64,000 nt of DNA. Origin: an uncultured Bdellovibrionales bacterium. GTDB lineage: Bacteria > Pseudomonadota > Alphaproteobacteria > Micavibrionales > GCA-2720935. The notes beneath the pieces were generated by a model. The model saw only the letters and a program-made list of their open reading frames with translations, made no database searches and was not told the origin of the DNA. Shown piece after piece: positions 1-64,000 of the stretch (its first letter is position 1; every line of letters starts with the position of its first letter). The DNA lies in contig CAYGOD010000003.1 of assembly GCA_964351525.1 (NCBI GenBank), positions 136,121 through 200,120 of the forward strand, written 5' to 3'. The position numbers and the translations under genes are program-made.

Positions 1-1
1 T

Positions 2-286
2 GAAGAATTTGTTCTTATCCTCCCTGAAACGCCCATGACAGCCGCGGTAAAGGTAACAAATAATTTGCGTGAACGTATCGGTAAAAAAGAAATTATCAAC
101 CGCGCAACCAACACCCATATGGGACAAATTACAATCTCCGCTGGCGTTGCCGAATATCAACCTGGCGAAGAAGCAGCAGACCTCATTAAACGTGCCGATG
201 ATGCACTTTATGCCGCGAAAAACAATGGACGTAATCGTGTAGAAGTCGCCCATAACCCATATATCAATGTCAATAAAGGCGTTTAA
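2..286 (+). CDS. Diguanylate cyclase (GGDEF), C-terminal part; gene starts before the window
   Basis: Frame is open from nt 2 (EEFVLILPET, tail of GGEEF); ITISAGVA and LIKRADDALYAAKNNGRNRV are typical GGDEF C-terminal motifs. Confidence 0.88.
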   Translation, partial: EEFVLILPETPMTAAVKVTNNLRERIGKKEIINRATNTHMGQITISAGVAEYQPGEEAADLIKRADDALYAAKNNGRNRVEVAHNPYINVNKGV

Positions 287-383
287 TCGAGTATCCAGAT
301 ATTTTTATCCGTTATAAACGTGTCATTCAAACACGCATGCTCTATATTATTCTTTAAGAATCACCTGATTAAAGAATGACATT

Positions 384-2657
384 ATGGATCACGATAATAC
401 TTCTCCAGAAGATAATAGTGCGATAGCGACAAGCAATAAACCGTCCTATTTGAAAAGCTTAAACACCCCGCAATATGACGCGGTCGTGCAAACCGAAGGC
501 CCTATCTTGGTGCTGGCGGGTGCAGGTACGGGGAAAACACGGGTTCTAACAACGCGCTTGGCACATATCATGCGCAATGGTATGGCATATCCTTCTCAAA
601 TACTCGCCGTAACCTTTACGAACAAAGCCGCCGCAGAAATGCGCGGACGCGTTTCAGAAGCCCTAGGCGGACAGCCTGTTGAGGGTTGGTGGCTTGGTAC
701 ATTCCATGCCCTAGCAGCGCGGATGTTACGCCGTTACGCAGAAAAAGTCGGTTTAAAATCAAACTTCACCATTCTTGACCCTGACGATCAATTACGCCTG
801 ATCAAACAAGTTATGCAGGCCGAAAATATTGATGTAAAAGAGTGGCCCCCGCGTCTTATATTATCAATGATTGAACGCTGGAAAGATCGCGGCCTTGCCC
901 CGAATAAGGTTCCTCATCATGAAGGTTCAGACATTGCCAATGGTAAATTAATTCAGCTTTATACCTATTACCAAAGGCGCCTGGTTGAGCTCAACGCCTG
1001 TGACTTTGGTGATCTTATGTTACATATGCTGGTCTTGTTTCAAGACCCCGCTAATGCAGATATACTCAATCGCTATCATCAGCAATTTAAATATATTTTG
1101 GTTGATGAATACCAAGATACAAATGGTGCGCAATATTTATGGTTGCGCCTTTTGGCAATGGGCAAAAACAATATCTGTTGTGTGGGCGATGATGACCAAT
1201 CTATTTATGGATGGCGCGGCGCCGAAGTTGGTAATATCTTGCGCTTTGAAAAAGATTTCGACGGTGCAAAAGTTGTTCGCCTTGAACAAAATTATCGCTC
1301 TACCGGCCATATTCTGGCCGCTGCCTCTTCTGTGATCTCTCATAATTTGGATCGCCACAGTAAAACCCTATGGACGGACGGCGAACAAGGTGAAAAAGTA
1401 ACTGTTAAGAGCCTTTGGGACGGCGAACAAGAAGCTAGATGGATTTGTGAAGAAATTGAATCAGCACAATTAAAAAAACAAAATCTCAATGAAATTTCTA
1501 TCCTTGTGCGTGCCTCATCACAAATGCGTGAATTTGAAGAACAATTTGTAAAGCTCAGCATTCCATACCGCGTTGTTGGTGGCCCGCGTTTTTATGAACG
1601 AAAAGAAATCCGTGATGCGCTCGCCTATTTTCGCGTTCTTTTACAACCCGCCGATGATTTAGCATTTGAACGTATCATTAACAAACCAAAGCGCGGCGTT
1701 GGCCCTAAGGCATTATCACAGCTCTATAATTATGCGCGCATGGGACGCATTCCACTGGTTGAAGCAACAATCCGTTTATGCGAAACAGATGAATTGCGCC
1801 CTAAATTACGATCAACCCTTATTCAGATGATGAATGACTTTGATCATTGGCGCAGTGAGTTAGAAAATATATCACATGCCGAACTGGCAAAACGTATCTT
1901 GGATGAATCCGGCTATACGCGCATGTGGCTGGAAGATAAAAATCCCGATTCACCTGGGCGCTTAGAAAACTTAAAAGAATTGGTTCTTGCGATTGCTGAC
2001 TTTGAAACTCTCCCTGCCTTTATTGAGCATGTCAGCTTGGTGATGGATACACAGCAAAATGAAACTCAAGACATGGTATCTTTAATGACACTGCATAGCG
2101 CCAAAGGGCTTGAGTTTGACACCGTATTTTTACCAGGCTGGGAAGAAGGTATTTTCCCCAATCAACGCGCCCTAGATGAAAAAGGCTTAAACGCCCTAGA
2201 AGAAGAGCGCCGCCTTGCCTATGTTGGCATTACGCGTGCAAAACAACGTGCGATTATCACACATGCGGCGAACCGTCGCTTATATGGTGGGCGTATGGAT
2301 TGCTTACCCTCTCGTTTTATCAGCGAGTTGCCAGATGAGCACATTGAAACATCAAGCATGATGAATACGGGATCGAGATTTGGGCAAAATAATTACAATA
2401 ATAACTATCGTCAAAATGATAATTGGGGAAGTTATTACCAATCAAAATCAAATAATGTTATCGAAGGGCGTGCCCGCATATCGGTTGATAGTACAGGCGA
2501 AGCGACCGAGTTTAACCCTGGTAAACGTGTCTTTCACGAAAAATTTGGCTATGGGACAATCTTAACAATTGATCATAATAAATTGGATATTCATTTTGAG
2601 AAATCAGGGCGTAAAAAAGTCTTAAGTAACTTTGTAAAATCTGCTGACGCTGTTTAA
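384..2657 (+). CDS. uvrD: ATP-dependent DNA helicase UvrD/PcrA
   Basis: VLAGAGTGKT, VTFTNKAA, VDEYQD, LEQNYRS, TLHSAKGLEF, EEERRLAYVGITRA; C-terminal RVFHEKFGYG Tudor-like domain. Confidence 0.96.
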   Translation: MDHDNTSPEDNSAIATSNKPSYLKSLNTPQYDAVVQTEGPILVLAGAGTGKTRVLTTRLAHIMRNGMAYPSQILAVTFTNKAAAEMRGRVSEALGGQPVEGWWLGTFHALAARMLRRYAEKVGLKSNFTILDPDDQLRLIKQVMQAENIDVKEWPPRLILSMIERWKDRGLAPNKVPHHEGSDIANGKLIQLYTYYQRRLVELNACDFGDLMLHMLVLFQDPANADILNRYHQQFKYILVDEYQDTNGAQYLWLRLLAMGKNNICCVGDDDQSIYGWRGAEVGNILRFEKDFDGAKVVRLEQNYRSTGHILAAASSVISHNLDRHSKTLWTDGEQGEKVTVKSLWDGEQEARWICEEIESAQLKKQNLNEISILVRASSQMREFEEQFVKLSIPYRVVGGPRFYERKEIRDALAYFRVLLQPADDLAFERIINKPKRGVGPKALSQLYNYARMGRIPLVEATIRLCETDELRPKLRSTLIQMMNDFDHWRSELENISHAELAKRILDESGYTRMWLEDKNPDSPGRLENLKELVLAIADFETLPAFIEHVSLVMDTQQNETQDMVSLMTLHSAKGLEFDTVFLPGWEEGIFPNQRALDEKGLNALEEERRLAYVGITRAKQRAIITHAANRRLYGGRMDCLPSRFISELPDEHIETSSMMNTGSRFGQNNYNNNYRQNDNWGSYYQSKSNNVIEGRARISVDSTGEATEFNPGKRVFHEKFGYGTILTIDHNKLDIHFEKSGRKKVLSNFVKSADAV

Positions 2658-2659
2658 AT

Positions 2660-4192
2660 TTATTTAAAAGCCGGACCCGTACAGTTCTTTTTATAGGTCG
2701 GTTTTTTAAGGCGCGTAATCATATTTTTCTTTTTAGAATAATCACACACACCAATCCATTTTTGTTTGCGTATGTTCTTTAAAATACGCCCTGTCGCAAA
2801 TTCTATCGCGTCGCCATTTTTAAGAATGGCTGAACTTGTGTTATCCAACATCGCGCTTTTGTTAAAAACAGTTTTTAACTTTCCAAATTTTGCATAGATA
2901 GGAATAACGTAGCGTGCGCGCATCAAGCTTGTCATTTCTTTTATTTCCGGCCATGTCACATGCCCACGAATATCCAATTTATGTTTGGGATATGGGTAAT
3001 ATTCAATCCCCTCTTTCTCTAGTCTCTTTATAATTTTTTGATAAAATTTAGGACGCACCAACATGACATTCTTCGCCATATAGAGGGCATCGTTCTTTGT
3101 AAATTTAAACCATGGATGACTTTGATAAATAATCTGTCCTAATAACGATGTCTGATTATTTGCAACGCCATCCGTTAAAATAAATGTTTCATTCTCAGGG
3201 AGGTCTTTTACACATGAATCATTATGATATAAAAGCTCAAAAGGCTTATCCGTTTTTGTATTTAACAGCGCTTCAAATGATAATCCATCCCGTTCAAAAT
3301 TATCAATCTTGGTGCGCAATAATTCACTAGCAATAATGATTTTTCTGTCTTGGTTTGCCGCCTCAACTATCATAGATGCAATGAGCTCTAGATACCCTGC
3401 GTAAAAAGCCGCAATGATCCGTTGATCGGCATGTTTGTTAAAAATGTCTTTGATATCTTGGCGCATTTCAACATCATCATAGATAAAATCACTCCCTTGA
3501 TCGCCCTTGGTTGAATCAATCAAGAACCCATCAACACCCCCAGTTTCACCTAAATATTGCAAAAAGTCTAAATCGGTCTTGGGCCCCAATAAAACCGTTT
3601 GGTCGAGTTTCAAATCACCCGTATGGACAATACGTTGTCCTGCCCCCTCAACCAAAAACCCTAAACAATCGGGCGTTGAATGAGACACAGAAAACGGCGT
3701 TATCGTCCAGTCTTTATCGACATTTATTGGTTGTTTAGGGATGGCGGTAATCGTCTCGTAATGCCCATGTTTTCCCACGTCATATCCGTGTGAATCTAAA
3801 TAAGCACGCAGAACATTGAGAGTCATTTTTGGGGCGATAATCTTTGGCACTTTACACCCACGTAAAATTGTATGCGCCAGACCCGTTATATGATCGTCAT
3901 GCAAGTGCGTTAATAAAATTGCTTTGATTTTCGGGTTTTCATGTGATGATAATTTGGGATATAAATCATCCAAGTCAGCCATCAAATAATCAATTTTTTT
4001 GCCATTACTCTTTTTGTCCTTGAAATGCATATTACCAAAATCAATCTGGATCATATTATCAGGAAATGTTTCTAAACCAACATCACCCATGCCTATTAAA
4101 TTGGCATTGCCGCCAAGGGCGCCCCTCTGATCGCTATTATTGCCACCAACGGGCATCATATAAAGCGTTTGTTGTTTTGTTTTTCGTGTCAT
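2660..4192 (-). CDS. Divergent RNase J-like metallo-beta-lactamase/beta-CASP protein
   Basis: MPVGG, IDFG, THLHDDHITG, SHSTPD, HTGDLKLD, DST, RGH motifs; final motif reads PIYAK rather than PxHGE. Confidence 0.8.
   Translation of the reverse strand: MTRKTKQQTLYMMPVGGNNSDQRGALGGNANLIGMGDVGLETFPDNMIQIDFGNMHFKDKKSNGKKIDYLMADLDDLYPKLSSHENPKIKAILLTHLHDDHITGLAHTILRGCKVPKIIAPKMTLNVLRAYLDSHGYDVGKHGHYETITAIPKQPINVDKDWTITPFSVSHSTPDCLGFLVEGAGQRIVHTGDLKLDQTVLLGPKTDLDFLQYLGETGGVDGFLIDSTKGDQGSDFIYDDVEMRQDIKDIFNKHADQRIIAAFYAGYLELIASMIVEAANQDRKIIIASELLRTKIDNFERDGLSFEALLNTKTDKPFELLYHNDSCVKDLPENETFILTDGVANNQTSLLGQIIYQSHPWFKFTKNDALYMAKNVMLVRPKFYQKIIKRLEKEGIEYYPYPKHKLDIRGHVTWPEIKEMTSLMRARYVIPIYAKFGKLKTVFNKSAMLDNTSSAILKNGDAIEFATGRILKNIRKQKWIGVCDYSKKKNMITRLKKPTYKKNCTGPAFK
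2666..2707. terminator. Possible terminator hairpin between convergent uvrD and RNase J-like gene
   Basis: AAAAG-CCGGACC...GGTCGG-TTTTTT; bulged stem and large loop. Confidence 0.3.
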
Positions 4193-4195
4193 TAT

Positions 4196-4387
4196 CTATC
4201 CAAAAAAAGTGACGGCTAGCCATGCAAAAATAAGGGCAATCATCCAATTCAGTAAGCCATATTTAATTTTTAAATCTTTATCATTTTTAATCACATCTGC
4301 GGGGGTGTCAGACAATAAAAAATAAATGATTGTTTGTCCAATAACAAATCCTGCAATTAATCCCAGAACGGCGATTAGATAAATCAT
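4196..4387 (-). CDS. Small membrane protein (63 aa, two hydrophobic segments)
   Basis: Hydrophobic N- and C-terminal helices; tightly packed downstream of rimI. Confidence 0.65.
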   Translation of the reverse strand: MIYLIAVLGLIAGFVIGQTIIYFLLSDTPADVIKNDKDLKIKYGLLNWMIALIFAWLAVTFFG

Positions 4388-4391
4388 GATT

Positions 4392-4919
4392 TCAAGTCCT
4401 TTTTATGATCTTACGCATAACGATGGCATCATCATAGGATGCGTCTTTATCATGTGGTTCATAATATTTTTCTCTTTTATTTATTATCTCAAACTCATTT
4501 TTATTATACAAATCTACGGCCGAAATATTGCGCGATGCGACATCTAAAATAAATACATCTACCTGACTATTATCATGCAACCATTGCTCGATAAAATCTA
4601 ATATTTTTTTACCGTGACCTTGACGTCGTTGGTTTTCATTCACCGCAATGGCCAATAACTCTGCCGTTTCATATACAGTGCTTACCAATGCCCCCGCAAT
4701 AACAACGTCATCATTTATAAGTGTAAAGAAATGATAATGTGTGTTTACACGAAACCTATTGAGGCTTTCCACATCCCAATTTTCGGGCAGCGATGATTGA
4801 AAAAGATCAGAAATCAGCGACACCATCTTCTGGCACCCTGTATCATTATCTGGAAACGTTACTTTACCAATCAATTGAAGGTAACCCCGCGGCTCTTTTA
4901 GCATCGGCGGGACGCACAT
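4392..4919 (-). CDS. rimI: RimI-like GNAT acetyltransferase (true start probably about 4874 or 4826)
   Basis: AELLAIAVNENQRRQGHGKKIL, LDVASRNISAVDLY, REKYY...DAIVM; follows tsaB as is typical. Confidence 0.8.
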   Translation of the reverse strand: MCVPPMLKEPRGYLQLIGKVTFPDNDTGCQKMVSLISDLFQSSLPENWDVESLNRFRVNTHYHFFTLINDDVVIAGALVSTVYETAELLAIAVNENQRRQGHGKKILDFIEQWLHDNSQVDVFILDVASRNISAVDLYNKNEFEIINKREKYYEPHDKDASYDDAIVMRKIIKRT

Positions 4920-5454
4920 AAATCGGACTTAACGTTTCTTCCGTTAAACCAGCATCCGCCATATCAAAACATACCTTAATATCTGAGGCCTCATTGATAC
5001 CAATCACAATTCCCTTGAAACCATTCATCTCTTCCAAAGATAATATTTCTGGCTCATTTAAAGGTCTCATATCACTGTCAAATTTCTGCGTATAAAAATC
5101 ACCACGGCGTGTATTAACACAGGCTAAAATTTGAGTATTGCCAGAGGCCTGAAACGCTAAATTCTTTAACGTTGAGATTCCCATAACAGGAATAGTCAAC
5201 GAGACACCCAAGGCGCGCGCCGTTGATAACCCGACACGAATACCAGTGAAGCTGCCAGGGCCTGCTGTGACGATAATGCGCTCTATGTCCTGTAATGTTT
5301 TATGACCATCTGATAAAACAGCATCAATCATAGGTATAAGAGCATTGGCAAAACCGTGTATCATGTCAACAGATTGGACCACGCAAAGATCATCCCCATT
5401 CATCACGGCGACTTGGCATTTATCAATGGCGGTATCAATTATTAAAGAAAGCAT
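4864..5454 (-). CDS. tsaB: tRNA threonylcarbamoyladenosine biosynthesis protein TsaB
   Basis: LIIDTA, VTAGPGSFTGIRVGLSTARAL, NTRRGDFY, PIYVRP. Confidence 0.93.
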   Translation of the reverse strand: MLSLIIDTAIDKCQVAVMNGDDLCVVQSVDMIHGFANALIPMIDAVLSDGHKTLQDIERIIVTAGPGSFTGIRVGLSTARALGVSLTIPVMGISTLKNLAFQASGNTQILACVNTRRGDFYTQKFDSDMRPLNEPEILSLEEMNGFKGIVIGINEASDIKVCFDMADAGLTEETLSPIYVRPADAKRAAGLPSIDW

Positions 5455-5466
5455 TATTTAGAAATC

Positions 5467-6060
5467 TTATATTGTTTTACACATATCATCAAAATCTGGA
5501 CGTGGGCTTCGCTCATTCATATCCGTATTATCACCGTAACCAAGATTAATTAATAAATCTGCCTTAATATTTGTGCCACCAAAGAATTCTTTTGTAACAG
5601 CGCCTAAGTCAAATCCAGACATAGGCCCACAATCTAGCCCAAGCGAACGCGCCGCCAAAATCATATAACCAGCCTGCATTGCGGTATTACGAAAGGCTGT
5701 ATCTTTGATTAAATCATCATTGCCAACAAACCAACTCTTGGCATCAGCGTGCGGGAATAATGCAGGCAATTTTTCAAAGAATTCTAAATCATAGCCAATG
5801 ATAGCCGTCACAGGCGCGCTCATTGTTTTATCAACATTACCTTCAGATAGATAAGGCTTAAGCCTTGCTTTGGCCTCGTCACTTTTGACAAAAACAACAC
5901 GCATAGGTAAGCAATTAGCCGATGTTGGGCACAATTTCACCAAATCAAACAAGGCCTGTAATGTCACATCAGAAACACCTTGATCCTGCCATTTATTGTA
6001 GGTACGCGCATCACGGAAAAGTTGATTAATAGCATCATCATTAATAATTGTTTTTGTCAT
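5467..6060 (-). CDS. rutE: Malonic semialdehyde reductase, RutE-type nitroreductase family
   Basis: LFRDARTYN, PTSANCLPMR, ALFPH, RNTAMQAGYMILAARSLGLDCGPMSGFD, RSPRPDF. Confidence 0.85.
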   Translation of the reverse strand: MTKTIINDDAINQLFRDARTYNKWQDQGVSDVTLQALFDLVKLCPTSANCLPMRVVFVKSDEAKARLKPYLSEGNVDKTMSAPVTAIIGYDLEFFEKLPALFPHADAKSWFVGNDDLIKDTAFRNTAMQAGYMILAARSLGLDCGPMSGFDLGAVTKEFFGGTNIKADLLINLGYGDNTDMNERSPRPDFDDMCKTI

Positions 6061-6229
6061 GATTTATCCTTTAATATCCCGGTTACTTTATAGATTCATA
6101 ATACGTGATTTCCTCCTTGATGATAAGCACGAAGATTCTATTTCAATGAATAATCACAAACAGACATTTAATTGGTGATTTTAACACCAGAAACTGTTAC
6201 TTATAAGCCCTTAGCACAATAGATAGATA

Positions 6230-7354
6230 ATGCAAAATACAGTAAAATCAGTTGTACCACTTTCAAAAACAATATTCTTTGTAATATTGCTGTTGGCTGT
6301 GCTGTTGATAAACGCACAAGTATCTTATGCCTACAATGATAGTGCTGAATCGCGTGATAATGGTGTCGTGATATACGCATATCACCGTATTGATGAAACA
6401 GAATCGCCCGCAACAAATCTCTCTTTTGAACAATTCGAAACTCATATCAATACCATCATTGAAAATGATTATAACGTTATCACGATGGATGATGCCGTTG
6501 AGGCGCTTAAAAAAGACCTCAAGATCAAGCCTAAAACAATCGTCATTACTTTTGAAGGCGGCCATAAATCAATTTTGGACAAGGCCGTTCCCCTTTTGCT
6601 AAAACATGACCTCCCCTTCACTATTTTCGTGGCGGTCAATCACGTGGAATGGAATTCACAACGCTATCTGGATTGGGATGAAATTCAATCCCTTGCCAAA
6701 CAAGACGGCGTGGCGATCGGTCTTCATCCTTCTAGCTATAGCTCAATGTTAGATCATTCTATTAAAAATATCCGCGCACAGATCAATCATGCGAAATCAC
6801 GCTACCGTGAATTACTAGACAGCGAACCAAAATATTTTGCTTATCCCTTTGGTGAACTTAGTAAAGAAATAAAAGACATTATTAAAGACTATAAATTCTC
6901 TGCCGGATTTGGCCAACAATCAGGCGTTGCACATGCGGGGTCAGATATGTTCATGATACCGCGCTTTGCCATGACAGATAGCTATGGTGACATTGATCGC
7001 TTTCAATTAACGGCAAATGCCCTGCCTCTTCCTGTTAGTGACGTCATTCCTGAAGACCCATATATTAGTGAAAATCCACCTGCTATCGGCTTTTCAATAG
7101 ATAGTACTTTAAAGAACAAAGACTCTTTGTCTTGTTTTGCAACGGCAGAAGGTGAAACAGAGACGGTCCGTTTTGGCAAGCGTGTTGAAATTAGATTGTC
7201 CGCACCCTTTGCCCAAGGGCGTGCGCGTATCAATTGTACAATGCCCGCTGGATTTAATGAAAATGGTCAACAGCAATGGCGCTGGTTTGGTATGTTATTT
7301 ACTGTGCCTGAAGATGTGATTGATTATTCACAAAACACAGATGATAAAGAATAA
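6230..7354 (+). CDS. Exported polysaccharide deacetylase family protein
   Basis: Signal-like N-terminus; YHRI, ITFEGG (TFDDG variant), FAYPFGE, GQQSG, IPRFAM; C-terminal RARINCT..WRWFG domain. Confidence 0.85.
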   Translation: MQNTVKSVVPLSKTIFFVILLLAVLLINAQVSYAYNDSAESRDNGVVIYAYHRIDETESPATNLSFEQFETHINTIIENDYNVITMDDAVEALKKDLKIKPKTIVITFEGGHKSILDKAVPLLLKHDLPFTIFVAVNHVEWNSQRYLDWDEIQSLAKQDGVAIGLHPSSYSSMLDHSIKNIRAQINHAKSRYRELLDSEPKYFAYPFGELSKEIKDIIKDYKFSAGFGQQSGVAHAGSDMFMIPRFAMTDSYGDIDRFQLTANALPLPVSDVIPEDPYISENPPAIGFSIDSTLKNKDSLSCFATAEGETETVRFGKRVEIRLSAPFAQGRARINCTMPAGFNENGQQQWRWFGMLFTVPEDVIDYSQNTDDKE

Positions 7355-7930
7355 TTATACGGGACGTACTTCTTGTACTTCGGGAACATAATAGGTCAGC
7401 ATATTTTCAATACCCGCCTTTAATGTTGCCGTTGAACTAGGACAGCCAGCACAAGCACCGCGCATTTCTAAGTACACAATACCATCTTCAAAACTATTGA
7501 AAACGATATCGCCGCCATCTTGGGCAACGGCGGGCCTAACCCGCGTATCAATAAGTTCTTTGATTTGTTTCACAATATCATCATCATCGGCGTTAATCGT
7601 GTTTGATGATTTACTGGATGTGTTATCTGCCTGCGCCGCTAGAGCATCGTCCCACATGGCAATGCCCATTGTTAAACCGTCCAAAATAGTGCTCAGCACC
7701 AAAGGCTTTAGAACAAACCAATCTTTAGTCCCTGATTTTGTTACGGCAATAAAGTCATCACCAAGAAAAACGCCCTCAATACCCTTAATCTTTAACAACT
7801 CACCCGCCATCGGTGACGGCGCTGCCTCTTCCTCAGTTTTAAAATCGGCTGTACGACCTTGTAGAACAGGAGATCCCGGAACAAATTTAATAACATCTGG
7901 ATTAGGGGTTTCTTCGGTTTGAATAAACAT
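7355..7930 (-). CDS. NifU/Nfu-type Fe-S cluster carrier
   Basis: MFIQTEETPNPDVIKF; VRPAVAQDGGDI; MRGACAGCPSSTATLKAGIE. Confidence 0.93.
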   Translation of the reverse strand: MFIQTEETPNPDVIKFVPGSPVLQGRTADFKTEEEAAPSPMAGELLKIKGIEGVFLGDDFIAVTKSGTKDWFVLKPLVLSTILDGLTMGIAMWDDALAAQADNTSSKSSNTINADDDDIVKQIKELIDTRVRPAVAQDGGDIVFNSFEDGIVYLEMRGACAGCPSSTATLKAGIENMLTYYVPEVQEVRPV

Positions 7931-7953
7931 TTTTATGTCTCTTTTTCGAATAA

Positions 7954-8634
7954 TTAAAAAGCAGCTTTGATATTAGAGATAGTGTTCTGAACCCAGATCT
8001 CAAATAAAGAACGATCCGTGCCTAAGAAATCACGATAATAAGCCGCGGCATAGGGGCGATAAAAATCTTTAAAGTTAAGCGATGTTATAACACCCATAAA
8101 TTCAGGGAAGCGTTTTTCAAAAGATTCTTTACTTGCTTGGCACGACACAATCATCTGCATATCACCATATAGCGTCGCAAACATAATAGAGCGCTTATCA
8201 AGGCCAGATAATGATGTATAATCAGCCATCATATAGGTCGCAAAACCATCACCTAAGCCGCCCATTTGATAACCAATAACCGTTTCATTCAAAGCATCAT
8301 TCTTACCAATATTCATGCGGGCAATATTGGTAATCAGTGCGTCTTGGGTAAACTCACGCTCAACCATGGCTTTCATCTCAGCAGAGGTCTGAATAAGAAA
8401 GCGTGTATCACGTCCAGAATAGATAGAACAGCCAGCACCATCGTTTTGACCACGCGCCATAAAGACATGACTTAGGCGCTCTGCCATGCCAGAAACCTCG
8501 TACCATGTATCAGGGACTGAAAAATGATAGCCAAACTCGGGGTCTTGTTTCACGACATAATGCGCGAATGCAGAAGATACAGAAATCACGGTGATAAATG
8601 CCGCCACGACAAAACTGTTTAAAATATATTTCAT
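7954..8634 (-). CDS. Exported hypothetical protein, possibly PsbP/DcrB-like fold
   Basis: Signal peptide ending SAFA; GYHFSVPDTW start and F..VITSLNF end resemble PsbP-like proteins; ORF-track start 8688 overlaps trpS. Confidence 0.65.
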   Translation of the reverse strand: MKYILNSFVVAAFITVISVSSAFAHYVVKQDPEFGYHFSVPDTWYEVSGMAERLSHVFMARGQNDGAGCSIYSGRDTRFLIQTSAEMKAMVEREFTQDALITNIARMNIGKNDALNETVIGYQMGGLGDGFATYMMADYTSLSGLDKRSIMFATLYGDMQMIVSCQASKESFEKRFPEFMGVITSLNFKDFYRPYAAAYYRDFLGTDRSLFEIWVQNTISNIKAAF

Positions 8635-8653
8635 GTTTTTATTCCTTATAATT

Positions 8654-9685
8654 TTAGACGCGTAAAAAACCAACCAGGTCATAAACATCTTTTAATGTTT
8701 GTTCTGCGATGGCATTAGCTGTTTGTGCACCTGACTTTAATACTTTATCAATTTCATCCGGATGTGCTAATAAACGTGACATTTCGGATGTAATTGGTGT
8801 CATTTTTGATGTTGCTAGCTCAGCCAAGGTAGGCTTGAATTTAGAGAATTCTTGTCCTGCAAATTCAGTGACAACATCTATTAATTTTTGATCATTTAAG
8901 GCCGCATAAATCGTTAATAGATTTTTCGCCTCAGGACGTTCATCCAAATCTTTCACATTATCGGGCAACGCCATAGGGTCTGTTTTGGCCTTACGAATTT
9001 TTGTCGCAATCATATCGGCATCATCTGTCAAATTAATGCGAGACATGTCGGAAGGTGCAGATTTTGACATTTTTTGCGTGCCATCGCGCAAGCTCATGAT
9101 ACGTGTTGCCTCACCCAAAATTTGTGGTTCTGGCATCGTGAAATAATCCGTATTAAATTGACGGTTAAATGCGCCAACGATCTCGCGTGTTAATTCAACA
9201 TGCTGTTTTTGGTCATCACCCACAGGAACATGCGTTGCATGATAGAGGATAATATCAGCCGCCATAAGAACAGGATAAGCATAGAGGCCAAGACCTGACT
9301 TTTCTTTATTCTTGCCGGCCTTGTCCTTAAATTGTGTCATGCGGTTTAACCATCCCATCGGGGTGATACTGCCCAGAACCCAATTAAGCTGTGCATGTGC
9401 GGGAACCATAGATTGATTGAAAATCGCACATTTTTCAACATCGACACCCGCCGCCATATAGGCAGCGGCAATTTCGCGCGTACTTTTAGTTAGGGCAACA
9501 GGGTCTTGCGGCACGGTGATCGCATGCTGATCAACAACACAAAACAGACATTCATAATCATTTTGCAAATTTGTCCAGTTTTTTAGTGCCCCCAAATAGT
9601 TCCCCAAATGAAGATTATTGGTTGGTTGCATCCCCGATAAAATACGAGGTCTGGATAAAACTGGTTTTTGTATGGTCTGTGTCAT
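8654..9685 (-). CDS. trpS: Tryptophan--tRNA ligase
   Basis: SGMQPTNNLHLGNYLGA (HIGH), YPVLMAADI, VPVGDDQKQH, KMSKS. Confidence 0.97.
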   Translation of the reverse strand: MTQTIQKPVLSRPRILSGMQPTNNLHLGNYLGALKNWTNLQNDYECLFCVVDQHAITVPQDPVALTKSTREIAAAYMAAGVDVEKCAIFNQSMVPAHAQLNWVLGSITPMGWLNRMTQFKDKAGKNKEKSGLGLYAYPVLMAADIILYHATHVPVGDDQKQHVELTREIVGAFNRQFNTDYFTMPEPQILGEATRIMSLRDGTQKMSKSAPSDMSRINLTDDADMIATKIRKAKTDPMALPDNVKDLDERPEAKNLLTIYAALNDQKLIDVVTEFAGQEFSKFKPTLAELATSKMTPITSEMSRLLAHPDEIDKVLKSGAQTANAIAEQTLKDVYDLVGFLRV

Positions 9686-9688
9686 GTT

Positions 9689-11245
9689 TTAACTGTTCTT
9701 AGAGCGCAGGAATTGTTTCATATCATCAAGCCTGACTATAGCAAACAGGAAGCCACATAAGAAGTAAATTATCGTTGAAAACACGATCATTCCGACCAAA
9801 TAAAAGATCTCTGTCAGTAAAGATAACGTGCCGTCAAAGACATCGCCCAAAAACCAATAAAACACATAAAGTATCGCGCCCATTATCGCACTAGATATGG
9901 CCATTTTGATGATCTTCATCCATAGAGCTTTATTATCTTTGACCAGAGCATGACCACGCATTGCCGTAAATAAACACACAACATGGAACCAGCCCGCAAT
10001 AGATGTCGCAAGAGCAATCCCAACATGCGCCAAATATTTAATCAAGATCAAGCTTAAAACGACATTGAAAATAGTAATAATAATTGAAATCTTAACGGGG
10101 GTTTTTGTGTCTTCGTGTGAAAAATAAACCGTATTCAAAACCTTGACCATCACATAGGCTGGCAAGCCAATCGCATAAGCCTTTAAGGCATTGGCAGTCA
10201 TGATTGTTGCGGTTGCATCAAAACTCCCGCGTTCAAATAAAACATGGATAATAGGTTCTGCAATAATACATAAAGCAAAGGCAGACGGTATCGCCAAAAA
10301 TAATGATAAAGACAAAGCGTTACTGAATAGATTTTTGCTTTCCGTTTGATCGGTGCTGGTCAAGGCGCGGGACAACATCGGAAGTAATGCCGTTCCAATG
10401 GCGACACCAATGATACCAAGCGGTAATTGGTTTAAACGATCTGCATAATATAAATAGGATACCGCGCCGACGGGCAATAAAGACGCCAAAATAATATCAA
10501 TGAATAAATTAATCTGTGTAACGCCAGCCCCCAATGCCGCAGGTGCCATTAAAGCAAATAGTCGTTTAATCTTGGCGTTAAAGAAACCAAGACCCAGCTT
10601 AAAAACATAACCATAGCGCTTCAGATAAAACCCCATCCAAATCAGCTGAACAATACCCGCAACCAAGACACCGCAAGACAGCATATAAGCAGCATTCAAA
10701 TCCATTGATGGTGATAGCAATAAGGCACCAATCAACACCAGATTGAATAAAACAGGCATAAAAGCAAAAGGTGCAAAACGATTATGAGCATTTAAAACCC
10801 CGCCAATTAACGCCGTTATGGACATACATAAAAGATATGGGAATGTGATGCGGGCCATATCCACGGCCGCGACATAACGCACATCATCAACCGCAAATCC
10901 TGGGGCGATGACATTAATAACAAACGGCATTAACACCATCATCAAACACGTAAATGGCAGTAAAACCGTTAGCATGGTGAGGAAGGCATCACCCGCAAAT
11001 TTTGATGCGGCGTCTTTGCCGTCCGCTTCAGAGATCTTGGCATAAAGAGGAATAAAAGCGAATGAAAACGCACCTTCTGCGGTGATACGACGAAAGAAAT
11101 TAGGGAGTTTTAGAGCAATAAAAAACGCATCAGCCAAAGGCCCCGCACCGAGAAATAAAGCAACCAAAATGTCACGACAAAAGCCCAAAATACGGCTTAT
11201 AAACGTCATGCCACCAACGGTAAAAAAAGCTTTATAAAGACGCAT
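9689..11245 (-). CDS. murJ: Lipid II flippase MurJ
   Basis: SRILGFCRD, LPNFFRRITAEGA, LYYADRLNQLPLG; many TM helices. Confidence 0.95.
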   Translation of the reverse strand: MRLYKAFFTVGGMTFISRILGFCRDILVALFLGAGPLADAFFIALKLPNFFRRITAEGAFSFAFIPLYAKISEADGKDAASKFAGDAFLTMLTVLLPFTCLMMVLMPFVINVIAPGFAVDDVRYVAAVDMARITFPYLLCMSITALIGGVLNAHNRFAPFAFMPVLFNLVLIGALLLSPSMDLNAAYMLSCGVLVAGIVQLIWMGFYLKRYGYVFKLGLGFFNAKIKRLFALMAPAALGAGVTQINLFIDIILASLLPVGAVSYLYYADRLNQLPLGIIGVAIGTALLPMLSRALTSTDQTESKNLFSNALSLSLFLAIPSAFALCIIAEPIIHVLFERGSFDATATIMTANALKAYAIGLPAYVMVKVLNTVYFSHEDTKTPVKISIIITIFNVVLSLILIKYLAHVGIALATSIAGWFHVVCLFTAMRGHALVKDNKALWMKIIKMAISSAIMGAILYVFYWFLGDVFDGTLSLLTEIFYLVGMIVFSTIIYFLCGFLFAIVRLDDMKQFLRSKNS

Positions 11246-11366
11246 CTGCTTAAACGGTACTTTTCAAAAAGGTATAAATGAAACAATGACTCACTTTATA
11301 ACAATTTTATGCTAATGTCTTAAACGAAAATCATCTTTATTTTAAAATAGATATGAAGCAATAAAA

Positions 11367-13265
11367 GTGGCCAAAAAGAAAACAAACAAAGTAACAAAAT
11401 CTGCCAAACGATCACGGCAAAAAAGAGAGGCTGAAAAGCCCTCTTTATTCATGCGTTTATTTAAATTTAGCTTCATTGCCGCGATTTGGGGATTATTGGT
11501 CTTGGCCTTGGTGGTCTTTATTTATGCCTATGACCTGCCTGATATCAAACAGGCCATGCAATTTGATAAACGCCCCGCCGTTACAATTTTAGCCGATGAC
11601 CAATCATTGTTGGCACGCTATGGCGAAACACAAGGGCGTTTTGTACCCGCCGATGAAACGCCACAAATTTTGATTGACGCAATTTTATCCATCGAAGATC
11701 GCCGTTTTTATAGTCATTTTGGCGTTGACCCCATTGGTTTAGCGCGCGCCATGTACACAAATGTTAAAGTTGGGCGCTTTGTTCAAGGCGGATCAACCCT
11801 GACACAGCAATTATCAAAGATTTTATTTCTAACACCCGACCGTACCCTCAAACGCAAAATCAGAGAGGCCTTAACCGCTTTCTGGCTAGAGGTCAGCTAT
11901 AGCAAACAAGAGATTTTAAGTGCTTATTTAAACCGCGTCTATTTGGGCTCTGGAACCTATGGTTTTGATGCCGCATCACAACGTTATTTTGGTAAATCCG
12001 TGACGCAGGTTAATATTAAAGAGGCCGCCTTGTTAGCTGGTCTTTTAAAGGCCCCTTCGCGCTATTCACCCATCAGCAATAAAAAGCGTAGCTTAGAACG
12101 CATGAATGTTGTTCTCAATGCCATGATTGATAATAAGAAAATCACACGAAGCGATATCAAAAATATAACGCTTGGTTTTAACTTTGTTCAACACAAAGAT
12201 GGCTATGGTTATTTCAGCGATATGATTTTAGAAAGCCTTAAGGCTTATATGGGCGAAGACCCGCGTGATGTTATCGTTTACACCACCCTTGATACAGACC
12301 TTCAAAAAATTGCCGAAGATGCATTAAATGAAACGTTGCAAGTCCAAGGGGAAACACGCGATGTTTCACAAGGGGCTGTGCTTATTTTAAATAATGAAGC
12401 AGAGATAAAAGCCCTTGTCGGGGGCGCCGATTACAATAAAACACAATTTAACCGAGCCTTTCAAGCCAAGCGCCAACCAGGATCCTTATTTAAAGTTTTT
12501 GTCTATTTAGCCGCCTTGCAAAATAATCAGATCACACCCGATATGCGCGTGATAGATGAGGCCAAAGACTTTAATGGCTATGCCCCTAAAAATTATAACA
12601 ATGATTATAAAGGGGAGATGACAGTAAGAGAGGCCTTTGCCCTGTCCATCAATACAATTGCCGTTGAAATCGCATCAAAAACGGGGTTAGGTGATATAAA
12701 GAAAATCGCGCGACGCCTTGGTATCATTAGTGAGTTACCGAATAATCTTAGTTTGGCCTTGGGGTCTGCGAGTGTTTCTTTAAAAGATATGACGCAGAGC
12801 TTTGCGATGATAGCCAATAATAACAGCGCCCTTGATAGTCATGGTATTCGTAAAATCCAGACATTAGACGGCGAGATCTTATATGAGTTCAAACCCGCTG
12901 AAATCATGCCGTTTATGGATAAGACAGATGAAGTCGACATACGCGACTTAATGAATGCGGCGGTTGAATTTGGTACGGCAAAACGCGCGAAAATTGATCG
13001 TCACACAGTCTATGGCAAAACAGGCACCAGTGAGGATTACCGTGATGCATGGTTTGTTGGTTTTACCGATCATTACAGTGGCGGTGTATGGTTGGGCAAT
13101 GACGATGGCGCATCGATGAAAAACGTCACGGGCGGCGGCTTCCCCGCATCAATATGGCGTAATATTATGAATGAAGCTCATAAAAATATTGCACCAGCAC
13201 CGATAAACACGCTAAAAGAAAGTAATGACAGTTTTATCCAGAAAATCTTTAGTATTTTTAATTAA
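11367..13265 (+). CDS. Class A penicillin-binding protein (PBP1A family)
   Basis: EDRRFYSHFGVD, QGGSTLTQQL, LNRVYLG; RQPGSLFK (SxxK), SIN, GKTGTS; GTG start. Confidence 0.95.
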   Translation: MAKKKTNKVTKSAKRSRQKREAEKPSLFMRLFKFSFIAAIWGLLVLALVVFIYAYDLPDIKQAMQFDKRPAVTILADDQSLLARYGETQGRFVPADETPQILIDAILSIEDRRFYSHFGVDPIGLARAMYTNVKVGRFVQGGSTLTQQLSKILFLTPDRTLKRKIREALTAFWLEVSYSKQEILSAYLNRVYLGSGTYGFDAASQRYFGKSVTQVNIKEAALLAGLLKAPSRYSPISNKKRSLERMNVVLNAMIDNKKITRSDIKNITLGFNFVQHKDGYGYFSDMILESLKAYMGEDPRDVIVYTTLDTDLQKIAEDALNETLQVQGETRDVSQGAVLILNNEAEIKALVGGADYNKTQFNRAFQAKRQPGSLFKVFVYLAALQNNQITPDMRVIDEAKDFNGYAPKNYNNDYKGEMTVREAFALSINTIAVEIASKTGLGDIKKIARRLGIISELPNNLSLALGSASVSLKDMTQSFAMIANNNSALDSHGIRKIQTLDGEILYEFKPAEIMPFMDKTDEVDIRDLMNAAVEFGTAKRAKIDRHTVYGKTGTSEDYRDAWFVGFTDHYSGGVWLGNDDGASMKNVTGGGFPASIWRNIMNEAHKNIAPAPINTLKESNDSFIQKIFSIFN

Positions 13266-13620
13266 CGCGCTTATTATTTGTTTGGCCTTATCAATTCTGG
13301 CTGGTTGTGCGATGACACCGCCACCGCAAGATCAAACAATCCCGAATGCCCCCGACTACCAATCATCCCTCGCACCTGCTCTTATAAAATATCATGACGC
13401 AGAAACGGTTAATCGTGCGTCTTGGGCAGAGCATTTAATGTTGGAACGCCCAATTGGCGAAAAAATCTTTTGGAAAACAGATAATAGTGCCTATGTCATT
13501 GGAATCCGCGAAGCAACATTAAATGGTAAAATATGCCGTGAATTCAACCATGTCTTCATGACAAAAGACGCCCCAGAAGAAACATCCGAAAAGCGCCTTT
13601 ATTCGTCAATTTGTAAATAG
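13225..13620 (+). CDS. Predicted lipoprotein (surface-antigen-like)
   Basis: Hydrophobic leader with lipobox LAGC; CREF motif. Confidence 0.6.
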   Translation: MTVLSRKSLVFLINALIICLALSILAGCAMTPPPQDQTIPNAPDYQSSLAPALIKYHDAETVNRASWAEHLMLERPIGEKIFWKTDNSAYVIGIREATLNGKICREFNHVFMTKDAPEETSEKRLYSSICK

Positions 13621-13630
13621 ATATCTAGCC

Positions 13631-15427
13631 TTAGTGAATGAGGCCTTTTTCTTTTTCTACCATAATATCCAACCACTCTGGTTGTAAGGTTGGTTTACCA
13701 AAGGCATAGCCTTGGAGCTTGGTAATACCGTCCGCCGCTAAAATACTGGCGTCATCAAAGCTTTCTATTCCCTCGGCAACTGTGCCTAGACCAAAGCCGT
13801 CAGCCAACATATGGAGGGCTTTTAAGAAAAGTTTATTCTGTTCGCGGTCTTGCATACCTTGGGCAAAAGCGCCGTCAATTTTAACGAGATCGATGTTTAA
13901 CTTATCCAGCTGACTGAAAGAGGTCTGTCCCGCACCAAAATCATCCAAAGCAACACGACATCCCAAACCATGAAGGATTTTGATGAATTCAACAGCAATA
14001 TCCATATCTTGCATGGCGACCGTTTCTGTAATTTCAACAATCAAACGATTTGCAACATCAGGCTTGCCCTTAAGCAATGTTTTAACCGTGGTCATCCAAT
14101 CATTATCCATGACCGTCATGCCCGAAATGTTCACAGAAAGAGAGATCGCTGGATATGCGATTAATTCATGAATGGCTAATTTCGCCGCGTGCATATCGGC
14201 CAAGCGACAAAGCCCCATTTTCTCAACGGCGGGAATAAACATGCCAGCAGGAATAACAGACCCATCATGATCGATCATACGCATCAGGGCCTCATTAAAA
14301 TAGACATCACGCGCATCTTTATTATTATCATCATAATTAATGACATGTTGATAGGCCAAGGCAATGCGATCTTCTTTCATGGCTTTCACAAATTCATCAC
14401 CCGTAACAATCCATTTACGGAATGAATCACGTTTGTCCGATGATACATCATAGGCGTGATATGCGCTTTGACCAAATTTACGGGCTTTGTTTAACGCCAT
14501 TTCGGCACGCTTAATTAATCCATGTGCATTAAAATCATGATTAGGTAGACCGATGCTACCAATAGAGATCGTCACGCGCAAAGGCCCAGCCTTTGTCATG
14601 ATAGGACGATCAGAAAAATATTTAATAAGATCAAAAGCACGATAGCGGCGCTCCGCCCCTGGTACTTTAGGTAAAATTACACCAAAGCTATCACCAGAAG
14701 TTACACCAACTTTTCCTTGTCCTTTGATAAGATCATCTAAACGATGTCCGACTTTTTTGAAAATCTCTTCGGTTACATCTGTACCGTAAGCTTCTTCAAT
14801 AATATTTAAGCGATCAATGCCAACCGAAAGTAAACTGCCCTCTTCGTTGATATTACGCAGATGTTCTAAATTCTCTTCAACCAACAAACGAAATCCTTCG
14901 TTATTGGGTAAATGTGTCGCGGTATTGATATAGGCAACGACCTTCATATCTTCTAGGGCTTCGCGTTCTTTTGTAATATCACGCAAGATACCGTAAAAAT
15001 TCTTATCGCCTGTCTTTACGTCTTCTTCAACATGGCCATTCTCACGCACCCAAATCGTTTGGCCATCGGCCTTACGCATACGGTAATCACATGAATATGT
15101 ATCATTATCTTCGAAATGGGCATGGAGATGCTTTAAGCGCATCGGTAAATCTTGGGGGTTTATACGTTGATTGATATCACCAAAGGCAATATCACGACCG
15201 TCGCTGATGCCCATCAATGTATGAATGTCACCTAACCACTTCACAGTGCCGCGGTCAATATTCCAAATAAAGCCAATGTCACCAGAGGATCCTAAAATCT
15301 TGCTTAAGGTGTCAGAGGTCGTATCTAAAGTATCTGTGTTAGATGGCGCCTTTACAGACGGTTTATCTACCGCCTCTTCTTGCTTTTGTATTTGGCCTTC
15401 TGGTATCTCAATATTCTTATTGGACAT
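13631..15427 (-). CDS. PAS-GGDEF(degenerate)-EAL c-di-GMP phosphodiesterase
   Basis: PAS/PAC (YRMRKADGQTIWV); SGDSF replaces GGDEF; EALMR, VEITE, DDFGAG, VKIDG, AEGIE, QGY intact. Confidence 0.9.
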   Translation of the reverse strand: MSNKNIEIPEGQIQKQEEAVDKPSVKAPSNTDTLDTTSDTLSKILGSSGDIGFIWNIDRGTVKWLGDIHTLMGISDGRDIAFGDINQRINPQDLPMRLKHLHAHFEDNDTYSCDYRMRKADGQTIWVRENGHVEEDVKTGDKNFYGILRDITKEREALEDMKVVAYINTATHLPNNEGFRLLVEENLEHLRNINEEGSLLSVGIDRLNIIEEAYGTDVTEEIFKKVGHRLDDLIKGQGKVGVTSGDSFGVILPKVPGAERRYRAFDLIKYFSDRPIMTKAGPLRVTISIGSIGLPNHDFNAHGLIKRAEMALNKARKFGQSAYHAYDVSSDKRDSFRKWIVTGDEFVKAMKEDRIALAYQHVINYDDNNKDARDVYFNEALMRMIDHDGSVIPAGMFIPAVEKMGLCRLADMHAAKLAIHELIAYPAISLSVNISGMTVMDNDWMTTVKTLLKGKPDVANRLIVEITETVAMQDMDIAVEFIKILHGLGCRVALDDFGAGQTSFSQLDKLNIDLVKIDGAFAQGMQDREQNKLFLKALHMLADGFGLGTVAEGIESFDDASILAADGITKLQGYAFGKPTLQPEWLDIMVEKEKGLIH

Positions 15428-15546
15428 TGTTAAATTACCCCTTATCTTTCTTTATTATGCAGGCTAAAGAGTTAAGAAAGGCTTATCGGAATAGATAAAA
15501 TTTTATGTTTATTTGATATATTTTAGCAAGTCACTGATATTAAACG

Positions 15547-16596
15547 TTATTTACTAAACGAAAAAAGGATATCATCGCGTGCTTTAAGCACGTTTGCGGC
15601 ATTAACGGCAGGGGCTTCTTGCATAAAGATATGAAGATGATTCTGTGCCGATAAAAACAATAATGACGATACTGTATCACCACCTTGATGAGCACTGGAA
15701 TCGGGTGAGCACGCAAAATCAGCGCGTACAAAATAATCGTCTCCTAAGCGTTCTACATGACTGACCTCACTAACAAAGACACCTTCACAAAGACGCTTGA
15801 TCGGTATCAGGTAATCTTCAACCATCGGAGATAGCTGTGTTGGCTCTTCCAAACGTGTTTGTAACGATATTTGTTTATAAGCGCCCTTGATGTTCTGATA
15901 GCGATCTTCCCCGTACCAAATAGCATCAACCACCTTATTAGCGCCTCCTATCTCGTCTATATGGCTATAGGAAATCGCCGCTTTTTGTAATTGTTGGGCA
16001 AGAAAACCATGGGGATTATTATCTATCTGTGCTGCTTTTTCGGTTGTCTCAATATCATGGCTTATCGCTGGTACAGCACTTACGAACGCAATGTCATCAA
16101 GCAATGTCTCTCGACATGTATCGAGAGCCTTTAACCAGCGCGTCCAATTATTCCCTAAATCAAAAGAAATATTTTGGCTCAACCCCGCAAGGGATGCATA
16201 ACGATAGTCCGTAAAATTAGGAACGTTAAAGAATGTGGATGGTAGAGGAACAAGCAACAAATTGTCACGAATAGCTTTGGCCTTAATCGCACCTGAATTG
16301 TACTCAGCCATCCTCTCTGCTTGATTAGATGACATGTCTAAACGAACATCATAAAACTCACCTACACCCAAGACAGCGCTATCAAAGCCGATCAAAAAAC
16401 GCCCATCACCAGCCTTATCTCGGGCTATATAGACAGTATCCCCATTATCTTCTGTACGCTCTAAGACGCAATAAGCAATTTTATCAGGTTGATTGGCATC
16501 GGGTATATGATTGATTGACCAGTCATTCGCAAAAGTAGGCGATGCGATCATTGAAACGAAAATAAAAAAAACGGCAAAACAAAAACGATAGAGCAT
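15547..16596 (-). CDS. Exported hypothetical protein (paralogue of 16632-18392)
   Basis: Signal peptide ending PTFA; long ORF; shared Cys pattern with neighbour. Confidence 0.75.
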   Translation of the reverse strand: MLYRFCFAVFFIFVSMIASPTFANDWSINHIPDANQPDKIAYCVLERTEDNGDTVYIARDKAGDGRFLIGFDSAVLGVGEFYDVRLDMSSNQAERMAEYNSGAIKAKAIRDNLLLVPLPSTFFNVPNFTDYRYASLAGLSQNISFDLGNNWTRWLKALDTCRETLLDDIAFVSAVPAISHDIETTEKAAQIDNNPHGFLAQQLQKAAISYSHIDEIGGANKVVDAIWYGEDRYQNIKGAYKQISLQTRLEEPTQLSPMVEDYLIPIKRLCEGVFVSEVSHVERLGDDYFVRADFACSPDSSAHQGGDTVSSLLFLSAQNHLHIFMQEAPAVNAANVLKARDDILFSFSK

Positions 16597-16631
16597 AATA
16601 TGTCACGTATCCTCTTTTGTTAATTCGTCAC

Positions 16632-18392
16632 TTACATACCACCAAACAAGACGGTTGGCAGTGAATGTGCGATTGGTTTTGGTGAAACAACGCGCCCCGC
16701 TTGATTCGCCGTAGAACGCATCTCAGCAAGCGAAGAAAGACTGTTTGCTGGATATGTTTTTGCTTGAACCTCTGGCGTCCTATAAACAGTCGCAACAACT
16801 GGCTGAATCTCTACAGATGGCTTTACAGTGCCCTGAGTAACAGGATTAGCTTGGGTAACAGGACTGGTTGGCAATGCTCTTTGTGTGTTATTAAGAGTCA
16901 GATATTGCACCACCGGGCGTTGAAAAATTGGGTTTTCAATATTTTGTTCCGCAACATCAACATAATCAACGATCTGTTTTGCCTGTGGCTGAACATCATC
17001 TTGTTGATCCAGATCAGCCAAAACTTGTTTAATCGCAGTAATATCTTTCTGCATCATCATTGATTGATCGGCAGACCCTTCAAAAGCAAGAGCACTTAAT
17101 GTGCCTTTGTTTGTAAAGAATAGCCCCGTAAATAAGCTATCTTTATTGATATTACGGCAACGCACATTCATATCAATCATTGATAAACTACCAATCGTGT
17201 CAATTTTTGATATTGAGGGCGCAAAACCAAAATCGCCGCCACAACTATCTCGTTGGCCTTGAATCGTTGCCTTAGCCAAAGATTGCAACGCTTTTTGTAC
17301 TTGTTCTGCCATGAAGTATGTTTGCTCAAAACGTCCAGAAATTGAACGATTGTCAACCCAAGTAGAAATATGACGATCATCATTAGTCATTGTATTAACA
17401 CTATCATGCAAAGGAATAACATCCGTTTTTTGCAATAAACCATTCAAAGCAGCTGGCAGGTTATTGGGGATAACAACATCCTTAATAATCGTTGTTTCTT
17501 GTGTCATTATATGGCGCGTATCTGTCGCTTGTCTGGCGGGCGCATTAACGGCGACATAACCAGATGGCATATCGGGCACAAGTCTATTGCTCGCGTTACC
17601 TGTAACGGCCTTTTCTTGTATTTTCTGGCGCTGTGCTTTTTCAACATAATGATATAAACGCAAGTCATCTTGGGCATTTGGCAAAACAGCGCGTGATACA
17701 ATACCATTGGTTAGGGTGTTGACGCTCTTTGGATTTTCTTTAAGAGCTGTCATTTTCGTAGGCGTCTTATCTGATTTTTCAGTTATCAATGACGTTGTAT
17801 CAGCGTCTATCATTAGATCATTACTGCTGAGTATTTCATTAACACGCATATCACATGATAATAATTTCTTACGAACATCCTTGATATCCGTAATGTTGTA
17901 AATCGATGAAAAATTAGTCTTTTCAACACCTATATTCACATGATCATGGGCCGTTAGATTTTCCCAAAAATAATCATCATTGCCCGCTTGAACAATAATT
18001 GATTGTGCAGTATCCGCACGCCCAATAAAGCGTCCTTGATTACCATTTGGAAATATAAAATTAATCGTTTCGTTAGGAGATATATTAAAGATAGGCGCAT
18101 CACTTTTTATTGCCAATGATGTTTGTCCTGCACCCTTAACGGCTAGAACCAATGTTGTGCCATTTGAGAAACGGGTCGCAGCAACACAGTAATCTTTTTC
18201 GCCCGTTACCGTTGATGCAACTTGTGATGATTGCCATGGTTGTAATGGTACAGCAACGACAATCTGGGGTATAACAGCATTTTTATCTAATAAATTTATA
18301 GGTTGAGCCATTGCGAGCGCCGACCAACCAAGTAGCAAAAAGCTACACAGAAAAGTCGTCATATAAAAAGTCTGATTATGCATTGCGCGCAC
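16632..18392 (-). CDS. Exported hypothetical protein, two domains plus low-complexity linker and tail
   Basis: Signal peptide ending LAMA; W..YC..C N-domain and CGGDF..C C-domain shared with neighbour. Confidence 0.78.
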   Translation of the reverse strand: MRAMHNQTFYMTTFLCSFLLLGWSALAMAQPINLLDKNAVIPQIVVAVPLQPWQSSQVASTVTGEKDYCVAATRFSNGTTLVLAVKGAGQTSLAIKSDAPIFNISPNETINFIFPNGNQGRFIGRADTAQSIIVQAGNDDYFWENLTAHDHVNIGVEKTNFSSIYNITDIKDVRKKLLSCDMRVNEILSSNDLMIDADTTSLITEKSDKTPTKMTALKENPKSVNTLTNGIVSRAVLPNAQDDLRLYHYVEKAQRQKIQEKAVTGNASNRLVPDMPSGYVAVNAPARQATDTRHIMTQETTIIKDVVIPNNLPAALNGLLQKTDVIPLHDSVNTMTNDDRHISTWVDNRSISGRFEQTYFMAEQVQKALQSLAKATIQGQRDSCGGDFGFAPSISKIDTIGSLSMIDMNVRCRNINKDSLFTGLFFTNKGTLSALAFEGSADQSMMMQKDITAIKQVLADLDQQDDVQPQAKQIVDYVDVAEQNIENPIFQRPVVQYLTLNNTQRALPTSPVTQANPVTQGTVKPSVEIQPVVATVYRTPEVQAKTYPANSLSSLAEMRSTANQAGRVVSPKPIAHSLPTVLFGGM

Positions 18393-18498
18393 CTTAAAAT
18401 AACATGTAAGAATCTATTTTTTCATTATGAAACAAAAGATTAAAAAGAATCGCGCACCATGTCAAACATCCCTTTGATATAAGACTTCTTTGCCGTAT

Positions 18499-18526
18499 AA
18501 AAAAAGAGGCCATTAAGCCCCTTTTT
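18499..18526 (-). terminator. Intrinsic terminator of the CbbX-like gene
   Basis: Minus strand GGGGC-TTAATG-GCCTC followed by a T run, about 10 nt after the stop. Confidence 0.55.
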
Positions 18527-18535
18527 ATCAAAAAA

Positions 18536-20260
18536 TTAAACTGCTTTAAGCCTCTTATCGCGTGGTGCTGGCTTTCTAGGCGCTGCAAGATCGGCACCGC
18601 GATCATTTTTGTTAGCAGGCTGCTTGGCCTCACTTGATAAAGGACGACCGAAACCAATTGTGTTTGCTTGTTCTTTTTTATCAATAGTGCTCAGGTCAAC
18701 ATTCATAATATCATCAACCGTAATGGTTAATTTCTTACGTCTAGCCGCTGTCTTAAATTGATGTGTTAGCGTTCCCGCCCTATCTCGCTCGATAAGCTCA
18801 AGATTAACAGTAGCCACACGTTGCGTTTGTGCCTTAATGGCAGAGGCAACAAATTTACGCATCAAGCGACCATTGGAAAAAGTTTTATCTTTGCTGGCAC
18901 AAGCTTTCTCAATCTTATCGCGAATCAATGCTTCAGCCCCTTTGCCAAGGATATAATTATCCGGTAAAAGATAATGGAATACGTCCTCTAGCTCATCTGC
19001 ATCATAATCGTCAAAAACATATATTTCAGACAGCCTATCTTTAAGACCCGGGTCAATCGCTTTAATGGCTTCAGTCATTTCCTCTGGATAACCCGCCAAG
19101 ATAACAACAAATTTATCACGGTTATTTTCCATCGTTGCGATTAATTCTCTGGCGGCCTTCATCCCAAATTGTGATGACTTTTGACTTCCACCGCCATCAT
19201 TAAGCGAATGAAATTCATCCACAAATAGCATGCCGTTTGAATTTAATGCCTCTTCAATCTTGCCGCGCATATATTCGTTACTTTTACCGACATAGCCCTG
19301 CATAACCTCTTCACCATTAACGACAACCATAGGCCCTTTAAGAAAGCCTTCTGCGCGCAAAGCGAGGTGATAGATTTTTGCAAAAACCGTCTTTAATGTT
19401 CCGGGATTTCCTAAAAACGCCATATGTCCAAAGTCTTGATCGACAGAGCCCAACAAACTATGGATGCTATTTTCTCGTCCTGCCGTGCCGTTTAAAATAA
19501 TATCGGCCCTACGATTGCGAATAGTTGCGACAATTGAATCGATAATGTGCATCTTGCCTGACATGGCTGGCATCGCCCGTGTTTCTTCGATCAAAAGCTC
19601 TAATTCTTTTGAAAGATCTTCTTCCTGAGATACTGCCAATACATCACTATCTGTTGGAATAATGTCTTTCATTGCTTCGGGATCACTAATTTTATTGACC
19701 TCTGGCGCATGTTTTTTGCCAGTTCCACCATATTCTATTTGATATAAAGCGCCCGTTAATGGATCAAAGCCTTCAAAGTGCTGGTTAACGAAAAAGTTTT
19801 TTTGGTCTGATTTGAAGTACCAGGCCTTTTCTTTTTCATTCCACTCATAGGGAAAGTTAGGGTTTTTCTTATTGGCTTCAGATATTGGCATAAGGCAATA
19901 TCTATCTTTACCTTTATTATCCAATGCAATGTCAAAAATAAGCCCCGTACGAATGTCCCGCATTTCAATCACACGATCATCAACCATTGGCTCAATAATG
20001 ATTGTGCTATTTTCTATATCTGATAAATCCGCCGGGATTTCTAATGTCATGATTTGCTTGTAAGGATGGCCGATGACCAGTTCTAATTTCGTTCCCAAAA
20101 CGTCTTTAATATCAAAGCCATGACCATTTTTTTTGTCATAGGCGACAATTTCATACAGAACACGATTTGATAAATTATCAGGATCGATTCCCATCTGAAT
20201 TGAAAAAACGCATTTATGTTGTGTACTGTAACCATCGAAAGAAAAGGTTTTATGTGTCAT
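18536..20260 (-). CDS. CbbX/SpoVK/CfxQ-family AAA+ ATPase with unknown N-terminal domain
   Basis: HMAFLGNPGTLKT, QGYVG, MLFVDEFHSL, VVILAGYPEEM, DPGLKDR, SNGR. Confidence 0.85.
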   Translation of the reverse strand: MTHKTFSFDGYSTQHKCVFSIQMGIDPDNLSNRVLYEIVAYDKKNGHGFDIKDVLGTKLELVIGHPYKQIMTLEIPADLSDIENSTIIIEPMVDDRVIEMRDIRTGLIFDIALDNKGKDRYCLMPISEANKKNPNFPYEWNEKEKAWYFKSDQKNFFVNQHFEGFDPLTGALYQIEYGGTGKKHAPEVNKISDPEAMKDIIPTDSDVLAVSQEEDLSKELELLIEETRAMPAMSGKMHIIDSIVATIRNRRADIILNGTAGRENSIHSLLGSVDQDFGHMAFLGNPGTLKTVFAKIYHLALRAEGFLKGPMVVVNGEEVMQGYVGKSNEYMRGKIEEALNSNGMLFVDEFHSLNDGGGSQKSSQFGMKAARELIATMENNRDKFVVILAGYPEEMTEAIKAIDPGLKDRLSEIYVFDDYDADELEDVFHYLLPDNYILGKGAEALIRDKIEKACASKDKTFSNGRLMRKFVASAIKAQTQRVATVNLELIERDRAGTLTHQFKTAARRKKLTITVDDIMNVDLSTIDKKEQANTIGFGRPLSSEAKQPANKNDRGADLAAPRKPAPRDKRLKAV

Positions 20261-20389
20261 TGAATTATTCGCCTCCTGCTTTAAATTGTGCTTTAAAGCT
20301 TTTTTTATTTATTGTTTTTAGAACACTGCTGTGCCTAACGTTTTGAAAAATTGAACATTCAATCAAAAAACATACTAATGGCGCAATAT

Positions 20390-20412
20390 TGTGCTAATAA
20401 GTAATTAGCACA
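20390..20412. promoter_or_regulatory. Perfect 9-bp inverted repeat, putative operator between divergent genes
   Basis: TGTGCTAAT-AAGTA-ATTAGCACA. Confidence 0.45.
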
Positions 20413-20477
20413 TAGAATGAATAACCATTCAAGTAAAAAATAGCAATAATGACAATTATTACGAAAATAGAGCCCTC

Positions 20478-21335
20478 ATGCCCGAATTACCCGAAGTAGA
20501 AACCGTAAAACGAGGATTAGACGCACAAGTTTTATCCCTCACCGTTCAGACAATAGATCTTTATCGCACAAAGATTCGTTTTGATATCCCTGATCTTTTA
20601 AAACAAGATCTAGCCGACCGCACACTGACCAACATTAGACGACGTAGTAAATATCTCCTGCTTGATTTCATTGATCGGAAAACAAAACGTGATGATGCGG
20701 TAATGCTTATCCATCTGGGGATGTCGGGACAAATATTAACGAACACCGATAAGTCCGCCCCGGCAAAACATGACCATATGGTGATTGGTTTTAATAATGG
20801 CATGCGCCTAAGCTATCGTGACCCAAGGCGTTTTGGTGTTATTGATTATTTTTATAAAACTAATGAAGAAAATCATAAGTTATTAAAAGACATCGGCCCC
20901 GAACCTCTTTCAAATCATTTTAATTTAGAAGAGTTTTCACAAAAAGTTTTAAAACGTCACGCCCCCATCAAATCAATTCTACTCGATCAAAAAACTGTTG
21001 CGGGATTGGGGAATATTTATGTTTTAGAAGCCCTTTATCAAGCCTCCATATCCCCCTTGCGCAAAGGTAGTTCACTCACGAAGAAAGAGCTACCCTTATT
21101 ATACATCGCTATAAAAGAAACATTAGAACGCGCGATCAAGGCAGGTGGCAGTAGCCTGAAAGACTATGTCCACACCGATGGCAGTCTTGGTTATTTCCAA
21201 CATAACTTTAAGGTCTACGGCAAAGAAGGCGATCCATGCCCCGATTGCGACTGTACCATCAGTAAAACAGGTGGCATTCAAAGAATCGTGCAATCTGGCC
21301 GCTCTAGTTTTTATTGCAAGAGAAAGCAGAAGTAA
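20478..21335 (+). CDS. mutM: Formamidopyrimidine-DNA glycosylase
   Basis: MPELPEVETV, HLGMSG, DPRRFG, AGLGNIY, zinc finger CPDC..C. Confidence 0.97.
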   Translation: MPELPEVETVKRGLDAQVLSLTVQTIDLYRTKIRFDIPDLLKQDLADRTLTNIRRRSKYLLLDFIDRKTKRDDAVMLIHLGMSGQILTNTDKSAPAKHDHMVIGFNNGMRLSYRDPRRFGVIDYFYKTNEENHKLLKDIGPEPLSNHFNLEEFSQKVLKRHAPIKSILLDQKTVAGLGNIYVLEALYQASISPLRKGSSLTKKELPLLYIAIKETLERAIKAGGSSLKDYVHTDGSLGYFQHNFKVYGKEGDPCPDCDCTISKTGGIQRIVQSGRSSFYCKRKQK

Positions 21336-21340
21336 AAAAT

Positions 21341-21928
21341 ATGCATCAAGAACTGTCGCCTCTTTACTTTGAAACGAAAGATCTTTATACGCGTGCCTTT
21401 CGGCCAAGCGACGTGAATGAATTGGAAAATATTATTAACAATCCCAATTTTCACTACAGCTATTTTCATGAAGGCGGTACGGTAAAAGACTTTATCACAA
21501 ATGCCTTCATTGGCGCGCAATCAGAAGAATTAGCAAACGATGTATACCGCGTTGCAATCTGCCACAAAGAGACAAGTAAACTCATAGGCAGTTACGCCCT
21601 TCTTCATGCGCGAAAAAATTATATCAGCATCATCAATGAACATGTTTATGAAATGGGTCTTTTCTTAGATTACGATCACTGGCGTCAGGGTTATGGAAGG
21701 CAAATAACACCGTTTCGTATTCAAGCTGGCTTTAAGGTGTTTAAATGTGATGCCCTTCATATAACGATTCATCCAGATAACAATGCATCACGCGCCATTC
21801 AAGAAAAAATGGGTTTTAAAAAAATTGCTGCGGGTAATTTGTTTCCAAAGACAAACCACCCAATAAATGATAGATTAGTGTTTAAATTATGTTACCAAGA
21901 TTGGTGTCTTAATAAGAAAGTGACCTAA
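21341..21928 (+). CDS. RimJ/RimL-type GNAT acetyltransferase
   Basis: EMGLFLDYDHWRQGYG, HPDNNASRAIQEKMGF. Confidence 0.8.
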   Translation: MHQELSPLYFETKDLYTRAFRPSDVNELENIINNPNFHYSYFHEGGTVKDFITNAFIGAQSEELANDVYRVAICHKETSKLIGSYALLHARKNYISIINEHVYEMGLFLDYDHWRQGYGRQITPFRIQAGFKVFKCDALHITIHPDNNASRAIQEKMGFKKIAAGNLFPKTNHPINDRLVFKLCYQDWCLNKKVT

Positions 21929-21934
21929 AAAATA

Positions 21935-22354
21935 ATGAATGCTATATTACACATTATCGCTCTTATATTAACGCTCGGCTTTATCAGTCCGACAAATGCC
22001 ATCGCGGATATAAATGCCGTTACGGATATAAACGTTACACAGAACCAAACGCAAACAGCAATGTCTTTTATTGAAGACATGTCTGACGCCCCCCTTATGA
22101 CTGGTATGACGCTGATTGATGGGGCTGGCTTTGTGTTTGAACAACAAAATGGGCGTATCGTTGAGAAAATTGCCGCAACAGACCAACAAGTCCAAGATAT
22201 CTTGAACTATTATGGCTTGGTTATGCCCCAACTGGGCTGGACAAAAACAGCCGATAAAGTCGGAAGGTTCTCACGCGATAAGGAATTATTCACCATCATT
22301 ATAAAGACAGTTAATAACGTACAACTCGTTACGTTCCGCCTTCAGCCCTTATAA
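21935..22354 (+). CDS. Exported conserved hypothetical protein
   Basis: Signal peptide; FIEDMSDAPLMTG..GRIVE..YYGLVMPQLGW. Confidence 0.7.
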   Translation: MNAILHIIALILTLGFISPTNAIADINAVTDINVTQNQTQTAMSFIEDMSDAPLMTGMTLIDGAGFVFEQQNGRIVEKIAATDQQVQDILNYYGLVMPQLGWTKTADKVGRFSRDKELFTIIIKTVNNVQLVTFRLQPL

Positions 22355-22381
22355 AAAAATCTATAAACAGGAGAGACAATC

Positions 22382-23158
22382 ATGACCTATACAATGATCA
22401 CAACGGATATAAAAGATAATGTCGGTATCATTACCTTAAATCGTCCAGAGGCCTTAAATGCATTATGCGACACGCTTGTAACCGAAATGGGATCTGCTTT
22501 ACACGGCTTTGAAGCAGATGATAATATCCACGTCATTATGATTACAGGCAGTGAAAAGTCATTTGCCGCGGGTGCGGATATCAAGGAAATGATCGATAAA
22601 ACCGTCAGTGATGTTTACCGCGAAGATTTTATTACCTCTAAATGGGAAGAGGTCATGAAATGCCGCAAAGTTACAATCGCTGCCGTTTCTGGTTATGCGC
22701 TGGGTGGCGGGTGTGAACTGGCAATGATGTGTGACATGATTATCGCCAGTGATACCGCCAAGTTTGGACAACCCGAAATCACCATTGGTACCCTTCCTGG
22801 TGCCGGTGGAACACAACGCCTCATTCGTGCCATTGGTAAATCAAAAGCCATGTATATGTGTCTCACGGGTGATATGATGTCCGCACAAGACATGGAAAAA
22901 GCAGGCCTTGTTGCTAAAATAGTGCCCGCCAGTGATTTAATTGAAGAGACCTTAAAAACAGCACAAAAAATCGCCTCTTTTTCAACGCCCGTATCAATGA
23001 TGGTCAAAGAAGCCGTAAACAAAGCAGAAGAAATGAGTCTTAAAGATGGGCTTTCATTTGAGCGTCGTTTATTCCATGCAAGCTTTGGGCTTGAGGATCG
23101 CCGTGAAGGCATGCAGGCCTTTATTGACAAGAGAAAAGCCGATTTTAAAAATAAATAG
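22382..23158 (+). CDS. Enoyl-CoA hydratase
   Basis: LNRPEALNAL, FAAGADIKEM, GGGCELAMMCD, FGQPE, PGAGGTQRL. Confidence 0.95.
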   Translation: MTYTMITTDIKDNVGIITLNRPEALNALCDTLVTEMGSALHGFEADDNIHVIMITGSEKSFAAGADIKEMIDKTVSDVYREDFITSKWEEVMKCRKVTIAAVSGYALGGGCELAMMCDMIIASDTAKFGQPEITIGTLPGAGGTQRLIRAIGKSKAMYMCLTGDMMSAQDMEKAGLVAKIVPASDLIEETLKTAQKIASFSTPVSMMVKEAVNKAEEMSLKDGLSFERRLFHASFGLEDRREGMQAFIDKRKADFKNK

Positions 23159-23188
23159 TAAAAAAATGCATTTTTGGCACGATTTTGT

Positions 23189-23217
23189 TTGCTTTTTGAG
23201 AGTAGCTTTTGTATAAA
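23189..23217 (+). promoter_or_regulatory. Putative sigma70 promoter of rpsT
   Basis: TTGCTT-17 bp-TATAAA. Confidence 0.5.
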
Positions 23218-23325
23218 CCAACAGAATTCAGGAAAAAACTATCTTCTAACGCATCGCTTTGATGACTGAAGATTAAAAACTTCTCTGATATAAAGAATTT
23301 TAAAGTAATAAAAGGATCCACAAGA

Positions 23326-23598
23326 ATGGCTAATACAATTTCTGCAAAAAGACGCGTACGTCGTAATGACGCCAAACATGTCGTTAACCGTAACCGCATG
23401 AGCCGTATCCGTACGTTCGTTAAAAATGTAGAACTTGCTATTCTTTCTGGTGACAAAAAAGCCGCTGAGACAGCCCTTCAAACAGCACAGCCTGAAATTC
23501 AGCGCGGTGTCTCAAAGGGTATCATTCACAAGAACACTGCAGCCCGTAAGATTTCTCGTATTTCTGCGCGCATCAAAGCTCTTGCTTCTAAAAAATAA
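23326..23598 (+). CDS. rpsT: 30S ribosomal protein S20
   Basis: [35 protein letters not shown]. Confidence 0.97.
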
Positions 23599-24406
23599 GA
23601 CGACGTTTTAAGTCGCTAATTTTACCATAGTCATAAATTTTTCCTTCTTCGTTTTTAATGAAGAAGATTTTACCCGTGGATTCTGACTTTTTTTGTAAGT
23701 ATATTTCTTTTTACATGATTCATGTTTTGTTCTCAAAAAATCCATTTGAATACACAAAAAAAATTCTTTAAGTTCAACTTATCAACACAGCAATTAACAA
23801 CACTCCTCTCAACGAGAAAAAGAGACAACTGCTGTATTGATGAATAGGAAGGCTTTTAGACACGCTTTACACGCGAAATATTACAGAAATTAATTGCACC
23901 CAGAACACGGTTCTAATTTTTGTAGAATAATAAATAAAGACCCAAGAATGGATCTAACAAAAGTGTAAAGATTAGCGGATAGAAGATAAGCTGACGCACC
24001 TTAACGTTAGACGTCCCTTATTTTTTAAACGACAATCACGTGACATAGTCCTGGCTGTGAAATGAATGATATGGTTCTTTTATCACTTATTTGCAGCCTT
24101 AAATTAAAGTCAGCTTTTTAAAGACCACGTGCTGTTATTAACGGTTTGAGGTTTTGTCAAAAGAGTATGGTAATGATGAATTGAAGATAAAAGAGAATTG
24201 GCTCATTCATTATTATTTCTTGCTCTGGTAAAAAGAAGGCTTGGTTTTTGAAAGAAACGACATGCGCTATTAAATGCGCCCAAAACAACAAAACACATTG
24301 TTTTGATGCGGGCTCTTTAGTGACTAAATTTTTATATGTCGAACAATCATTAACCTATGATTAAAACACGATTATTTTGTTTATTTTTATAAGAAGAGAG
24401 AAAAAT

Positions 24407-25927
24407 ATGTCTTACGTTGATGAAAACACACCAAACGACAATACATCAAAGAACAATACGTCATCAACAGACTCTCTTAATCCAAATTGGAACGCCGAGT
24501 GGGAGCGCATCAAACAAGCCTTTAAAGTAGAAATCGGTGAAACCGCTTTCCGCAGTTGGATTCGCCCCCTTTCTTTGAAAAACATTGATGGTTCTACGCT
24601 TCAATTAACGACGCCTACACGCTTTATGCGCGACTGGGTTCAAACACATTACAGCGACACGATCATGTCTTTATGGTCACAAGATGTCGCCAAAGTGATG
24701 AGTTTAGAAATCTTGATCGAGAGCAGTGCAAACACACCTGCGCCACAACGCTCTAGCATCCCCCACCGTAGTGGTTCATTGGTTGCAAATCAGTTAGCCG
24801 AAAACAAACAAGCGGGCAAAACATCAAACACATACCAACAAACAGGCTATACACAACCCGCCGCTGATTTATCACAAGAAGCCTTGGATTCATTATGTTC
24901 ACCGCTTGACCCACGCTTTACCTTTGATAAATTCGTCATTGGGAAATCAAACGAATTAGCACACGCTGCCGCACGCCGTGTAACAGAAACAAATACCGTT
25001 TCTTTTAATCCCCTTTATATTTATGGCGGTGTTGGTCTTGGTAAAACACACCTTATGCATGCCATTGCTTGGCGCATCCGTGAGACACAGCCAACACGCA
25101 AAGTCTTATACATGTCTGCTGAAAAATTCATGTATCAATTTATTCGTGCGTTGCGTTTTCGTGATTCCGTGACGTTCAAAGAACAATTCCGTTCAGTTGA
25201 TATCTTGATGATTGATGACATCCAATTCATTAGCGGTAAAGAATCAACACAAGAAGAATTTTTTCACACATTTAATGCCTTGATCGATCAGAACAAACAA
25301 ATCATCATCAGCTCAGACCGCAGTCCAAATGAATTAGAAGGCATTCAAGATCGCCTTAAGTCACGCCTTGGTTGGGGGCTAGTCGCCGATATTCATCCAT
25401 CAAATTATGATTTGCGCCTCAATATCTTAAAAGCAAAGTCCGCACAAATCGGCGCGAACGTACCACAAAAAGTACTTGAGTTTTTAGCACAGAAAATTTC
25501 ATCCAATATCCGTGAACTTGAAGGTGCGCTTAATCGTATTGTCGCCCACGCAGAATTGGTTGGACGCCCGATCACAATCGATTACACACAAGAAGTTTTA
25601 CAAGATCTATTGCGCGCTAATAACCGCCGTATAAGCATTGATGAAATTCAACGCAAAGTGTGTGAGCATTATAATCTACGCATGCCCGACATGCAGTCTG
25701 CTAGGCGTTCTCGTAACATTGCGCGCCCACGCCAAGTGGCTATGTATATGGCCAAACAACTAACGTCACGTTCACTGCCTGAAATTGGCCGTAAATTTGG
25801 CGGCCGTGACCATACAACAGTTATGCATGCCATTCGCAAGATCGAACAGCTTTCTAATGATGATCCGTCTTTTGGTGATGAAGTTGCTTTGGTACGTCGC
25901 TCTATCATGGATGCAGGTCGTCAATAG
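24407..25927 (+). CDS. dnaA: Chromosomal replication initiator DnaA
   Basis: NPLYIYGGVGLGKTHL, DDIQF, RELEGAL, RPRQVAMY, GGRDHTTVMHA; ATG 24407 preferred over 24377 (AGAAGAG upstream). Confidence 0.98.
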   Translation: MSYVDENTPNDNTSKNNTSSTDSLNPNWNAEWERIKQAFKVEIGETAFRSWIRPLSLKNIDGSTLQLTTPTRFMRDWVQTHYSDTIMSLWSQDVAKVMSLEILIESSANTPAPQRSSIPHRSGSLVANQLAENKQAGKTSNTYQQTGYTQPAADLSQEALDSLCSPLDPRFTFDKFVIGKSNELAHAAARRVTETNTVSFNPLYIYGGVGLGKTHLMHAIAWRIRETQPTRKVLYMSAEKFMYQFIRALRFRDSVTFKEQFRSVDILMIDDIQFISGKESTQEEFFHTFNALIDQNKQIIISSDRSPNELEGIQDRLKSRLGWGLVADIHPSNYDLRLNILKAKSAQIGANVPQKVLEFLAQKISSNIRELEGALNRIVAHAELVGRPITIDYTQEVLQDLLRANNRRISIDEIQRKVCEHYNLRMPDMQSARRSRNIARPRQVAMYMAKQLTSRSLPEIGRKFGGRDHTTVMHAIRKIEQLSNDDPSFGDEVALVRRSIMDAGRQ

Positions 25928-26230
25928 CCAAAACGAATCGGGTTCTCATTGCGTTGCGTATAGCCACCTGAACATAGGTTTCAGTACGCTTAATAAGCCG
26001 TTACGTTAAATACTTATCGTTATTTAGGGGATAAACACCCGAAAAGCAGCCCTAAGGGCACTAATCGCTATTTTCTTCTTTTTTTGAAGAGGATATATGC
26101 TAAATTTTTACAATAATAAAAATAACATTATTTTATACATCAACAGTCACGGCGATGCGCCACGGCTTTTATGTTTTAAGATTTTAGAACAGTGCCAAAA
26201 GCGCTTTTAATTAAAAAGGATTAAGCCCTC

Positions 26231-27352
26231 ATGAAATTTTCAATTGATCGTTCTGCCCTTCTTCGTTCCCTAGCCCACGTACAAAGTGCTGTTGAACGCC
26301 GTAACACTATTCCTATTCTTGCCAATGTCCTTCTTAAAGCCGATGGCAATAGCCTATCGTTAAGCACAACAGACATGGATCTTGAGATCAATGAAACGGT
26401 TGCTGCAAATGTAAGCGAAGGCGGTATCACAACCGCACCTGCTGGAACACTTTATGACATCGTGCGTAAATTGCCCGATGAAACATCAATTGATATCGAA
26501 ACATCGGCTGGCGATGCACTTATGACGGTCAAGGCCGGACGCTCTGAGTTTAAACTTGGTTGCTTACCTGCCGCAGACTTCCCACAATTATCGGCTGATG
26601 ATATGGGTATTCAATTCCAACTGCCTGCGGATGAGTTACGCAATTTGATTGATAAAACACGCTTTGCTATCTCTACAGAAGAAACACGCTATTACCTAAA
26701 CGGTATTTATATCCACGCTATTCAAATTGAAGATAAGTGGTTGTTACGCTGTGTTGCGACAGACGGTCACCGTTTGGCACGTTTTGAAACAGCACTACCA
26801 GAAGGCGCACAACAAATGCCTGGCGTAATTATCCCCCGTAAAACAGTTCTTGAACTGCGCAAATTGGTTGATGAAGCCGCTGATAAAATTACGATCCATT
26901 TATCAGAGACAAAGATTCGTTTTCAATTCGATCACATCATTTTAACATCAAAATTAATCGATGGTACCTTCCCTGATTACGAACGCGTTATCCCTGCGAA
27001 CAACGATAAGATCGTTGAGATTAATCCAAAGTCTTTGGCCTCAGCAGTTGATCGTGTATCAACAATTTCAACAGAGAAGACACGGGCGGTTAAGTTAAAT
27101 ATTAACGGTAAGAGCCTAACGCTGTCTGCCAATTCCCCAGACAGTGGCAGCGCGGTCGAAGAGTTAGAAATTAAAAATGACAATGAATATGGCATTGATA
27201 TTGGTTTCAATTCTCGCTACTTGCTTGATATTGCACAACAACTGCAAGGCGATAACATCCGCCTTAGCATGAATGATGGTTCTACAGCGACAATTATCCA
27301 AGACCTAGAAGACGAATCATCACTTTATGTCTTGATGCCAATGCGTGTTTGA
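26231..27352 (+). CDS. dnaN: DNA polymerase III beta clamp
   Basis: VERRNTIPILANV, ETRYYLNG, ATDGHRLA, GTFPDY, YVLMPMRV. Confidence 0.98.
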   Translation: MKFSIDRSALLRSLAHVQSAVERRNTIPILANVLLKADGNSLSLSTTDMDLEINETVAANVSEGGITTAPAGTLYDIVRKLPDETSIDIETSAGDALMTVKAGRSEFKLGCLPAADFPQLSADDMGIQFQLPADELRNLIDKTRFAISTEETRYYLNGIYIHAIQIEDKWLLRCVATDGHRLARFETALPEGAQQMPGVIIPRKTVLELRKLVDEAADKITIHLSETKIRFQFDHIILTSKLIDGTFPDYERVIPANNDKIVEINPKSLASAVDRVSTISTEKTRAVKLNINGKSLTLSANSPDSGSAVEELEIKNDNEYGIDIGFNSRYLLDIAQQLQGDNIRLSMNDGSTATIIQDLEDESSLYVLMPMRV

Positions 27353-27367
27353 TAAATAATCAAACAT

Positions 27368-28573
27368 ATGACGAATCACATTGATTATAAAATTGATACA
27401 AACAGACAGGCCGATCTTTCATTAAAAAAGATCAGCCTGTCTTTTTTTCGTTCTTACCAAACATTACGCCTTGAAAACCCCGCACAATTCACCGTTTTTG
27501 TTGGTGAAAATGGCGCGGGAAAAACAAATATTCTTGAGGCCATTAGCCTCCTAAGTCCTGGGCGTGGATTACGCGGTGCCAAATTAACCGACATACAAAA
27601 TATTCATCATCCCGCACCCTTATGGGCTGCATCATTTGAATTACAAACAGATAGTGGGCTTTGTCGGATTGGCACGTCATTTACCCGTGCGCCAAAAGAT
27701 AATGGCGATCTGTTAGAAAAACGTATTGTCAAAATTGATGGCACCATCACACCGCAAAATCGCCTAAGTGATTACCTATCCGTGATATGGTTAACCCCGC
27801 AAATGGATGGCTTGTTTTTAGATAGTAAATCAGCACGTCGTCGCTTCTTTGATCGCTTTGTACAAAATCTAAATTCTAATCATGCACAACTGCTCACTAG
27901 CTATGAAAACAGCCTGCGCCAACGCTCTCGTATTTTAAAGGACAGCCTAAAAAGCGGGAAGATTGATAATACATGGCTCAGCGCCTTAGAAAAAAACATG
28001 GCGGAAACCGCCGTGGCAATCGCCGCCAATCGTTTGAACCACCAAGATAAGTTGAATGAAGCCTTAAAGCGCCTTGAGCCTGTACGTCAATGTTTCCCGC
28101 TCTTAGAGATCGCCATCACAGGTGACACAGAACATCACCTATCCAACACCAGTGCTATTGAAACTGAAGATTACCTGAGAGATAGCCTATCAAATAGCCG
28201 TGCTATTGATGCCATCACAGGCGGTGCGGCGTGCGGTGCCCATAAGAGTGATCTTGATATTATTCATCTTGATAAATCGATGCCTGCTAATCAATGTTCA
28301 ACCGGTGAACAAAAGGCTATGCTCGTTTCTTTGGTTTTAGGACAAGCGACACTTATTCATGCAGAAAAAAACGTTCCGCCTCTTATTTTGCTGGACGATA
28401 TTGCATCTCACTTTGATTATAAACGTCAGCAAGATTTATTCTCATATCTTAAGTTCATCAACGCACCTTGTTTTATGACGGGCGTACAAAAATCAGCCTT
28501 TAAATCTTTGTATAATGACGCTGATTTTTATCATGTATCACAAGCACAAATTAAGAAAATTGATACGCTCTAA
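27368..28573 (+). CDS. recF: DNA replication/repair protein RecF
   Basis: FRSY, GENGAGKTN, RRRFFDR, STGEQK, LLDDI. Confidence 0.93.
   Translation: MTNHIDYKIDTNRQADLSLKKISLSFFRSYQTLRLENPAQFTVFVGENGAGKTNILEAISLLSPGRGLRGAKLTDIQNIHHPAPLWAASFELQTDSGLCRIGTSFTRAPKDNGDLLEKRIVKIDGTITPQNRLSDYLSVIWLTPQMDGLFLDSKSARRRFFDRFVQNLNSNHAQLLTSYENSLRQRSRILKDSLKSGKIDNTWLSALEKNMAETAVAIAANRLNHQDKLNEALKRLEPVRQCFPLLEIAITGDTEHHLSNTSAIETEDYLRDSLSNSRAIDAITGGAACGAHKSDLDIIHLDKSMPANQCSTGEQKAMLVSLVLGQATLIHAEKNVPPLILLDDIASHFDYKRQQDLFSYLKFINAPCFMTGVQKSAFKSLYNDADFYHVSQAQIKKIDTL
27404..27448 (+). terminator. Terminator-like hairpin inside the 5' end of recF
   Basis: AGACAGGC-C-GATCTTT / AAAGATC-A-GCCTGTCT followed by a T run. 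Confidence 0.55.
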
Positions 28574-28684
28574 ACGTCTTCTTAAAAATCCTTATAAATT
28601 ATTGTAATTAAAGCTTTTTCATTTGGTAAATAATCCTATTTTTATGGGGTTTTCCTTTGGTTTTCAGAGGGGAATTTGTTATAG

Positions 28685-31219
<2,535 letters not shown>

Positions 31220-31235
31220 AATACAACATTTTAAC

Positions 31236-31267
31236 AAAGCCCCTATAGAAATATAGGGGCTTTTTTT
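31236..31267. terminator. Bidirectional intrinsic terminator between gyrB and dotL
   Basis: AAAGCCCCTATA-GAAA-TATAGGGGCTTT then T run. Confidence 0.85.
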
Positions 31268-31314
31268 ATAGCTAAAAATACTGATTTGAATAGTAACTAA
31301 GTAAAAATCTCTAA

Positions 31315-34227
31315 TTACTTATCGTCTGTATCTGTTGGGATATCCTGAACCGCGTCACCTTCCTCAAACAAACCAGATTGTACGGTATTGGCCGCAGACT
31401 TTAATATATCTTCGACATCAGGGCTTAGGCCTTTAGGCATTGTCATCGCTTGAGCAACAGGAATATCTTGTGCATTATCTGATGTTTCATTAATCGTATT
31501 AACAGAATCATCTTGATTGGGCAGATCTTCAAGTGTCGAAATACTCTCGCGTTCAGTCGCAACGACGGCTTGCCCATCCTCCATATCTTCATCCACTGTA
31601 TTCGTCACAAAGCTGTCCCAGCTCAACGCATCATCCGCTTCATCTGCTGTATCTTTTATTTCAAAGCCATTTGCAGTTACGGGTAAATCCATTGGATCGT
31701 CATCAGGAACAGAGAATGATGGTCCTTCTTCATTAAGCGGTGCTAGATCTGCGGCTATATTAACATCATCTAAAACATCAACATTATCTGACATAAAATC
31801 AGTTGCATTCATTTCATCCGATATTTGACTAACGATTTCTTGTTGAGGATTATCCATCTCATCATCAGCCGAAGACATAAAGTCCCCCCAAGATGAGCCA
31901 GTTGTATCTTCTTCCTCTGAGACACTATTATCAACCGATGCCAAAGCAGTCGGTACTGTTATATCATCCGCCTCAACCACCTTGTCATCTTCATCATCAG
32001 TCATGAAGTCAGCCCATGAAGAACCACTATCTTCTTGTTCTTCTTCCAATGATACAGACGGTACGGCTGGTGATGCCTGAGGTGTATCATCCTCATCATC
32101 ATCGCCCATAAGATCCATCCAACTCATGCCAGTGTCACTTGATGAATCCTCACTTGTTGAAGCAGAGACGGTTATCGGTGCAGATACTGTTGAATTTACT
32201 GGTGAACTTAGTGGCGCTAGTGCTGGTTCAGGTTTCTTATAATCATCCATAAAGCCCATACCGACTTTGGCAACAGCCATCGTTCCTTGCTCTAAGGCGC
32301 TATGATCAGCTTTTTTAGCCGCCGCAAAGCCATCAACCATATCTTGGATTTTATCTTCCGTTTCAACTTTTGGTGCGGCGCTTTCGGCGCTCCATCCACG
32401 GGTACGATAATTATCAATGAAGGTGTTAATGGCTTTCTTCTGACGTAATTTAGATTCATCTGGCTTTGGTGGTTCTAACATTTTTTGAATACGCATTGAT
32501 TTTGCGTTTCCAGGATTAGAATAGAAGAAACTGATTTCTTCTAACATTTCACCAAAGGTAACAACGGCATCTCCCTCTTTAAAGGCACGAAGGCCATCAT
32601 AAGAAGCACGTGCGCGCGATTGCATAGATGCATCTTGCTTACCAACAAAGGACGATGATAAACCACCGGTATTCGTTTGGAACCCTGAAACCTCAGCCAC
32701 CAAAACATCACCGACTGTTTTTTCAAAAAACTCTTTTGTTTGTGTTGGATCCTCAAGCTTACCAAAGATTTTTAAGTTACAGTTAGCCGTGATCGAACGT
32801 GCTTCTTCTTTGACGCGTTTTTCCAACGCGGGTAAATCCTGTGCGGCATAAACAAGACAGAAACCAAGAGAGCGCGCCTGTGCCGCCATAACTGCCATGC
32901 CCTGTGCGGCGTAATAACCAACCTCATCAAAAATACAAATAAATGGTGTGGCCGATTCAGAGACTTTATTCTCAATAGTACTTTCAACATCCCCCTCAAC
33001 ATCAGCACCAAGTGTAGATCCCATCATGCCCTTAATTGTTGCGGCAACAATTTTACCAAGGTTAGCGGCCTCATCACTAGATTTTTCAAGGGCAGGAATC
33101 AACACGACCAACATACGACGGTTAAGAACGACATCCGTCATATCAATATCGGCAGCTTCAGTTTCAAAAACATACCCATAGTCATCTGCCAAAGATTGCA
33201 ATGAACGTGTAAACTGCATTGATAGATAACCATGCTGTTGACGCACTGTCGATGTATCAACCATCGGCGCATCCGGCGGCATAGGTTTCTCATTACCATC
33301 ATCATCGAAAACATCATCTACATAGCCAGGTAACGTGTCCAAATACCCCTTAATACCCATAGTAATTTTCTTTGGTACATCGGGATCACGAGACAAACGA
33401 ATAACATCGGGGAAGTTAAGCGCATGACGAATAGTATTAATATTCAACGGAATTTCTTGGTGGTCGCGCTTCCATGTCATGGCGGGCATTAATGAACCGA
33501 TCAATGAAACAGCACGTTCTTTCCACATGGCGTTATCACCGCCCGCGTCAGGCATCAATGTTACCATCAAGTTTGTTAAATAAGAGGCCGAGCCACCAGA
33601 AAATGGATTCAACGTATTTGACGGTGCACCTGCATCAGAGTTACCCGTCATATAGTTTAACACTAATAAATCATCATCACGTCCAAAGCGTCGTGCCAAA
33701 GCAGACATTGAACTCCACAATCCTGTGTCTGCCTTACCATCGACAAAGACAAACCCAGACCCCCAACACAGAGCATTTGTTACCAATGAAGTAAGACCAA
33801 CCGTCTTACCAGAACCGGTCGTTCCCAAATATAAAACGTGGGTTTTAATATCATTATTCGTGTACCAAATCTCGCCATTTGTATCTTTTGCATTACCGAC
33901 ATACATGATCCCCTCTGGGCGCTTATTACGACCAGGACCATTATTATGCTCATCTTTAATGCCCAGCTGAGACGCCGACATCGGTAATTTCGCTGGTAAT
34001 GTATGACCGCGTTTTTTTAACCACCAAAAATAAAGGAGGCAAAACACGAAAATGAAATCTGCGCCATACGCAATGATATCAAAGAAAATAATCGCCACAG
34101 CACACAAAATGAAAACGATTGGCTGAAAACTTTTATCGAGTAAGCTATCACGCATTTTTTGCAGAGGTGAGCGTACGTCTCGTAACGTATTTTTATGCTT
34201 ATAATGATATTTTTTTGCAATAGCCAC
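31315..34227 (-). CDS. icmO: Type IVB coupling protein IcmO/DotL (TrbC-like) with long acidic C-terminal extension
   Basis: N-terminal TM pair; LYLGTTGSGKT Walker A; FVFVDGKAD; NTLNPF; IFDEVGYY Walker B; QARSLGF; next to dotM. Confidence 0.88.
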   Translation of the reverse strand: MAIAKKYHYKHKNTLRDVRSPLQKMRDSLLDKSFQPIVFILCAVAIIFFDIIAYGADFIFVFCLLYFWWLKKRGHTLPAKLPMSASQLGIKDEHNNGPGRNKRPEGIMYVGNAKDTNGEIWYTNNDIKTHVLYLGTTGSGKTVGLTSLVTNALCWGSGFVFVDGKADTGLWSSMSALARRFGRDDDLLVLNYMTGNSDAGAPSNTLNPFSGGSASYLTNLMVTLMPDAGGDNAMWKERAVSLIGSLMPAMTWKRDHQEIPLNINTIRHALNFPDVIRLSRDPDVPKKITMGIKGYLDTLPGYVDDVFDDDGNEKPMPPDAPMVDTSTVRQQHGYLSMQFTRSLQSLADDYGYVFETEAADIDMTDVVLNRRMLVVLIPALEKSSDEAANLGKIVAATIKGMMGSTLGADVEGDVESTIENKVSESATPFICIFDEVGYYAAQGMAVMAAQARSLGFCLVYAAQDLPALEKRVKEEARSITANCNLKIFGKLEDPTQTKEFFEKTVGDVLVAEVSGFQTNTGGLSSSFVGKQDASMQSRARASYDGLRAFKEGDAVVTFGEMLEEISFFYSNPGNAKSMRIQKMLEPPKPDESKLRQKKAINTFIDNYRTRGWSAESAAPKVETEDKIQDMVDGFAAAKKADHSALEQGTMAVAKVGMGFMDDYKKPEPALAPLSSPVNSTVSAPITVSASTSEDSSSDTGMSWMDLMGDDDEDDTPQASPAVPSVSLEEEQEDSGSSWADFMTDDEDDKVVEADDITVPTALASVDNSVSEEEDTTGSSWGDFMSSADDEMDNPQQEIVSQISDEMNATDFMSDNVDVLDDVNIAADLAPLNEEGPSFSVPDDDPMDLPVTANGFEIKDTADEADDALSWDSFVTNTVDEDMEDGQAVVATERESISTLEDLPNQDDSVNTINETSDNAQDIPVAQAMTMPKGLSPDVEDILKSAANTVQSGLFEEGDAVQDIPTDTDDK

Positions 34228-34270
34228 TTAGTCTATATTCCTACTTATGCGTATATTTTATTCATCTATC

Positions 34271-34771
34271 TTATTCTGCGTTATCGCTTGGTAAAAGCAC
34301 ATCATCCAGAAGGATCGGTGTGCCTGCTTCAATCATATTAATATCTGGTTTTTCGGTTTGTAACGGCAACGTTGCTTGGTTATGTTCAACATTTACCTTT
34401 TCATTGCCCAAGAAGAATGATCCAAACAGAACATACAAGATAACAAAAAATGCCGCAAAAATAATAAGGCTTTGCAACCAGCCCATTTTTGATCCCGCAT
34501 CTTGAACGTTATCATTTTTACGATCAGAAACGGTTAAAACATCTGTCACTTTTTGAAAAGCTGTTAGTGCTTCTTGATGGTCTTTAAAATCAACAACTGT
34601 CGTTGCTTCTCCTGACTCTGGCTCCATGATTAAATTTGTTTTAGTTTTTAGTTTCTTCAAAGAAAATGTTGCCATTTGAGCGGCTTGCAAATCACAGCGC
34701 CACAAAATAGGACTATCCCCATCTGTACGGGAAATAATAAGGGCATCATCTACTCTTTTAATATCAATCAT
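34271..34771 (-). CDS. Single-TM hypothetical protein between icmP and icmO
   Basis: About 95-aa soluble N-domain, one TM (WLQSLIIFAAFFVILYVLFGSFFL); tight operonic spacing. Confidence 0.75.
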   Translation of the reverse strand: MIDIKRVDDALIISRTDGDSPILWRCDLQAAQMATFSLKKLKTKTNLIMEPESGEATTVVDFKDHQEALTAFQKVTDVLTVSDRKNDNVQDAGSKMGWLQSLIIFAAFFVILYVLFGSFFLGNEKVNVEHNQATLPLQTEKPDINMIEAGTPILLDDVLLPSDNAE

Positions 34772-34784
34772 CTTTTATACCTTT

Positions 34785-35993
34785 TTATTTATTAGAACCT
34801 GCTGGTTTCATGATCCCACGCGTAGCTTTAGCACCACGGTAATCTAGCTTAGGAATTACGATAGGGTCGTTTTTAACCAAATAATCTCCTAAGGACTGAA
34901 CCGCCGATGCGACCTGTGGCATTGGAATAGCGCGATCCATCATCTTTTCCGCTGCGAAGTGAGACATAACCCCCATCGCCTCTGCATGAAAGGAACGACG
35001 GCCTAAGTTATTAAGCGGATACCAAAGATCACGGTCATGTCCGCGCAACCAAACAAAAGACGCCGATGCCATAACCCCACCCTTTGAACGCGCATATTGT
35101 AGAGCGCGCAACATCGCTGTCTTAACATAGGCATGTCTGTTTGCCTCTAAATATACTGCCTTTGTTAATTTTGCATCTTTTAAAATTTTATTTGTTTGTG
35201 CTTTTACCGCACCAGATATGATCAATCCCTTTTTCGGGTGCCAACACAGCGCGAGATTATTTAATAAATCATCCGCCTCTTTACGTTTACGAGAAGATTT
35301 TAGGGCAAAAATTGCAAAAAGAACGCGTTCATGGGCGTTCAAAGATCCTATCCCCTTCCAACGACGTCCCAATTGCTGAACAAATACATTCTTGGCAGCG
35401 ATCTCATCTAACTGACCATCGGGCATGGGTATCATTGAATGAGCAATAAACTCTTCGGGCGAAAGAGCTTCTGAAAAACGAGGCAACTCTGCTGGCACGG
35501 GTGCACCAGGAACACGAAATGGTTCATTATTAGGGTTATATTTCACAAAAGGCTTAATAACAGGGAATGTTTTTGCCTGTTCAACAATAAGATCATCCAA
35601 GCCCATTGTACGGTGATACAAAGCACCAGGACCACGAAAAACAGACCAAATTGCCATGAGCACCATGAAAAATGCGAAAGGCCATTTATATAAATCCATT
35701 GTAGCACGCGTAAATAATCCCATATGGGCGGTCTCTAGATCATCCTTGTGGGCGCTCCCCATAAAGTCCAATAAATCACGCGCAGAAATTTCTTGGCCAA
35801 ATGCCGCATCAACATGCGTATAGTTCTCACCAAAAATTAGAGCAATCAGTGAAAACTCACCGTAACGCAACCATCTTAGTCCGCTCATTAATTCAGCACT
35901 GAAAAAATACCAGATAGCAAAAGCCGCACCACCAATAACAAGAATTAATAATGCTAATAAAACAGGGCTGTCATCTTGACTTTGACCAGACAT
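34785..35993 (-). CDS. icmP: Type IVB secretion protein IcmP/DotM (TrbA-like)
   Basis: N-terminal TMs; ALSPEEF, F..QLG..W, HAYVKT, WLRGHDRDLWYPLNNLGR..AEAMGVMSH..AE. Confidence 0.88.
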   Translation of the reverse strand: MSGQSQDDSPVLLALLILVIGGAAFAIWYFFSAELMSGLRWLRYGEFSLIALIFGENYTHVDAAFGQEISARDLLDFMGSAHKDDLETAHMGLFTRATMDLYKWPFAFFMVLMAIWSVFRGPGALYHRTMGLDDLIVEQAKTFPVIKPFVKYNPNNEPFRVPGAPVPAELPRFSEALSPEEFIAHSMIPMPDGQLDEIAAKNVFVQQLGRRWKGIGSLNAHERVLFAIFALKSSRKRKEADDLLNNLALCWHPKKGLIISGAVKAQTNKILKDAKLTKAVYLEANRHAYVKTAMLRALQYARSKGGVMASASFVWLRGHDRDLWYPLNNLGRRSFHAEAMGVMSHFAAEKMMDRAIPMPQVASAVQSLGDYLVKNDPIVIPKLDYRGAKATRGIMKPAGSNK

Positions 35994-36295
35994 TTACGCC
36001 TCTTCGCGTGGATTTTTTAAATTATATATATGATAGAGTAATAATAGCCGATTCATACATCTCTATACTAGGCAGAACTATGCCATGAAACCGCTTTTTT
36101 CACAAGAAAAGATAGATATTTTTGATGACGAAACAGGGATTATTAATGGAACATGGGAGAAGAATAAGCACCTAAAAGTGATAGACAGTGACAAGATCAC
36201 TATTTTTAAAGAAAAAATGACATTTTTGTAAAATTAAGCTTGATTTCAAGGCTGAACTAGGGCAAAAATCTATTTCTATTCTTTTAAATAAGAAT

Positions 36296-36370
36296 GCCGG
36301 CATAGCACAGTGGTAGTGCAGCGGTTTTGTAAACCGAAGGTCGGGAGTTCGAATCTCTCTGCCGGCACCA
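36296..36370 (+). tRNA. tRNA-Thr(TGT)
   Basis: GCCGGCA acceptor stem, GCAC/GTGC D-stem, loop TT-TGT-AA, GTTCGAA T-loop, encoded CCA. Confidence 0.95.
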
Positions 36371-36387
36371 TTTTCCAAATATAATTA

Positions 36388-38190
36388 TTAGACATTATTC
36401 TCTAGCGCAAAGGTCAGACAATAGTCACCCACCTTTGGTGTATAGATATTATCTTTACCCCCCGTATAGAAACGTAGGATATTATTTTTTGTGATATAGC
36501 CCGCGACGATACCGTCACCGATATTGGGCAGGATCATTTCATTGGTTTCTGGGTTTTCGCCAATACGTGAGATCTTAAAGCGCCAACCATCATTGAAACG
36601 TTCCCACATAGAGGACAGAGTCACGGCATTATCGACCCATACCTCGCCGAGGATGCTTTGGGTAATTTGTTGACTTTCTGGTACTTCTTTATCTTCCACA
36701 TTGACATAGAAGACGCGCTCTTGACCAAATTCATGACTGAAATTGTAACATGCAAGGGCGCTATAGGCCTTGTTATAGTGCGCAGCCAGCAATGTTGTAT
36801 AGGCGTTAAATTCAAGGCTATGTTCCGTTTCTTCGGATAGCAACTCACCGTAATGAACGGGGATATTCGCTAAACGCGCCTTACTCAAGACGTGCCAATT
36901 TGTATCAACGATCATCACTGGAATTTCTTTGGTTTTTAACGTCTCTGCCAATTGAATTGTCCATGGATGTCCACCAGAAATAAGGAGACCATTATTTTCT
37001 TTGGTGACTAACCCAAGGCGCTTTGCAACGGGTTTAATACTTAAGCCATGAAAGAAAACGGTTAGGACAACAACCAAGAACGCAATGGGTAATAGCTTGG
37101 CGCCATCCTCAAATCCAGCCTCAACCAAGAGCGGGCCAAAAATACCCGCCATTGCCGCACAGACCACTCCGCGCGGGGCGATCCATCCGATCAATATGGT
37201 TTCTTTTAAAGAGAGCTTTGTCCCTATCGCACAAACAAACATCGTTAATGGACGCAGTAAGAAAATAAGCGCAAAAACGAACGCCAAATCACGCCAACCG
37301 ATTTCTAGCAAAACAGACACATCCAAATCCGCCGTCAACAGCAAGAAGACACCAGAAATAAGCAGTAATGTGACCGTTTCTTTAAAACGCTTAATTTCTT
37401 CCAAACTCTCATGGTGAATATTGGTTAATGTCATCCCCAAAATTGTGACAGAGATTAATCCAGATTCGTGCAAGAAAGCATTACTACCAAAGAACATAAC
37501 CAAGACAAAGGTAAGTAAGAATGGTGCTTTTAGATATTCCGGTACATGTCCGCGTTCAAAAATATATTTAATTGCATGGGCGGCCAGAAAACTAGCCAAA
37601 GAAATCATAACAATCGCACTGGCATTTTCAACGGCAAACACCGTCATGTCAGCACCTTTACTTTGTGAAACAAAATATTCAAATGATAGAACCGCAAGAA
37701 TGATACCAATGGGGTCGTTAATAATCCCTTCCCACTTTAAAATAGCCCCAACACGGGGCAATAAACGGGCTTGGCGTAGCATTGGGATAATAACCGTTGG
37801 CCCCGTAACAATAAGCATCCCACCCAATGTAATAGAGGTTGCCCAGCTAAGCCCCGCAATGTAATGCGCAGCAGTCGCCAATAAGAACCACCCCAAAGGC
37901 GCACCAATTAAAATAACGTGCCACAAAGCACGCTGTGCCGACCGTAATTCAGAAAAGCGTAACTGTAAACTACCCTCAAACAGAATGATGGCGACCGATG
38001 CAGCAATCGCAGGACGTAACAAATCCCCCATAAGAAGGTCAGGCTGTAAAACGTCTAAGCCAGGGCCAAGAACAAAGCCAAAACCGAGCAGGAAAACAAT
38101 TGCTGGGATGTGGAAGCGCCACGCCGTCCACTGGGCAACGATTGCAGCAACGGCAATAATAACAATCTGTGCAGTTAGGGCAATTTCCAT
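36388..38190 (-). CDS. CPA1-family cation:proton antiporter with C-terminal NAD-binding-like domain
   Basis: IILFEG, TGPTVI, EGIINDP, PRGVVCAA; multiple TMs; start trimmed from 38238. Confidence 0.88.
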   Translation of the reverse strand: MEIALTAQIVIIAVAAIVAQWTAWRFHIPAIVFLLGFGFVLGPGLDVLQPDLLMGDLLRPAIAASVAIILFEGSLQLRFSELRSAQRALWHVILIGAPLGWFLLATAAHYIAGLSWATSITLGGMLIVTGPTVIIPMLRQARLLPRVGAILKWEGIINDPIGIILAVLSFEYFVSQSKGADMTVFAVENASAIVMISLASFLAAHAIKYIFERGHVPEYLKAPFLLTFVLVMFFGSNAFLHESGLISVTILGMTLTNIHHESLEEIKRFKETVTLLLISGVFLLLTADLDVSVLLEIGWRDLAFVFALIFLLRPLTMFVCAIGTKLSLKETILIGWIAPRGVVCAAMAGIFGPLLVEAGFEDGAKLLPIAFLVVVLTVFFHGLSIKPVAKRLGLVTKENNGLLISGGHPWTIQLAETLKTKEIPVMIVDTNWHVLSKARLANIPVHYGELLSEETEHSLEFNAYTTLLAAHYNKAYSALACYNFSHEFGQERVFYVNVEDKEVPESQQITQSILGEVWVDNAVTLSSMWERFNDGWRFKISRIGENPETNEMILPNIGDGIVAGYITKNNILRFYTGGKDNIYTPKVGDYCLTFALENNV

Positions 38191-38286
38191 GAAGCAATCC
38201 TTGTGATATAAAATAAGACCATGAGTATGCAATAACACCGCGTTAAAAACAAGCGCACATATTTATTACACAACAGTGAGAAATAA

Positions 38287-38754
38287 TTACTTAACGGGCT
38301 TCACAAGGATAGAAGCGCCATCAACACCAACAATTTCGACACGAGAGCCTTTTTTTAAGGTCTCGCCCGCTTCATAAACGGCAATCCATGAGCCATCATC
38401 CAAATCAACACGCCCACGTCCGTCAGGCATATCGGTTTTAAGCGTCATTTTGCGCCCCTTAAGGGAAACATCCCGCTCATTTAAATCGGGTGTATCGGTT
38501 GGTGTTGAATTGGGTGAGAAATAACGACGGCCAAGCAATGTTGTTACCACCGCAACAACCGTGAAGAAGATAATTTGGTAACGCCAATCCATTTCTGGGA
38601 ATAGATAAACAAGTAATCCAGTAATGATCGCGGCTAGGCCCGGCCACAGTAAAAAAAAGGTTGGTAATAAAACTTCTGAGCCCAACAGAATGGTCGCAAC
38701 CGCCCACCATTGCCAATGTGTTGCATCCCAAATATAGGTGATAAATTCATCCAT
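38287..38754 (-). CDS. NfeD-family membrane protein (YbbJ-like)
   Basis: N-terminal TMs, LNER..G, GRVDLDDGSW OB-fold; follows an SPFH gene. Confidence 0.9.
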   Translation of the reverse strand: MDEFITYIWDATHWQWWAVATILLGSEVLLPTFFLLWPGLAAIITGLLVYLFPEMDWRYQIIFFTVVAVVTTLLGRRYFSPNSTPTDTPDLNERDVSLKGRKMTLKTDMPDGRGRVDLDDGSWIAVYEAGETLKKGSRVEIVGVDGASILVKPVK

Positions 38755-38779
38755 GTTCGTACCCTATTCTCTTATAGAC

Positions 38780-39724
38780 TTACTTTGTTTTACCAACAAT
38801 GCCAGACATCGCTTCTTTTGCTAGTTCAGCAATACCGCCGATAGAACCAATAACGTTTGAGGCCTCTAATGGCATAAAGATAACTTTTGAATTATCCGCA
38901 GAGGCGATTGCCTGAAGTGATTCAACATATTTTTGCGCAACGAAATAATTAATGGCTTGGACGTTACCGCCGGCAACGGCTTTTGATACCATATCTGTTG
39001 CTTTTGCTTCGGCTTCGGCCTCACGTTCACGCGCTTCCGCATCACGGAATGCGGCTTCTTTACGACCTTCCGCCTCTAAAATTGCGGCTTGCTTAAAACC
39101 TTCTGCACGCAAAATCGACGACTCTCTGTCCCCTTGCGCGTTTAAAATATCTGCACGTTTTTCACGATCAGCCTTTAACTGACGCGCCATCGCTTCTGTA
39201 ATATCACGTGGTGGCATTAAATCTTTGATCTCAATACGTGTGACCTTAACACCCCATGGATTTGTTGCCGCATCAACGATTGTTAAAAGACGCGCATTAA
39301 TTTCATCACGCTTTGATAAAACTTCATCCAAGTCCATGCTACCAATAACCGTTCTAAGGTTGGTTAGCGCTAAATTTGTAATACCTTGCATAAGGTTACG
39401 CACTTCATACGCCGCCTTTGGCGCGTCCATGACCTGAAAGAACACGACCCCATCACAACGCATCAAGGCGTTATCTTTTGTAATCACATCCTGTGATGGT
39501 ACGTCCAAAACTGTTTCCATCATGTTTAATTTACGACCAACACGATCAAGAAATGGAACAATAATGCCCAAACCCGGTTTTAATGTGTGGGTGTAACGTC
39601 CAAAACGTTCAACCGTCCATTGTGACCCCTGTGGCACAATTTTTACACCTGCAAAAATGGTAATCAAACCAAGCGCAGCAAAGAATAAAACAAAAGCTAG
39701 AAATGAAGACGGAAAAAATTCCAT
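38780..39724 (-). CDS. qmcA: SPFH/band 7 protein (QmcA/paraslipin-like)
   Basis: VERFGRY, PSQDVITKDNA, NLRTVIGSMDLD, WGVKVTRIEIKD, AVAGGNVQAINYFVAQKY. Confidence 0.9.
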   Translation of the reverse strand: MEFFPSSFLAFVLFFAALGLITIFAGVKIVPQGSQWTVERFGRYTHTLKPGLGIIVPFLDRVGRKLNMMETVLDVPSQDVITKDNALMRCDGVVFFQVMDAPKAAYEVRNLMQGITNLALTNLRTVIGSMDLDEVLSKRDEINARLLTIVDAATNPWGVKVTRIEIKDLMPPRDITEAMARQLKADREKRADILNAQGDRESSILRAEGFKQAAILEAEGRKEAAFRDAEAREREAEAEAKATDMVSKAVAGGNVQAINYFVAQKYVESLQAIASADNSKVIFMPLEASNVIGSIGGIAELAKEAMSGIVGKTK

Positions 39725-39814
39725 GAAATATGATCCTTAAAATAATATATCGTTAATGTTTATATCAGGAAGTATATTAGCGAATAATGAGGTGGTTTAC
39801 AAAACATATAATTA

Positions 39815-39843
39815 TTGACATAATAAATAAAAATCCGTATAGT
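39815..39843 (+). promoter_or_regulatory. Near-consensus sigma70 promoter of orphan 39881-40588
   Basis: TTGACA-17 bp-TATAGT. Confidence 0.7.
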
Positions 39844-39880
39844 CGCAACAGTTACAATACTACAAAAGCAGGAAAAACAC

Positions 39881-40588
39881 ATGGAACTTACGCCACAACA
39901 GATCACAGACATTATTTTACAAAAGCCCTATCGCATTACAGCGGGTATTTTAGAACAGCGTAATAGGCTGCAAAAATTACGTGACACAAAAACAGCCAAA
40001 AGAAATGTTGGCTTAGTAGAGAGAGCGAAATATACGCGCAAAGGATCCAAAAGATACACGGAATTAGTTTATTCTGACAATGACTTTATGAATGCTGTAC
40101 TCAAGCTACAAACACCCTTTGTCATTCCATACGTGGAACATGGTACCCTAGAAGAACCGCATGAAAGATCCCTCAAAAATGCCTTAGATGAATTGCGTTA
40201 TTTAGGCTACAGCAATGATCAGATCAAAGATATAGGGCATATAACATATGGTTTTTTAGCAGTGAGGACCGACTATGGTGGTTTGAGCTATATCAACCCA
40301 GATAAAGAAGACAGATCATATTTAGGTACATGTGATGCTTTTGCTGGTATTGGTTACTTTTATGGCGCAGAAGGTAGAAAACAGATGGCATATAACAACG
40401 GTGTTTTTAGCCCCGTCGTGGGCGCGCGTGAGTTCAACACAGTTTCTGCATCACCAGAAGCGTTCAATCGTTTTGAAAAAGAATTGAATGATTTTCTTGT
40501 AGGAACAATCCCAGCAAAATACCCGACATTGTTAAAACCAAAAAGAAATAAGTCACGACGTTTAAAAAAGCTAGCACCGAAAAGCTAG
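39881..40588 (+). CDS. Hypothetical protein with basic C-terminal tail
   Basis: 235-aa ORF with own promoter and AGGA RBS; no family recognised. Confidence 0.7.
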   Translation: MELTPQQITDIILQKPYRITAGILEQRNRLQKLRDTKTAKRNVGLVERAKYTRKGSKRYTELVYSDNDFMNAVLKLQTPFVIPYVEHGTLEEPHERSLKNALDELRYLGYSNDQIKDIGHITYGFLAVRTDYGGLSYINPDKEDRSYLGTCDAFAGIGYFYGAEGRKQMAYNNGVFSPVVGAREFNTVSASPEAFNRFEKELNDFLVGTIPAKYPTLLKPKRNKSRRLKKLAPKS

Positions 40589-40590
40589 TA

Positions 40591-40872
40591 TTATTCAAAC
40601 GTATCAAGGAGCGCATCTTGTAACTCGCCATCAACGCGGAGAACCGCGGCATTTGCTTTGTAAAGGGCGGAGGCCTGAATCAGGTCAATAATGGGCCCTT
40701 CTAAAGACGGGAAAGAGCCGCCCGCACTGTCAATATTAATCGGATTGCCGCTGAATTCTTGGGCTTTTTGGATATTTTCACCAAATTGCGCGATTTCCTG
40801 TGCGGCTTCATTCACATTTTTTGATTGCGTTTGCAGGCCCTTAAGGGCTGTTTCTGTGGCGGAAATAATCAT
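40591..40872 (-). CDS. Small flagellar basal-body-rod-type protein (rod N- and C-terminal motifs only)
   Basis: TALKGLQ..VNEAAQEIAQ start; IIDLIQASALYKANAAVLR...LLD end. Confidence 0.72.
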   Translation of the reverse strand: MIISATETALKGLQTQSKNVNEAAQEIAQFGENIQKAQEFSGNPINIDSAGGSFPSLEGPIIDLIQASALYKANAAVLRVDGELQDALLDTFE

Positions 40873-40980
40873 TTTAACCCATCGCTTTGTTTTAAAATTA
40901 TGTGGTTTTTATGGTTCTCTTTAAGCCATAATCACGCTATAAATACATATTATATCAGTTTTAAGTATAATCCATATCAT

Positions 40981-40996
40981 TTAAAATATATTTAAC
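40981..40996 (+). promoter_or_regulatory. CtrA-binding box
   Basis: TTAA-AATATAT-TTAAC, exact TTAA-N7-TTAAC; AT-rich context lowers confidence. Confidence 0.5.
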
Positions 40997-41019
40997 ATAT
41001 TAAAAAGCGGTCTTTATTC

Positions 41020-41505
41020 ATGCCTTATTTATTCTTATTTTTATGCGCCTTTATCTTGTCATTCAGCACCGCATCCCATGCAAACCATAATACATTACTA
41101 AATGGTTTTTTATCGGGCAATCATTACAACGCGCATTTAAGTTTAGCTTTACGTGACGTGACACATTATCATAGGGAAACGACACAACGTTTTACGAACA
41201 CACCAGAAACCAACAAGGCCCTAATCGCCGATGCCTTAAACCGCAATATCATTAAGCGCATTTCCGTGATTGATGCCGTTACGCCAGATATTGCCGCGAC
41301 AACAAACGCCGCCGCATCACCCGCTATTGGTTATGTTGATATTAAACCGCTGTTTTATAATTTATCGTTGCGCGACAAGCAACTTTTCACCGCCGCATTT
41401 TCAGACCTGATAAAGGGACAAAACCCCGATCTATCGCTTTATTATCTGCGCGATGGCTCAAACATTATCGGCAGCCACAGTCGCTTTGGGCTAGATCTTT
41501 ACTAG
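41020..41505 (+). CDS. Exported hypothetical protein
   Basis: Signal peptide ending ASHA. Confidence 0.65.
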   Translation: MPYLFLFLCAFILSFSTASHANHNTLLNGFLSGNHYNAHLSLALRDVTHYHRETTQRFTNTPETNKALIADALNRNIIKRISVIDAVTPDIAATTNAAASPAIGYVDIKPLFYNLSLRDKQLFTAAFSDLIKGQNPDLSLYYLRDGSNIIGSHSRFGLDLY

Positions 41506-42491
41506 GTCACATCCGTTTCATCTAAAGTTTGCCATGTTTTGACAGTTGCGGATAACGTCTCTTGCTTCATTTGTTGGCGCGCCCATGTCAATTGGCGTTT
41601 AGCATATTTCCGGGTGCGTTGTGATGCATTTTCAAACGCGCCGTCGCGTGTGATTAACCCCATCGATAAGGCATTGATCTCATCATATCCAATTACATTC
41701 GCGGCAAATGCCTCGCCCGCCTTACCATAGGTGTCTTTGAATATTTTGACCTCTTCTATGGCGCCCGCTTCTATCATTTTATCAAAGCGACGATTACATC
41801 GATCATAAAGCCATACACGATCAGGAACAATTTGCACGTAATGAAATAGCGGGACAATGTTATTTTCCTCAAAAATAGGAATCATTCTTTCTTTTAAAAT
41901 CGTATGACTTATGCCTGTTTGTTGAAAAACATTATAGGCGCGTATGACACGTTTTGGATTTTGATGATCAATTGCATTCTCACATAGTGGATCTAGTTTG
42001 ATTAAATCCTGATATAGTCCCTCAACACCTTGCACTTGGAATTTCGCCTCTGTCTCTTCTTGAATTTTCAGTTCAATTGGCGGTATTTTTGACAAACCCA
42101 TCATCAAGGTTTTTAGATATAATCCCGTCCCGCCAACAATGATGGGGGTTAGCCCCTTTTGCCACGCTGTCATCATTTCATCGCGCACCAGATTAATCCA
42201 GCGCCCAACCGATAAATCTTCATCTGGGTCTAAAAACTCAAACAATCTATGCGTAACATGCTGATATTCATGACTTTCTGGACATGCCGTTAAAATTGGC
42301 AGGCCTTTATAAATTTGCTGTGAATCGGCATTAATAATTATCGATTTGTCGAAACCGATCTGTTCTGCTATATAAAGGGATAAGTTTGTTTTACCGCTGG
42401 CTGTTGGACCAAATAAAATGATGGCTGGATGTTGCGTAATATCAACATCGTGAAGACATATAAGATGAGACGAAATTTTAGTCATATTCAA
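41502..42491 (-). CDS. miaA: tRNA dimethylallyltransferase
   Basis: GPTASGKT, INADSQQIY, VGGTGLY, TRKYAKRQLTW. Confidence 0.96.
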   Translation of the reverse strand: MNMTKISSHLICLHDVDITQHPAIILFGPTASGKTNLSLYIAEQIGFDKSIIINADSQQIYKGLPILTACPESHEYQHVTHRLFEFLDPDEDLSVGRWINLVRDEMMTAWQKGLTPIIVGGTGLYLKTLMMGLSKIPPIELKIQEETEAKFQVQGVEGLYQDLIKLDPLCENAIDHQNPKRVIRAYNVFQQTGISHTILKERMIPIFEENNIVPLFHYVQIVPDRVWLYDRCNRRFDKMIEAGAIEEVKIFKDTYGKAGEAFAANVIGYDEINALSMGLITRDGAFENASQRTRKYAKRQLTWARQQMKQETLSATVKTWQTLDETDVT

Positions 42492-42562
42492 TTATATAAC
42501 GATAAATAAGGTCAACATAAACAGCGAAATTAAATAAAATAGTTAAATAACAGAAAGACGAC

Positions 42563-43435
42563 ATGATGATGAAGTTACAAAAAAGATACGTGCTTGTTGC
42601 CCCTGATACAAAAACGATCACAGCAAAAGCGATTGAAAAAATGGGCGGGTCTGATCTTAAATGGTTATCTGATAAGAAAGCCGTTGAGTTTATTGCTCCT
42701 GGTAGCTTTAAAAAGAAATTCGATGAGAGCGAAACAACCGCAGATTTATTTAGCTTCCCCCTTAATGCGGTCAATCGCAAACGCACATTTTTATTCTGTG
42801 ATATGGATTCAACAATCCTTAAGGGCGAAACATTTGATGAGATAGCCCCCCTGCTTAATAAAAAAGTCGCACAAAATCTTTCTGACCTAACCAGAGAGAC
42901 GATGGAAGGCAAACTTGATTTTGACGAATCAATCAAACGTCGCGTGACATATCTACGTGATATCCCCGCTGTTAAAATGACGGCTCAGGCCGGCGAGATG
43001 GGATTAAGTGACGGTGCAACCGCCCTGATTAAAACCATGAAACGCAACGGCGCTTATTGCGTTTTAGTGTCTGGTGGTTTCAGCCTAATTACCAAGAAAA
43101 TTGCCCTGCGCTTAGGTTTTGATGAAAATCATGGAAATCACCTTGTTACCAAAGAAAATATTTTAACAGGTGAACTATCAGGAAAATTACTCAACGGCGA
43201 TGAAAAAGGCTTAATAGTTAAGCGCGTTTTACAACGATTTAATGCTGAACGCGAACAAGCCATTGCCGTAGGTGATGGTTCAAATGATGTTCGCATGGCA
43301 CAGGAAACAGGCCTGTCTTTTGCGTATCATGGTAAAGAGATTTTAAAAGAGAAAACAGATCTGCATATTAATCATACAGATCTGCGTTCAATTCTTTATG
43401 CACAGGGCTATAGCGATGCCGAGATTGTTGAGTAA
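42563..43435 (+). CDS. serB: Phosphoserine phosphatase
   Basis: CDMDSTI, LVSGGF, AVGDGSND (HAD motifs). Confidence 0.9.
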   Translation: MMMKLQKRYVLVAPDTKTITAKAIEKMGGSDLKWLSDKKAVEFIAPGSFKKKFDESETTADLFSFPLNAVNRKRTFLFCDMDSTILKGETFDEIAPLLNKKVAQNLSDLTRETMEGKLDFDESIKRRVTYLRDIPAVKMTAQAGEMGLSDGATALIKTMKRNGAYCVLVSGGFSLITKKIALRLGFDENHGNHLVTKENILTGELSGKLLNGDEKGLIVKRVLQRFNAEREQAIAVGDGSNDVRMAQETGLSFAYHGKEILKEKTDLHINHTDLRSILYAQGYSDAEIVE

Positions 43436-43453
43436 GCTACTTAATAAAGCCGC

Positions 43454-45055
43454 TTAATAACTTAATGCAACAAAACGAGATGCGCCCTCTTGGTAAATTA
43501 ACAGGAGGGCATTTTTCTTGCCGTCTTTTTTACCTTTTGTGACTATATCTTTTAACTGATTAGCCGTTTTTACTTTTTCTTGATTGGCTTGTAAAATAGC
43601 ATCACCAACCTTAAGACGCTTGCGTCCTGCTTCACTGGTTGTATCAATCGCCGTAATCACAACGCCGTCAACGTCATCTGCAATCTTGTATGTTTCACGC
43701 AATGATTTTGATAAAGTTGCAACAGATAGACCCAAATCAGACAGCTCCGTTTGCGTCACTTTTTGATCTTGCTGTTTCTTTGGCTCTTCTTTTTCTTCGC
43801 GCTCTAAATCTTCGGCCATTTCCAAATCACCAATACGTACAGATACCTTCTTGTCTTTACCATCGCGCCACACAGTCATATTCACATCTGATGATATATC
43901 TGCCTCGGCAACGATACGTGGCAGAGTGCGGACGGATTCGATATCGCGTCCATCAAAGGAAATAATAACGTCGCCAGCTTGAACACCTGCTTTTTCAGCG
44001 GGGCTGTCCTTAACGGTTGATGAAACTAAGGCACCGCGTACCTTATCAAGACCGAGGCTTTGGGCAATCTCATCTGTAACCGATTGAATACGAACACCCA
44101 ACCAACCGCGACGTGTGCGACCAAATTCTATCAATTGTTTAACAACTGATTTGGCCATGGATGAGGGGATTGCAAAACCGATACCAACAGACCCACCCGT
44201 TGTCGAATAAATTGCCGTATTAACACCGATCACCTCGCCTGCAACATTAAACATTGGGCCACCAGAATTGCCACGATTAATGGACGCATCCGTTTGAATG
44301 AAATCATCATAAGGCCCTGCGTTAATATCACGCTGGCGTGCAGAAATAATACCCGCCGTAACCGTGCCACCAAGACCAAAAGGATTCCCAATCGCCAACA
44401 CCCAGTCACCAACGCGGGATTGATCGCTACTGCCCCAAGATATCGCCGTCAAAGGATGATCCGCATTTACTTTTAAAACGGCCAAATCGGTTTTTTCGTC
44501 ACGCCCAATAATTTCAGCATCCAAAACGGTGTCATCATAAAGTGTTACTTTGACATTATCCGCCCCTTCAACAACATGGTTATTGGTAACAACATAGCCC
44601 TTTTTGGCATCAATTATAAAACCAGATCCCAAGGAATTTGGACGGTTATACTCTTTAAAATTCTCACCTAGATCGCCGCTTTCGCTGCCTTCATTGTTAC
44701 CGAACTCGCGATTATATTCTTTTTGTCCAAATTCACGGAATTTTTTGAATAGCTCCGGCTCATTCTCCATACCATTAAAAGGCATTTTGAATAATTCATC
44801 AAAAAGATCATTAAAGGGCGATCCCTCTGGGAAAGAGCCAAAGGGCATAACTTGGGGGCGATTATTATTTTTACGAACCTTAACGATTTGTGTCGTAGAA
44901 ATATTAACAACTGTTGGCAATAAAGCCTCTGTCATGTCGGCAAAACTATCGGGCGTTTTTGCGAACGCGCTGACCGAAAATGAGAAGGCTATCAAGACCG
45001 TTAAAAGACCACTAAAAAATATGTTTTTATTGATGATATATGACATTTTTTTCAT
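43454..45055 (-). CDS. Do/DegQ-family periplasmic serine protease with two PDZ domains
   Basis: LGSGFII, TNNHV, TDLAVL, QTDASINRGNSGGP, RGWLGV. Confidence 0.95.
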   Translation of the reverse strand: MKKMSYIINKNIFFSGLLTVLIAFSFSVSAFAKTPDSFADMTEALLPTVVNISTTQIVKVRKNNNRPQVMPFGSFPEGSPFNDLFDELFKMPFNGMENEPELFKKFREFGQKEYNREFGNNEGSESGDLGENFKEYNRPNSLGSGFIIDAKKGYVVTNNHVVEGADNVKVTLYDDTVLDAEIIGRDEKTDLAVLKVNADHPLTAISWGSSDQSRVGDWVLAIGNPFGLGGTVTAGIISARQRDINAGPYDDFIQTDASINRGNSGGPMFNVAGEVIGVNTAIYSTTGGSVGIGFAIPSSMAKSVVKQLIEFGRTRRGWLGVRIQSVTDEIAQSLGLDKVRGALVSSTVKDSPAEKAGVQAGDVIISFDGRDIESVRTLPRIVAEADISSDVNMTVWRDGKDKKVSVRIGDLEMAEDLEREEKEEPKKQQDQKVTQTELSDLGLSVATLSKSLRETYKIADDVDGVVITAIDTTSEAGRKRLKVGDAILQANQEKVKTANQLKDIVTKGKKDGKKNALLLIYQEGASRFVALSY

Positions 45056-45080
45056 CTCCTTTATTGGTTGTTTTTATATT

Positions 45081-45953
45081 TTACTTAACACTGCCCCTAC
45101 CGAGGAACTTAAAGAAATCGCTCTCTGGTGATAAAATAAGCGTTGTATTTTGACCATTAAGCCCCTTGCGATAAGCCTCAAGTGAGCGGTAGAATGCATA
45201 GAAATCTTTATCTTTTTCAAAGGCACTCGCGTAGATTTTAATGGCTTCTTCATCCCCTAAACCACGCGTTGTTTGAGCTTTGTTTTCAGCCTCAGCCAAT
45301 AAGACTGTACGTTCTTTCTCTGCTTTAGATCTAATTTCTTGTGCCATTTCTTGACCTTGGGCACGGGCTTCTGATGCTTCACGCTCACGCTCTGAAACCA
45401 TACGGTTAAAGATCGCCTGGCTTGTTTCTTTTGGTAAGTCCGCACGTACGATACGTACATCTGCCACCTCAAGACCCAAACGCTTCACATCAACATTAAC
45501 CTCATCACGAATGCGCTCCATGACTGGGCCGCGTCTTTCAGACAAAATATCCATCAACGTTACATTACCCAAATTACTACGCAATGAAGAGTTCACTTGC
45601 TCTTGCAAACGTCGTACAGCGGCATTGTCATTACCCAATGTTTGATAGAACAACAGAGGATCTTCGATGCGGTAACGCAGGAACGTATCAACAACCACAC
45701 GCTTTTGATCTTTAAGGAGCAGCTCTTCTGGACGTGGGTCAACCTCTAAAATACGGCGATCAATTGAAATTAAGTTTTCAACCAACGGGATTTTGAACTT
45801 CAACCCTGGCTCTTGAATAACACGCACAGGATTACCAAAACGAAGAACTAAGACTTGCTCTGTTTCATGAACAGTAAAGAAGGTCGAATTTGCCACAAAG
45901 AACAGCAAAGCACCAATAATGGCAAAAGCCTGAATAGGAAGTGTTTTTTTCAT
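45081..45953 (-). CDS. hflC: FtsH modulator HflC
   Basis: VLRFG, PGLKFKIP, FYAFYRSLEAY; follows hflK. Confidence 0.93.
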   Translation of the reverse strand: MKKTLPIQAFAIIGALLFFVANSTFFTVHETEQVLVLRFGNPVRVIQEPGLKFKIPLVENLISIDRRILEVDPRPEELLLKDQKRVVVDTFLRYRIEDPLLFYQTLGNDNAAVRRLQEQVNSSLRSNLGNVTLMDILSERRGPVMERIRDEVNVDVKRLGLEVADVRIVRADLPKETSQAIFNRMVSEREREASEARAQGQEMAQEIRSKAEKERTVLLAEAENKAQTTRGLGDEEAIKIYASAFEKDKDFYAFYRSLEAYRKGLNGQNTTLILSPESDFFKFLGRGSVK

Positions 45954-45964
45954 GATTTTTATCC

Positions 45965-47239
45965 TTACTTCTTATCTGTCGCGGTAGATTTTGTTGTTGA
46001 TGTTGTCTTTTTATTAAGCTCATTAAGCGGTAAATAAGGCACGATGCCCTGACCGCCAATCTCGCTATCAACAATTACTTTGGGTGTATTGGCGAATATT
46101 TCTTCTAATGTTTCAAGATACAAACGTTGTTCTGTAACATCTTTGGCCACGCTGTAGGCCTTAAGAACAGAATTAAAGCGGTTCGCGTCACCTTCTGCTT
46201 GGTTAATGACAAGCTCACGATAGGCTTCAGAATCTTGTATTAGCTTCTCTGCATTACCACGGGCACGCGGGATAATATCGTTACGATAGGCCTCTGCCTC
46301 ATTTCTAAGGCGCTCTCTGTCGGCGCGTGCACGTTGCACTTCGTTAAACGCATCAACAACAGACGATGGCGGATCCACTTTCTGTAACTGAATGGCTTCA
46401 ATCGCAACACCAGCCTTATAATCATTCAGCATTTCTTGCATCAGATCACGGGTGCGTGTTTCAATCAAGGTGCGCCCCTTTGTCAAAGCCGTCTGAATTT
46501 CGGTTTGACCAATGACTTCCCGCATAGCACTCTCTGCTACTTTTTTAATCGTCCCTTCAGCATCGCGAATATTATAAAGGATCTCACGCGCATCTTTTAC
46601 CGACCAAACAACAACGAAATCAATATCAATAATATTTTCATCGCCTGTTAACATCAAGCTTTCTTCTGGAATATCATTACCTGCACTCACCGATGTGCTT
46701 GAACGGCTGGATGTATTACCACGGAAACCCACTTCGACGCGGCGCTGAAATTCAACATTAATCTTATCTAATTTTTCAACAGGCCACGGCAAGTGATAGC
46801 CAAGACCAGGATCAACCTTGGTACGGTTCCATTCACCAAAGCGCAAAACGACAGCATCTTCTTCTGGTTGAACACGGTAAAAACCACTCGCAAGCCACAA
46901 AATAGCGACACCCATAAGAATCATCGCAAAAAAGCGTACTGGGCTTCCACCCGAACCGCCTGCTGGTTTTTTACCACCTTTGTTGCCAGTACCGTTACCG
47001 CCACCAAAACTTTCAAAGAATTTATTGAGACCGTCCATAATAATATCAATCTCGCTTTTGCCCTGCCCGCCACTATTGGGACGCTGCTGACCATTACCCC
47101 ATGGGCTTTGCGGTTTATTATCATCACCAGATGCGCCAGGGCGTTTTCCCCAAGGACCTTTATCATTATTTAAAATATCGGCACCAGAGCTCTTAGCGGT
47201 GCTATTAATATTTTGATTTTTAATCACATCATCAACCAT
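45965..47239 (-). CDS. hflK: FtsH modulator HflK
   Basis: GPWG/PWG N-terminus, PGLGYHLPWP, LMLTGDENI, AFNEVQRA, RLYLETLE, VPYLPL. Confidence 0.93.
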   Translation of the reverse strand: MVDDVIKNQNINSTAKSSGADILNNDKGPWGKRPGASGDDNKPQSPWGNGQQRPNSGGQGKSEIDIIMDGLNKFFESFGGGNGTGNKGGKKPAGGSGGSPVRFFAMILMGVAILWLASGFYRVQPEEDAVVLRFGEWNRTKVDPGLGYHLPWPVEKLDKINVEFQRRVEVGFRGNTSSRSSTSVSAGNDIPEESLMLTGDENIIDIDFVVVWSVKDAREILYNIRDAEGTIKKVAESAMREVIGQTEIQTALTKGRTLIETRTRDLMQEMLNDYKAGVAIEAIQLQKVDPPSSVVDAFNEVQRARADRERLRNEAEAYRNDIIPRARGNAEKLIQDSEAYRELVINQAEGDANRFNSVLKAYSVAKDVTEQRLYLETLEEIFANTPKVIVDSEIGGQGIVPYLPLNELNKKTTSTTKSTATDKK

Positions 47240-47340
47240 GATAATTTTCCGATCTCTATTCTTTATTTTTGTGTACATACAATATACGCTGTAAAATAAT
47301 AAAGTTAAGCCCTAAACGACAAAAAAGATCATTTAATCTC

Positions 47341-48465
47341 ATGTTTAAAAAGTGGTTCCGCCCAAAATCGCCTGTATCCGCACAAGACATCGTAAATACG
47401 CTGCATAATATCAGCGATTTAAATAAGGATATTAATCTAAAAACACTCATTGATGGTGTTAATGTCCAAAAAAGAATCATTACCCTGTCTTTATGTTTTA
47501 AAAAAGCACATATAAAATACATCCCCGATGTGGAAGTTTCTATTGATAAAAAGTTACGCGAAACATACCCCAAATATAAGTGTCAGATTATTTCAACCGT
47601 GAAAAAAGAAACTGCGCCGAACGCTCCCATTGCTCAAAATACACCCAAAGCGACACTAAACATCCTGCCAAACGTGAAACATATCATCGCTATTGCCTCA
47701 GGTAAGGGCGGCGTTGGCAAATCAACATTGGCGAGTAACATAGCCGTCAGTGCCGCAAAAACGGGATTGCGTGTTGGTCTACTTGATGCCGACATCTATG
47801 GTCCATCAATTCCTATGATGTTCGGCGTGACGGGCAAGCCAGAACAAACCGCCGATGAACAAATAAAACCATTTCATAAACACGGCATTGATATTATGTC
47901 GATTGGTTTCATGGTAGAGGCAGACGCACCGATGATTTGGCGTGGGCCCATGGTGCAATCTGCACTGTTACAACTTATGCGTGATGTTGCGTGGGGCACG
48001 CCAGATGAACCGCTAGATATTCTTTTCATTGATATGCCACCTGGTACTGGCGATGCACAATTAACCTTGGCACAAAAAGTCCCGCTCTCTGGCGCGGTGA
48101 TTATTTCTACACCGCAAGATATTGCTCTTATTGATGCGCGCAAAGGCTTAAAGATGTTTGAACAAACACGCGTGCCGATTTTAGGCATTGTTGAAAATAT
48201 GGCGTTCCACACGTGCTCATCATGCGGAAACATCGATCATATTTTTGGTGAAAATGGCGCTAAAAATGCTGCCACAGAAATGGGCGTTCCGTTCCTTGGC
48301 GCCGTTCCTTTGATACCCAGCATTCGCCTAAACGCCGATCAAGGCACACCTGCCAGCCTGAATGATGAAATCATCGCAACCTATTATAGTGATATTGTTA
48401 AGAATGCTTTAAACAGCCTTGAAAATAGCGGCAAAAAACCACCGCTTATAGAGATGGTTGAATGA
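47341..48465 (+). CDS. mrp: Mrp/ApbC (NBP35) Fe-S carrier ATPase
   Basis: ASGKGGVGKST, DADIYGPS, WRGPM, DMPPGTGD, ENM..CSSCG. Confidence 0.93.
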   Translation: MFKKWFRPKSPVSAQDIVNTLHNISDLNKDINLKTLIDGVNVQKRIITLSLCFKKAHIKYIPDVEVSIDKKLRETYPKYKCQIISTVKKETAPNAPIAQNTPKATLNILPNVKHIIAIASGKGGVGKSTLASNIAVSAAKTGLRVGLLDADIYGPSIPMMFGVTGKPEQTADEQIKPFHKHGIDIMSIGFMVEADAPMIWRGPMVQSALLQLMRDVAWGTPDEPLDILFIDMPPGTGDAQLTLAQKVPLSGAVIISTPQDIALIDARKGLKMFEQTRVPILGIVENMAFHTCSSCGNIDHIFGENGAKNAATEMGVPFLGAVPLIPSIRLNADQGTPASLNDEIIATYYSDIVKNALNSLENSGKKPPLIEMVE

Positions 48466-48484
48466 TTTTAAGAAGGCCATTGAT

Positions 48485-48914
48485 TTAAGAAGACCACTGA
48501 AAAGAACCATCTTTTTTCAGTGGAGAGAAAGGATTGCATGCGACTTCCCATAGATTTTTATCAGGATCAGCAAAATAACCTGAATAACCACCCCAGAACA
48601 CCGCCTGCCCTTGCTTAACGATTTCAGCACCGGCCTCTTTAGCTAAAGATAAAACCTCATCAACTTCATTCTCTGATGATACATTGTAAGCGAGTGTTAT
48701 CGACGAATACCCCTCTGACTTCATTTCCCCCCCCTGCGTCCTCTGCTAATCCATCACGCGGAAACAGAGCGAATGACATACCGTTAAGATTGTAACAAAT
48801 GATATCTTCTGTATCTTCATTGGACGCAACCGACCAGCCCAATGAATCATAAAAATCACGTGATTTCTTCAGATCCGAAACCCCCAGTGTGATAATACTT
48901 ATTCTTTGATCCAT
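48485..48914 (-). pseudogene. VOC/glyoxalase-family gene frameshifted at a G8 tract (or homopolymer error)
   Basis: MDQRISIITLGVSDL..FY in one frame; SITLAYNV..FWGGYSGYFADPD.NLWEVA in the other; junction at C8 48727-48734. Confidence 0.85.
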
Positions 48915-48924
48915 TTTATACCCT

Positions 48925-49428
48925 CTAAACACGATCATAAATGACATAGGCCAATGAAGCATTGTCAAAATCATGTTTGATATTCGAGGTTTCGCGCCAT
49001 TCATTCATATTCATTTTTGGGAACCATGCATCAGCATCATCAATCTCTAAGTCAAGATGGGTTAGATAGATACGGTCAACAGTGCTCAACATATCATGGT
49101 AAATTTGTGCGCCACCAATGATCATGATCTCATTTTGACCATTGTGATGTGACCATTTTTTTGCAGAATCCAAGCATGATTGAACATCATTGCCCCAGAA
49201 AACATTGTCATTTAAATCTTCGGGTGCCTCTTGGCGGGATAAAATTACATTTAAACGCCCCGGCAGAACGCGCCCAATTGATTCATGAGTTTTTCGTCCC
49301 ATGATAATTGCCTTGCCACGTGTTTGATCGCGGAAATATTGTAAATCTTCGGGAACATCCCACGGTAGAGCATTACCGCGCCCAATCGCACGGTTTTTAT
49401 CCATGGCAGCAATCATAGAAAATTTCAT
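48925..49428 (-). CDS. folA: Dihydrofolate reductase
   Basis: IGRGNALPW, IMGRKT, LPGRLN, IIGGAQIY, DAWFP. Confidence 0.96.
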   Translation of the reverse strand: MKFSMIAAMDKNRAIGRGNALPWDVPEDLQYFRDQTRGKAIIMGRKTHESIGRVLPGRLNVILSRQEAPEDLNDNVFWGNDVQSCLDSAKKWSHHNGQNEIMIIGGAQIYHDMLSTVDRIYLTHLDLEIDDADAWFPKMNMNEWRETSNIKHDFDNASLAYVIYDRV

Positions 49429-49430
49429 AA

Positions 49431-50288
49431 TTATACGGCAACCTTTCCTTTAATATGTGGGTGAGCTTGATAATCGGCAATCTCAAAATCATCAAAAGTG
49501 AAACCAAAGATATCTTTAATCTCTGGGTTAATTTTTAATGTTGGGAATGGGAATGGCTCACGCATTATTTGTGTTTTAACTTGCTCCATATGGTTGTCGT
49601 AAATATGCGCATCGCCAAAACTATGAATAAAGTCACCCACTTCTAAGTCACAGACTTGCGCAATCATATAAGTAAGTAATGCATAAGACGCGATATTGAA
49701 CGGCACACCAAGGAAGATATCGGCGGAACGTTGATAAAGCTGGCATGATAATTTACCGTCTGCGACATAGAATTGGAATAAACAATGACATGGCGGCAAT
49801 GCCATATCTTGAACATCAGCGATATTCCATGCGGAAACCAATAAACGGCGAGAATTAGGATTTGTTTTAATTTGATCGATTAATTGAGTAATTTGGTCAA
49901 TCGTTTCCCCATTACCAACATCCCAAGATCGCCACTGCTTACCATATACGGGGCCCAAATCACCATTTTCATCTGCCCATTCATCCCAAATGCGCACGCC
50001 GTTTTCTTTAAGATAGCGGATGTTTGTGTCGCCCTGCAAGAACCACAAAAGCTCATGAATAATTGATTTTAAATGAAGTTTTTTTGTCGTTAACATCGGG
50101 AAGCCTTTGGACAGATCAAAACGCATTTGATAGCCAAAAACACTGCGTGTTCCTGTGCCTGTGCGATCTCCTTTATCTGTTCCATTTTCCAGCACATGCT
50201 TAATCATATCTAAATATTGATATTCATCATGTGTATTATTTTGTTCGGATATTGTATTTTGTACAGGAGCAACAGACATATAGGGCAT
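49431..50288 (-). CDS. thyA: Thymidylate synthase (true start may be slightly downstream)
   Basis: [46 protein letters not shown]. Confidence 0.97.
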
Positions 50289-50376
50289 TCCTCTTTCTTG
50301 AATTAGGTTTCAACATGAACGACATTATTAGTTAATTTTAACCTATTTCGATTCGTGATTACATAGTAGAGATTCA

Positions 50377-50404
50377 TTGCTTTTTAAGGAAAAGAGCATA
50401 TACT
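50377..50404 (+). promoter_or_regulatory. Putative ssrA promoter
   Basis: TTGCTT-16 bp-TATACT. Confidence 0.45.
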
Positions 50405-50450
50405 AATAGATGTTGTATCTGATTTTTCAGGAACAGCTATGGTAATAAAC

Positions 50451-50754
50451 GTGCCTCGGAATAGGCGACGTGGACCCGGGGGCGGTACCCGGCGCCTCCA
50501 CCATTTTTAATTTTGTCGTTATCGGGCAAATGAATATGGGGGCGAAATAGGTTCGACACGCGTAATAAAGGTTGTATTTTTACTCGAGATAGTTCTCGTT
50601 AAAAGACTATTTAAATATAAATGCAAACGACAACTTTGCACCTGAAACAGCACGTATGGCCGCTTAATTGCGCCATATAGTTTCAAATTCAATTCCATAG
50701 CTTTTTGGTAAAGTTATGGTGGGGCACGAGCCGGCCTAGCAACAGAATAGGCTC
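50451..50754 (+). ncRNA. ssrA: Permuted two-piece tmRNA; tag (A)ANDNFAPETARMAA
   Basis: Acceptor piece ends CGCCTCC-A-CCA at 50503; coding piece starts GGGGGCG at 50538 (G3-U70); tag frame 50623-50667; outer ends approximate. Confidence 0.93.
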
Positions 50755-50791
50755 ATTTTTTTTGTTTTAAATTACAAGCCCCCACAACATC

Positions 50792-51262
50792 ATGCCTCCT
50801 TCACCCAACTATCACCCATTAGATCTTGCCAATAATCAAGATCAGCTTGATATGTGCTTAGCCATAAAAATAATATCGATTCCATCGTGCAAACCTCACT
50901 ATACAGAGGCTGAAATATCACATTGGATCTCGTATTGTGAGAAACCCGATCATAAGAAAAGCTTTATCAATGTCCGCGCCATCGGCGTCTATATAGATAA
51001 CGATATGATTGGCTTCGTTTCTTATACGACAGCGGCTATAGAAAATTTATTCGTACTCCCTCAATATAGCGGTCAAGGTATAGGAAGTGAGTTACTAGAA
51101 TTAGCAATTTCAGACATCAATTCAGCCCATAAAATATTACAAAAAGTAAAAGTTCGCGCGACCATGAATGCCCAAGCTTTTTATAAAGCACACGGCTTTA
51201 AGGTAACGGGCGCAGATAAATCACGGGCTGGATTTGATATTATACTAATGGAAAATAGTTAA
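50792..51262 (+). CDS. GNAT acetyltransferase
   Basis: IENLFVLPQYSGQGIGSELL, ATMNAQAFYKAHGF. Confidence 0.85.
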   Translation: MPPSPNYHPLDLANNQDQLDMCLAIKIISIPSCKPHYTEAEISHWISYCEKPDHKKSFINVRAIGVYIDNDMIGFVSYTTAAIENLFVLPQYSGQGIGSELLELAISDINSAHKILQKVKVRATMNAQAFYKAHGFKVTGADKSRAGFDIILMENS

Positions 51263-51384
51263 AATTCAACCATTCATCATACTTGACAGCACCCTGCGCA
51301 TCTGTGCATGATTAAAAAAATAACGTAGCATGTTTCGCATAGCTCGTTTATCAAGATTTAGCTAAAGATACAGGATTACAATTC

Positions 51385-51933
51385 ATGTCCACAGAAGATA
51401 ACTTTCTCCGTTATGACCGCATGGTCGAAAATGCTTTGCGCGGTGTTGTAAAAACCGCCGTTCAAGAAGTCATTGATGATGGCATGCTGGGCGACCACCG
51501 TTTCTACATAACTTTTTACACACAAATGCCTGGCGTCGAAATTCCAGATTATTTGCGTGAGAGCTATCCAGAAGAAATGACGATTGTTCTGCAATATCAA
51601 TTCTATGATCTGTCTATTGACGATGAATTCTTTAAAGTCAGCCTTAGCTTTAATAATGTTCCAGAGAATATTGTCGTCCCCCTAGATGCCATAAGCATTT
51701 TCGCCGACCCTTCTGTTAATTTTGCGCTACAGTTCCAACCGCTTGGCTCTGACGATGATTTCGATTTTGAAGAAGAGCTACTAGCACTTGCAGATGAAGA
51801 CGATGATACAGATACGAAAAAGTCATCTAGCAAGAAAAAATCTAAGAAAAAAGATGATTCTGATGATGACAATAGTGGTCAAGTTGTATCCCTAGATGTC
51901 TTCCGTAATAAGAAAAAAGACAGCGACGATTAA
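51385..51933 (+). CDS. sspB: Alphaproteobacterial ClpXP adaptor SspB
   Basis: YDRMVENALRGVV, HRFYITF, YPEEMTIVLQYQF, FADPSVNFALQF, C-terminal VVSLDVFR. Confidence 0.92.
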   Translation: MSTEDNFLRYDRMVENALRGVVKTAVQEVIDDGMLGDHRFYITFYTQMPGVEIPDYLRESYPEEMTIVLQYQFYDLSIDDEFFKVSLSFNNVPENIVVPLDAISIFADPSVNFALQFQPLGSDDDFDFEEELLALADEDDDTDTKKSSSKKKSKKKDDSDDDNSGQVVSLDVFRNKKKDSDD

Positions 51934-51934
51934 C

Positions 51935-52795
51935 TTAAGTCCCCGCACCTAAATGAGCGATCACAGTACCAAAATCTGTCTTCAACTGAATACGGACGAT
52001 TTTAACGGCGCTATCGTTACTCAACCTTGCCAGCCAAATCATTGGCTTTTGTCCCGTTTCGTCACGCTTACCTTCGGATACATTGCCCCAGCCACTTTTT
52101 TTCTTAGCTTTAAAGCCATCAATCTCTTTGACAACCAACGTGCATTTAACCGCCTCACCAGAAAAAATACTATAGCGATTCTTCTTCAGTGTTTCGGTGA
52201 TAGGATTCGATAAAACAATATCATAACGGCGCTTACCATCAAAAACAGGGTATTCCTTTTCACACGCTTTACCGATATTATTGCCCTCATATGCTGATGC
52301 TGCCTTCAAAACGCTGGCGATAGACGTTAATAAGTCTGTAGAGTTGGTGCGGTAAATATCTTTGATCTCGCGCTGTTTGGTGACATCATTGCTAGTTCTA
52401 GAATACTCAATCAAAACCCCCTTCTCATCATAGGTAAGATTGGCAATTTTTTCTTTACCGCGCCACGACGTGCTGTTGCGGAATTTTTTTGGAACCAAGT
52501 CATTCGAAGCAATCGCTCCTTTTGAAGACATATCGGCAGACCATGGAAGTAAACGGCCCAAGAATCCACGAGGTTCACCAGAAAAATTAACATCGTAATT
52601 CCTATCTGTCTGTGTGAACGATAATCGCCCCGTCAGAAAATGAAAACCACTGGAATAAAAATGATAGCTCACCGTTTCTTGATCGGTGCTTGAAGCAAAA
52701 GCGCGCACACCCAAAACAAGGCTTAAAAACAACCCGAAAAACAGTGCGAAAAATATTGTTGTAAATATACAGAATCGTCTTGATTTATCTATCAT
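51935..52795 (-). CDS. DUF3108-like exported protein
   Basis: Signal peptide; DLLT, VFDGKRRYDI, IWLA..VRIQLKTDFG. Confidence 0.75.
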   Translation of the reverse strand: MIDKSRRFCIFTTIFFALFFGLFLSLVLGVRAFASSTDQETVSYHFYSSGFHFLTGRLSFTQTDRNYDVNFSGEPRGFLGRLLPWSADMSSKGAIASNDLVPKKFRNSTSWRGKEKIANLTYDEKGVLIEYSRTSNDVTKQREIKDIYRTNSTDLLTSIASVLKAASAYEGNNIGKACEKEYPVFDGKRRYDIVLSNPITETLKKNRYSIFSGEAVKCTLVVKEIDGFKAKKKSGWGNVSEGKRDETGQKPMIWLARLSNDSAVKIVRIQLKTDFGTVIAHLGAGT

Positions 52796-52947
52796 GGCTG
52801 TCTATAACCTATTTCTATATGGACAAAATCCATAGTTTTACAAATGTTGCGGCTATATTGGCATGCCAATACATTTTTTTAAACACCTAAATCAGACTAT
52901 CCATCGTTTCAATGGTCTGGTTACTGATAAAAAGAAAAGAGGTCAAA

Positions 52948-53169
52948 ATGCCAAAAATGAAAACGAAAAGCTCTGCCAAGCGTCGCTTCAAAGTGACTGC
53001 AACGGGTAAAGTCCTACGCAAAAAGGCGAATACACGCCATATGCTTATTAACAAACCAACCAAGCGTAAGCGTCAAGCACGCGGCACACACACAATGGCC
53101 GCTGAAAACGCACGTACAGTTTTAAGAAATTTCTTGCCCTACCAGCGCAAGAAAGCATCAAGGAAATAA
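52948..53169 (+). CDS. rpmI: 50S ribosomal protein L35
   Basis: [23 protein letters not shown]. Confidence 0.97.
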
Positions 53170-53184
53170 GGAAGGATTTGAATA

Positions 53185-53562
53185 ATGGCACGCGTAAAAG
53201 GCTATAAAACAGCACATAAAAGACATAAAAAGATCTTAAAGATGGCCAAAGGCTATCAAGGTCGTAACAGAAAATGTTTCCGCATTGCGATTGAGAAAGT
53301 CGAGAAAGCACTTCAATATGCTTATCGTGACCGTCGCAATAAGAAACGTAACTTCCGCGCATTGTGGATCCAGCGTATTAACGCGGGTGTTCGTGCATAC
53401 GGATTAACATACTCACGATTTATCGACGGTCTAAATAAGGCAGGAATCGAAGTTGATCGCAAGATCCTTGCTGACTTAGCAATGAATCAACCAGAAGGCT
53501 TTAAAGCCTTGGTTGAAGCAGCGCAAAAAGCAAGTGCCACAGCCGCTAAAAAAGCAGCCTAA
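53185..53562 (+). CDS. rplT: 50S ribosomal protein L20
   Basis: [32 protein letters not shown]. Confidence 0.98.
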
Positions 53563-53591
53563 GCAAAAACATCGTTTTTAAAGAATTATTC

Positions 53592-53632
53592 AAGGCCTCT
53601 TGATCTTTTAAATAAGATCAGAGGCCTTTTTT
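53592..53632 (+). terminator. Intrinsic terminator after rplT
   Basis: AAGGCCTC-T-TGATCTT / AAGATCA-GAGGCCTT then T run. Confidence 0.8.
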
Positions 53633-53706
53633 AGTGTCTTTTAAAGATAAAAAACGCTAAATTAAAGTCATTCACATAGACAATTAAAGATTCGGGATCA
53701 CGCGCA

Positions 53707-54792
53707 ATGACCGCTCAACTAGAAATGTTAAAAACAGAATTGATAGAAACCATCAATGCCGCCAATGATCTTGGCTCTCTTGACCAAGCCCGCGTCGAAG
53801 CCCTTGGGAAAAAAGGTAAGATCACAGGGCTGATGAAAACCCTTGGCAATTTAACCCCTGATGAACGCCGTGAAATGGGGCAATCACTCAATGTATTAAA
53901 AAATGAAATTGCCACACTGATTTCCTCAAAAGAAGATGACTTTAAAAAAGCGGTTTTGAATGAACGCCTTGCAACAGAAACACTGGATGTGACCTTGGAG
54001 CCCGCCACACAAGAGGTCGGCACAATCCACCCCATTACACAAACGATGGAAAGCTTGGTCGCTATTTTTGCGGAAATGGGCTTTAAAGTTGCCGAAGGCC
54101 CCGACCTAGAAGATGATTTTCACAATTTTACCGCACTTAACTTCCCGCCAGAGCATCCTGCACGTCAAATGCACGACACATTTTATCTGCCCAATGGTAT
54201 CGGTGAGAATGAAGATCAAATAAGACGTCTACTTCGCACACACACATCTACGGTTCAGGTACGAACGATGAAAGAACAAAAACCACCGATCCGTGTGATC
54301 ATTCCGGGTCGTACATATCGTTCTGACTATGACATGACACACACACCAATGTTCCATCAAGTTGAAGGATTGGTTATTGATGAAAAAACCCATATGGGTC
54401 ATCTAAAAGGGTGCTTGACGGACTTCTTACGGGCTTTCTTCCAAGTTGATGATTTAAAAGTACGCTTTCGCCCTTATTATTTCCCCTTTACCGAACCGTC
54501 GGCAGAAATGGATATTGGCTGTGATCGCTCTGATGGCAAATTAGAGATTGGTAAAGGCTATGACTTTATGGAGATTTTAGGCTGTGGCATGGTACACCCC
54601 AATGTCTTGCGCAATTGCGGCATTGACCCGGATAAATATCAAGGCTTTGCCTTTGGTATGGGGGTTGAGCGCCTAGCGATGCTTAAATACGGCATTCCTG
54701 ATTTACGCACCTTTTTTGAAAGCGATATGCGCTGGCTTAAACATTATGGCTTTGGCCCGATGGATATTCCTAGCAAGACATATGGCGTTTAA
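53707..54792 (+). CDS. pheS: Phenylalanine--tRNA ligase alpha subunit
   Basis: [49 protein letters not shown]. Confidence 0.98.
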
Positions 54793-54862
54793 TAAATTCA
54801 TTTAATCATAAGCGCTCAACAAGAAGCGTATCATCACTAACAAAACAGCGGAGAAAAAGACA

Positions 54863-55402
54863 ATGGTATTAAAAACTGAGCCCAAAAACATACGTACAGT
54901 CACATCAAAACCAGAAAAACTGACAAAATCAGGGCACGAAATGAGCCATGAAGCATTTTGCGGGCCTGTTCCTGGTTTAATGGATTACAGACCTAATTTT
55001 AAAAATAAAATCATGACACAGCGTGCTATCGATATTTTAATAGAAGAATATTGCGTCGGTTTTAGAACCGATTGGCATGTTCAAATATTTGATATAGTTC
55101 CATCAACAAATAAAGATGGAGAGCCACAAAAAGCTGTCAATATTTACGTCGACGACATAACAAGTATTATGATTTTGAAATCGCGTTTTGGTATGTCTGG
55201 TTATGATCTTAATGCACGCGCCTTTAATAAAAGAATGACAATGCGCCGTATGCGCATTCAAAATAAATACGACGTCAGAACACAGGAATTATGCGTTAGG
55301 GACATTATTAAAGACTTAAAAAAAGTTACGTCTCTTCGCGATTACAAAGAAGCTAAAAGAACAAAAGAACACTTATCAAAAAACCCCGTATTTAAACCAT
55401 AA
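54863..55402 (+). CDS. Hypothetical basic protein inserted between pheS and pheT
   Basis: 179-aa ORF with GGAG RBS; no family recognised. Confidence 0.7.
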   Translation: MVLKTEPKNIRTVTSKPEKLTKSGHEMSHEAFCGPVPGLMDYRPNFKNKIMTQRAIDILIEEYCVGFRTDWHVQIFDIVPSTNKDGEPQKAVNIYVDDITSIMILKSRFGMSGYDLNARAFNKRMTMRRMRIQNKYDVRTQELCVRDIIKDLKKVTSLRDYKEAKRTKEHLSKNPVFKP

Positions 55403-55416
55403 GGACTAATCCCGTT

Positions 55417-57822
55417 ATGAAATTCACACTTAGCTGGCTTAAAACATATTTAGACACTAATGCCTCTATCGATACAATCGTTGAGACACTAACCGCCATC
55501 GGCCTTGAAGTCGAAGGCGTTGAAGATCCATCTAAAGCATTAAATGGTTTTAAAGTTGGTCATGTTATTTCAACCGAACAACATCCAGATGCTGACCGCC
55601 TAAAGGTCTGCACTGTTGATGTTGGCGGCGATACGCTTTTACAAATTGTATGCGGCGCTCCCAATGCGCGCGCTAATATCAAAGTTGCCTTTGCGCCAGA
55701 GGGATCATATATTCCAGGTCTTGATGTCACATTAAAGAAAGCCACCATTCGCGGTGTTGAATCAAACGGGATGATGTGTTCAGAATCTGAGCTTTGTTTA
55801 TCTGATGAACATAACGGTATTATAGAACTGGATGACAGCGCGACTGTTGGTGCTGATCTCGCCCCTATACTTGGTCTTAATGACCCCATTATTGATATTG
55901 GCATCACACCAAACCGCGGCGATTGTGCTGGCGTTTATGGCATTGCGCGTGATCTCTCTGTTGCAGGCTTAGGCACATTAAAATCCTTGGATATTCCTGA
56001 AATTAAGACAAGCTTTGATACGCCACACACAATTACCATCGAAGACACGCAGCAATGCCCTGTTTTCATTGGACGTATGATTAAGAATGTTAAAAATGGC
56101 CCATCACCAAAATGGCTTCAAGATAAACTGCGCGCTATTGGTTTGCGTCCTATTTCTGCCCTTGTCGATATTACTAACTATTTCTGTATCGGTTTAAACC
56201 GCCCCTTGCATGTTTTTGATGCGGATAAAATTGGACAAAATCTCACGATCAAACCAACCCTTGGCGGTGAAGAATTTGACGCACTTAATGATAAAACATA
56301 CACGACAAAACCAGGCGTTATTGGTATCTATGATAACCAGAACCTGTTGGGGCTTGGCGGTGTTGTTGGCGGACTTGATTCTGGTTGTACCGAAAGCACG
56401 ACAAATGTCTTATTAGAAGTCGCCTATTTCACGCCGATCGAGATCGCGAAATCTGGTCGCGCCCATTTCATCGATAGTGATGCACGTTATCGTTTTGAGC
56501 GCGGCGTTGATCCCCTCTTTTGCATGGATGCCGATAAGATGGCAACACGGATGATCCTTGATATTTGTGGTGGTGAAGCAGGAACACATGTCATTGCCGG
56601 TGCAATACCCACAGACAAGCAAGTCGTTACCTACAACACCAGCCTGTGTAGACGTTTAAGCGGTTTGGATATTGATGTAGACATACAAATAGACATCCTA
56701 ACTCGTCTTGGTTTTGAGGTAGAGAAACAAAGTGGTGACGCCCTAACGATAACTGTTCCGTCATGGCGCCACGACATTGAAGGACAAGCCGATTTTGTTG
56801 AAGAAATTTTACGCATTCATGGCTATGATAAGCTTGAAAGCGTGTCGATGACAAATGACGAACACAGCATCGAACCCGCCTTTGATCCACGTGCCAATTA
56901 TGTATCACGCGCCAAACGCCACTTGGCGGGCCGTGGTTTATTCGAAACGGTTACATGGTCATTTATGGATGCACCAGCGGCCGAAAAATTCGGCATTAAT
57001 AAAGATGGTAAACAGGCCGAACTAACCCTAACAAACCCGATCAGTAATGATCTAAATACATTGCGCCCATCAATCTTACCAAACCTTATTAGCGCCGCAT
57101 CAAGAAATAATGCGCGCGGCTTTGGTAATGTTGCACTCTTTGAAATTGGTCCTATATTCACCAGTAACACATTGGTCAGCGGACAAACAACAGCCGTTGC
57201 CGGTATTCGTTGTGACCTACACCAAACAAAGCATTGGAAAGCGCAAACACGCGCCGTCGATATTTATGATGTTAAGGCCGATATGATGGCTTTATTTGGT
57301 TTGTCTGGTGGATTATCACCGCAGGTCGAAGCTGATGGTGCACCAGATTATTATCATCCAGGACGCAGTGCCGCTTATAAATTAGGCAAGAATACATTAG
57401 GGTTTTTTGGTGAAATCCATCCTGCAATATTAGCAGACATGGGGATTAAATTCCCCGTTGTTGCCTTCGAATTATTTGTTGAAGCATTACCGCTGAAGAA
57501 AGCCAAGAAATCCGCGGCGAAGAAATTGTTAAAAACATCAGCCTTCCAACCGATTAATCGCGATTTTGCTTTTGTTGTCGAAGATGCTATTACGGGCGAA
57601 GCATGCTTACGTGCAATCACATCTGCCGATAAAAAATTGATCACAGACGCAAATATTTTTGACGTTTATGTCGGACAAGGCGTCGATGATGGATGCAAAT
57701 CACTCGCAATTAACGTCACGCTCAGCCCGTTTGATAAAACATTAACGGACGAAGAAATCGAAGCCGTCAGCCAAAAGATTATCACTGCTGTGGAAAGTAA
57801 AGTTGGCGGACGCTTGCGTTAA
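55417..57822 (+). CDS. pheT: Phenylalanine--tRNA ligase beta subunit
   Basis: MKFTLSWL, HPDADRL, IVCGAPN, ITPNRGDC, RFERG, RDFAF. Confidence 0.98.
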   Translation: MKFTLSWLKTYLDTNASIDTIVETLTAIGLEVEGVEDPSKALNGFKVGHVISTEQHPDADRLKVCTVDVGGDTLLQIVCGAPNARANIKVAFAPEGSYIPGLDVTLKKATIRGVESNGMMCSESELCLSDEHNGIIELDDSATVGADLAPILGLNDPIIDIGITPNRGDCAGVYGIARDLSVAGLGTLKSLDIPEIKTSFDTPHTITIEDTQQCPVFIGRMIKNVKNGPSPKWLQDKLRAIGLRPISALVDITNYFCIGLNRPLHVFDADKIGQNLTIKPTLGGEEFDALNDKTYTTKPGVIGIYDNQNLLGLGGVVGGLDSGCTESTTNVLLEVAYFTPIEIAKSGRAHFIDSDARYRFERGVDPLFCMDADKMATRMILDICGGEAGTHVIAGAIPTDKQVVTYNTSLCRRLSGLDIDVDIQIDILTRLGFEVEKQSGDALTITVPSWRHDIEGQADFVEEILRIHGYDKLESVSMTNDEHSIEPAFDPRANYVSRAKRHLAGRGLFETVTWSFMDAPAAEKFGINKDGKQAELTLTNPISNDLNTLRPSILPNLISAASRNNARGFGNVALFEIGPIFTSNTLVSGQTTAVAGIRCDLHQTKHWKAQTRAVDIYDVKADMMALFGLSGGLSPQVEADGAPDYYHPGRSAAYKLGKNTLGFFGEIHPAILADMGIKFPVVAFELFVEALPLKKAKKSAAKKLLKTSAFQPINRDFAFVVEDAITGEACLRAITSADKKLITDANIFDVYVGQGVDDGCKSLAINVTLSPFDKTLTDEEIEAVSQKIITAVESKVGGRLR

Positions 57823-58058
57823 CCGCTCGGAATCAGTTTCGGTGACTTAACAACAATGCACTCTGCTTGCTCAAATTTTGTTTGATATGAAATAGCCAGT
57901 CGATGAGCATGGTCCGTTAGCTGTTTTTTATATTCAATGTAATTACCCAACTCAGCCGATTGCATTCTCTCATAACCATAGGATAGATGAACACTATATC
58001 CGTTATATTCATCACGGCAGCTTCGCTTGGGTATAGGCTTGAAAAATACATCTACCAT
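57819..58058 (-). CDS. Small hypothetical protein (79 aa)
   Basis: ORF convergent with pheT (4-nt overlap); start lies 30 bp from a Fur-like box. Confidence 0.4.
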   Translation of the reverse strand: MVDVFFKPIPKRSCRDEYNGYSVHLSYGYERMQSAELGNYIEYKKQLTDHAHRLAISYQTKFEQAECIVVKSPKLIPSG

Positions 58059-58087
58059 TAGAATAAAACACCTATCAATAAATTAAA

Positions 58088-58102
58088 TGAGAACGATTAT
58101 CA
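58088..58102. promoter_or_regulatory. Fur/IRO-like box 1
   Basis: TGAGAACGATTATCA: 2 mismatches to TGATAATNATTATCA; fits TGA-N9-TCA. Confidence 0.55.
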
Positions 58103-58110
58103 TTTATTTA

Positions 58111-58139
58111 TTGACAACCTAGACCGCTTTAGGCACCAT
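58111..58139 (+). promoter_or_regulatory. Putative sigma70 promoter of the DOPA-dioxygenase-family gene
   Basis: TTGACA-17 bp-CACCAT. Confidence 0.5.
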
Positions 58140-58143
58140 TAAA

Positions 58144-58158
58144 TGAGAATGATTTTCA
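58144..58158. promoter_or_regulatory. Fur/IRO-like box 2
   Basis: TGAGAATGATTTTCA: 2 mismatches to the same consensus; overlaps the predicted transcription start. Confidence 0.55.
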
Positions 58159-58181
58159 ATACGGTCATTTTCTTATAAACA

Positions 58182-58631
58182 ATGGAGACAAAACAAGGAG
58201 ACGTCATGTTCCACATTCATATTTATTTTCGACAAACACAGATCGAAGAGGCTTTATTATTAAAAGCAAGAATTGCTAAGGAATTTCCCGCACTCGTTTT
58301 GGGGCGTACACATGAGAAGCCAGTAGGCCCCCATCCCGTTGGTAGTTTTGAAATTGATGTTATGACGCAATGCCAATTTGATGCGCTTAGCTTTTTCTTA
58401 AAAAATAAGATTGGTCATTTATCCGCCATGATCCATCCCGTAACAGGCGATGACTTAGAAGATCATCGTGATGAAAATATTTCTTGGATTGGCACACCAT
58501 ACCACATTAATCGTCAGTTTTTTCATGACCTAAAGAAACGCGCGGACAATGACAATAAAGTCGAAAAAACCGATCAAGACGAAGATGCGGGAAAACGTAA
58601 AAGACCAAAACGTGCATACCGCATTATATAA
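58182..58631 (+). CDS. DOPA 4,5-dioxygenase family protein
   Basis: FHIHIYF, VGPHP, MIHPVTGDDLEDH, WIG. Confidence 0.88.
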   Translation: METKQGDVMFHIHIYFRQTQIEEALLLKARIAKEFPALVLGRTHEKPVGPHPVGSFEIDVMTQCQFDALSFFLKNKIGHLSAMIHPVTGDDLEDHRDENISWIGTPYHINRQFFHDLKKRADNDNKVEKTDQDEDAGKRKRPKRAYRII

Positions 58632-58638
58632 TTATTAG

Positions 58639-58682
58639 AAAAGCCCTATAAAATATTGAATATTTGTGGGGCTTTTTTTTTT
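58639..58682 (+). terminator. Intrinsic terminator after the DOPA-dioxygenase gene
   Basis: AAAAGCCC..AAATATT-G-AATATTT..GGGCTTTTTTTT. Confidence 0.7.
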
Positions 58683-58730
58683 GTAATGGTCTTTGATTGT
58701 TTTTATCGTGATCTTATTTAAGATGATCGG

Positions 58731-59381
58731 ATGAATAACGTATTAACATCACTCCTACGCCCTATACCAAAAGATTTTCAGTCTGACTATGCGCGTTTAA
58801 AGCAAAAATTGAATGATATAGAGCCTTCGAAGAATCCTTATCTGATTCACATGTGTGGGATCCCAGGTGCTGGGAAAACAACTATTGCCAAACCACTTTA
58901 TGATATGCACTTAAGGCATGATGGATTTTATTATTTGGACTTCGATCATGTTATGAACACATTGGATAGCTATAATCAACTATCGGTAATTAACCCCCAA
59001 AAAGCTTTTCATCTATATGCGCCCATTGCCGCCAATATTGGTTATCACCTGCTGAAAGATGCTATTGAAAATAATATATCCATTATTTTTGATCATGGCG
59101 CATCACCGCAAAGCCATATCGAGCTATTAAAAAATCTAGAACCTTACAAAACGCGCATAATATATGTCGCATGCGATCTTAGCGTGGCCAAAAAACGTGT
59201 GAAAAATCGTGAACATATCATCAAGCGCTATACATCAGAAGCCATGATAATTGATCGCAATCAAAAAATTAACGCTCAGATTGATCTTTATAAAGACGCT
59301 GTTGACGTCTTTATAAACTGGACGTCTGATCAATCATCCCATGAGGATATAGAAAAGCTATATGAGAGATTAGCGCTCTAA
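58731..59381 (+). CDS. Zeta-toxin-like P-loop kinase
   Basis: HMCGIPGAGKTT, LDFD, IIFDHG, IIYVACDLSVAKKRVKNR. Confidence 0.72.
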   Translation: MNNVLTSLLRPIPKDFQSDYARLKQKLNDIEPSKNPYLIHMCGIPGAGKTTIAKPLYDMHLRHDGFYYLDFDHVMNTLDSYNQLSVINPQKAFHLYAPIAANIGYHLLKDAIENNISIIFDHGASPQSHIELLKNLEPYKTRIIYVACDLSVAKKRVKNREHIIKRYTSEAMIIDRNQKINAQIDLYKDAVDVFINWTSDQSSHEDIEKLYERLAL

Positions 59382-60211
59382 TGTTTCGTGACTAATTCCC
59401 TATCAATGAACGAAGCCCAAAGTGTCATGAGCCCCTCCCCTTGTAATTCTTCTTTCTCAGAATTAAGTGTCATTAAACTCATGGACTTTAGCAGATCTTC
59501 ACGCTCGCATGATACGGCGCCGACAAAGACACAATGAGACACAAGGATGGGGTCAATCGCAAAAACCAAATGACAGGCCATCAATCCCGCCTGATCAAAA
59601 ATAAAGAGCGGTGTATTCGCCAAACTATTAGCAAGGATCATCCCAACCATGGCGCATATATCATCGCCCGCTCTATTGAATACAAAATCTAACGCGCCCT
59701 CTTTGCTTTCAATAGCACATGCCGCGTCATAATCACTCTCATAACCGACACCGACAACACCCATAGCGTGCATATCGATTCCCTGTTCGGCAACCATCAT
59801 CCCAAATGAAACGGCATGTGCGCGCATTTCGGGGGTTATAACCAAGTCACGGTCACCCATCGATAATTCAAATAACCGAAGATCGGCATCAACCGCACCC
59901 GCCCAATCATTATAAAGATGATTGCCATCAATAATCGCATCAATTGTCTTTCTACATTGTTGGAGCGATAACTCATTCGCCAAAGTCCCATAATGGGCAC
60001 AGAAAAACGACACTCTTGGATGATTAAGTCTTGGGTTATCCTCATCGCGCTCTTGAACAGAGGCAATAAACGCCTTGATATCTTTATCATAGATAGGGGC
60101 ATCCACCCCTTGCCTATGGGCGATCATGGTCTCGATCACATCTATAATCTCGGCCTTTGTGACGTGATTTTTTGTTGTTTTCTGGGGTTCTTTAGGGCTA
60201 TCAGCACTCAT
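59378..60211 (-). CDS. Degenerate CobT (DMB phosphoribosyltransferase)-like protein
   Basis: Colinear matches to recalled CobT motifs: PRVSFFCAHYG, FGM..GID...GVVGVG, ICAMVGMILA..P, CVFVG, GEG. Confidence 0.6.
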   Translation of the reverse strand: MSADSPKEPQKTTKNHVTKAEIIDVIETMIAHRQGVDAPIYDKDIKAFIASVQERDEDNPRLNHPRVSFFCAHYGTLANELSLQQCRKTIDAIIDGNHLYNDWAGAVDADLRLFELSMGDRDLVITPEMRAHAVSFGMMVAEQGIDMHAMGVVGVGYESDYDAACAIESKEGALDFVFNRAGDDICAMVGMILANSLANTPLFIFDQAGLMACHLVFAIDPILVSHCVFVGAVSCEREDLLKSMSLMTLNSEKEELQGEGLMTLWASFIDRELVTKH

Positions 60212-60326
60212 TTTTTATATTTCTCTGTTTAATCATCAATAAAAGCGCAAGTAACGCTTGACTTTCTCTCAAAATCTCGTATTTTGGGCATCTAATTTAA
60301 AGATATTTATATAAAGGTTTTATATC

Positions 60327-60491
60327 ATGGCTAAAGCAAAAACCATCAAAATTCGTATGAATAGCACAGAAAGTGGCTATTTCAAAGTAACGAAGAAGAA
60401 TCCAAGTAACCACCCTGAAAAGATGGTTAAGCGCATGTACGACCCAATGGTCAACAAGCACGTAGAATTCAAAGAAGGTAAAGTCAAGTAA
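60327..60491 (+). CDS. rpmG: 50S ribosomal protein L33 (54 aa, absent from the ORF track)
   Basis: Hand translation: [54 protein letters not shown]. Confidence 0.93.
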
Positions 60492-60533
60492 GCTTGATTT
60501 CTTTCTTGTCAGATTTTATTTCCCTGACTTAAA

Positions 60534-60573
60534 AGGCTCTGTTTTTCTTAAGTGATGACAGAGCTATTTTTTT
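60534..60573. terminator. Terminator between convergent rpmG and pleD
   Basis: GCTCTGT / ACAGAGC stem with upstream A run and downstream T run. Confidence 0.55.
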
Positions 60574-60592
60574 GCGCTTTTCGCATTCAAAA

Positions 60593-61996
60593 TTAAGATG
60601 CGTTATTTTTTTCTACAACGCCAATTTTATCAAACACGACAATATTACGCCCTGTATCTTTGGCCTCATATAGGGCATCATCGGCACGTTTGAGGGCTTC
60701 ATCTGCTGTTTCTGAGCCAGACTTAACAATGGCGCCACCAACAGATACGGTAACGGGTAAATATCCCTCATCCGTTGAGACCTTAAATGGTGCCTCAGCA
60801 CATATTTGACGCAAACGGTCAGAGACTTTCATTGCTATTTCTTGGGTAATATCAGGCAGCACGGCAACAAATTCTTCACCGCCCATACGTGCGAAAACAT
60901 CAAAACTACGCACCGCATTTGAAATACGTTCAGAAAATGTCTTCAAGACCTCATCACCAACATTGTGACCATGCGTGTCATTCACTGATTTAAAATGATC
61001 TAAATCAAACATCAAGACACATAAATCTTTGCCAGTACGCGCACTATTCGCCAACATTTTATCAAGGTGGGTCATGAGATAACGACGGTTAAATAATCCC
61101 GTCAATGTATCTGTAATCGCGAGGTTCAAATTCTGTTCGTAATTATTGCGCAATTGATCCTGATAGCGCTTGTAACGAATTTGGCTTCTGGTGCGCGCAG
61201 TTAGCTCGTTACGGTCAACGGGACGAACAATATAATCATGCGCGCCCATTTCCAATCCCTGCGCGGTGCGCTCAACATCTTGGGAATCGGCAACCATCAG
61301 AATCGGAACAGATCGTGTATTTTCGGCCGATCGCATGTAAGAACATAAACGCAGACCGTCTTCGCCTTGCAAATTCAAACTAATCATTAACATGTCGAAT
61401 TTTTCGGCTTTGGTTTTCTCAATCGCTTCCATGCCATTTTTAACAACGACAACGCTGTGGCCATCTGTGGCCAATGAATCAACAATTTTTTCACATTCGA
61501 AATCAATATCATTAACCAATAATATTTTGGCATTATCGAAGGGCAGTGACTTTACCCCGCCCTCATCATCACCAATACCAAATTGATTCGCTGTTTTTTC
61601 ACGTCCGCGCCATTCGTCAATCGTCATCTTAAAGCGCACCAACGATTTTACACGCGCAAACAAGGCAATATCATTAACGGGCTTACTGAGGAAATCATCA
61701 GCGCCCGCCTGTAACCCTTTAACACGGTCGGCAGTATCGGTGAGCGCCGTAACCATGACGACGGGAATATGTGCAGTTTCTGGATTATCTTTAATTTTTT
61801 GGCAGACTTCAAAACCATCCATGCCCGGCATCATCACATCCAATAAAACAATATCAGGGATGCTTTCGGCCATCTTATCAAGGGCCTCTTGACCGCTCTG
61901 TGCGGTGATAACTTCAAAATATTCACGCTTTAACTTGGCTTCTAACAATTTAATATTAGGCAAAATATCATCAACGACTAAAACACGTGCAGACAT
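60593..61996 (-). CDS. pleD: PleD-type response regulator/diguanylate cyclase
   Basis: Two REC domains (LLDVMMPG), TDTLTGLFNRRY, I-site RSFD, GGEEF; downstream of divK. Confidence 0.95.
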   Translation of the reverse strand: MSARVLVVDDILPNIKLLEAKLKREYFEVITAQSGQEALDKMAESIPDIVLLDVMMPGMDGFEVCQKIKDNPETAHIPVVMVTALTDTADRVKGLQAGADDFLSKPVNDIALFARVKSLVRFKMTIDEWRGREKTANQFGIGDDEGGVKSLPFDNAKILLVNDIDFECEKIVDSLATDGHSVVVVKNGMEAIEKTKAEKFDMLMISLNLQGEDGLRLCSYMRSAENTRSVPILMVADSQDVERTAQGLEMGAHDYIVRPVDRNELTARTRSQIRYKRYQDQLRNNYEQNLNLAITDTLTGLFNRRYLMTHLDKMLANSARTGKDLCVLMFDLDHFKSVNDTHGHNVGDEVLKTFSERISNAVRSFDVFARMGGEEFVAVLPDITQEIAMKVSDRLRQICAEAPFKVSTDEGYLPVTVSVGGAIVKSGSETADEALKRADDALYEAKDTGRNIVVFDKIGVVEKNNAS

Positions 61997-62025
61997 ACTA
62001 TAAAACTCCTTTAAACGCTTCTCGC

Positions 62026-62391
62026 TTAACCCAAATAACGCTTAACAACATCAAGAAAATGAACGACAGAAATAGGCTTTGAAATATAATCTTCACAGCC
62101 CCCCTCTCTTATTTTTTCTTCATCGCCCTTCATGGCAAAGGCAGTAACTGCAACAACGGGGATATGCTTTAATTCCGCGTCGGCCTTTAACCAAGCCGTC
62201 ACGTCCAACCCAGAGACTTCAGGTAACTGAATATCCATTAAGATAAGGTCTGGTTTTTCGGCGCGTGCCAATTCCAAAACGGTATGACCATCATCAGTGC
62301 CCAATGTTTCATAGCCATTAGCCTCAAGCAAGTCATTGAATAACTTCATATTAAGGGCGTTATCTTCAACGATAAGTACTTTTTTAGTCAT
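62026..62391 (-). CDS. divK: Single-domain cell-cycle response regulator DivK
   Basis: [55 protein letters not shown]. Confidence 0.95.
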
Positions 62392-62486
62392 GTTTTATGT
62401 CCGTTCGGATGTGGGATAGATATGATCAAATCCATGATTGAATAATAGATCATTACTATACTCTTATCTTTTATAAATTGGAATCA

Positions 62487-62501
62487 TTAAACAGTGATTA
62501 A
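62487..62501. promoter_or_regulatory. CtrA-binding box upstream of divK
   Basis: TTAA-ACAGTGA-TTAA, about 95 bp upstream of the divK start. Confidence 0.6.
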
Positions 62502-62541
62502 TATAGGAGGTTTTAAAAGCTTAATTTATTATGAAAATATA

Positions 62542-62570
62542 TTGACATAATGACCGTCGCGTGCTAAAAC
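62542..62570 (+). promoter_or_regulatory. Putative sigma70 promoter of the orphan pair
   Basis: TTGACA-17 bp-TAAAAC. Confidence 0.5.
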
Positions 62571-62603
62571 AGCCATATATTCTAAAACAGCTAAGGAACA
62601 GTT

Positions 62604-63092
62604 ATGACAGCACTAAGCACAGATTTTACAATCATAGGACTAGACCTAGAAACACAAAAAGATAAAGATGAAGATAGAAAACCTGTCTTGCTTATAGAAA
62701 GACCTGAGCGCGCCATCTTAAGCTATCGGGGACGCGCAAGCTTAGTTCATGTCGGATATTCTAAACCCACATCCAATGCATACTATACCAGAAATAATAT
62801 CATCTTTGATTTTGCCACGATGGAAATATCTCACGCACAATCTGTAAGATATGATAACAGCGCCATGGAAATTTTACAGCAATATGTACCCTATGAAAAT
62901 TTAAGCCCTATCTCAAAAGCCGAATTTCATAAAATCGCCGATGCCGTTATCAAGCATTATAAAGAAGAACATAATATTGCAGACTTCAAAATGCCACCGC
63001 GCTATGAAGAGATACGTAAAGCGTGGGATAAGACACGTGAAAATATCCAAAGCAGCCTAGCGTCAAGATCGCCCGGATTAAACTTAGCATAA
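62604..63092 (+). CDS. Hypothetical protein, tandem paralogue A
   Basis: Shares FDF..ME, EFH..AD.VI..YKE, F.MP..Y...RK.WD with the next gene; AAGGA RBS. Confidence 0.75.
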   Translation: MTALSTDFTIIGLDLETQKDKDEDRKPVLLIERPERAILSYRGRASLVHVGYSKPTSNAYYTRNNIIFDFATMEISHAQSVRYDNSAMEILQQYVPYENLSPISKAEFHKIADAVIKHYKEEHNIADFKMPPRYEEIRKAWDKTRENIQSSLASRSPGLNLA

Positions 63093-63121
63093 GATATTAT
63101 AATTACAGGAACTGTCACCAA

Positions 63122-63601
63122 ATGTCAGAGCAAAAAATAGTATTTAATACCCAAAGCTTAAAGCACGATAATAATTACATCGCGAAAAAGCTTTTAATTG
63201 ATAACGTATCCCGCGTTATTACAACAGAAGTTATAAACAATATAGTTGAGAGCGCTGAAACAACAACGCAAATAAATATTTATGATTTTACATCTATGGA
63301 GCGAACATCAAGTGAAGCTAGCTATATTATATATAGTGGATGGGAGAAAGGTGGCGCTACAATCCACGAAACCGCCCAACAAATAAAATATTATGATGAG
63401 CTATTACCCGATTCACAGTCAGAATTTCATACCGTTGCCGATGAAGTGATTAAATATTACAAAGAAAAATGTGGAATGAATAACTTTCAGATGCCAAAAG
63501 CTTATCAAGCCGTCCGCAAGGAATGGGATGAAGCCCAGACAAAAATAGATACTCAAGCATTAAAGACAAAGCCGAACAGAGGTAGAACTTTACAAGCGTA
63601 A
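63122..63601 (+). CDS. Hypothetical protein, tandem paralogue B
   Basis: Same motifs as paralogue A; AGGA RBS. Confidence 0.75.
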   Translation: MSEQKIVFNTQSLKHDNNYIAKKLLIDNVSRVITTEVINNIVESAETTTQINIYDFTSMERTSSEASYIIYSGWEKGGATIHETAQQIKYYDELLPDSQSEFHTVADEVIKYYKEKCGMNNFQMPKAYQAVRKEWDEAQTKIDTQALKTKPNRGRTLQA

Positions 63602-63607
63602 ACTGAT

Positions 63608-64000
63608 CTATCTTACAGACCTCAACTTCTTAATTGCCAAACGCATCGAAAAGTCTTTGTAATCAATCAACATTTCATCAACGATCCCGTTTTTATAAAG
63701 ACGCATTGTCATTTCATAGTCGCTGGCGAATTCATTATTATTTTGTCCACGCGGGAAAAATGCATATCTGACAGACCATGATGGGACATCCAACAAAGAT
63801 GCATCAATGTCATCACCAACAAAATCACTTTGTCTCTTGTTGGGCGTTATAAACACAGAAACATCAACAGGCCCTTCGGCGTCACTGCCGTCAAATAGGA
63901 TTGTTGGCATAAATTTACGCCCCATATGTGCGGACTCAATAATTGCTTCGGTATGGGCGTTGGGGAACATGTTTTTCTCTGACACATCAAAGTTTAATGC
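63608..64000 (-). CDS. EipB/DUF1849-family envelope protein, C-terminal part; gene starts beyond the window
   Basis: Frame is open to the window edge; FPNAHT, LFDGSD, SWSVRYAFF, YEMTMRLYKNGIVDEMLIDYKDF. Confidence 0.75.
   Translation of the reverse strand, partial: ALNFDVSEKNMFPNAHTEAIIESAHMGRKFMPTILFDGSDAEGPVDVSVFITPNKRQSDFVGDDIDASLLDVPSWSVRYAFFPRGQNNNEFASDYEMTMRLYKNGIVDEMLIDYKDFSMRLAIKKLRSVR

Follow-up and report, generated by a model that had tools for sequence, protein, structure and literature searches.

[quoted passage not shown] The window analyzed here, the whole stretch of 64,000 nucleotides from an uncultured alphaproteobacterium, carries at positions 31315 to 35993 a tight minus-strand operon consisting of dotM/icmP, a gene for a 166-amino-acid (aa) membrane protein, and dotL/icmO. 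A first-pass annotation had located this trio between gyrB and a tRNA-Thr gene; we recovered the three open reading frames (ORFs) at exactly those coordinates and on the minus strand, and both neighbors were confirmed by Pfam and ARAGORN. Here we ask whether the trio belongs to a working T4BSS and, if so, what that system may deliver and into which cells.

The coupling operon and its setting

The features of the locus, in window coordinates, are as follows.

28724..31219, plus strand: gyrB, the end of a dnaN-recF-gyrB block and the downstream boundary of the operon (Pfam DNA_gyraseB, Toprim, HATPase_c)
31236..31263, no strand assigned: GC-rich hairpin with a 12-pair stem and a T-run, between the convergent gyrB and dotL (pattern-based scan only)
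31315..34227, minus strand: dotL/icmO, whole gene, 970 aa (PDB, NCBIfam, and Pfam matches)
31315..32337, minus strand: C-terminal tail of DotL, residues 631 to 970 (composition, motifs, conservation profile)
32338..34227, minus strand: DotL residues 1 to 630, two N-terminal transmembrane (TM) segments and a VirD4-type coupling ATPase (PDB, Pfam, conservation)
34271..34771, minus strand: middle gene, 166 aa, lineage specific (conserved position; no family match)
34785..35993, minus strand: dotM/icmP, 402 aa, inner-membrane subunit of the coupling complex (Pfam, NCBIfam, and PDB matches)
36296..36370, plus strand: tRNA-Thr(TGT), divergent from dotM and bounding the operon on its upstream side (ARAGORN)

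The dnaN-recF-gyrB block is convergent with dotL, and the hairpin between them is likely a shared terminator of gyrB and dotL. On the other side, the tRNA-Thr gene is followed by a Na+/H+ exchanger gene, and neither an integrase nor a repeat indicative of an island was found at the tRNA. The GC content of the trio (0.41 to 0.44) equals that of the genome, which is 1.95 Mb in size and 99.99% complete.

DotL aligned with Legionella pneumophila IcmO/DotL (PDB 6sz9_A) across residues 14 to 604 (E value = 1e-136) and matched the Pfam families TraG-D_C, TrwB_AAD_bind, and T4SS-DNA_transf, as well as NCBIfam TrbC_conju (NF041447; E value = 1.5e-110), the last with 371 bits, under the equivalog cutoff of 800 bits. 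Its Walker A (GTTGSGKT) and Walker B (FDE) motifs are intact and lie within blocks conserved among relatives, and across residues 120 to 510 the commonest residue of a column averages a frequency of about 0.9 (76 relatives). DotM carries hydrophobic segments toward its N terminus and a cytoplasmic DotM_C domain at its C terminus (Pfam PF23127; E value = 5.3e-50, 170 bits, cutoff 27); it also matched PDB 6sz9_B, IcmP(DotM), across residues 90 to 368 (E value = 2.2e-24) and NCBIfam DotM_IcmP_IVB (NF033890; E value = 1.1e-54) with 186 bits, under the cutoff of 230 bits. The initial identification of icmP/dotM and icmO/dotL homologues with intact motifs is thus borne out by profile and PDB matches and by the Walker motifs. 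Public annotations already call the latter gene icmO.

The DotL tail is hypervariable and 25% acidic, with a moderately conserved segment near residues 933 to 955 and three to four SSWxDFM-like motifs, repeats that are confined to this genome and the two relatives nearest to it (L009 and L010). It occupies the position of the adaptor-binding tail of Legionella DotL, with which it gave no alignment (PDB 6sz9_A). A FastTree phylogeny of DotL homologues groups the relatives from this order in a clade of their own (local support of 1.0), apart from the Legionella-type clade; in the tree, the distance from this DotL to IncI1 TrbC is about double that to Legionella DotL (6.0 and 3.1, respectively). 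Because the deeper nodes are weakly supported (0.3 to 0.78) and the neighbors are mostly unnamed metagenome proteins, with one from Niveispirillum, we name no donor lineage or sister group.

A conserved gene of no known family between dotM and dotL

The middle gene had been listed simply as unknown. It indeed belongs to no known family, with no significant match in Pfam, NCBIfam, or PDB profile searches, but it is a member of a conserved lineage-specific family: 75 of 76 relatives have in the middle position an ORF of 150 to 207 aa with one strong TM segment. W23 is invariant in this family, and a C-terminal motif, GVPxSADDFL, is conserved, reading GTPILLDDVLL in this genome. The protein comprises a PH-like domain (residues ~1 to 87), a single TM helix (residues ~94 to 119), and a short tail. 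Its AlphaFold2 model has a mean pLDDT of 81.5, reaching about 95 for residues 1 to 87, and the top Foldseek matches to the model are all PH domains. Because the PDB profile search was null and these PH matches were weak (none with an E value of ≤0.001; best, about 0.1), we call the protein PH-like without assigning it a specific relative. Homology to TrbB of IncI1 was ruled out (hhalign probability of 0.4%). On the basis of gene position and conservation, we propose that the middle protein is a lineage-specific accessory subunit of the coupling complex, and it may replace the IcmS-IcmW adaptor, which was not detected (see below).

The remainder of the T4BSS

The description of the trio as a stand-alone module holds within the local 64 kb but not for the genome, in which core machine genes occupy three other loci: one with dotI-H-G, a TraQ-like gene, dotN, and dotO; a second with dotD-C-B and icmT; and a third with dotA. 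In the genome search, strong matches were obtained for DotA (E value = 5.6e-93) and DotH (E value = 1.7e-71), and DotD, DotC, DotB, DotI, DotG, and the TraQ-like protein were matched as well. DotN matched a PDB profile (E value = 8e-20) and misses its NCBIfam equivalog cutoff; IcmT/TraK, at 85 bits, is over its cutoff. DotO/TraU is 27 to 29% identical to IncI1 TraU along 93% of its length (phmmer E value = 2.6e-102), and DotB scores 390 bits on dot_icm_DotB versus 238 bits on plasmid TraJ. The further dot genes that the first-pass annotation proposed to look for (dotA, B, C, D, G, H, I, N, and O), together with icmT, are therefore all present elsewhere in the genome.

The IcmS/IcmW profiles PF12608 and NF038222 had no match in the genome. 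Among 14 control genomes, PF12608 matched none, and NF038222 gave one subthreshold match, in Bacillus subtilis. Because these controls include no Dot/Icm organism, we report IcmS and IcmW as not detected rather than absent; IcmV was likewise not found in the genome, a weak negative with the same controls.

Several other genes adjoin the dotD-C-B locus. A DUF6782/Tox-MPTase4-like metallopeptidase gene upstream of dotD is not conserved in 11 relatives and is only a lead as an effector candidate. A DsbG-like gene is conserved upstream of dotD; as a counterpart of IncI1 TrbB it was rejected, having no detectable similarity (BLASTP E value = 2). An R64-like type IVb thin-pilus cluster encoding a PilS pilin and two PilV-like Shufflon_N proteins immediately follows dotD-C-B, icmT, and a TcpQ-like gene that is conserved and may be PilL, the first gene of the cluster. 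The pilus cluster is not adjacent in the 11 relatives and is therefore not counted as part of the T4BSS.

Conservation across the order

DotH was found in 145 of 151 sampled genomes of the order (114 of the 115 high-quality ones), covering every one of the 54 genera and 8 families sampled. Micavibrio aeruginosavorus HCB189, whose membership in the order is shown by identical DotH coordinates in two separate searches, has DotH, DotO, and DotA. The dotM-x-dotL layout is present in 75 of 76 relatives; in about 76 of 80 related loci, dotM precedes dotL by about 1.8 kb on the same strand, and gyrB is convergent downstream of dotL in about 45 of the 80. Both the layout and the gyrB neighborhood are thus conserved in relatives, and the order to which the predator M. 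aeruginosavorus belongs inherits the T4BSS as a core trait. Beyond the order, the same system is present in six further families of alphaproteobacteria with small genomes, whose DotL proteins are 52 to 58% identical. The finding is not wholly new: a 2022 marine survey mentioned in passing seven Micavibrionales genomes with this T4SS subtype (PMC9418006), and it and the public icmO annotations precede our analysis.

Expression in a cultured predator

[quoted passage not shown] In strain ARL-13, the gene order is gyrB, argS, a hypothetical gene, and icmO, with gyrB convergent. Expression indices in a supplementary table (attack/attachment phase) are 4.3/3.5 for icmO (GMV_383), 2.3/3.7 for the middle gene (GMV_384), and 1.7/3.0 for dotM (GMV_385), and those of dnaA, dnaN, and recF, tabulated beside the trio, are 0 in the attack phase. 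The trio is transcribed in both phases, at a level that is modest and not phase specific. The ARL-13 genome paper reported finding no evidence of type III or type IV secretion, proposed type I secreted hemolysins, and described islands with mobilization genes (PMC3189940). A 2025 review of contact-dependent predation names no T4SS for Micavibrio, and the literature that we searched held no paper on the function of a Micavibrio T4BSS and none tying a T4BSS to predation.

Proposed function and its alternatives

On balance, we favor the interpretation that the trio is the coupling operon of a complete, chromosomal, relaxase-free T4BSS that serves contact-dependent delivery, likely into Gram-negative prey. 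Homology, completeness, order-wide conservation, and synteny are observed, as are relaxase searches without a match and the transcription of the trio in a cultured relative; from these observations we infer protein translocation, prey as the target, and the role of the middle protein. In such a system, DotL would act as the hexameric coupling ATPase with DotM as its partner in the membrane; DotN, whose gene lies elsewhere, would complete the coupling core, and the PH-like/TM protein would join the complex as a lineage-specific accessory subunit. Substrates recruited by this complex would enter a channel (DotA, C, D, G, H, I, and IcmT) powered by DotO/DotB, which would deliver them on contact into a target cell. 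Gram-negative prey are the most likely target because the system belongs to the core traits of the order that includes the epibiotic predator M. aeruginosavorus.

The proposal in the first-pass annotation, that an alphaproteobacterium has a T4BSS domesticated for protein export and encoded at dispersed loci, gains support from the core genes, the lack of a detected relaxase, and order-wide inheritance. Neither of the two outcomes that the annotation had named as refuting it came about, since other core genes exist in the genome and no relaxase or integrase was found with the system. The annotation's suggestion of use against prey or host cells would be consistent with the direct data, namely, transcription of the ARL-13 trio in both phases and the precedent of Pseudomonas putida IsoF, whose kib T4BSS kills Gram-negative bacteria by contact-dependent effector delivery (PMC9519443). 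This Dot/Icm-like system directed against bacteria serves here as a functional model, likened by description and not by sequence. Whereas kib is carried by an integrase-bearing genomic island, includes icmW, and has an identified effector-immunity pair (PMC9519443), the genes here are dispersed core genes, icmW was not detected, and no substrate, effector-immunity pair, or translocation signal was identified.

The target could instead be a eukaryote, because NCBI labels the nearest relatives of this organism, which are metagenome-assembled genomes (MAGs), “Rickettsiales bacterium.” Delivery of effectors by this T4BSS into protists or other eukaryotic hosts, at least in this small-genome (1.95-Mb) lineage, would fit the fact that the well-studied chromosomal Dot/Icm systems all target eukaryotic cells (PMC11338181), as well as the occurrence of the system in the six other small-genome families. 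Several features link this system to that of Legionella: DotL, DotM, and DotN homologues (E values of 1e-136, 2e-24, and 8e-20, respectively), DotA, B, C, D, G, H, I, and O and IcmT, and a chromosomal arrangement in several loci with no relaxase detected are common to both. However, the Legionella/Coxiella coupling complex joins DotL-DotM-DotN with IcmS, IcmW, LvgA, DotY, and DotZ (PDB 6sz9 and 7ovb), whereas here IcmS, IcmW, and IcmV were not detected, the DotL tail is unalignable, and an extra PH-like/TM gene lies between dotM and dotL. IcmS/IcmW serve many Legionella effectors. Moreover, the host belongs to an alphaproteobacterial order that includes a bacterial predator rather than a parasite of eukaryotic cells, and that obligate predator (PMC3189940) has the system and transcribes the trio both when attacking and when attached to prey. 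We regard eukaryotic delivery as unlikely.

Much less probable still is an IncI-like MPF_I machine that conjugates or mobilizes DNA, with a relaxase acting in trans or belonging to a family other than MOBP, MOBQ, and MOBF. T4BSSs are closely akin to IncI conjugation systems, and the order DotM homologue-middle gene-DotL homologue matches trbA-trbB-trbC of IncI1/R64. Homologues of TraH, I, J, M, N, O, Q, U, and Y and TraK are also shared, as is the R64-like thin-pilus cluster after dotD-C-B, icmT, and the TcpQ-like gene, and ARL-13 has its mobilization-gene islands. Nevertheless, neither relaxases of the MOBP, MOBQ, and MOBF families (PF03432, PF03389, and PF08751) nor, by phmmer, IncI1 NikA/NikB had a match anywhere in this nearly complete genome. 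No integrase was found near any dot/icm locus, and the only three tyrosine recombinases of the genome are all on contig C1 rather than on the contig of the window, where IncI1 Tra/Trb queries match only the trio. These genome-wide results lend indirect support to the earlier statement that the 64 kb hold no relaxase, integrase, or other tra/dot gene; they also speak to the relaxase-bearing integrative element or plasmid clade that it had named as the countercase, as MOBP/MOBQ/MOBF, NikA/NikB, and an integrase were not found with the system. Unlike a mobile element, plasmid, or island, the loci are scattered among housekeeping genes and vertically conserved across the order. The middle gene is not TrbB, DotL is far under the TrbC equivalog cutoff and on a branch distant from TrbC, and the pilus is not adjacent in the 11 relatives.

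A decaying or co-opted remnant that plays no part in secretion, at which the local isolation of the trio from other dot/icm genes and the missed equivalog cutoffs of DotM, TrbC, and DotN might hint, is scarcely credible given the intact frames, conserved ATPase motifs, full component set, near-universal presence in the order, and transcription.

Implications for Micavibrio predation

Building on the interpretation of a prey-directed delivery system, we tentatively speculate that this T4BSS may serve the Micavibrio order and related alphaproteobacteria with small genomes as their central, ancestral organelle of predation, injecting effectors into Gram-negative prey via a cell-cell junction with the PH-like/TM subunit in place of IcmS-IcmW. 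If this is true, an obligate bacterial predator would for the first time have been shown to require a T4BSS. The coupling complex, a natural variant seemingly without IcmS-IcmW, helps in understanding substrate recognition, and the system takes Dot/Icm biology beyond parasites of eukaryotic cells. Because nearly all of the sampled high-quality genomes of the order have a complete relaxase-free T4BSS, the coupling operon of which is transcribed in both phases, this system is a concrete, mutable, and testable candidate for the machine by which Micavibrio, attached to the outside, kills and drains its prey.

Coupling operon in the window

The window (C3:136121-200120) belongs to a 1.95-Mb assembly of 29 contigs that is 99.99% complete. 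The first-pass annotation had described a three-gene dotM-x-dotL unit with intact motifs between gyrB and tRNA-Thr, and this description is borne out. We observed three tightly packed ORFs with intergenic gaps of 13 bp and 43 bp, the first preceded by the ribosome-binding motif GAAGAGG.

34785-35993, minus: dotM, ORF of 402 aa
34271-34771, minus: middle gene, ORF of 166 aa
31315-34227, minus: dotL, ORF of 970 aa
31236-31263: hairpin with a 12-pair stem, between dotL and the convergent gyrB

DotM has a C-terminal domain matching Pfam DotM_C (5e-50), aligns with Legionella pneumophila DotM (2e-24), and matches the NCBIfam DotM/IcmP model at a score below the equivalog cutoff. DotL residues 14 to 604 match L. 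pneumophila IcmO/DotL (1e-136), with both Walker A and Walker B intact. The trio is flanked by dnaN-recF-gyrB on one side and by tRNA-Thr, a Na+/H+ exchanger gene, NfeD, and an SPFH-domain gene on the other, and its GC content does not differ from that of the genome. The window also holds a permuted (two-piece) tmRNA gene (50411-50758, plus), as expected in an alphaproteobacterium.

In about 76 of 80 relatives' loci dotM precedes dotL by about 1.8 kb, and in 75 of those 76 the gap is filled by an ORF of 150 to 207 aa with a single strong transmembrane (TM) segment; gyrB is convergent downstream of dotL in about 45 of the 80. Synteny in relatives agrees with the arrangement first noted. The middle-gene family is divergent (median identity to the window's copy, 20%), yet one Trp is invariant, several other positions are nearly so, and the C terminus bears the motif GVPxSADDFL. 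AlphaFold2 predicts a confident seven-strand-plus-helix domain over residues 1 to 87 (pLDDT about 95), with a TM helix after it; the top Foldseek matches were all PH domains, none of them significant. In IncI1 trbA-trbB-trbC, TrbB holds the same position, but the two families are not homologous, and we rejected the middle gene as a TrbB homologue. From its gene position and conservation, we propose that the middle protein serves the coupling complex as an accessory subunit specific to this lineage.

[quoted passage not shown] In the window's genome and its two closest relatives, to which the repeats are limited, the tail is 25% acidic and bears three to four SSWxDFM motifs (residues 703, 738, 780, and 870 in the window, where the tail spans 31315-32337, minus); these could be short linear docking motifs. 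The Legionella DotL tail binds DotN, IcmS-IcmW, and LvgA; no alignment was obtained between it and the tail described here.

Remaining secretion genes

[quoted passage not shown]

About 70-81 kb: DotI, DotH, and DotG; a 534-aa protein of unknown family; two DUF6750 proteins, one TraQ-like; DotN; a DotO/TraU homologue of 991 aa
About 102-110 kb: a DsbG-like protein, a 349-aa unknown protein, and an SLT transglycosylase; DotD, DotC, and DotB; IcmT/TraK; a TcpQ-like protein of 452 aa
484 kb: DotA, a lone gene between a TipF-like EAL protein and an ABC transporter

DotB scored 390 bits on the Dot/Icm model versus 238 bits on plasmid TraJ. The search recovered DotA, -B, -C, -D, -G, -H, -I, -N, and -O, while IcmS, IcmW, and IcmV were not detected in the genome; these negatives are weak because no control genome carries a Dot/Icm system.

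The DsbG-like thiol:disulfide interchange protein (L007:9195-10082, minus, in an extracted locus) and the 349-aa protein lie upstream of SLT-dotD in most relatives (loci L091 to L101); the former has no detectable similarity to IncI1 TrbB. Also upstream of SLT-dotD-dotC-dotB on C2 is the gene of a putative metallopeptidase (DUF6782; L007:8089-9117, minus) that weakly matches Tox-MPTase4, a possible effector candidate that was not found at that position in 11 relatives.

Directly after dotD-C-B and icmT is an R64/IncI-like thin-pilus (type IVb) cluster (C2, about 90,000-103,500; L006:4075-17460, minus) comprising a TcpQ/PilL-like protein, PilN secretin, PilO, PilQ ATPase, PilR, a PilS-type pilin, and two PilV-like Shufflon_N proteins. 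In 11 relatives the TcpQ-like gene alone still adjoins dotB, the remaining pilus cluster not being adjacent. Because R64 PilV chooses the recipient cell, the PilV-like proteins could be prey-recognition adhesins.

Distribution and phylogeny

DotL relatives at 60 to 79% identity occur in the genomes of 311 species; among the best 80 almost every title names Micavibrio or an alphaproteobacterial MAG, and these 80 include the complete genome of the cultured predator Micavibrio aeruginosavorus HCB189. DotH was present in 145 of 151 genomes sampled from the order, nearly always as one match per genome, and in 114 of 115 high-quality genomes, 54 of 54 genera, and 8 of 8 families sampled. HCB189 is a member of this sample, with identical DotH coordinates in the order sample and its own search, and also carries DotO (65% identity) and DotA. 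HCB189 (G271:C1:2277728-2285621) and four other Micavibrio genomes (G273 to G276) have full-length DotA/TraY paralogues in tandem, three to four or more of them, versus one in the window's genome; such amplification is not known to be a feature of Legionella or IncI systems.

Outside the order, with one genome per family, DotH was found in 8 of 120 other families of the class, a count resting partly on an unpublished genome (G182). In the six of these eight genomes examined, all small, DotL identity was 52 to 58%, and the middle gene lay directly upstream of dotL in five.

In a FastTree phylogeny of the DotL ATPase region (147 representatives), the order's relatives form one clade with local support of 1.0. 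Measured from the window's DotL, the tree distance is 3.1 to a Legionella-type representative (968 bits to L. pneumophila IcmO/DotL, 6sz9_A), 3.2 to a Bosea megaplasmid homologue, and 6.0 to IncI1 TrbC; deeper nodes are weak (0.3 to 0.78). We name no donor lineage from the suggested phylogenetic comparison.

Expression and likely function

Expression indices in M. aeruginosavorus ARL-13 (attack / attachment), from supplementary file 4, an RNA-seq table, of the genome paper (PMC3189940)
GMV_380, gyrB, 2436 bp: 1.2 / 2.8
GMV_381, argS, 1779 bp: 0.2 / 1.3
GMV_382, hypothetical, 768 bp: 2.5 / 1.2
GMV_383, "icmO", 2583 bp: 4.3 / 3.5
GMV_384, hypothetical (middle gene), 582 bp: 2.3 / 3.7
GMV_385, hypothetical (dotM), 1215 bp: 1.7 / 3.0

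For dnaA, dnaN, and recF, listed just ahead of these genes, the attack-phase index is 0 (PMC3189940). The three genes are therefore expressed at a modest level in attack and attachment phases alike. The highest attachment index among the table rows covered, 1680, belongs to GMV_43, a hypothetical gene of 1107 bp (PMC3189940). The gene table calls GMV_383 "icmO," whereas the same paper's text states that evidence for a type IV secretion system (T4SS) is lacking (PMC3189940). A 2022 marine genome study lists MacSyFinder pT4SSi matches in "seven Micavibrionales" without further comment (PMC9418006). Predation reviews name no T4SS for Micavibrio, and our literature search found no paper tying a T4BSS to its predation; for Pseudomonas putida IsoF, killing of Gram-negative bacteria by a T4BSS is established (PMC9519443).

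The most likely function would be delivery of effectors into prey upon contact. Delivery into eukaryotic hosts is in our view unlikely. DNA transfer with an unseen relaxase, as kinship with IncI1/R64 conjugation might suggest, appears very improbable: relaxase families PF03432, PF03389, and PF08751 and IncI1 NikA and NikB queries had no match in the genome, extending what was first seen in the window, and the only three tyrosine recombinases are all on contig C1. That the transcribed trio is a nonfunctional remnant can practically be dismissed.

Both the observation and the interpretation of the first-pass annotation hold. Four points are new here: this T4BSS is a core system across the order, a PH-like/TM gene is conserved, IcmS-IcmW appear to be lacking, and the ARL-13 genome paper is contradicted. 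We are highly confident of the structural part, namely that these three genes form the coupling operon of a T4BSS that is ancient, passed on vertically, and free of a relaxase; joined to effector delivery into prey, the whole is a reading that we moderately favor.

What the first reader, a model, noticed from the sequence alone, without database searches (positions are those of the whole stretch)
31315..32250. DotL acidic tail with four Trp-anchored repeats
Seen: after the ATPase domain comes a roughly 300-aa D/E/S-rich low-complexity tail. It contains GMSWMDLMGDDDE (about 32106-32130), GSSWADFMTDDED (about 32002-32025), GSSWGDFMSSADDE (about 31876-31899) and ALSWDSFV (about 31606-31626). Established: the Legionella DotL C-terminal extension docks DotN, IcmSW and LvgA. 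Inference: the repeats are tandem docking motifs. The acidic tail may capture basic-tailed substrates (a charge-inverted signal). Alternatively it may mimic an E-block on DotM, which retains a basic patch (SSRKRK).
Basis: partly seen in the sequence, partly recalled or inferred. Interest (0 to 1): 0.72.

Follow-up and report, generated by a model that had tools for sequence, protein, structure and literature searches.

The report
Tryptophan docking motifs in DotL tail
The ATPase that feeds proteins into a Legionella-type secretion machine of a Micavibrio-like predatory bacterium ends in a long, floppy, very acidic tail with four conserved tryptophan motifs, probably docking hooks for an unidentified partner that stand where Legionella binds its IcmS/IcmW adaptors, which this group lacks.

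Summary
Window 31315-34227(-) encodes a 970-aa DotL/IcmO coupling ATPase. Its tail has a predicted disordered stretch (residues 663-929, D+E 25%) with four S-W-x-[DS]-phi-phi motifs. The organism belongs to Micavibrionales (Alphaproteobacteria), not Legionellales.

The motif (consensus P-phi-S-W-x-D-phi-phi-G) recurs in DotL tails across the order in 0-5 copies. It holds 120 of 145 tail tryptophans and is 2-2.5 times better conserved than the linkers. In 1.84 billion representative proteins the array turned up only in DotL, apart from two FN3 false positives. Acidity is not conserved (net charge per residue -0.29 to +0.14), so the motif is the selected feature.

IcmS and IcmW were not detected in 41 Micavibrionales genomes, with positive controls. 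DotN is present, and only the DotN-binding part of the tail is homologous to Legionella-type DotL.

Best reading: multivalent docking motifs for a trans partner that is still unidentified. One lead is the conserved 166-aa gene between dotM and dotL, which models with a PH-like cytoplasmic domain. The DotM "E-block mimic" idea and charge capture as the conserved function got no support.

This scan already reported the same W-type and a related FG-type tail in other Micavibrionales genomes; I found no paper describing them. It is a new variant of a known kind.

The parts
31315..34227 (-). dotL/icmO: 970-aa type IVB coupling ATPase
   Evidence: 6sz9_A DotL at E 1e-136 over residues 14-604. Pfam TrwB_AAD_bind, T4SS-DNA_transf and TraG-D_C. 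NCBIfam TrbC_conju 371 bits, below its cut-off.
32248..32439 (-). Proximal tail, residues 597-660: three helices with invariant W612; presumed DotN-docking region
   Evidence: AF2 helices 597-608, 625-639 and 644-660, pLDDT 75-88 over 620-660. hhalign to the proximal tail of Legionellales-type DotL gives probability 82%, E 1e-5. W612 is invariant in A1 and A2. DotN is encoded in G000 at C2:73429-74142.
31441..32241 (-). Predicted disordered acidic linker, residues 663-929
   Evidence: AF2 pLDDT about 30-35 with no secondary structure. Net charge per residue -0.25, the second most acidic of 119 tails.
32092..32130 (-). W motif 1, GMSWMDLMGDDDE (residues 700-712)
   Evidence: Positionally conserved in three family members.
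31987..32025 (-). W motif 2, GSSWADFMTDDED (residues 735-747)
   Evidence: Positionally conserved; the W is replaced by F in L003 (FSFGDIMG).
31858..31899 (-). W motif 3, GSSWGDFMSSADDE (residues 777-790)
   Evidence: Positionally conserved.
31606..31629 (-). W motif 4, ALSWDSFV (residues 867-874), a weaker copy (S instead of D at +2)
   Evidence: Identical in P0002, FSFGDIM in L003, lost in L002.
31786..31806 (-). Degenerate Trp-less copy ATDFMSD (residues 808-814)
   Evidence: Conserved as STDFMSD in P0002. Status as a motif is uncertain.
31366..31422 (-). Conserved C-terminal amphipathic helix, residues 936-954 (DVEDILKSAANTVQSGLF)
   Evidence: AF2 helix 936-954, pLDDT 69-78. Consensus L.DE...IL..AA.....GLF in A1 and A2. 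No homology to the Legionellales IcmSW-binding region. Absent from most other multi-W tails.
34271..34771 (-). 166-aa bitopic membrane protein between dotM and dotL: PH-like cytoplasmic domain, TM helix, conserved periplasmic C-terminal motif. Candidate partner only.
   Evidence: Present directly upstream of dotL in 118 of 119 Micavibrionales loci. AF2 pLDDT about 95 for residues 1-85, with six beta strands (E2-E62) and helix 65-85, plus TM helix 97-120. The Foldseek top list is mostly PH-like folds, but the best E is 0.077. No Pfam, NCBIfam or PDB sequence hit.
34785..35993 (-). dotM/icmP
   Evidence: PF23127 DotM_C at E 5e-50. NF033890 at 186 bits, below its 230-bit cut-off. 6sz9_B at E 2e-24.

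Best explanation
The region is the C-terminal extension of the DotL coupling ATPase of a Micavibrionales type IVB secretion system. It has three parts:
- a helical proximal part homologous to the DotN-binding part of Legionella-type DotL
- a roughly 270-residue predicted disordered linker
- a conserved terminal amphipathic helix

The linker carries four copies of a short linear motif, S-W-x-D-phi-phi (order-wide consensus P-phi-S-W-x-D-phi-phi-G). I read these copies as multivalent docking sites. On this reading they fold or add a strand only when bound to a protein partner acting in trans. If DotL is a hexamer, as in the Legionella model (PMC7280309), that gives about 24 hooks at the cytoplasmic mouth of the channel. 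The hooks would hold adaptors or substrates there, taking over the role that the IcmSW-binding tail plays in Legionella.

Shown here: the motif's presence, its conservation, its restriction to DotL tails, the predicted disorder, the non-detection of IcmS and IcmW, and the presence of DotN.

Inferred: that the motif binds a protein, and which protein. The extreme acidity is specific to this family. It may tune affinity or keep the tail extended, but it is not the conserved determinant.
For: - Motif recurrence: 61 of 119 Micavibrionales DotL tails have at least one W-x-x-phi-phi copy and 26 have 2-5. 120 of 145 tail Trp residues lie in the motif. Position-specific conservation: P -3 (52%), S -1 (70%), D/E +2 (72%), G +5 (52%).
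- Within three families, motif columns are 0.61, 0.82 and 0.60 identical against 0.29, 0.47 and 0.24 for linkers, and linker lengths vary.
- A profile of the motif searched against 1.84 billion representatives returned only DotL or DotL-tail fragments plus two FN3-repeat false positives.
- AF2 leaves the motifs unstructured and not docked in cis.
- Four Legionellales-type DotL tails have no such motif.
- IcmS and IcmW: 0 of 41 genomes, with working positive controls.
- DotN: 40 of 41 genomes.
- A full T4BSS core (DotI, DotH, DotG, DotN, and a 991-aa ORF in the DotO position with no family hit) is present in the genome.
- Acidic, sequence-variable C-terminal domains of coupling proteins that dock partners are an established class, for example TraD-TraM and VirD4 (review PMC7434980).
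Against:
- 58 of 119 tails have no W-type copy, although most of those carry other short hydrophobic motifs (PMGFF, KPAIFGG). A W-specific partner is therefore not universal, or the pocket tolerates F.
- The DotL AF2 model is poor overall (mean pLDDT 53.5), so failure to dock in cis is weak evidence.
- The motif-versus-linker identity contrast is inflated because the alignments anchor on the motifs.
Confidence: 0.55

Rival explanations
1. The partner is specifically the cytoplasmic PH-like domain of the 166-aa membrane protein encoded between dotM and dotL. It would bind the motif the way the TFIIH p62 PH domain binds acidic strings, with the aromatic residue in one pocket and the residue three positions later in a second pocket.
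For: - The gene is directly upstream of dotL in 118 of 119 loci and has no hit in the four Legionellales-type loci.
- The AF2 N-terminal domain has pLDDT about 95 with a beta-sandwich plus C-terminal helix.
- The Foldseek list is dominated by PH, PTB and FERM-F3 folds, many of which are peptide binders, and it includes p62 PH.
- The positive-inside rule puts the domain in the cytoplasm.
- p62 PH binds acidic disordered strings through W/F and a V at +3 (PMC5727438), the same W-x-x-phi pattern.
Against: - No Foldseek hit is significant (best E 0.077).
- The domain is not basic (net charge about 0; -2 in the window) and does not covary with tail charge (rho -0.08), unlike p62 PH.
- The gene is equally present in lineages without W motifs.
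- No interaction was tested.
Confidence: 0.18
2. The tail works mainly by charge. It would be a polyanionic brush that captures substrates bearing basic C-terminal tails, the inverse of the Legionella E-block/DotM logic and similar to the logic of type IVA signals.
For: - Net charge of the linker is -67.
- 43 proteins of the genome carry +7 or more in their last 20 residues. These include members of tandem orphan paralogue arrays.
- Acidic coupling-protein C-terminal domains are known (PMC7434980).
- An earlier scan note on another Micavibrio-like genome proposes basic Pro-rich export tails (e1-2367399, not checked here).
Against: - Acidity is not conserved. The linker net charge per residue ranges from -0.29 to +0.14 with a median of -0.05.
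- Relatives with four W motifs can be nearly neutral.
- Charge alone does not explain an invariant Trp with fixed neighbours.
- Many basic-tailed proteins in the list look like ribosomal or nucleoid proteins (my reading of the tail sequences).
Confidence: 0.12
3. The motifs are stickers in a sticker-and-spacer tail. Tails of neighbouring DotL subunits and complexes would cohere into, or recruit clients into, an FG-nucleoporin-like mesh or condensate at the channel entrance.
For: - Other Micavibrionales tails carry 4-7 KP[AS][IV]FGG repeats in uncharged P/A/T/Q-rich spacers that resemble FG repeats.
- W-type, F-variant and FG-type motifs replace one another between lineages.
- If DotL is a hexamer, the copies add up to high valency.
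Against: - The window's spacers are strongly acidic, which should oppose self-association without a basic client.
- There is no experimental or computational test of cohesion.
- The fixed flanking residues (P, S, D, G) suggest a defined pocket rather than generic hydrophobic contacts.
Confidence: 0.08
4. The acidic tail folds back on DotM as a pseudo-substrate that mimics an effector E-block.
For: The DotM cytoplasmic domain is net positive (+8 to +19) and carries a conserved RKR(K) patch. Legionella DotM binds acidic Glu-rich peptides (PMC5802825).
Against: - The Legionella binding residues R196, R197, R217 and R315 are D, E, S and D here; only R314 is kept.
- Neither the DotM patch charge nor the DotM domain charge covaries with tail charge (rho -0.08 and -0.03).
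- The tail is Asp-rich rather than Glu-rich (60 D, 32 E).
Confidence: 0.05
5. The tail is a neutral low-complexity expansion, and the motifs are by-products of composition.
For: The tail is compositionally biased, varies in length and is predicted disordered.
Against: - Trp is rare, yet 83% of tail Trp residues sit in one fixed context across families whose DotL proteins are about 50% identical.
- The copies hold their positions.
- Proteome-wide the pattern is rare.
Confidence: 0.02

Closest known systems
C-terminal tail of Legionella pneumophila DotL/IcmO in the type IV coupling complex (PDB 6sz9, 7ovb; PMC7280309, PMC7251119, PMC3441705)
   Same: Same protein family and same position after the ATPase. 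The proximal part is homologous to the region that binds DotN, and DotN and DotM are present. In both, the tail is the platform that holds accessory proteins.
   Different: - The distal part has no detectable homology, and IcmS and IcmW were not detected in the order.
- The tail is about twice as long and mostly predicted disordered.
- It carries repeated Trp motifs and a different terminal helix.
- A 166-aa membrane protein is inserted between dotM and dotL.
Acidic C-terminal domains of type IVA coupling proteins (F-plasmid TraD tail binding TraM; VirD4 C-terminal domains; review PMC7434980)
   Same: A sequence-variable, Asp/Glu-rich extension of a coupling ATPase. In TraD an acidic peptide ending in an aromatic residue docks a partner (from my own knowledge of Lu et al. 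2008, which the review cites).
   Different: Those tails carry one terminal docking peptide rather than a multi-copy internal motif. They belong to a different subfamily (VirD4/TraD rather than DotL/TrbC), and their partners there are relaxosome proteins.
Acidic strings that bind the TFIIH p62/Tfb1 PH domain (XPC, UVSSA, TFIIE-alpha, p53; PMC5727438)
   Same: A disordered acidic stretch followed by W or F, with a hydrophobic residue three positions later. It binds only on contact with the partner. A PH-like domain is encoded next to dotL.
   Different: This is a eukaryotic nuclear system with no homology implied. The bacterial PH-like domain is not basic, and its fold assignment is not statistically significant. 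It is an analogy only.
W-type and FG-type DotL tails reported earlier in this scan from other Micavibrionales genomes (e1-2413518, e1-2391874, e1-4054181)
   Same: The same motif family in orthologous DotL tails, with the same inference of docking sites replacing IcmSW binding.
   Different: The window's family is the acidic extreme. It usually has G rather than P at -3. It also combines three or more W motifs with the terminal helix, which most other multi-W tails lack.

Membership tests
DotL/IcmO type IVB coupling protein | Nucleotide-binding and all-alpha domains homologous to DotL | tested here: met
   6sz9_A at E 1e-136 over residues 14-604. Walker A GTTGSGKT is invariant.
DotL/IcmO type IVB coupling protein | N-terminal membrane anchor | tested here: met
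   Hydrophobic residues 34-72, predicted as helices 34-48, 50-54 and 56-72.
DotL/IcmO type IVB coupling protein | Encoded with dotM, in a genome that has a type IVB core machine | tested here: met
   dotM lies 558 nt upstream, with the 166-aa gene between. DotI, DotH, DotG, DotN and TraQ-like genes are at G000 C2:73-81 kb, next to an unannotated 991-aa ORF in the DotO position.
DotL/IcmO type IVB coupling protein | Tail region that binds DotN | tested here: inconclusive
   hhalign probability 82%, E 1e-5 to the Legionellales-type proximal tail. DotN is present in 40 of 41 genomes. Binding itself was not tested.
Legionella-type coupling complex with IcmSW adaptor module | IcmS and IcmW encoded in the genome | tested here: not met
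   PF12608: 0 of 41 genomes, while it hit 4 genomes in a 401-genome phylum sample. NF038222: 0 of 41 at a significant level, against 4 of 4 control genomes.
Legionella-type coupling complex with IcmSW adaptor module | Distal DotL tail homologous to the IcmSW-binding region | tested here: not met
   hhalign probability 0.15%. The tail has no PDB sequence hit.
Acidic C-terminal domain of coupling proteins (TraD/VirD4 type) | Asp/Glu-enriched, sequence-variable extension after the ATPase | tested here: met
   D+E 25% and K+R 4%. Tail length varies from 137 to 497 residues across the order.
Acidic C-terminal domain of coupling proteins (TraD/VirD4 type) | Binds a substrate-presenting partner | not testable with these tools
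   No multi-chain prediction or binding assay was available.
PH-domain-binding acidic string (TFIIH p62 type), by analogy | Acidic disordered stretch, then W/F, with a hydrophobic residue at +3 | tested here: met
   DSSSDTGMSWMDL, EQEDSGSSWADF, EEDTTGSSWGDF and DEADDALSWDSF. Predicted disordered.
PH-domain-binding acidic string (TFIIH p62 type), by analogy | A PH-domain partner with a basic binding groove | tested here: inconclusive
   The neighbouring 166-aa protein has PH-like topology, but the best Foldseek E is 0.077 and its net charge is about 0.
FG-repeat-like cohesive disordered domain | Many short hydrophobic motifs in uncharged spacers | tested here: not met
   The window has 4-6 motifs, but its spacers carry -0.25 charge per residue. 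FG-type relatives do fit.

The most novel reading that the evidence does not exclude
Micavibrionales replaced the IcmS/IcmW chaperone module of type IVB secretion with a different recruitment system. It would consist of a membrane-anchored PH-like protein encoded between dotM and dotL and a multivalent array of W-x-x-phi (or F-G) hooks on the DotL tail. Together they would gather substrates at the channel of a machine used by bacterial predators against bacterial prey. This would be a bacterial counterpart of PH-domain/acidic-string recognition.
Probability: 0.15. Interest if true: 0.75.

Novelty: new variant of a known kind. Interest (0 to 1): 0.5.

Why it matters
Type IVB secretion is understood almost entirely from Legionella and Coxiella, where effector choice depends on IcmSW, LvgA and DotM.

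Micavibrionales are bacterial predators. Their type IVB system has barely been noticed. The first Micavibrio genome paper reported no type IV system (PMC3189940), and one survey lists the system in seven marine members (PMC9418006).

A coupling protein that keeps DotM and DotN but lacks IcmSW shows that substrate recruitment in this machine family can be rebuilt. It also carries a conserved multi-copy peptide motif, which gives a small, defined handle: a roughly 10-residue peptide that can be used to fish for the partner and, through it, for the substrates of a secretion system that may act on prey bacteria.

Tried and rejected
- Sequence search of the tail against the PDB found only a chance Nup58 FG-region match (E 1.6).
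- A word-based homologue search on the tail found only one close relative.
- The proteome-wide motif scan for other carriers found only single hits in proteins I took to be folded enzymes (unannotated; one looks like KatG, LSWADLM), and no candidate effectors.
- All-against-all comparison of C-terminal 130-aa segments, looking for a shared effector domain, gave only housekeeping families and three orphan tandem arrays. Pfam and NCBIfam gave nothing for representatives of those arrays.
- AF2 of full-length DotL was of low quality (mean pLDDT 53.5) and showed no docking of motifs in cis.
- Three charge-covariation tests were all null: DotM patch against tail, DotM cytoplasmic-domain charge against tail net charge, and PH-like domain against tail.
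- The DNA repeat search showed no recent duplication.
- One search was a mistyped reference. Searches were format errors that I corrected.
- I considered membrane-interface anchoring by the Trp motifs and set it aside, because acidic flanks disfavour binding to an anionic membrane. It was not tested.
Full report
**What is there.** The ORF at 31315-34227 on the minus strand encodes a 970-aa protein. Residues 14-604 align with Legionella pneumophila DotL/IcmO (PDB 6sz9_A, E 1e-136). Nothing beyond residue 604 aligns. Pfam and NCBIfam give coupling-protein families. Upstream lie a 166-aa ORF with no family hit and dotM (PF23127 at E 5e-50; NF033890 at 186 bits, below its cut-off).

The tail (605-970) has 25% D+E against 4% K+R. 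Across the genome's 1916 ORFs the strict pattern [ST]W.[DE]-phi-phi occurs in ten proteins, and only DotL has three or more copies. There is no DNA-level repetition beyond short acidic-codon matches.

**Whose gene it is.** Relatives fetched from named genome records are Micavibrio aeruginosavorus, Micavibrio sp. and unnamed alphaproteobacterial MAGs. The window therefore lies in a member of the order Micavibrionales, not Legionellales. The genome is 1.95 Mb in 29 contigs. DotL was found in 40 of 41 genomes sampled from the order.

The genome also encodes a type IVB core. DotI, DotH, DotG and DotN lie together on contig 2, next to a 991-aa ORF in the DotO position that was not scanned against any family. 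The first Micavibrio genome paper stated there was no evidence for a type IV system (PMC3189940). One later survey lists the system in seven marine Micavibrionales (PMC9418006). I found no paper on the DotL tail.

**Anatomy of the tail.** An AlphaFold2 model built on 42 orthologues is poor overall (mean pLDDT 53.5) but gives a clear pattern for the tail:
- Helices at 597-608, 625-639 and 644-660, with pLDDT 75-88 over residues 620-660.
- No structure and pLDDT about 30-35 from 663 to 929. All four motifs lie in this stretch.
- A helix at 936-954, with pLDDT 69-78.

Profile-profile comparison shows that the proximal part is homologous to the proximal tail of four Legionellales-type DotL proteins (probability 82%). 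The distal part is not homologous to theirs (probability 0.15%). In Legionella the proximal tail binds DotN and the distal tail wraps IcmS-IcmW (PMC7280309).

**Adaptor genes.** DotN (NF038221) was found in 40 of 41 Micavibrionales genomes. IcmS (PF12608) was found in none of the 41, while the same search hit four genomes in a 401-genome sample of the phylum. IcmW (NF038222) was found in all four of those control genomes at E 1e-46 to 1e-51. It was found in none of the 41 at a meaningful level. "Not found in those searched" is the correct wording, and very divergent analogues cannot be excluded.

**The motif is a conserved short linear motif.**
- In 119 Micavibrionales DotL tails, 61 have at least one W-x-x-phi-phi copy and 26 have two to five.
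- 120 of the 145 tryptophans beyond W612 lie in that context.
- The consensus from 101 distinct instances is P-phi-S-W-x-D-phi-phi-G followed by acidic or small residues.
- Within the window's own family, copies 1-3 hold their positions while the linkers change in sequence and length. In one member several copies have F in place of W (FSFGDIMG).
- Pairwise identity in motif columns against linker columns is 0.61 against 0.29 in the window's family. It is 0.82 against 0.47 and 0.60 against 0.24 in two other families. The caveat is that the alignments anchor on the motifs.
- A 31-column profile of the motif was searched against 1.84 billion representative proteins. It returned eleven proteins at E up to 0.001. 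Nine are DotL or DotL-tail fragments, one of them (P0010) only probably so. Two are fibronectin type III repeat proteins, which are false positives of a different nature. The array is therefore specific to DotL tails.

**What is and is not conserved.**
- Acidity is not conserved. Net charge per residue of the linker runs from -0.29 to +0.14 across the order, with a median of -0.05. The window, at -0.25, is the second most acidic. Tails with three or more W motifs span -0.25 to -0.04.
- Other lineages carry different short hydrophobic motifs in the same place. One type is a single PMGFF-like motif. Another is four to seven KP[AS][IV]FGG repeats in long Pro/Ala/Thr/Gln-rich tails.
- 17 of 20 tails with three or more W motifs lack the terminal helix, and 15 of them end in a W motif. 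The window's family alone combines both features.

- DotM mimicry. Legionella DotM binds Glu-rich peptides through R196, R197, R217, R314 and R315 (PMC5802825). The charge of the whole cytoplasmic domain does not covary either (rho -0.03).
- Charge capture. The genome does contain many proteins with strongly basic C-terminal tails and three tandem arrays of orphan paralogues. This fits an earlier scan note on another genome. However, because tail acidity is confined to certain lineages, charge capture cannot be the conserved function of the motif array.

**A candidate partner.** The 166-aa gene sits directly upstream of dotL in 118 of 119 Micavibrionales loci. All 150 database relatives are unnamed and have no Pfam domain.
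- With 54 orthologues, AlphaFold2 gives pLDDT about 95 for residues 1-85 (six beta strands, E2-E62, followed by helix 65-85), then a transmembrane helix at 97-120.
- Foldseek finds no significant match (best E 0.077). The list is nevertheless dominated by PH-like folds: Rtt106, FERM F3, Avo1/Sin1, a bacterial PH domain, TFIIH p62 and X11 PTB.
- The positive-inside rule places the domain in the cytoplasm. A nearly invariant C-terminal GVP.SADDFL motif would then lie in the periplasm.
- PH-like domains often bind peptides. The p62 PH domain binds acidic disordered strings through a W or F and a valine three residues later (PMC5727438), which is the pattern seen here.
- Against this, the bacterial domain is not basic, does not covary in charge with the tail, and occurs equally in lineages without W motifs.

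I treat this as a lead at about 18%.

**Verdict.** The finding is real. The repeats are best read as multivalent docking motifs on a predicted disordered, lineage-specific DotL tail, in a type IVB system in which the IcmSW module was not detected. The partner is unknown.

Earlier follow-ups in this scan reached the same reading for W-type tails (e1-2413518, e1-2391874) and an FG-type tail (e1-4054181) in other Micavibrionales genomes. I saw those notes only after my own census. This window therefore adds the acidic extreme of a feature the scan already knows. It also adds controlled negative searches for IcmS and IcmW, evidence that the array is exclusive to DotL, negative tests of the DotM and charge ideas, and the PH-like neighbour as a testable partner.

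Noticed in passing
window 34271-34771 (-): The 166-aa gene between dotM and dotL models as a PH-like cytoplasmic domain, one TM helix and a periplasmic tail. In relatives the tail ends in a nearly invariant GVP.SADDFL (TPILLDDVLL in the window). That C-terminal motif has the same P-phi-S-x-x-D-phi-phi pattern as the DotL motif but would lie on the other side of the membrane.
   Followed up: partly
L075, L093, L102, L106-L108, L112 (DotL tails of other Micavibrionales): Long (390-500 aa) Pro/Ala/Thr/Gln-rich DotL tails carry 3-7 KP[AS][IV]FGG repeats that resemble nucleoporin FG repeats. In L108 the terminal helix motif (ALMKAA.EVK.NLFG) is itself repeated three times.
   Followed up: partly
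G000 C2:188914-200623, C1:235427-239736, C4:23764-26332 (outside the window): Three tandem arrays of 7, 4 and 4 orphan paralogues. A representative of each has no Pfam or NCBIfam hit. Members of the first two arrays end in strongly basic tails. They are possible secretion substrates.
   Followed up: partly
G000 whole proteome: 43 proteins carry a net charge of +7 or more in their last 20 residues. Several end in F/L-K-P-like sequences (RFKPKS, TFKPLK, GAFKPS, RALKP, RKLKP). This matches another first-stage note on this window about basic-tailed orphans.
   Followed up: no
G000 C2:75955-78902 and C2:98860-100317: DotG (427 aa), an unannotated 534-aa ORF beside it (DotF-like by position only) and a 485-aa ORF of unknown family near 99 kb have very acidic, Phe-studded N-terminal regions (for example DFGSDFSDGEFDDDGF). 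Acidic aromatic stretches are therefore not confined to DotL in this machine.
   Followed up: no
L058 (NZ_CP195303.1, Micavibrio aeruginosavorus HCB189): A cultured Micavibrio aeruginosavorus chromosome encodes dotM, the 166-aa gene and dotL. The 2011 genome paper on strain ARL-13 reported no type IV secretion system.
   Followed up: partly
L004 (G028:C4:350292-350621): Just downstream of one relative's dotL there is a second short match to the distal tail (query residues 863-965, E 9e-4). It could be a duplicated or split tail segment.
   Followed up: no
window 24377-31219 (+): dotL lies directly beside gyrB, with 373-aa and 401-aa ORFs upstream of it that I read as dnaN and recF and a 516-aa ORF that may be dnaA (none scanned against a family library). 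If so, the coupling operon sits in the core chromosome close to the likely replication origin.
   Followed up: no
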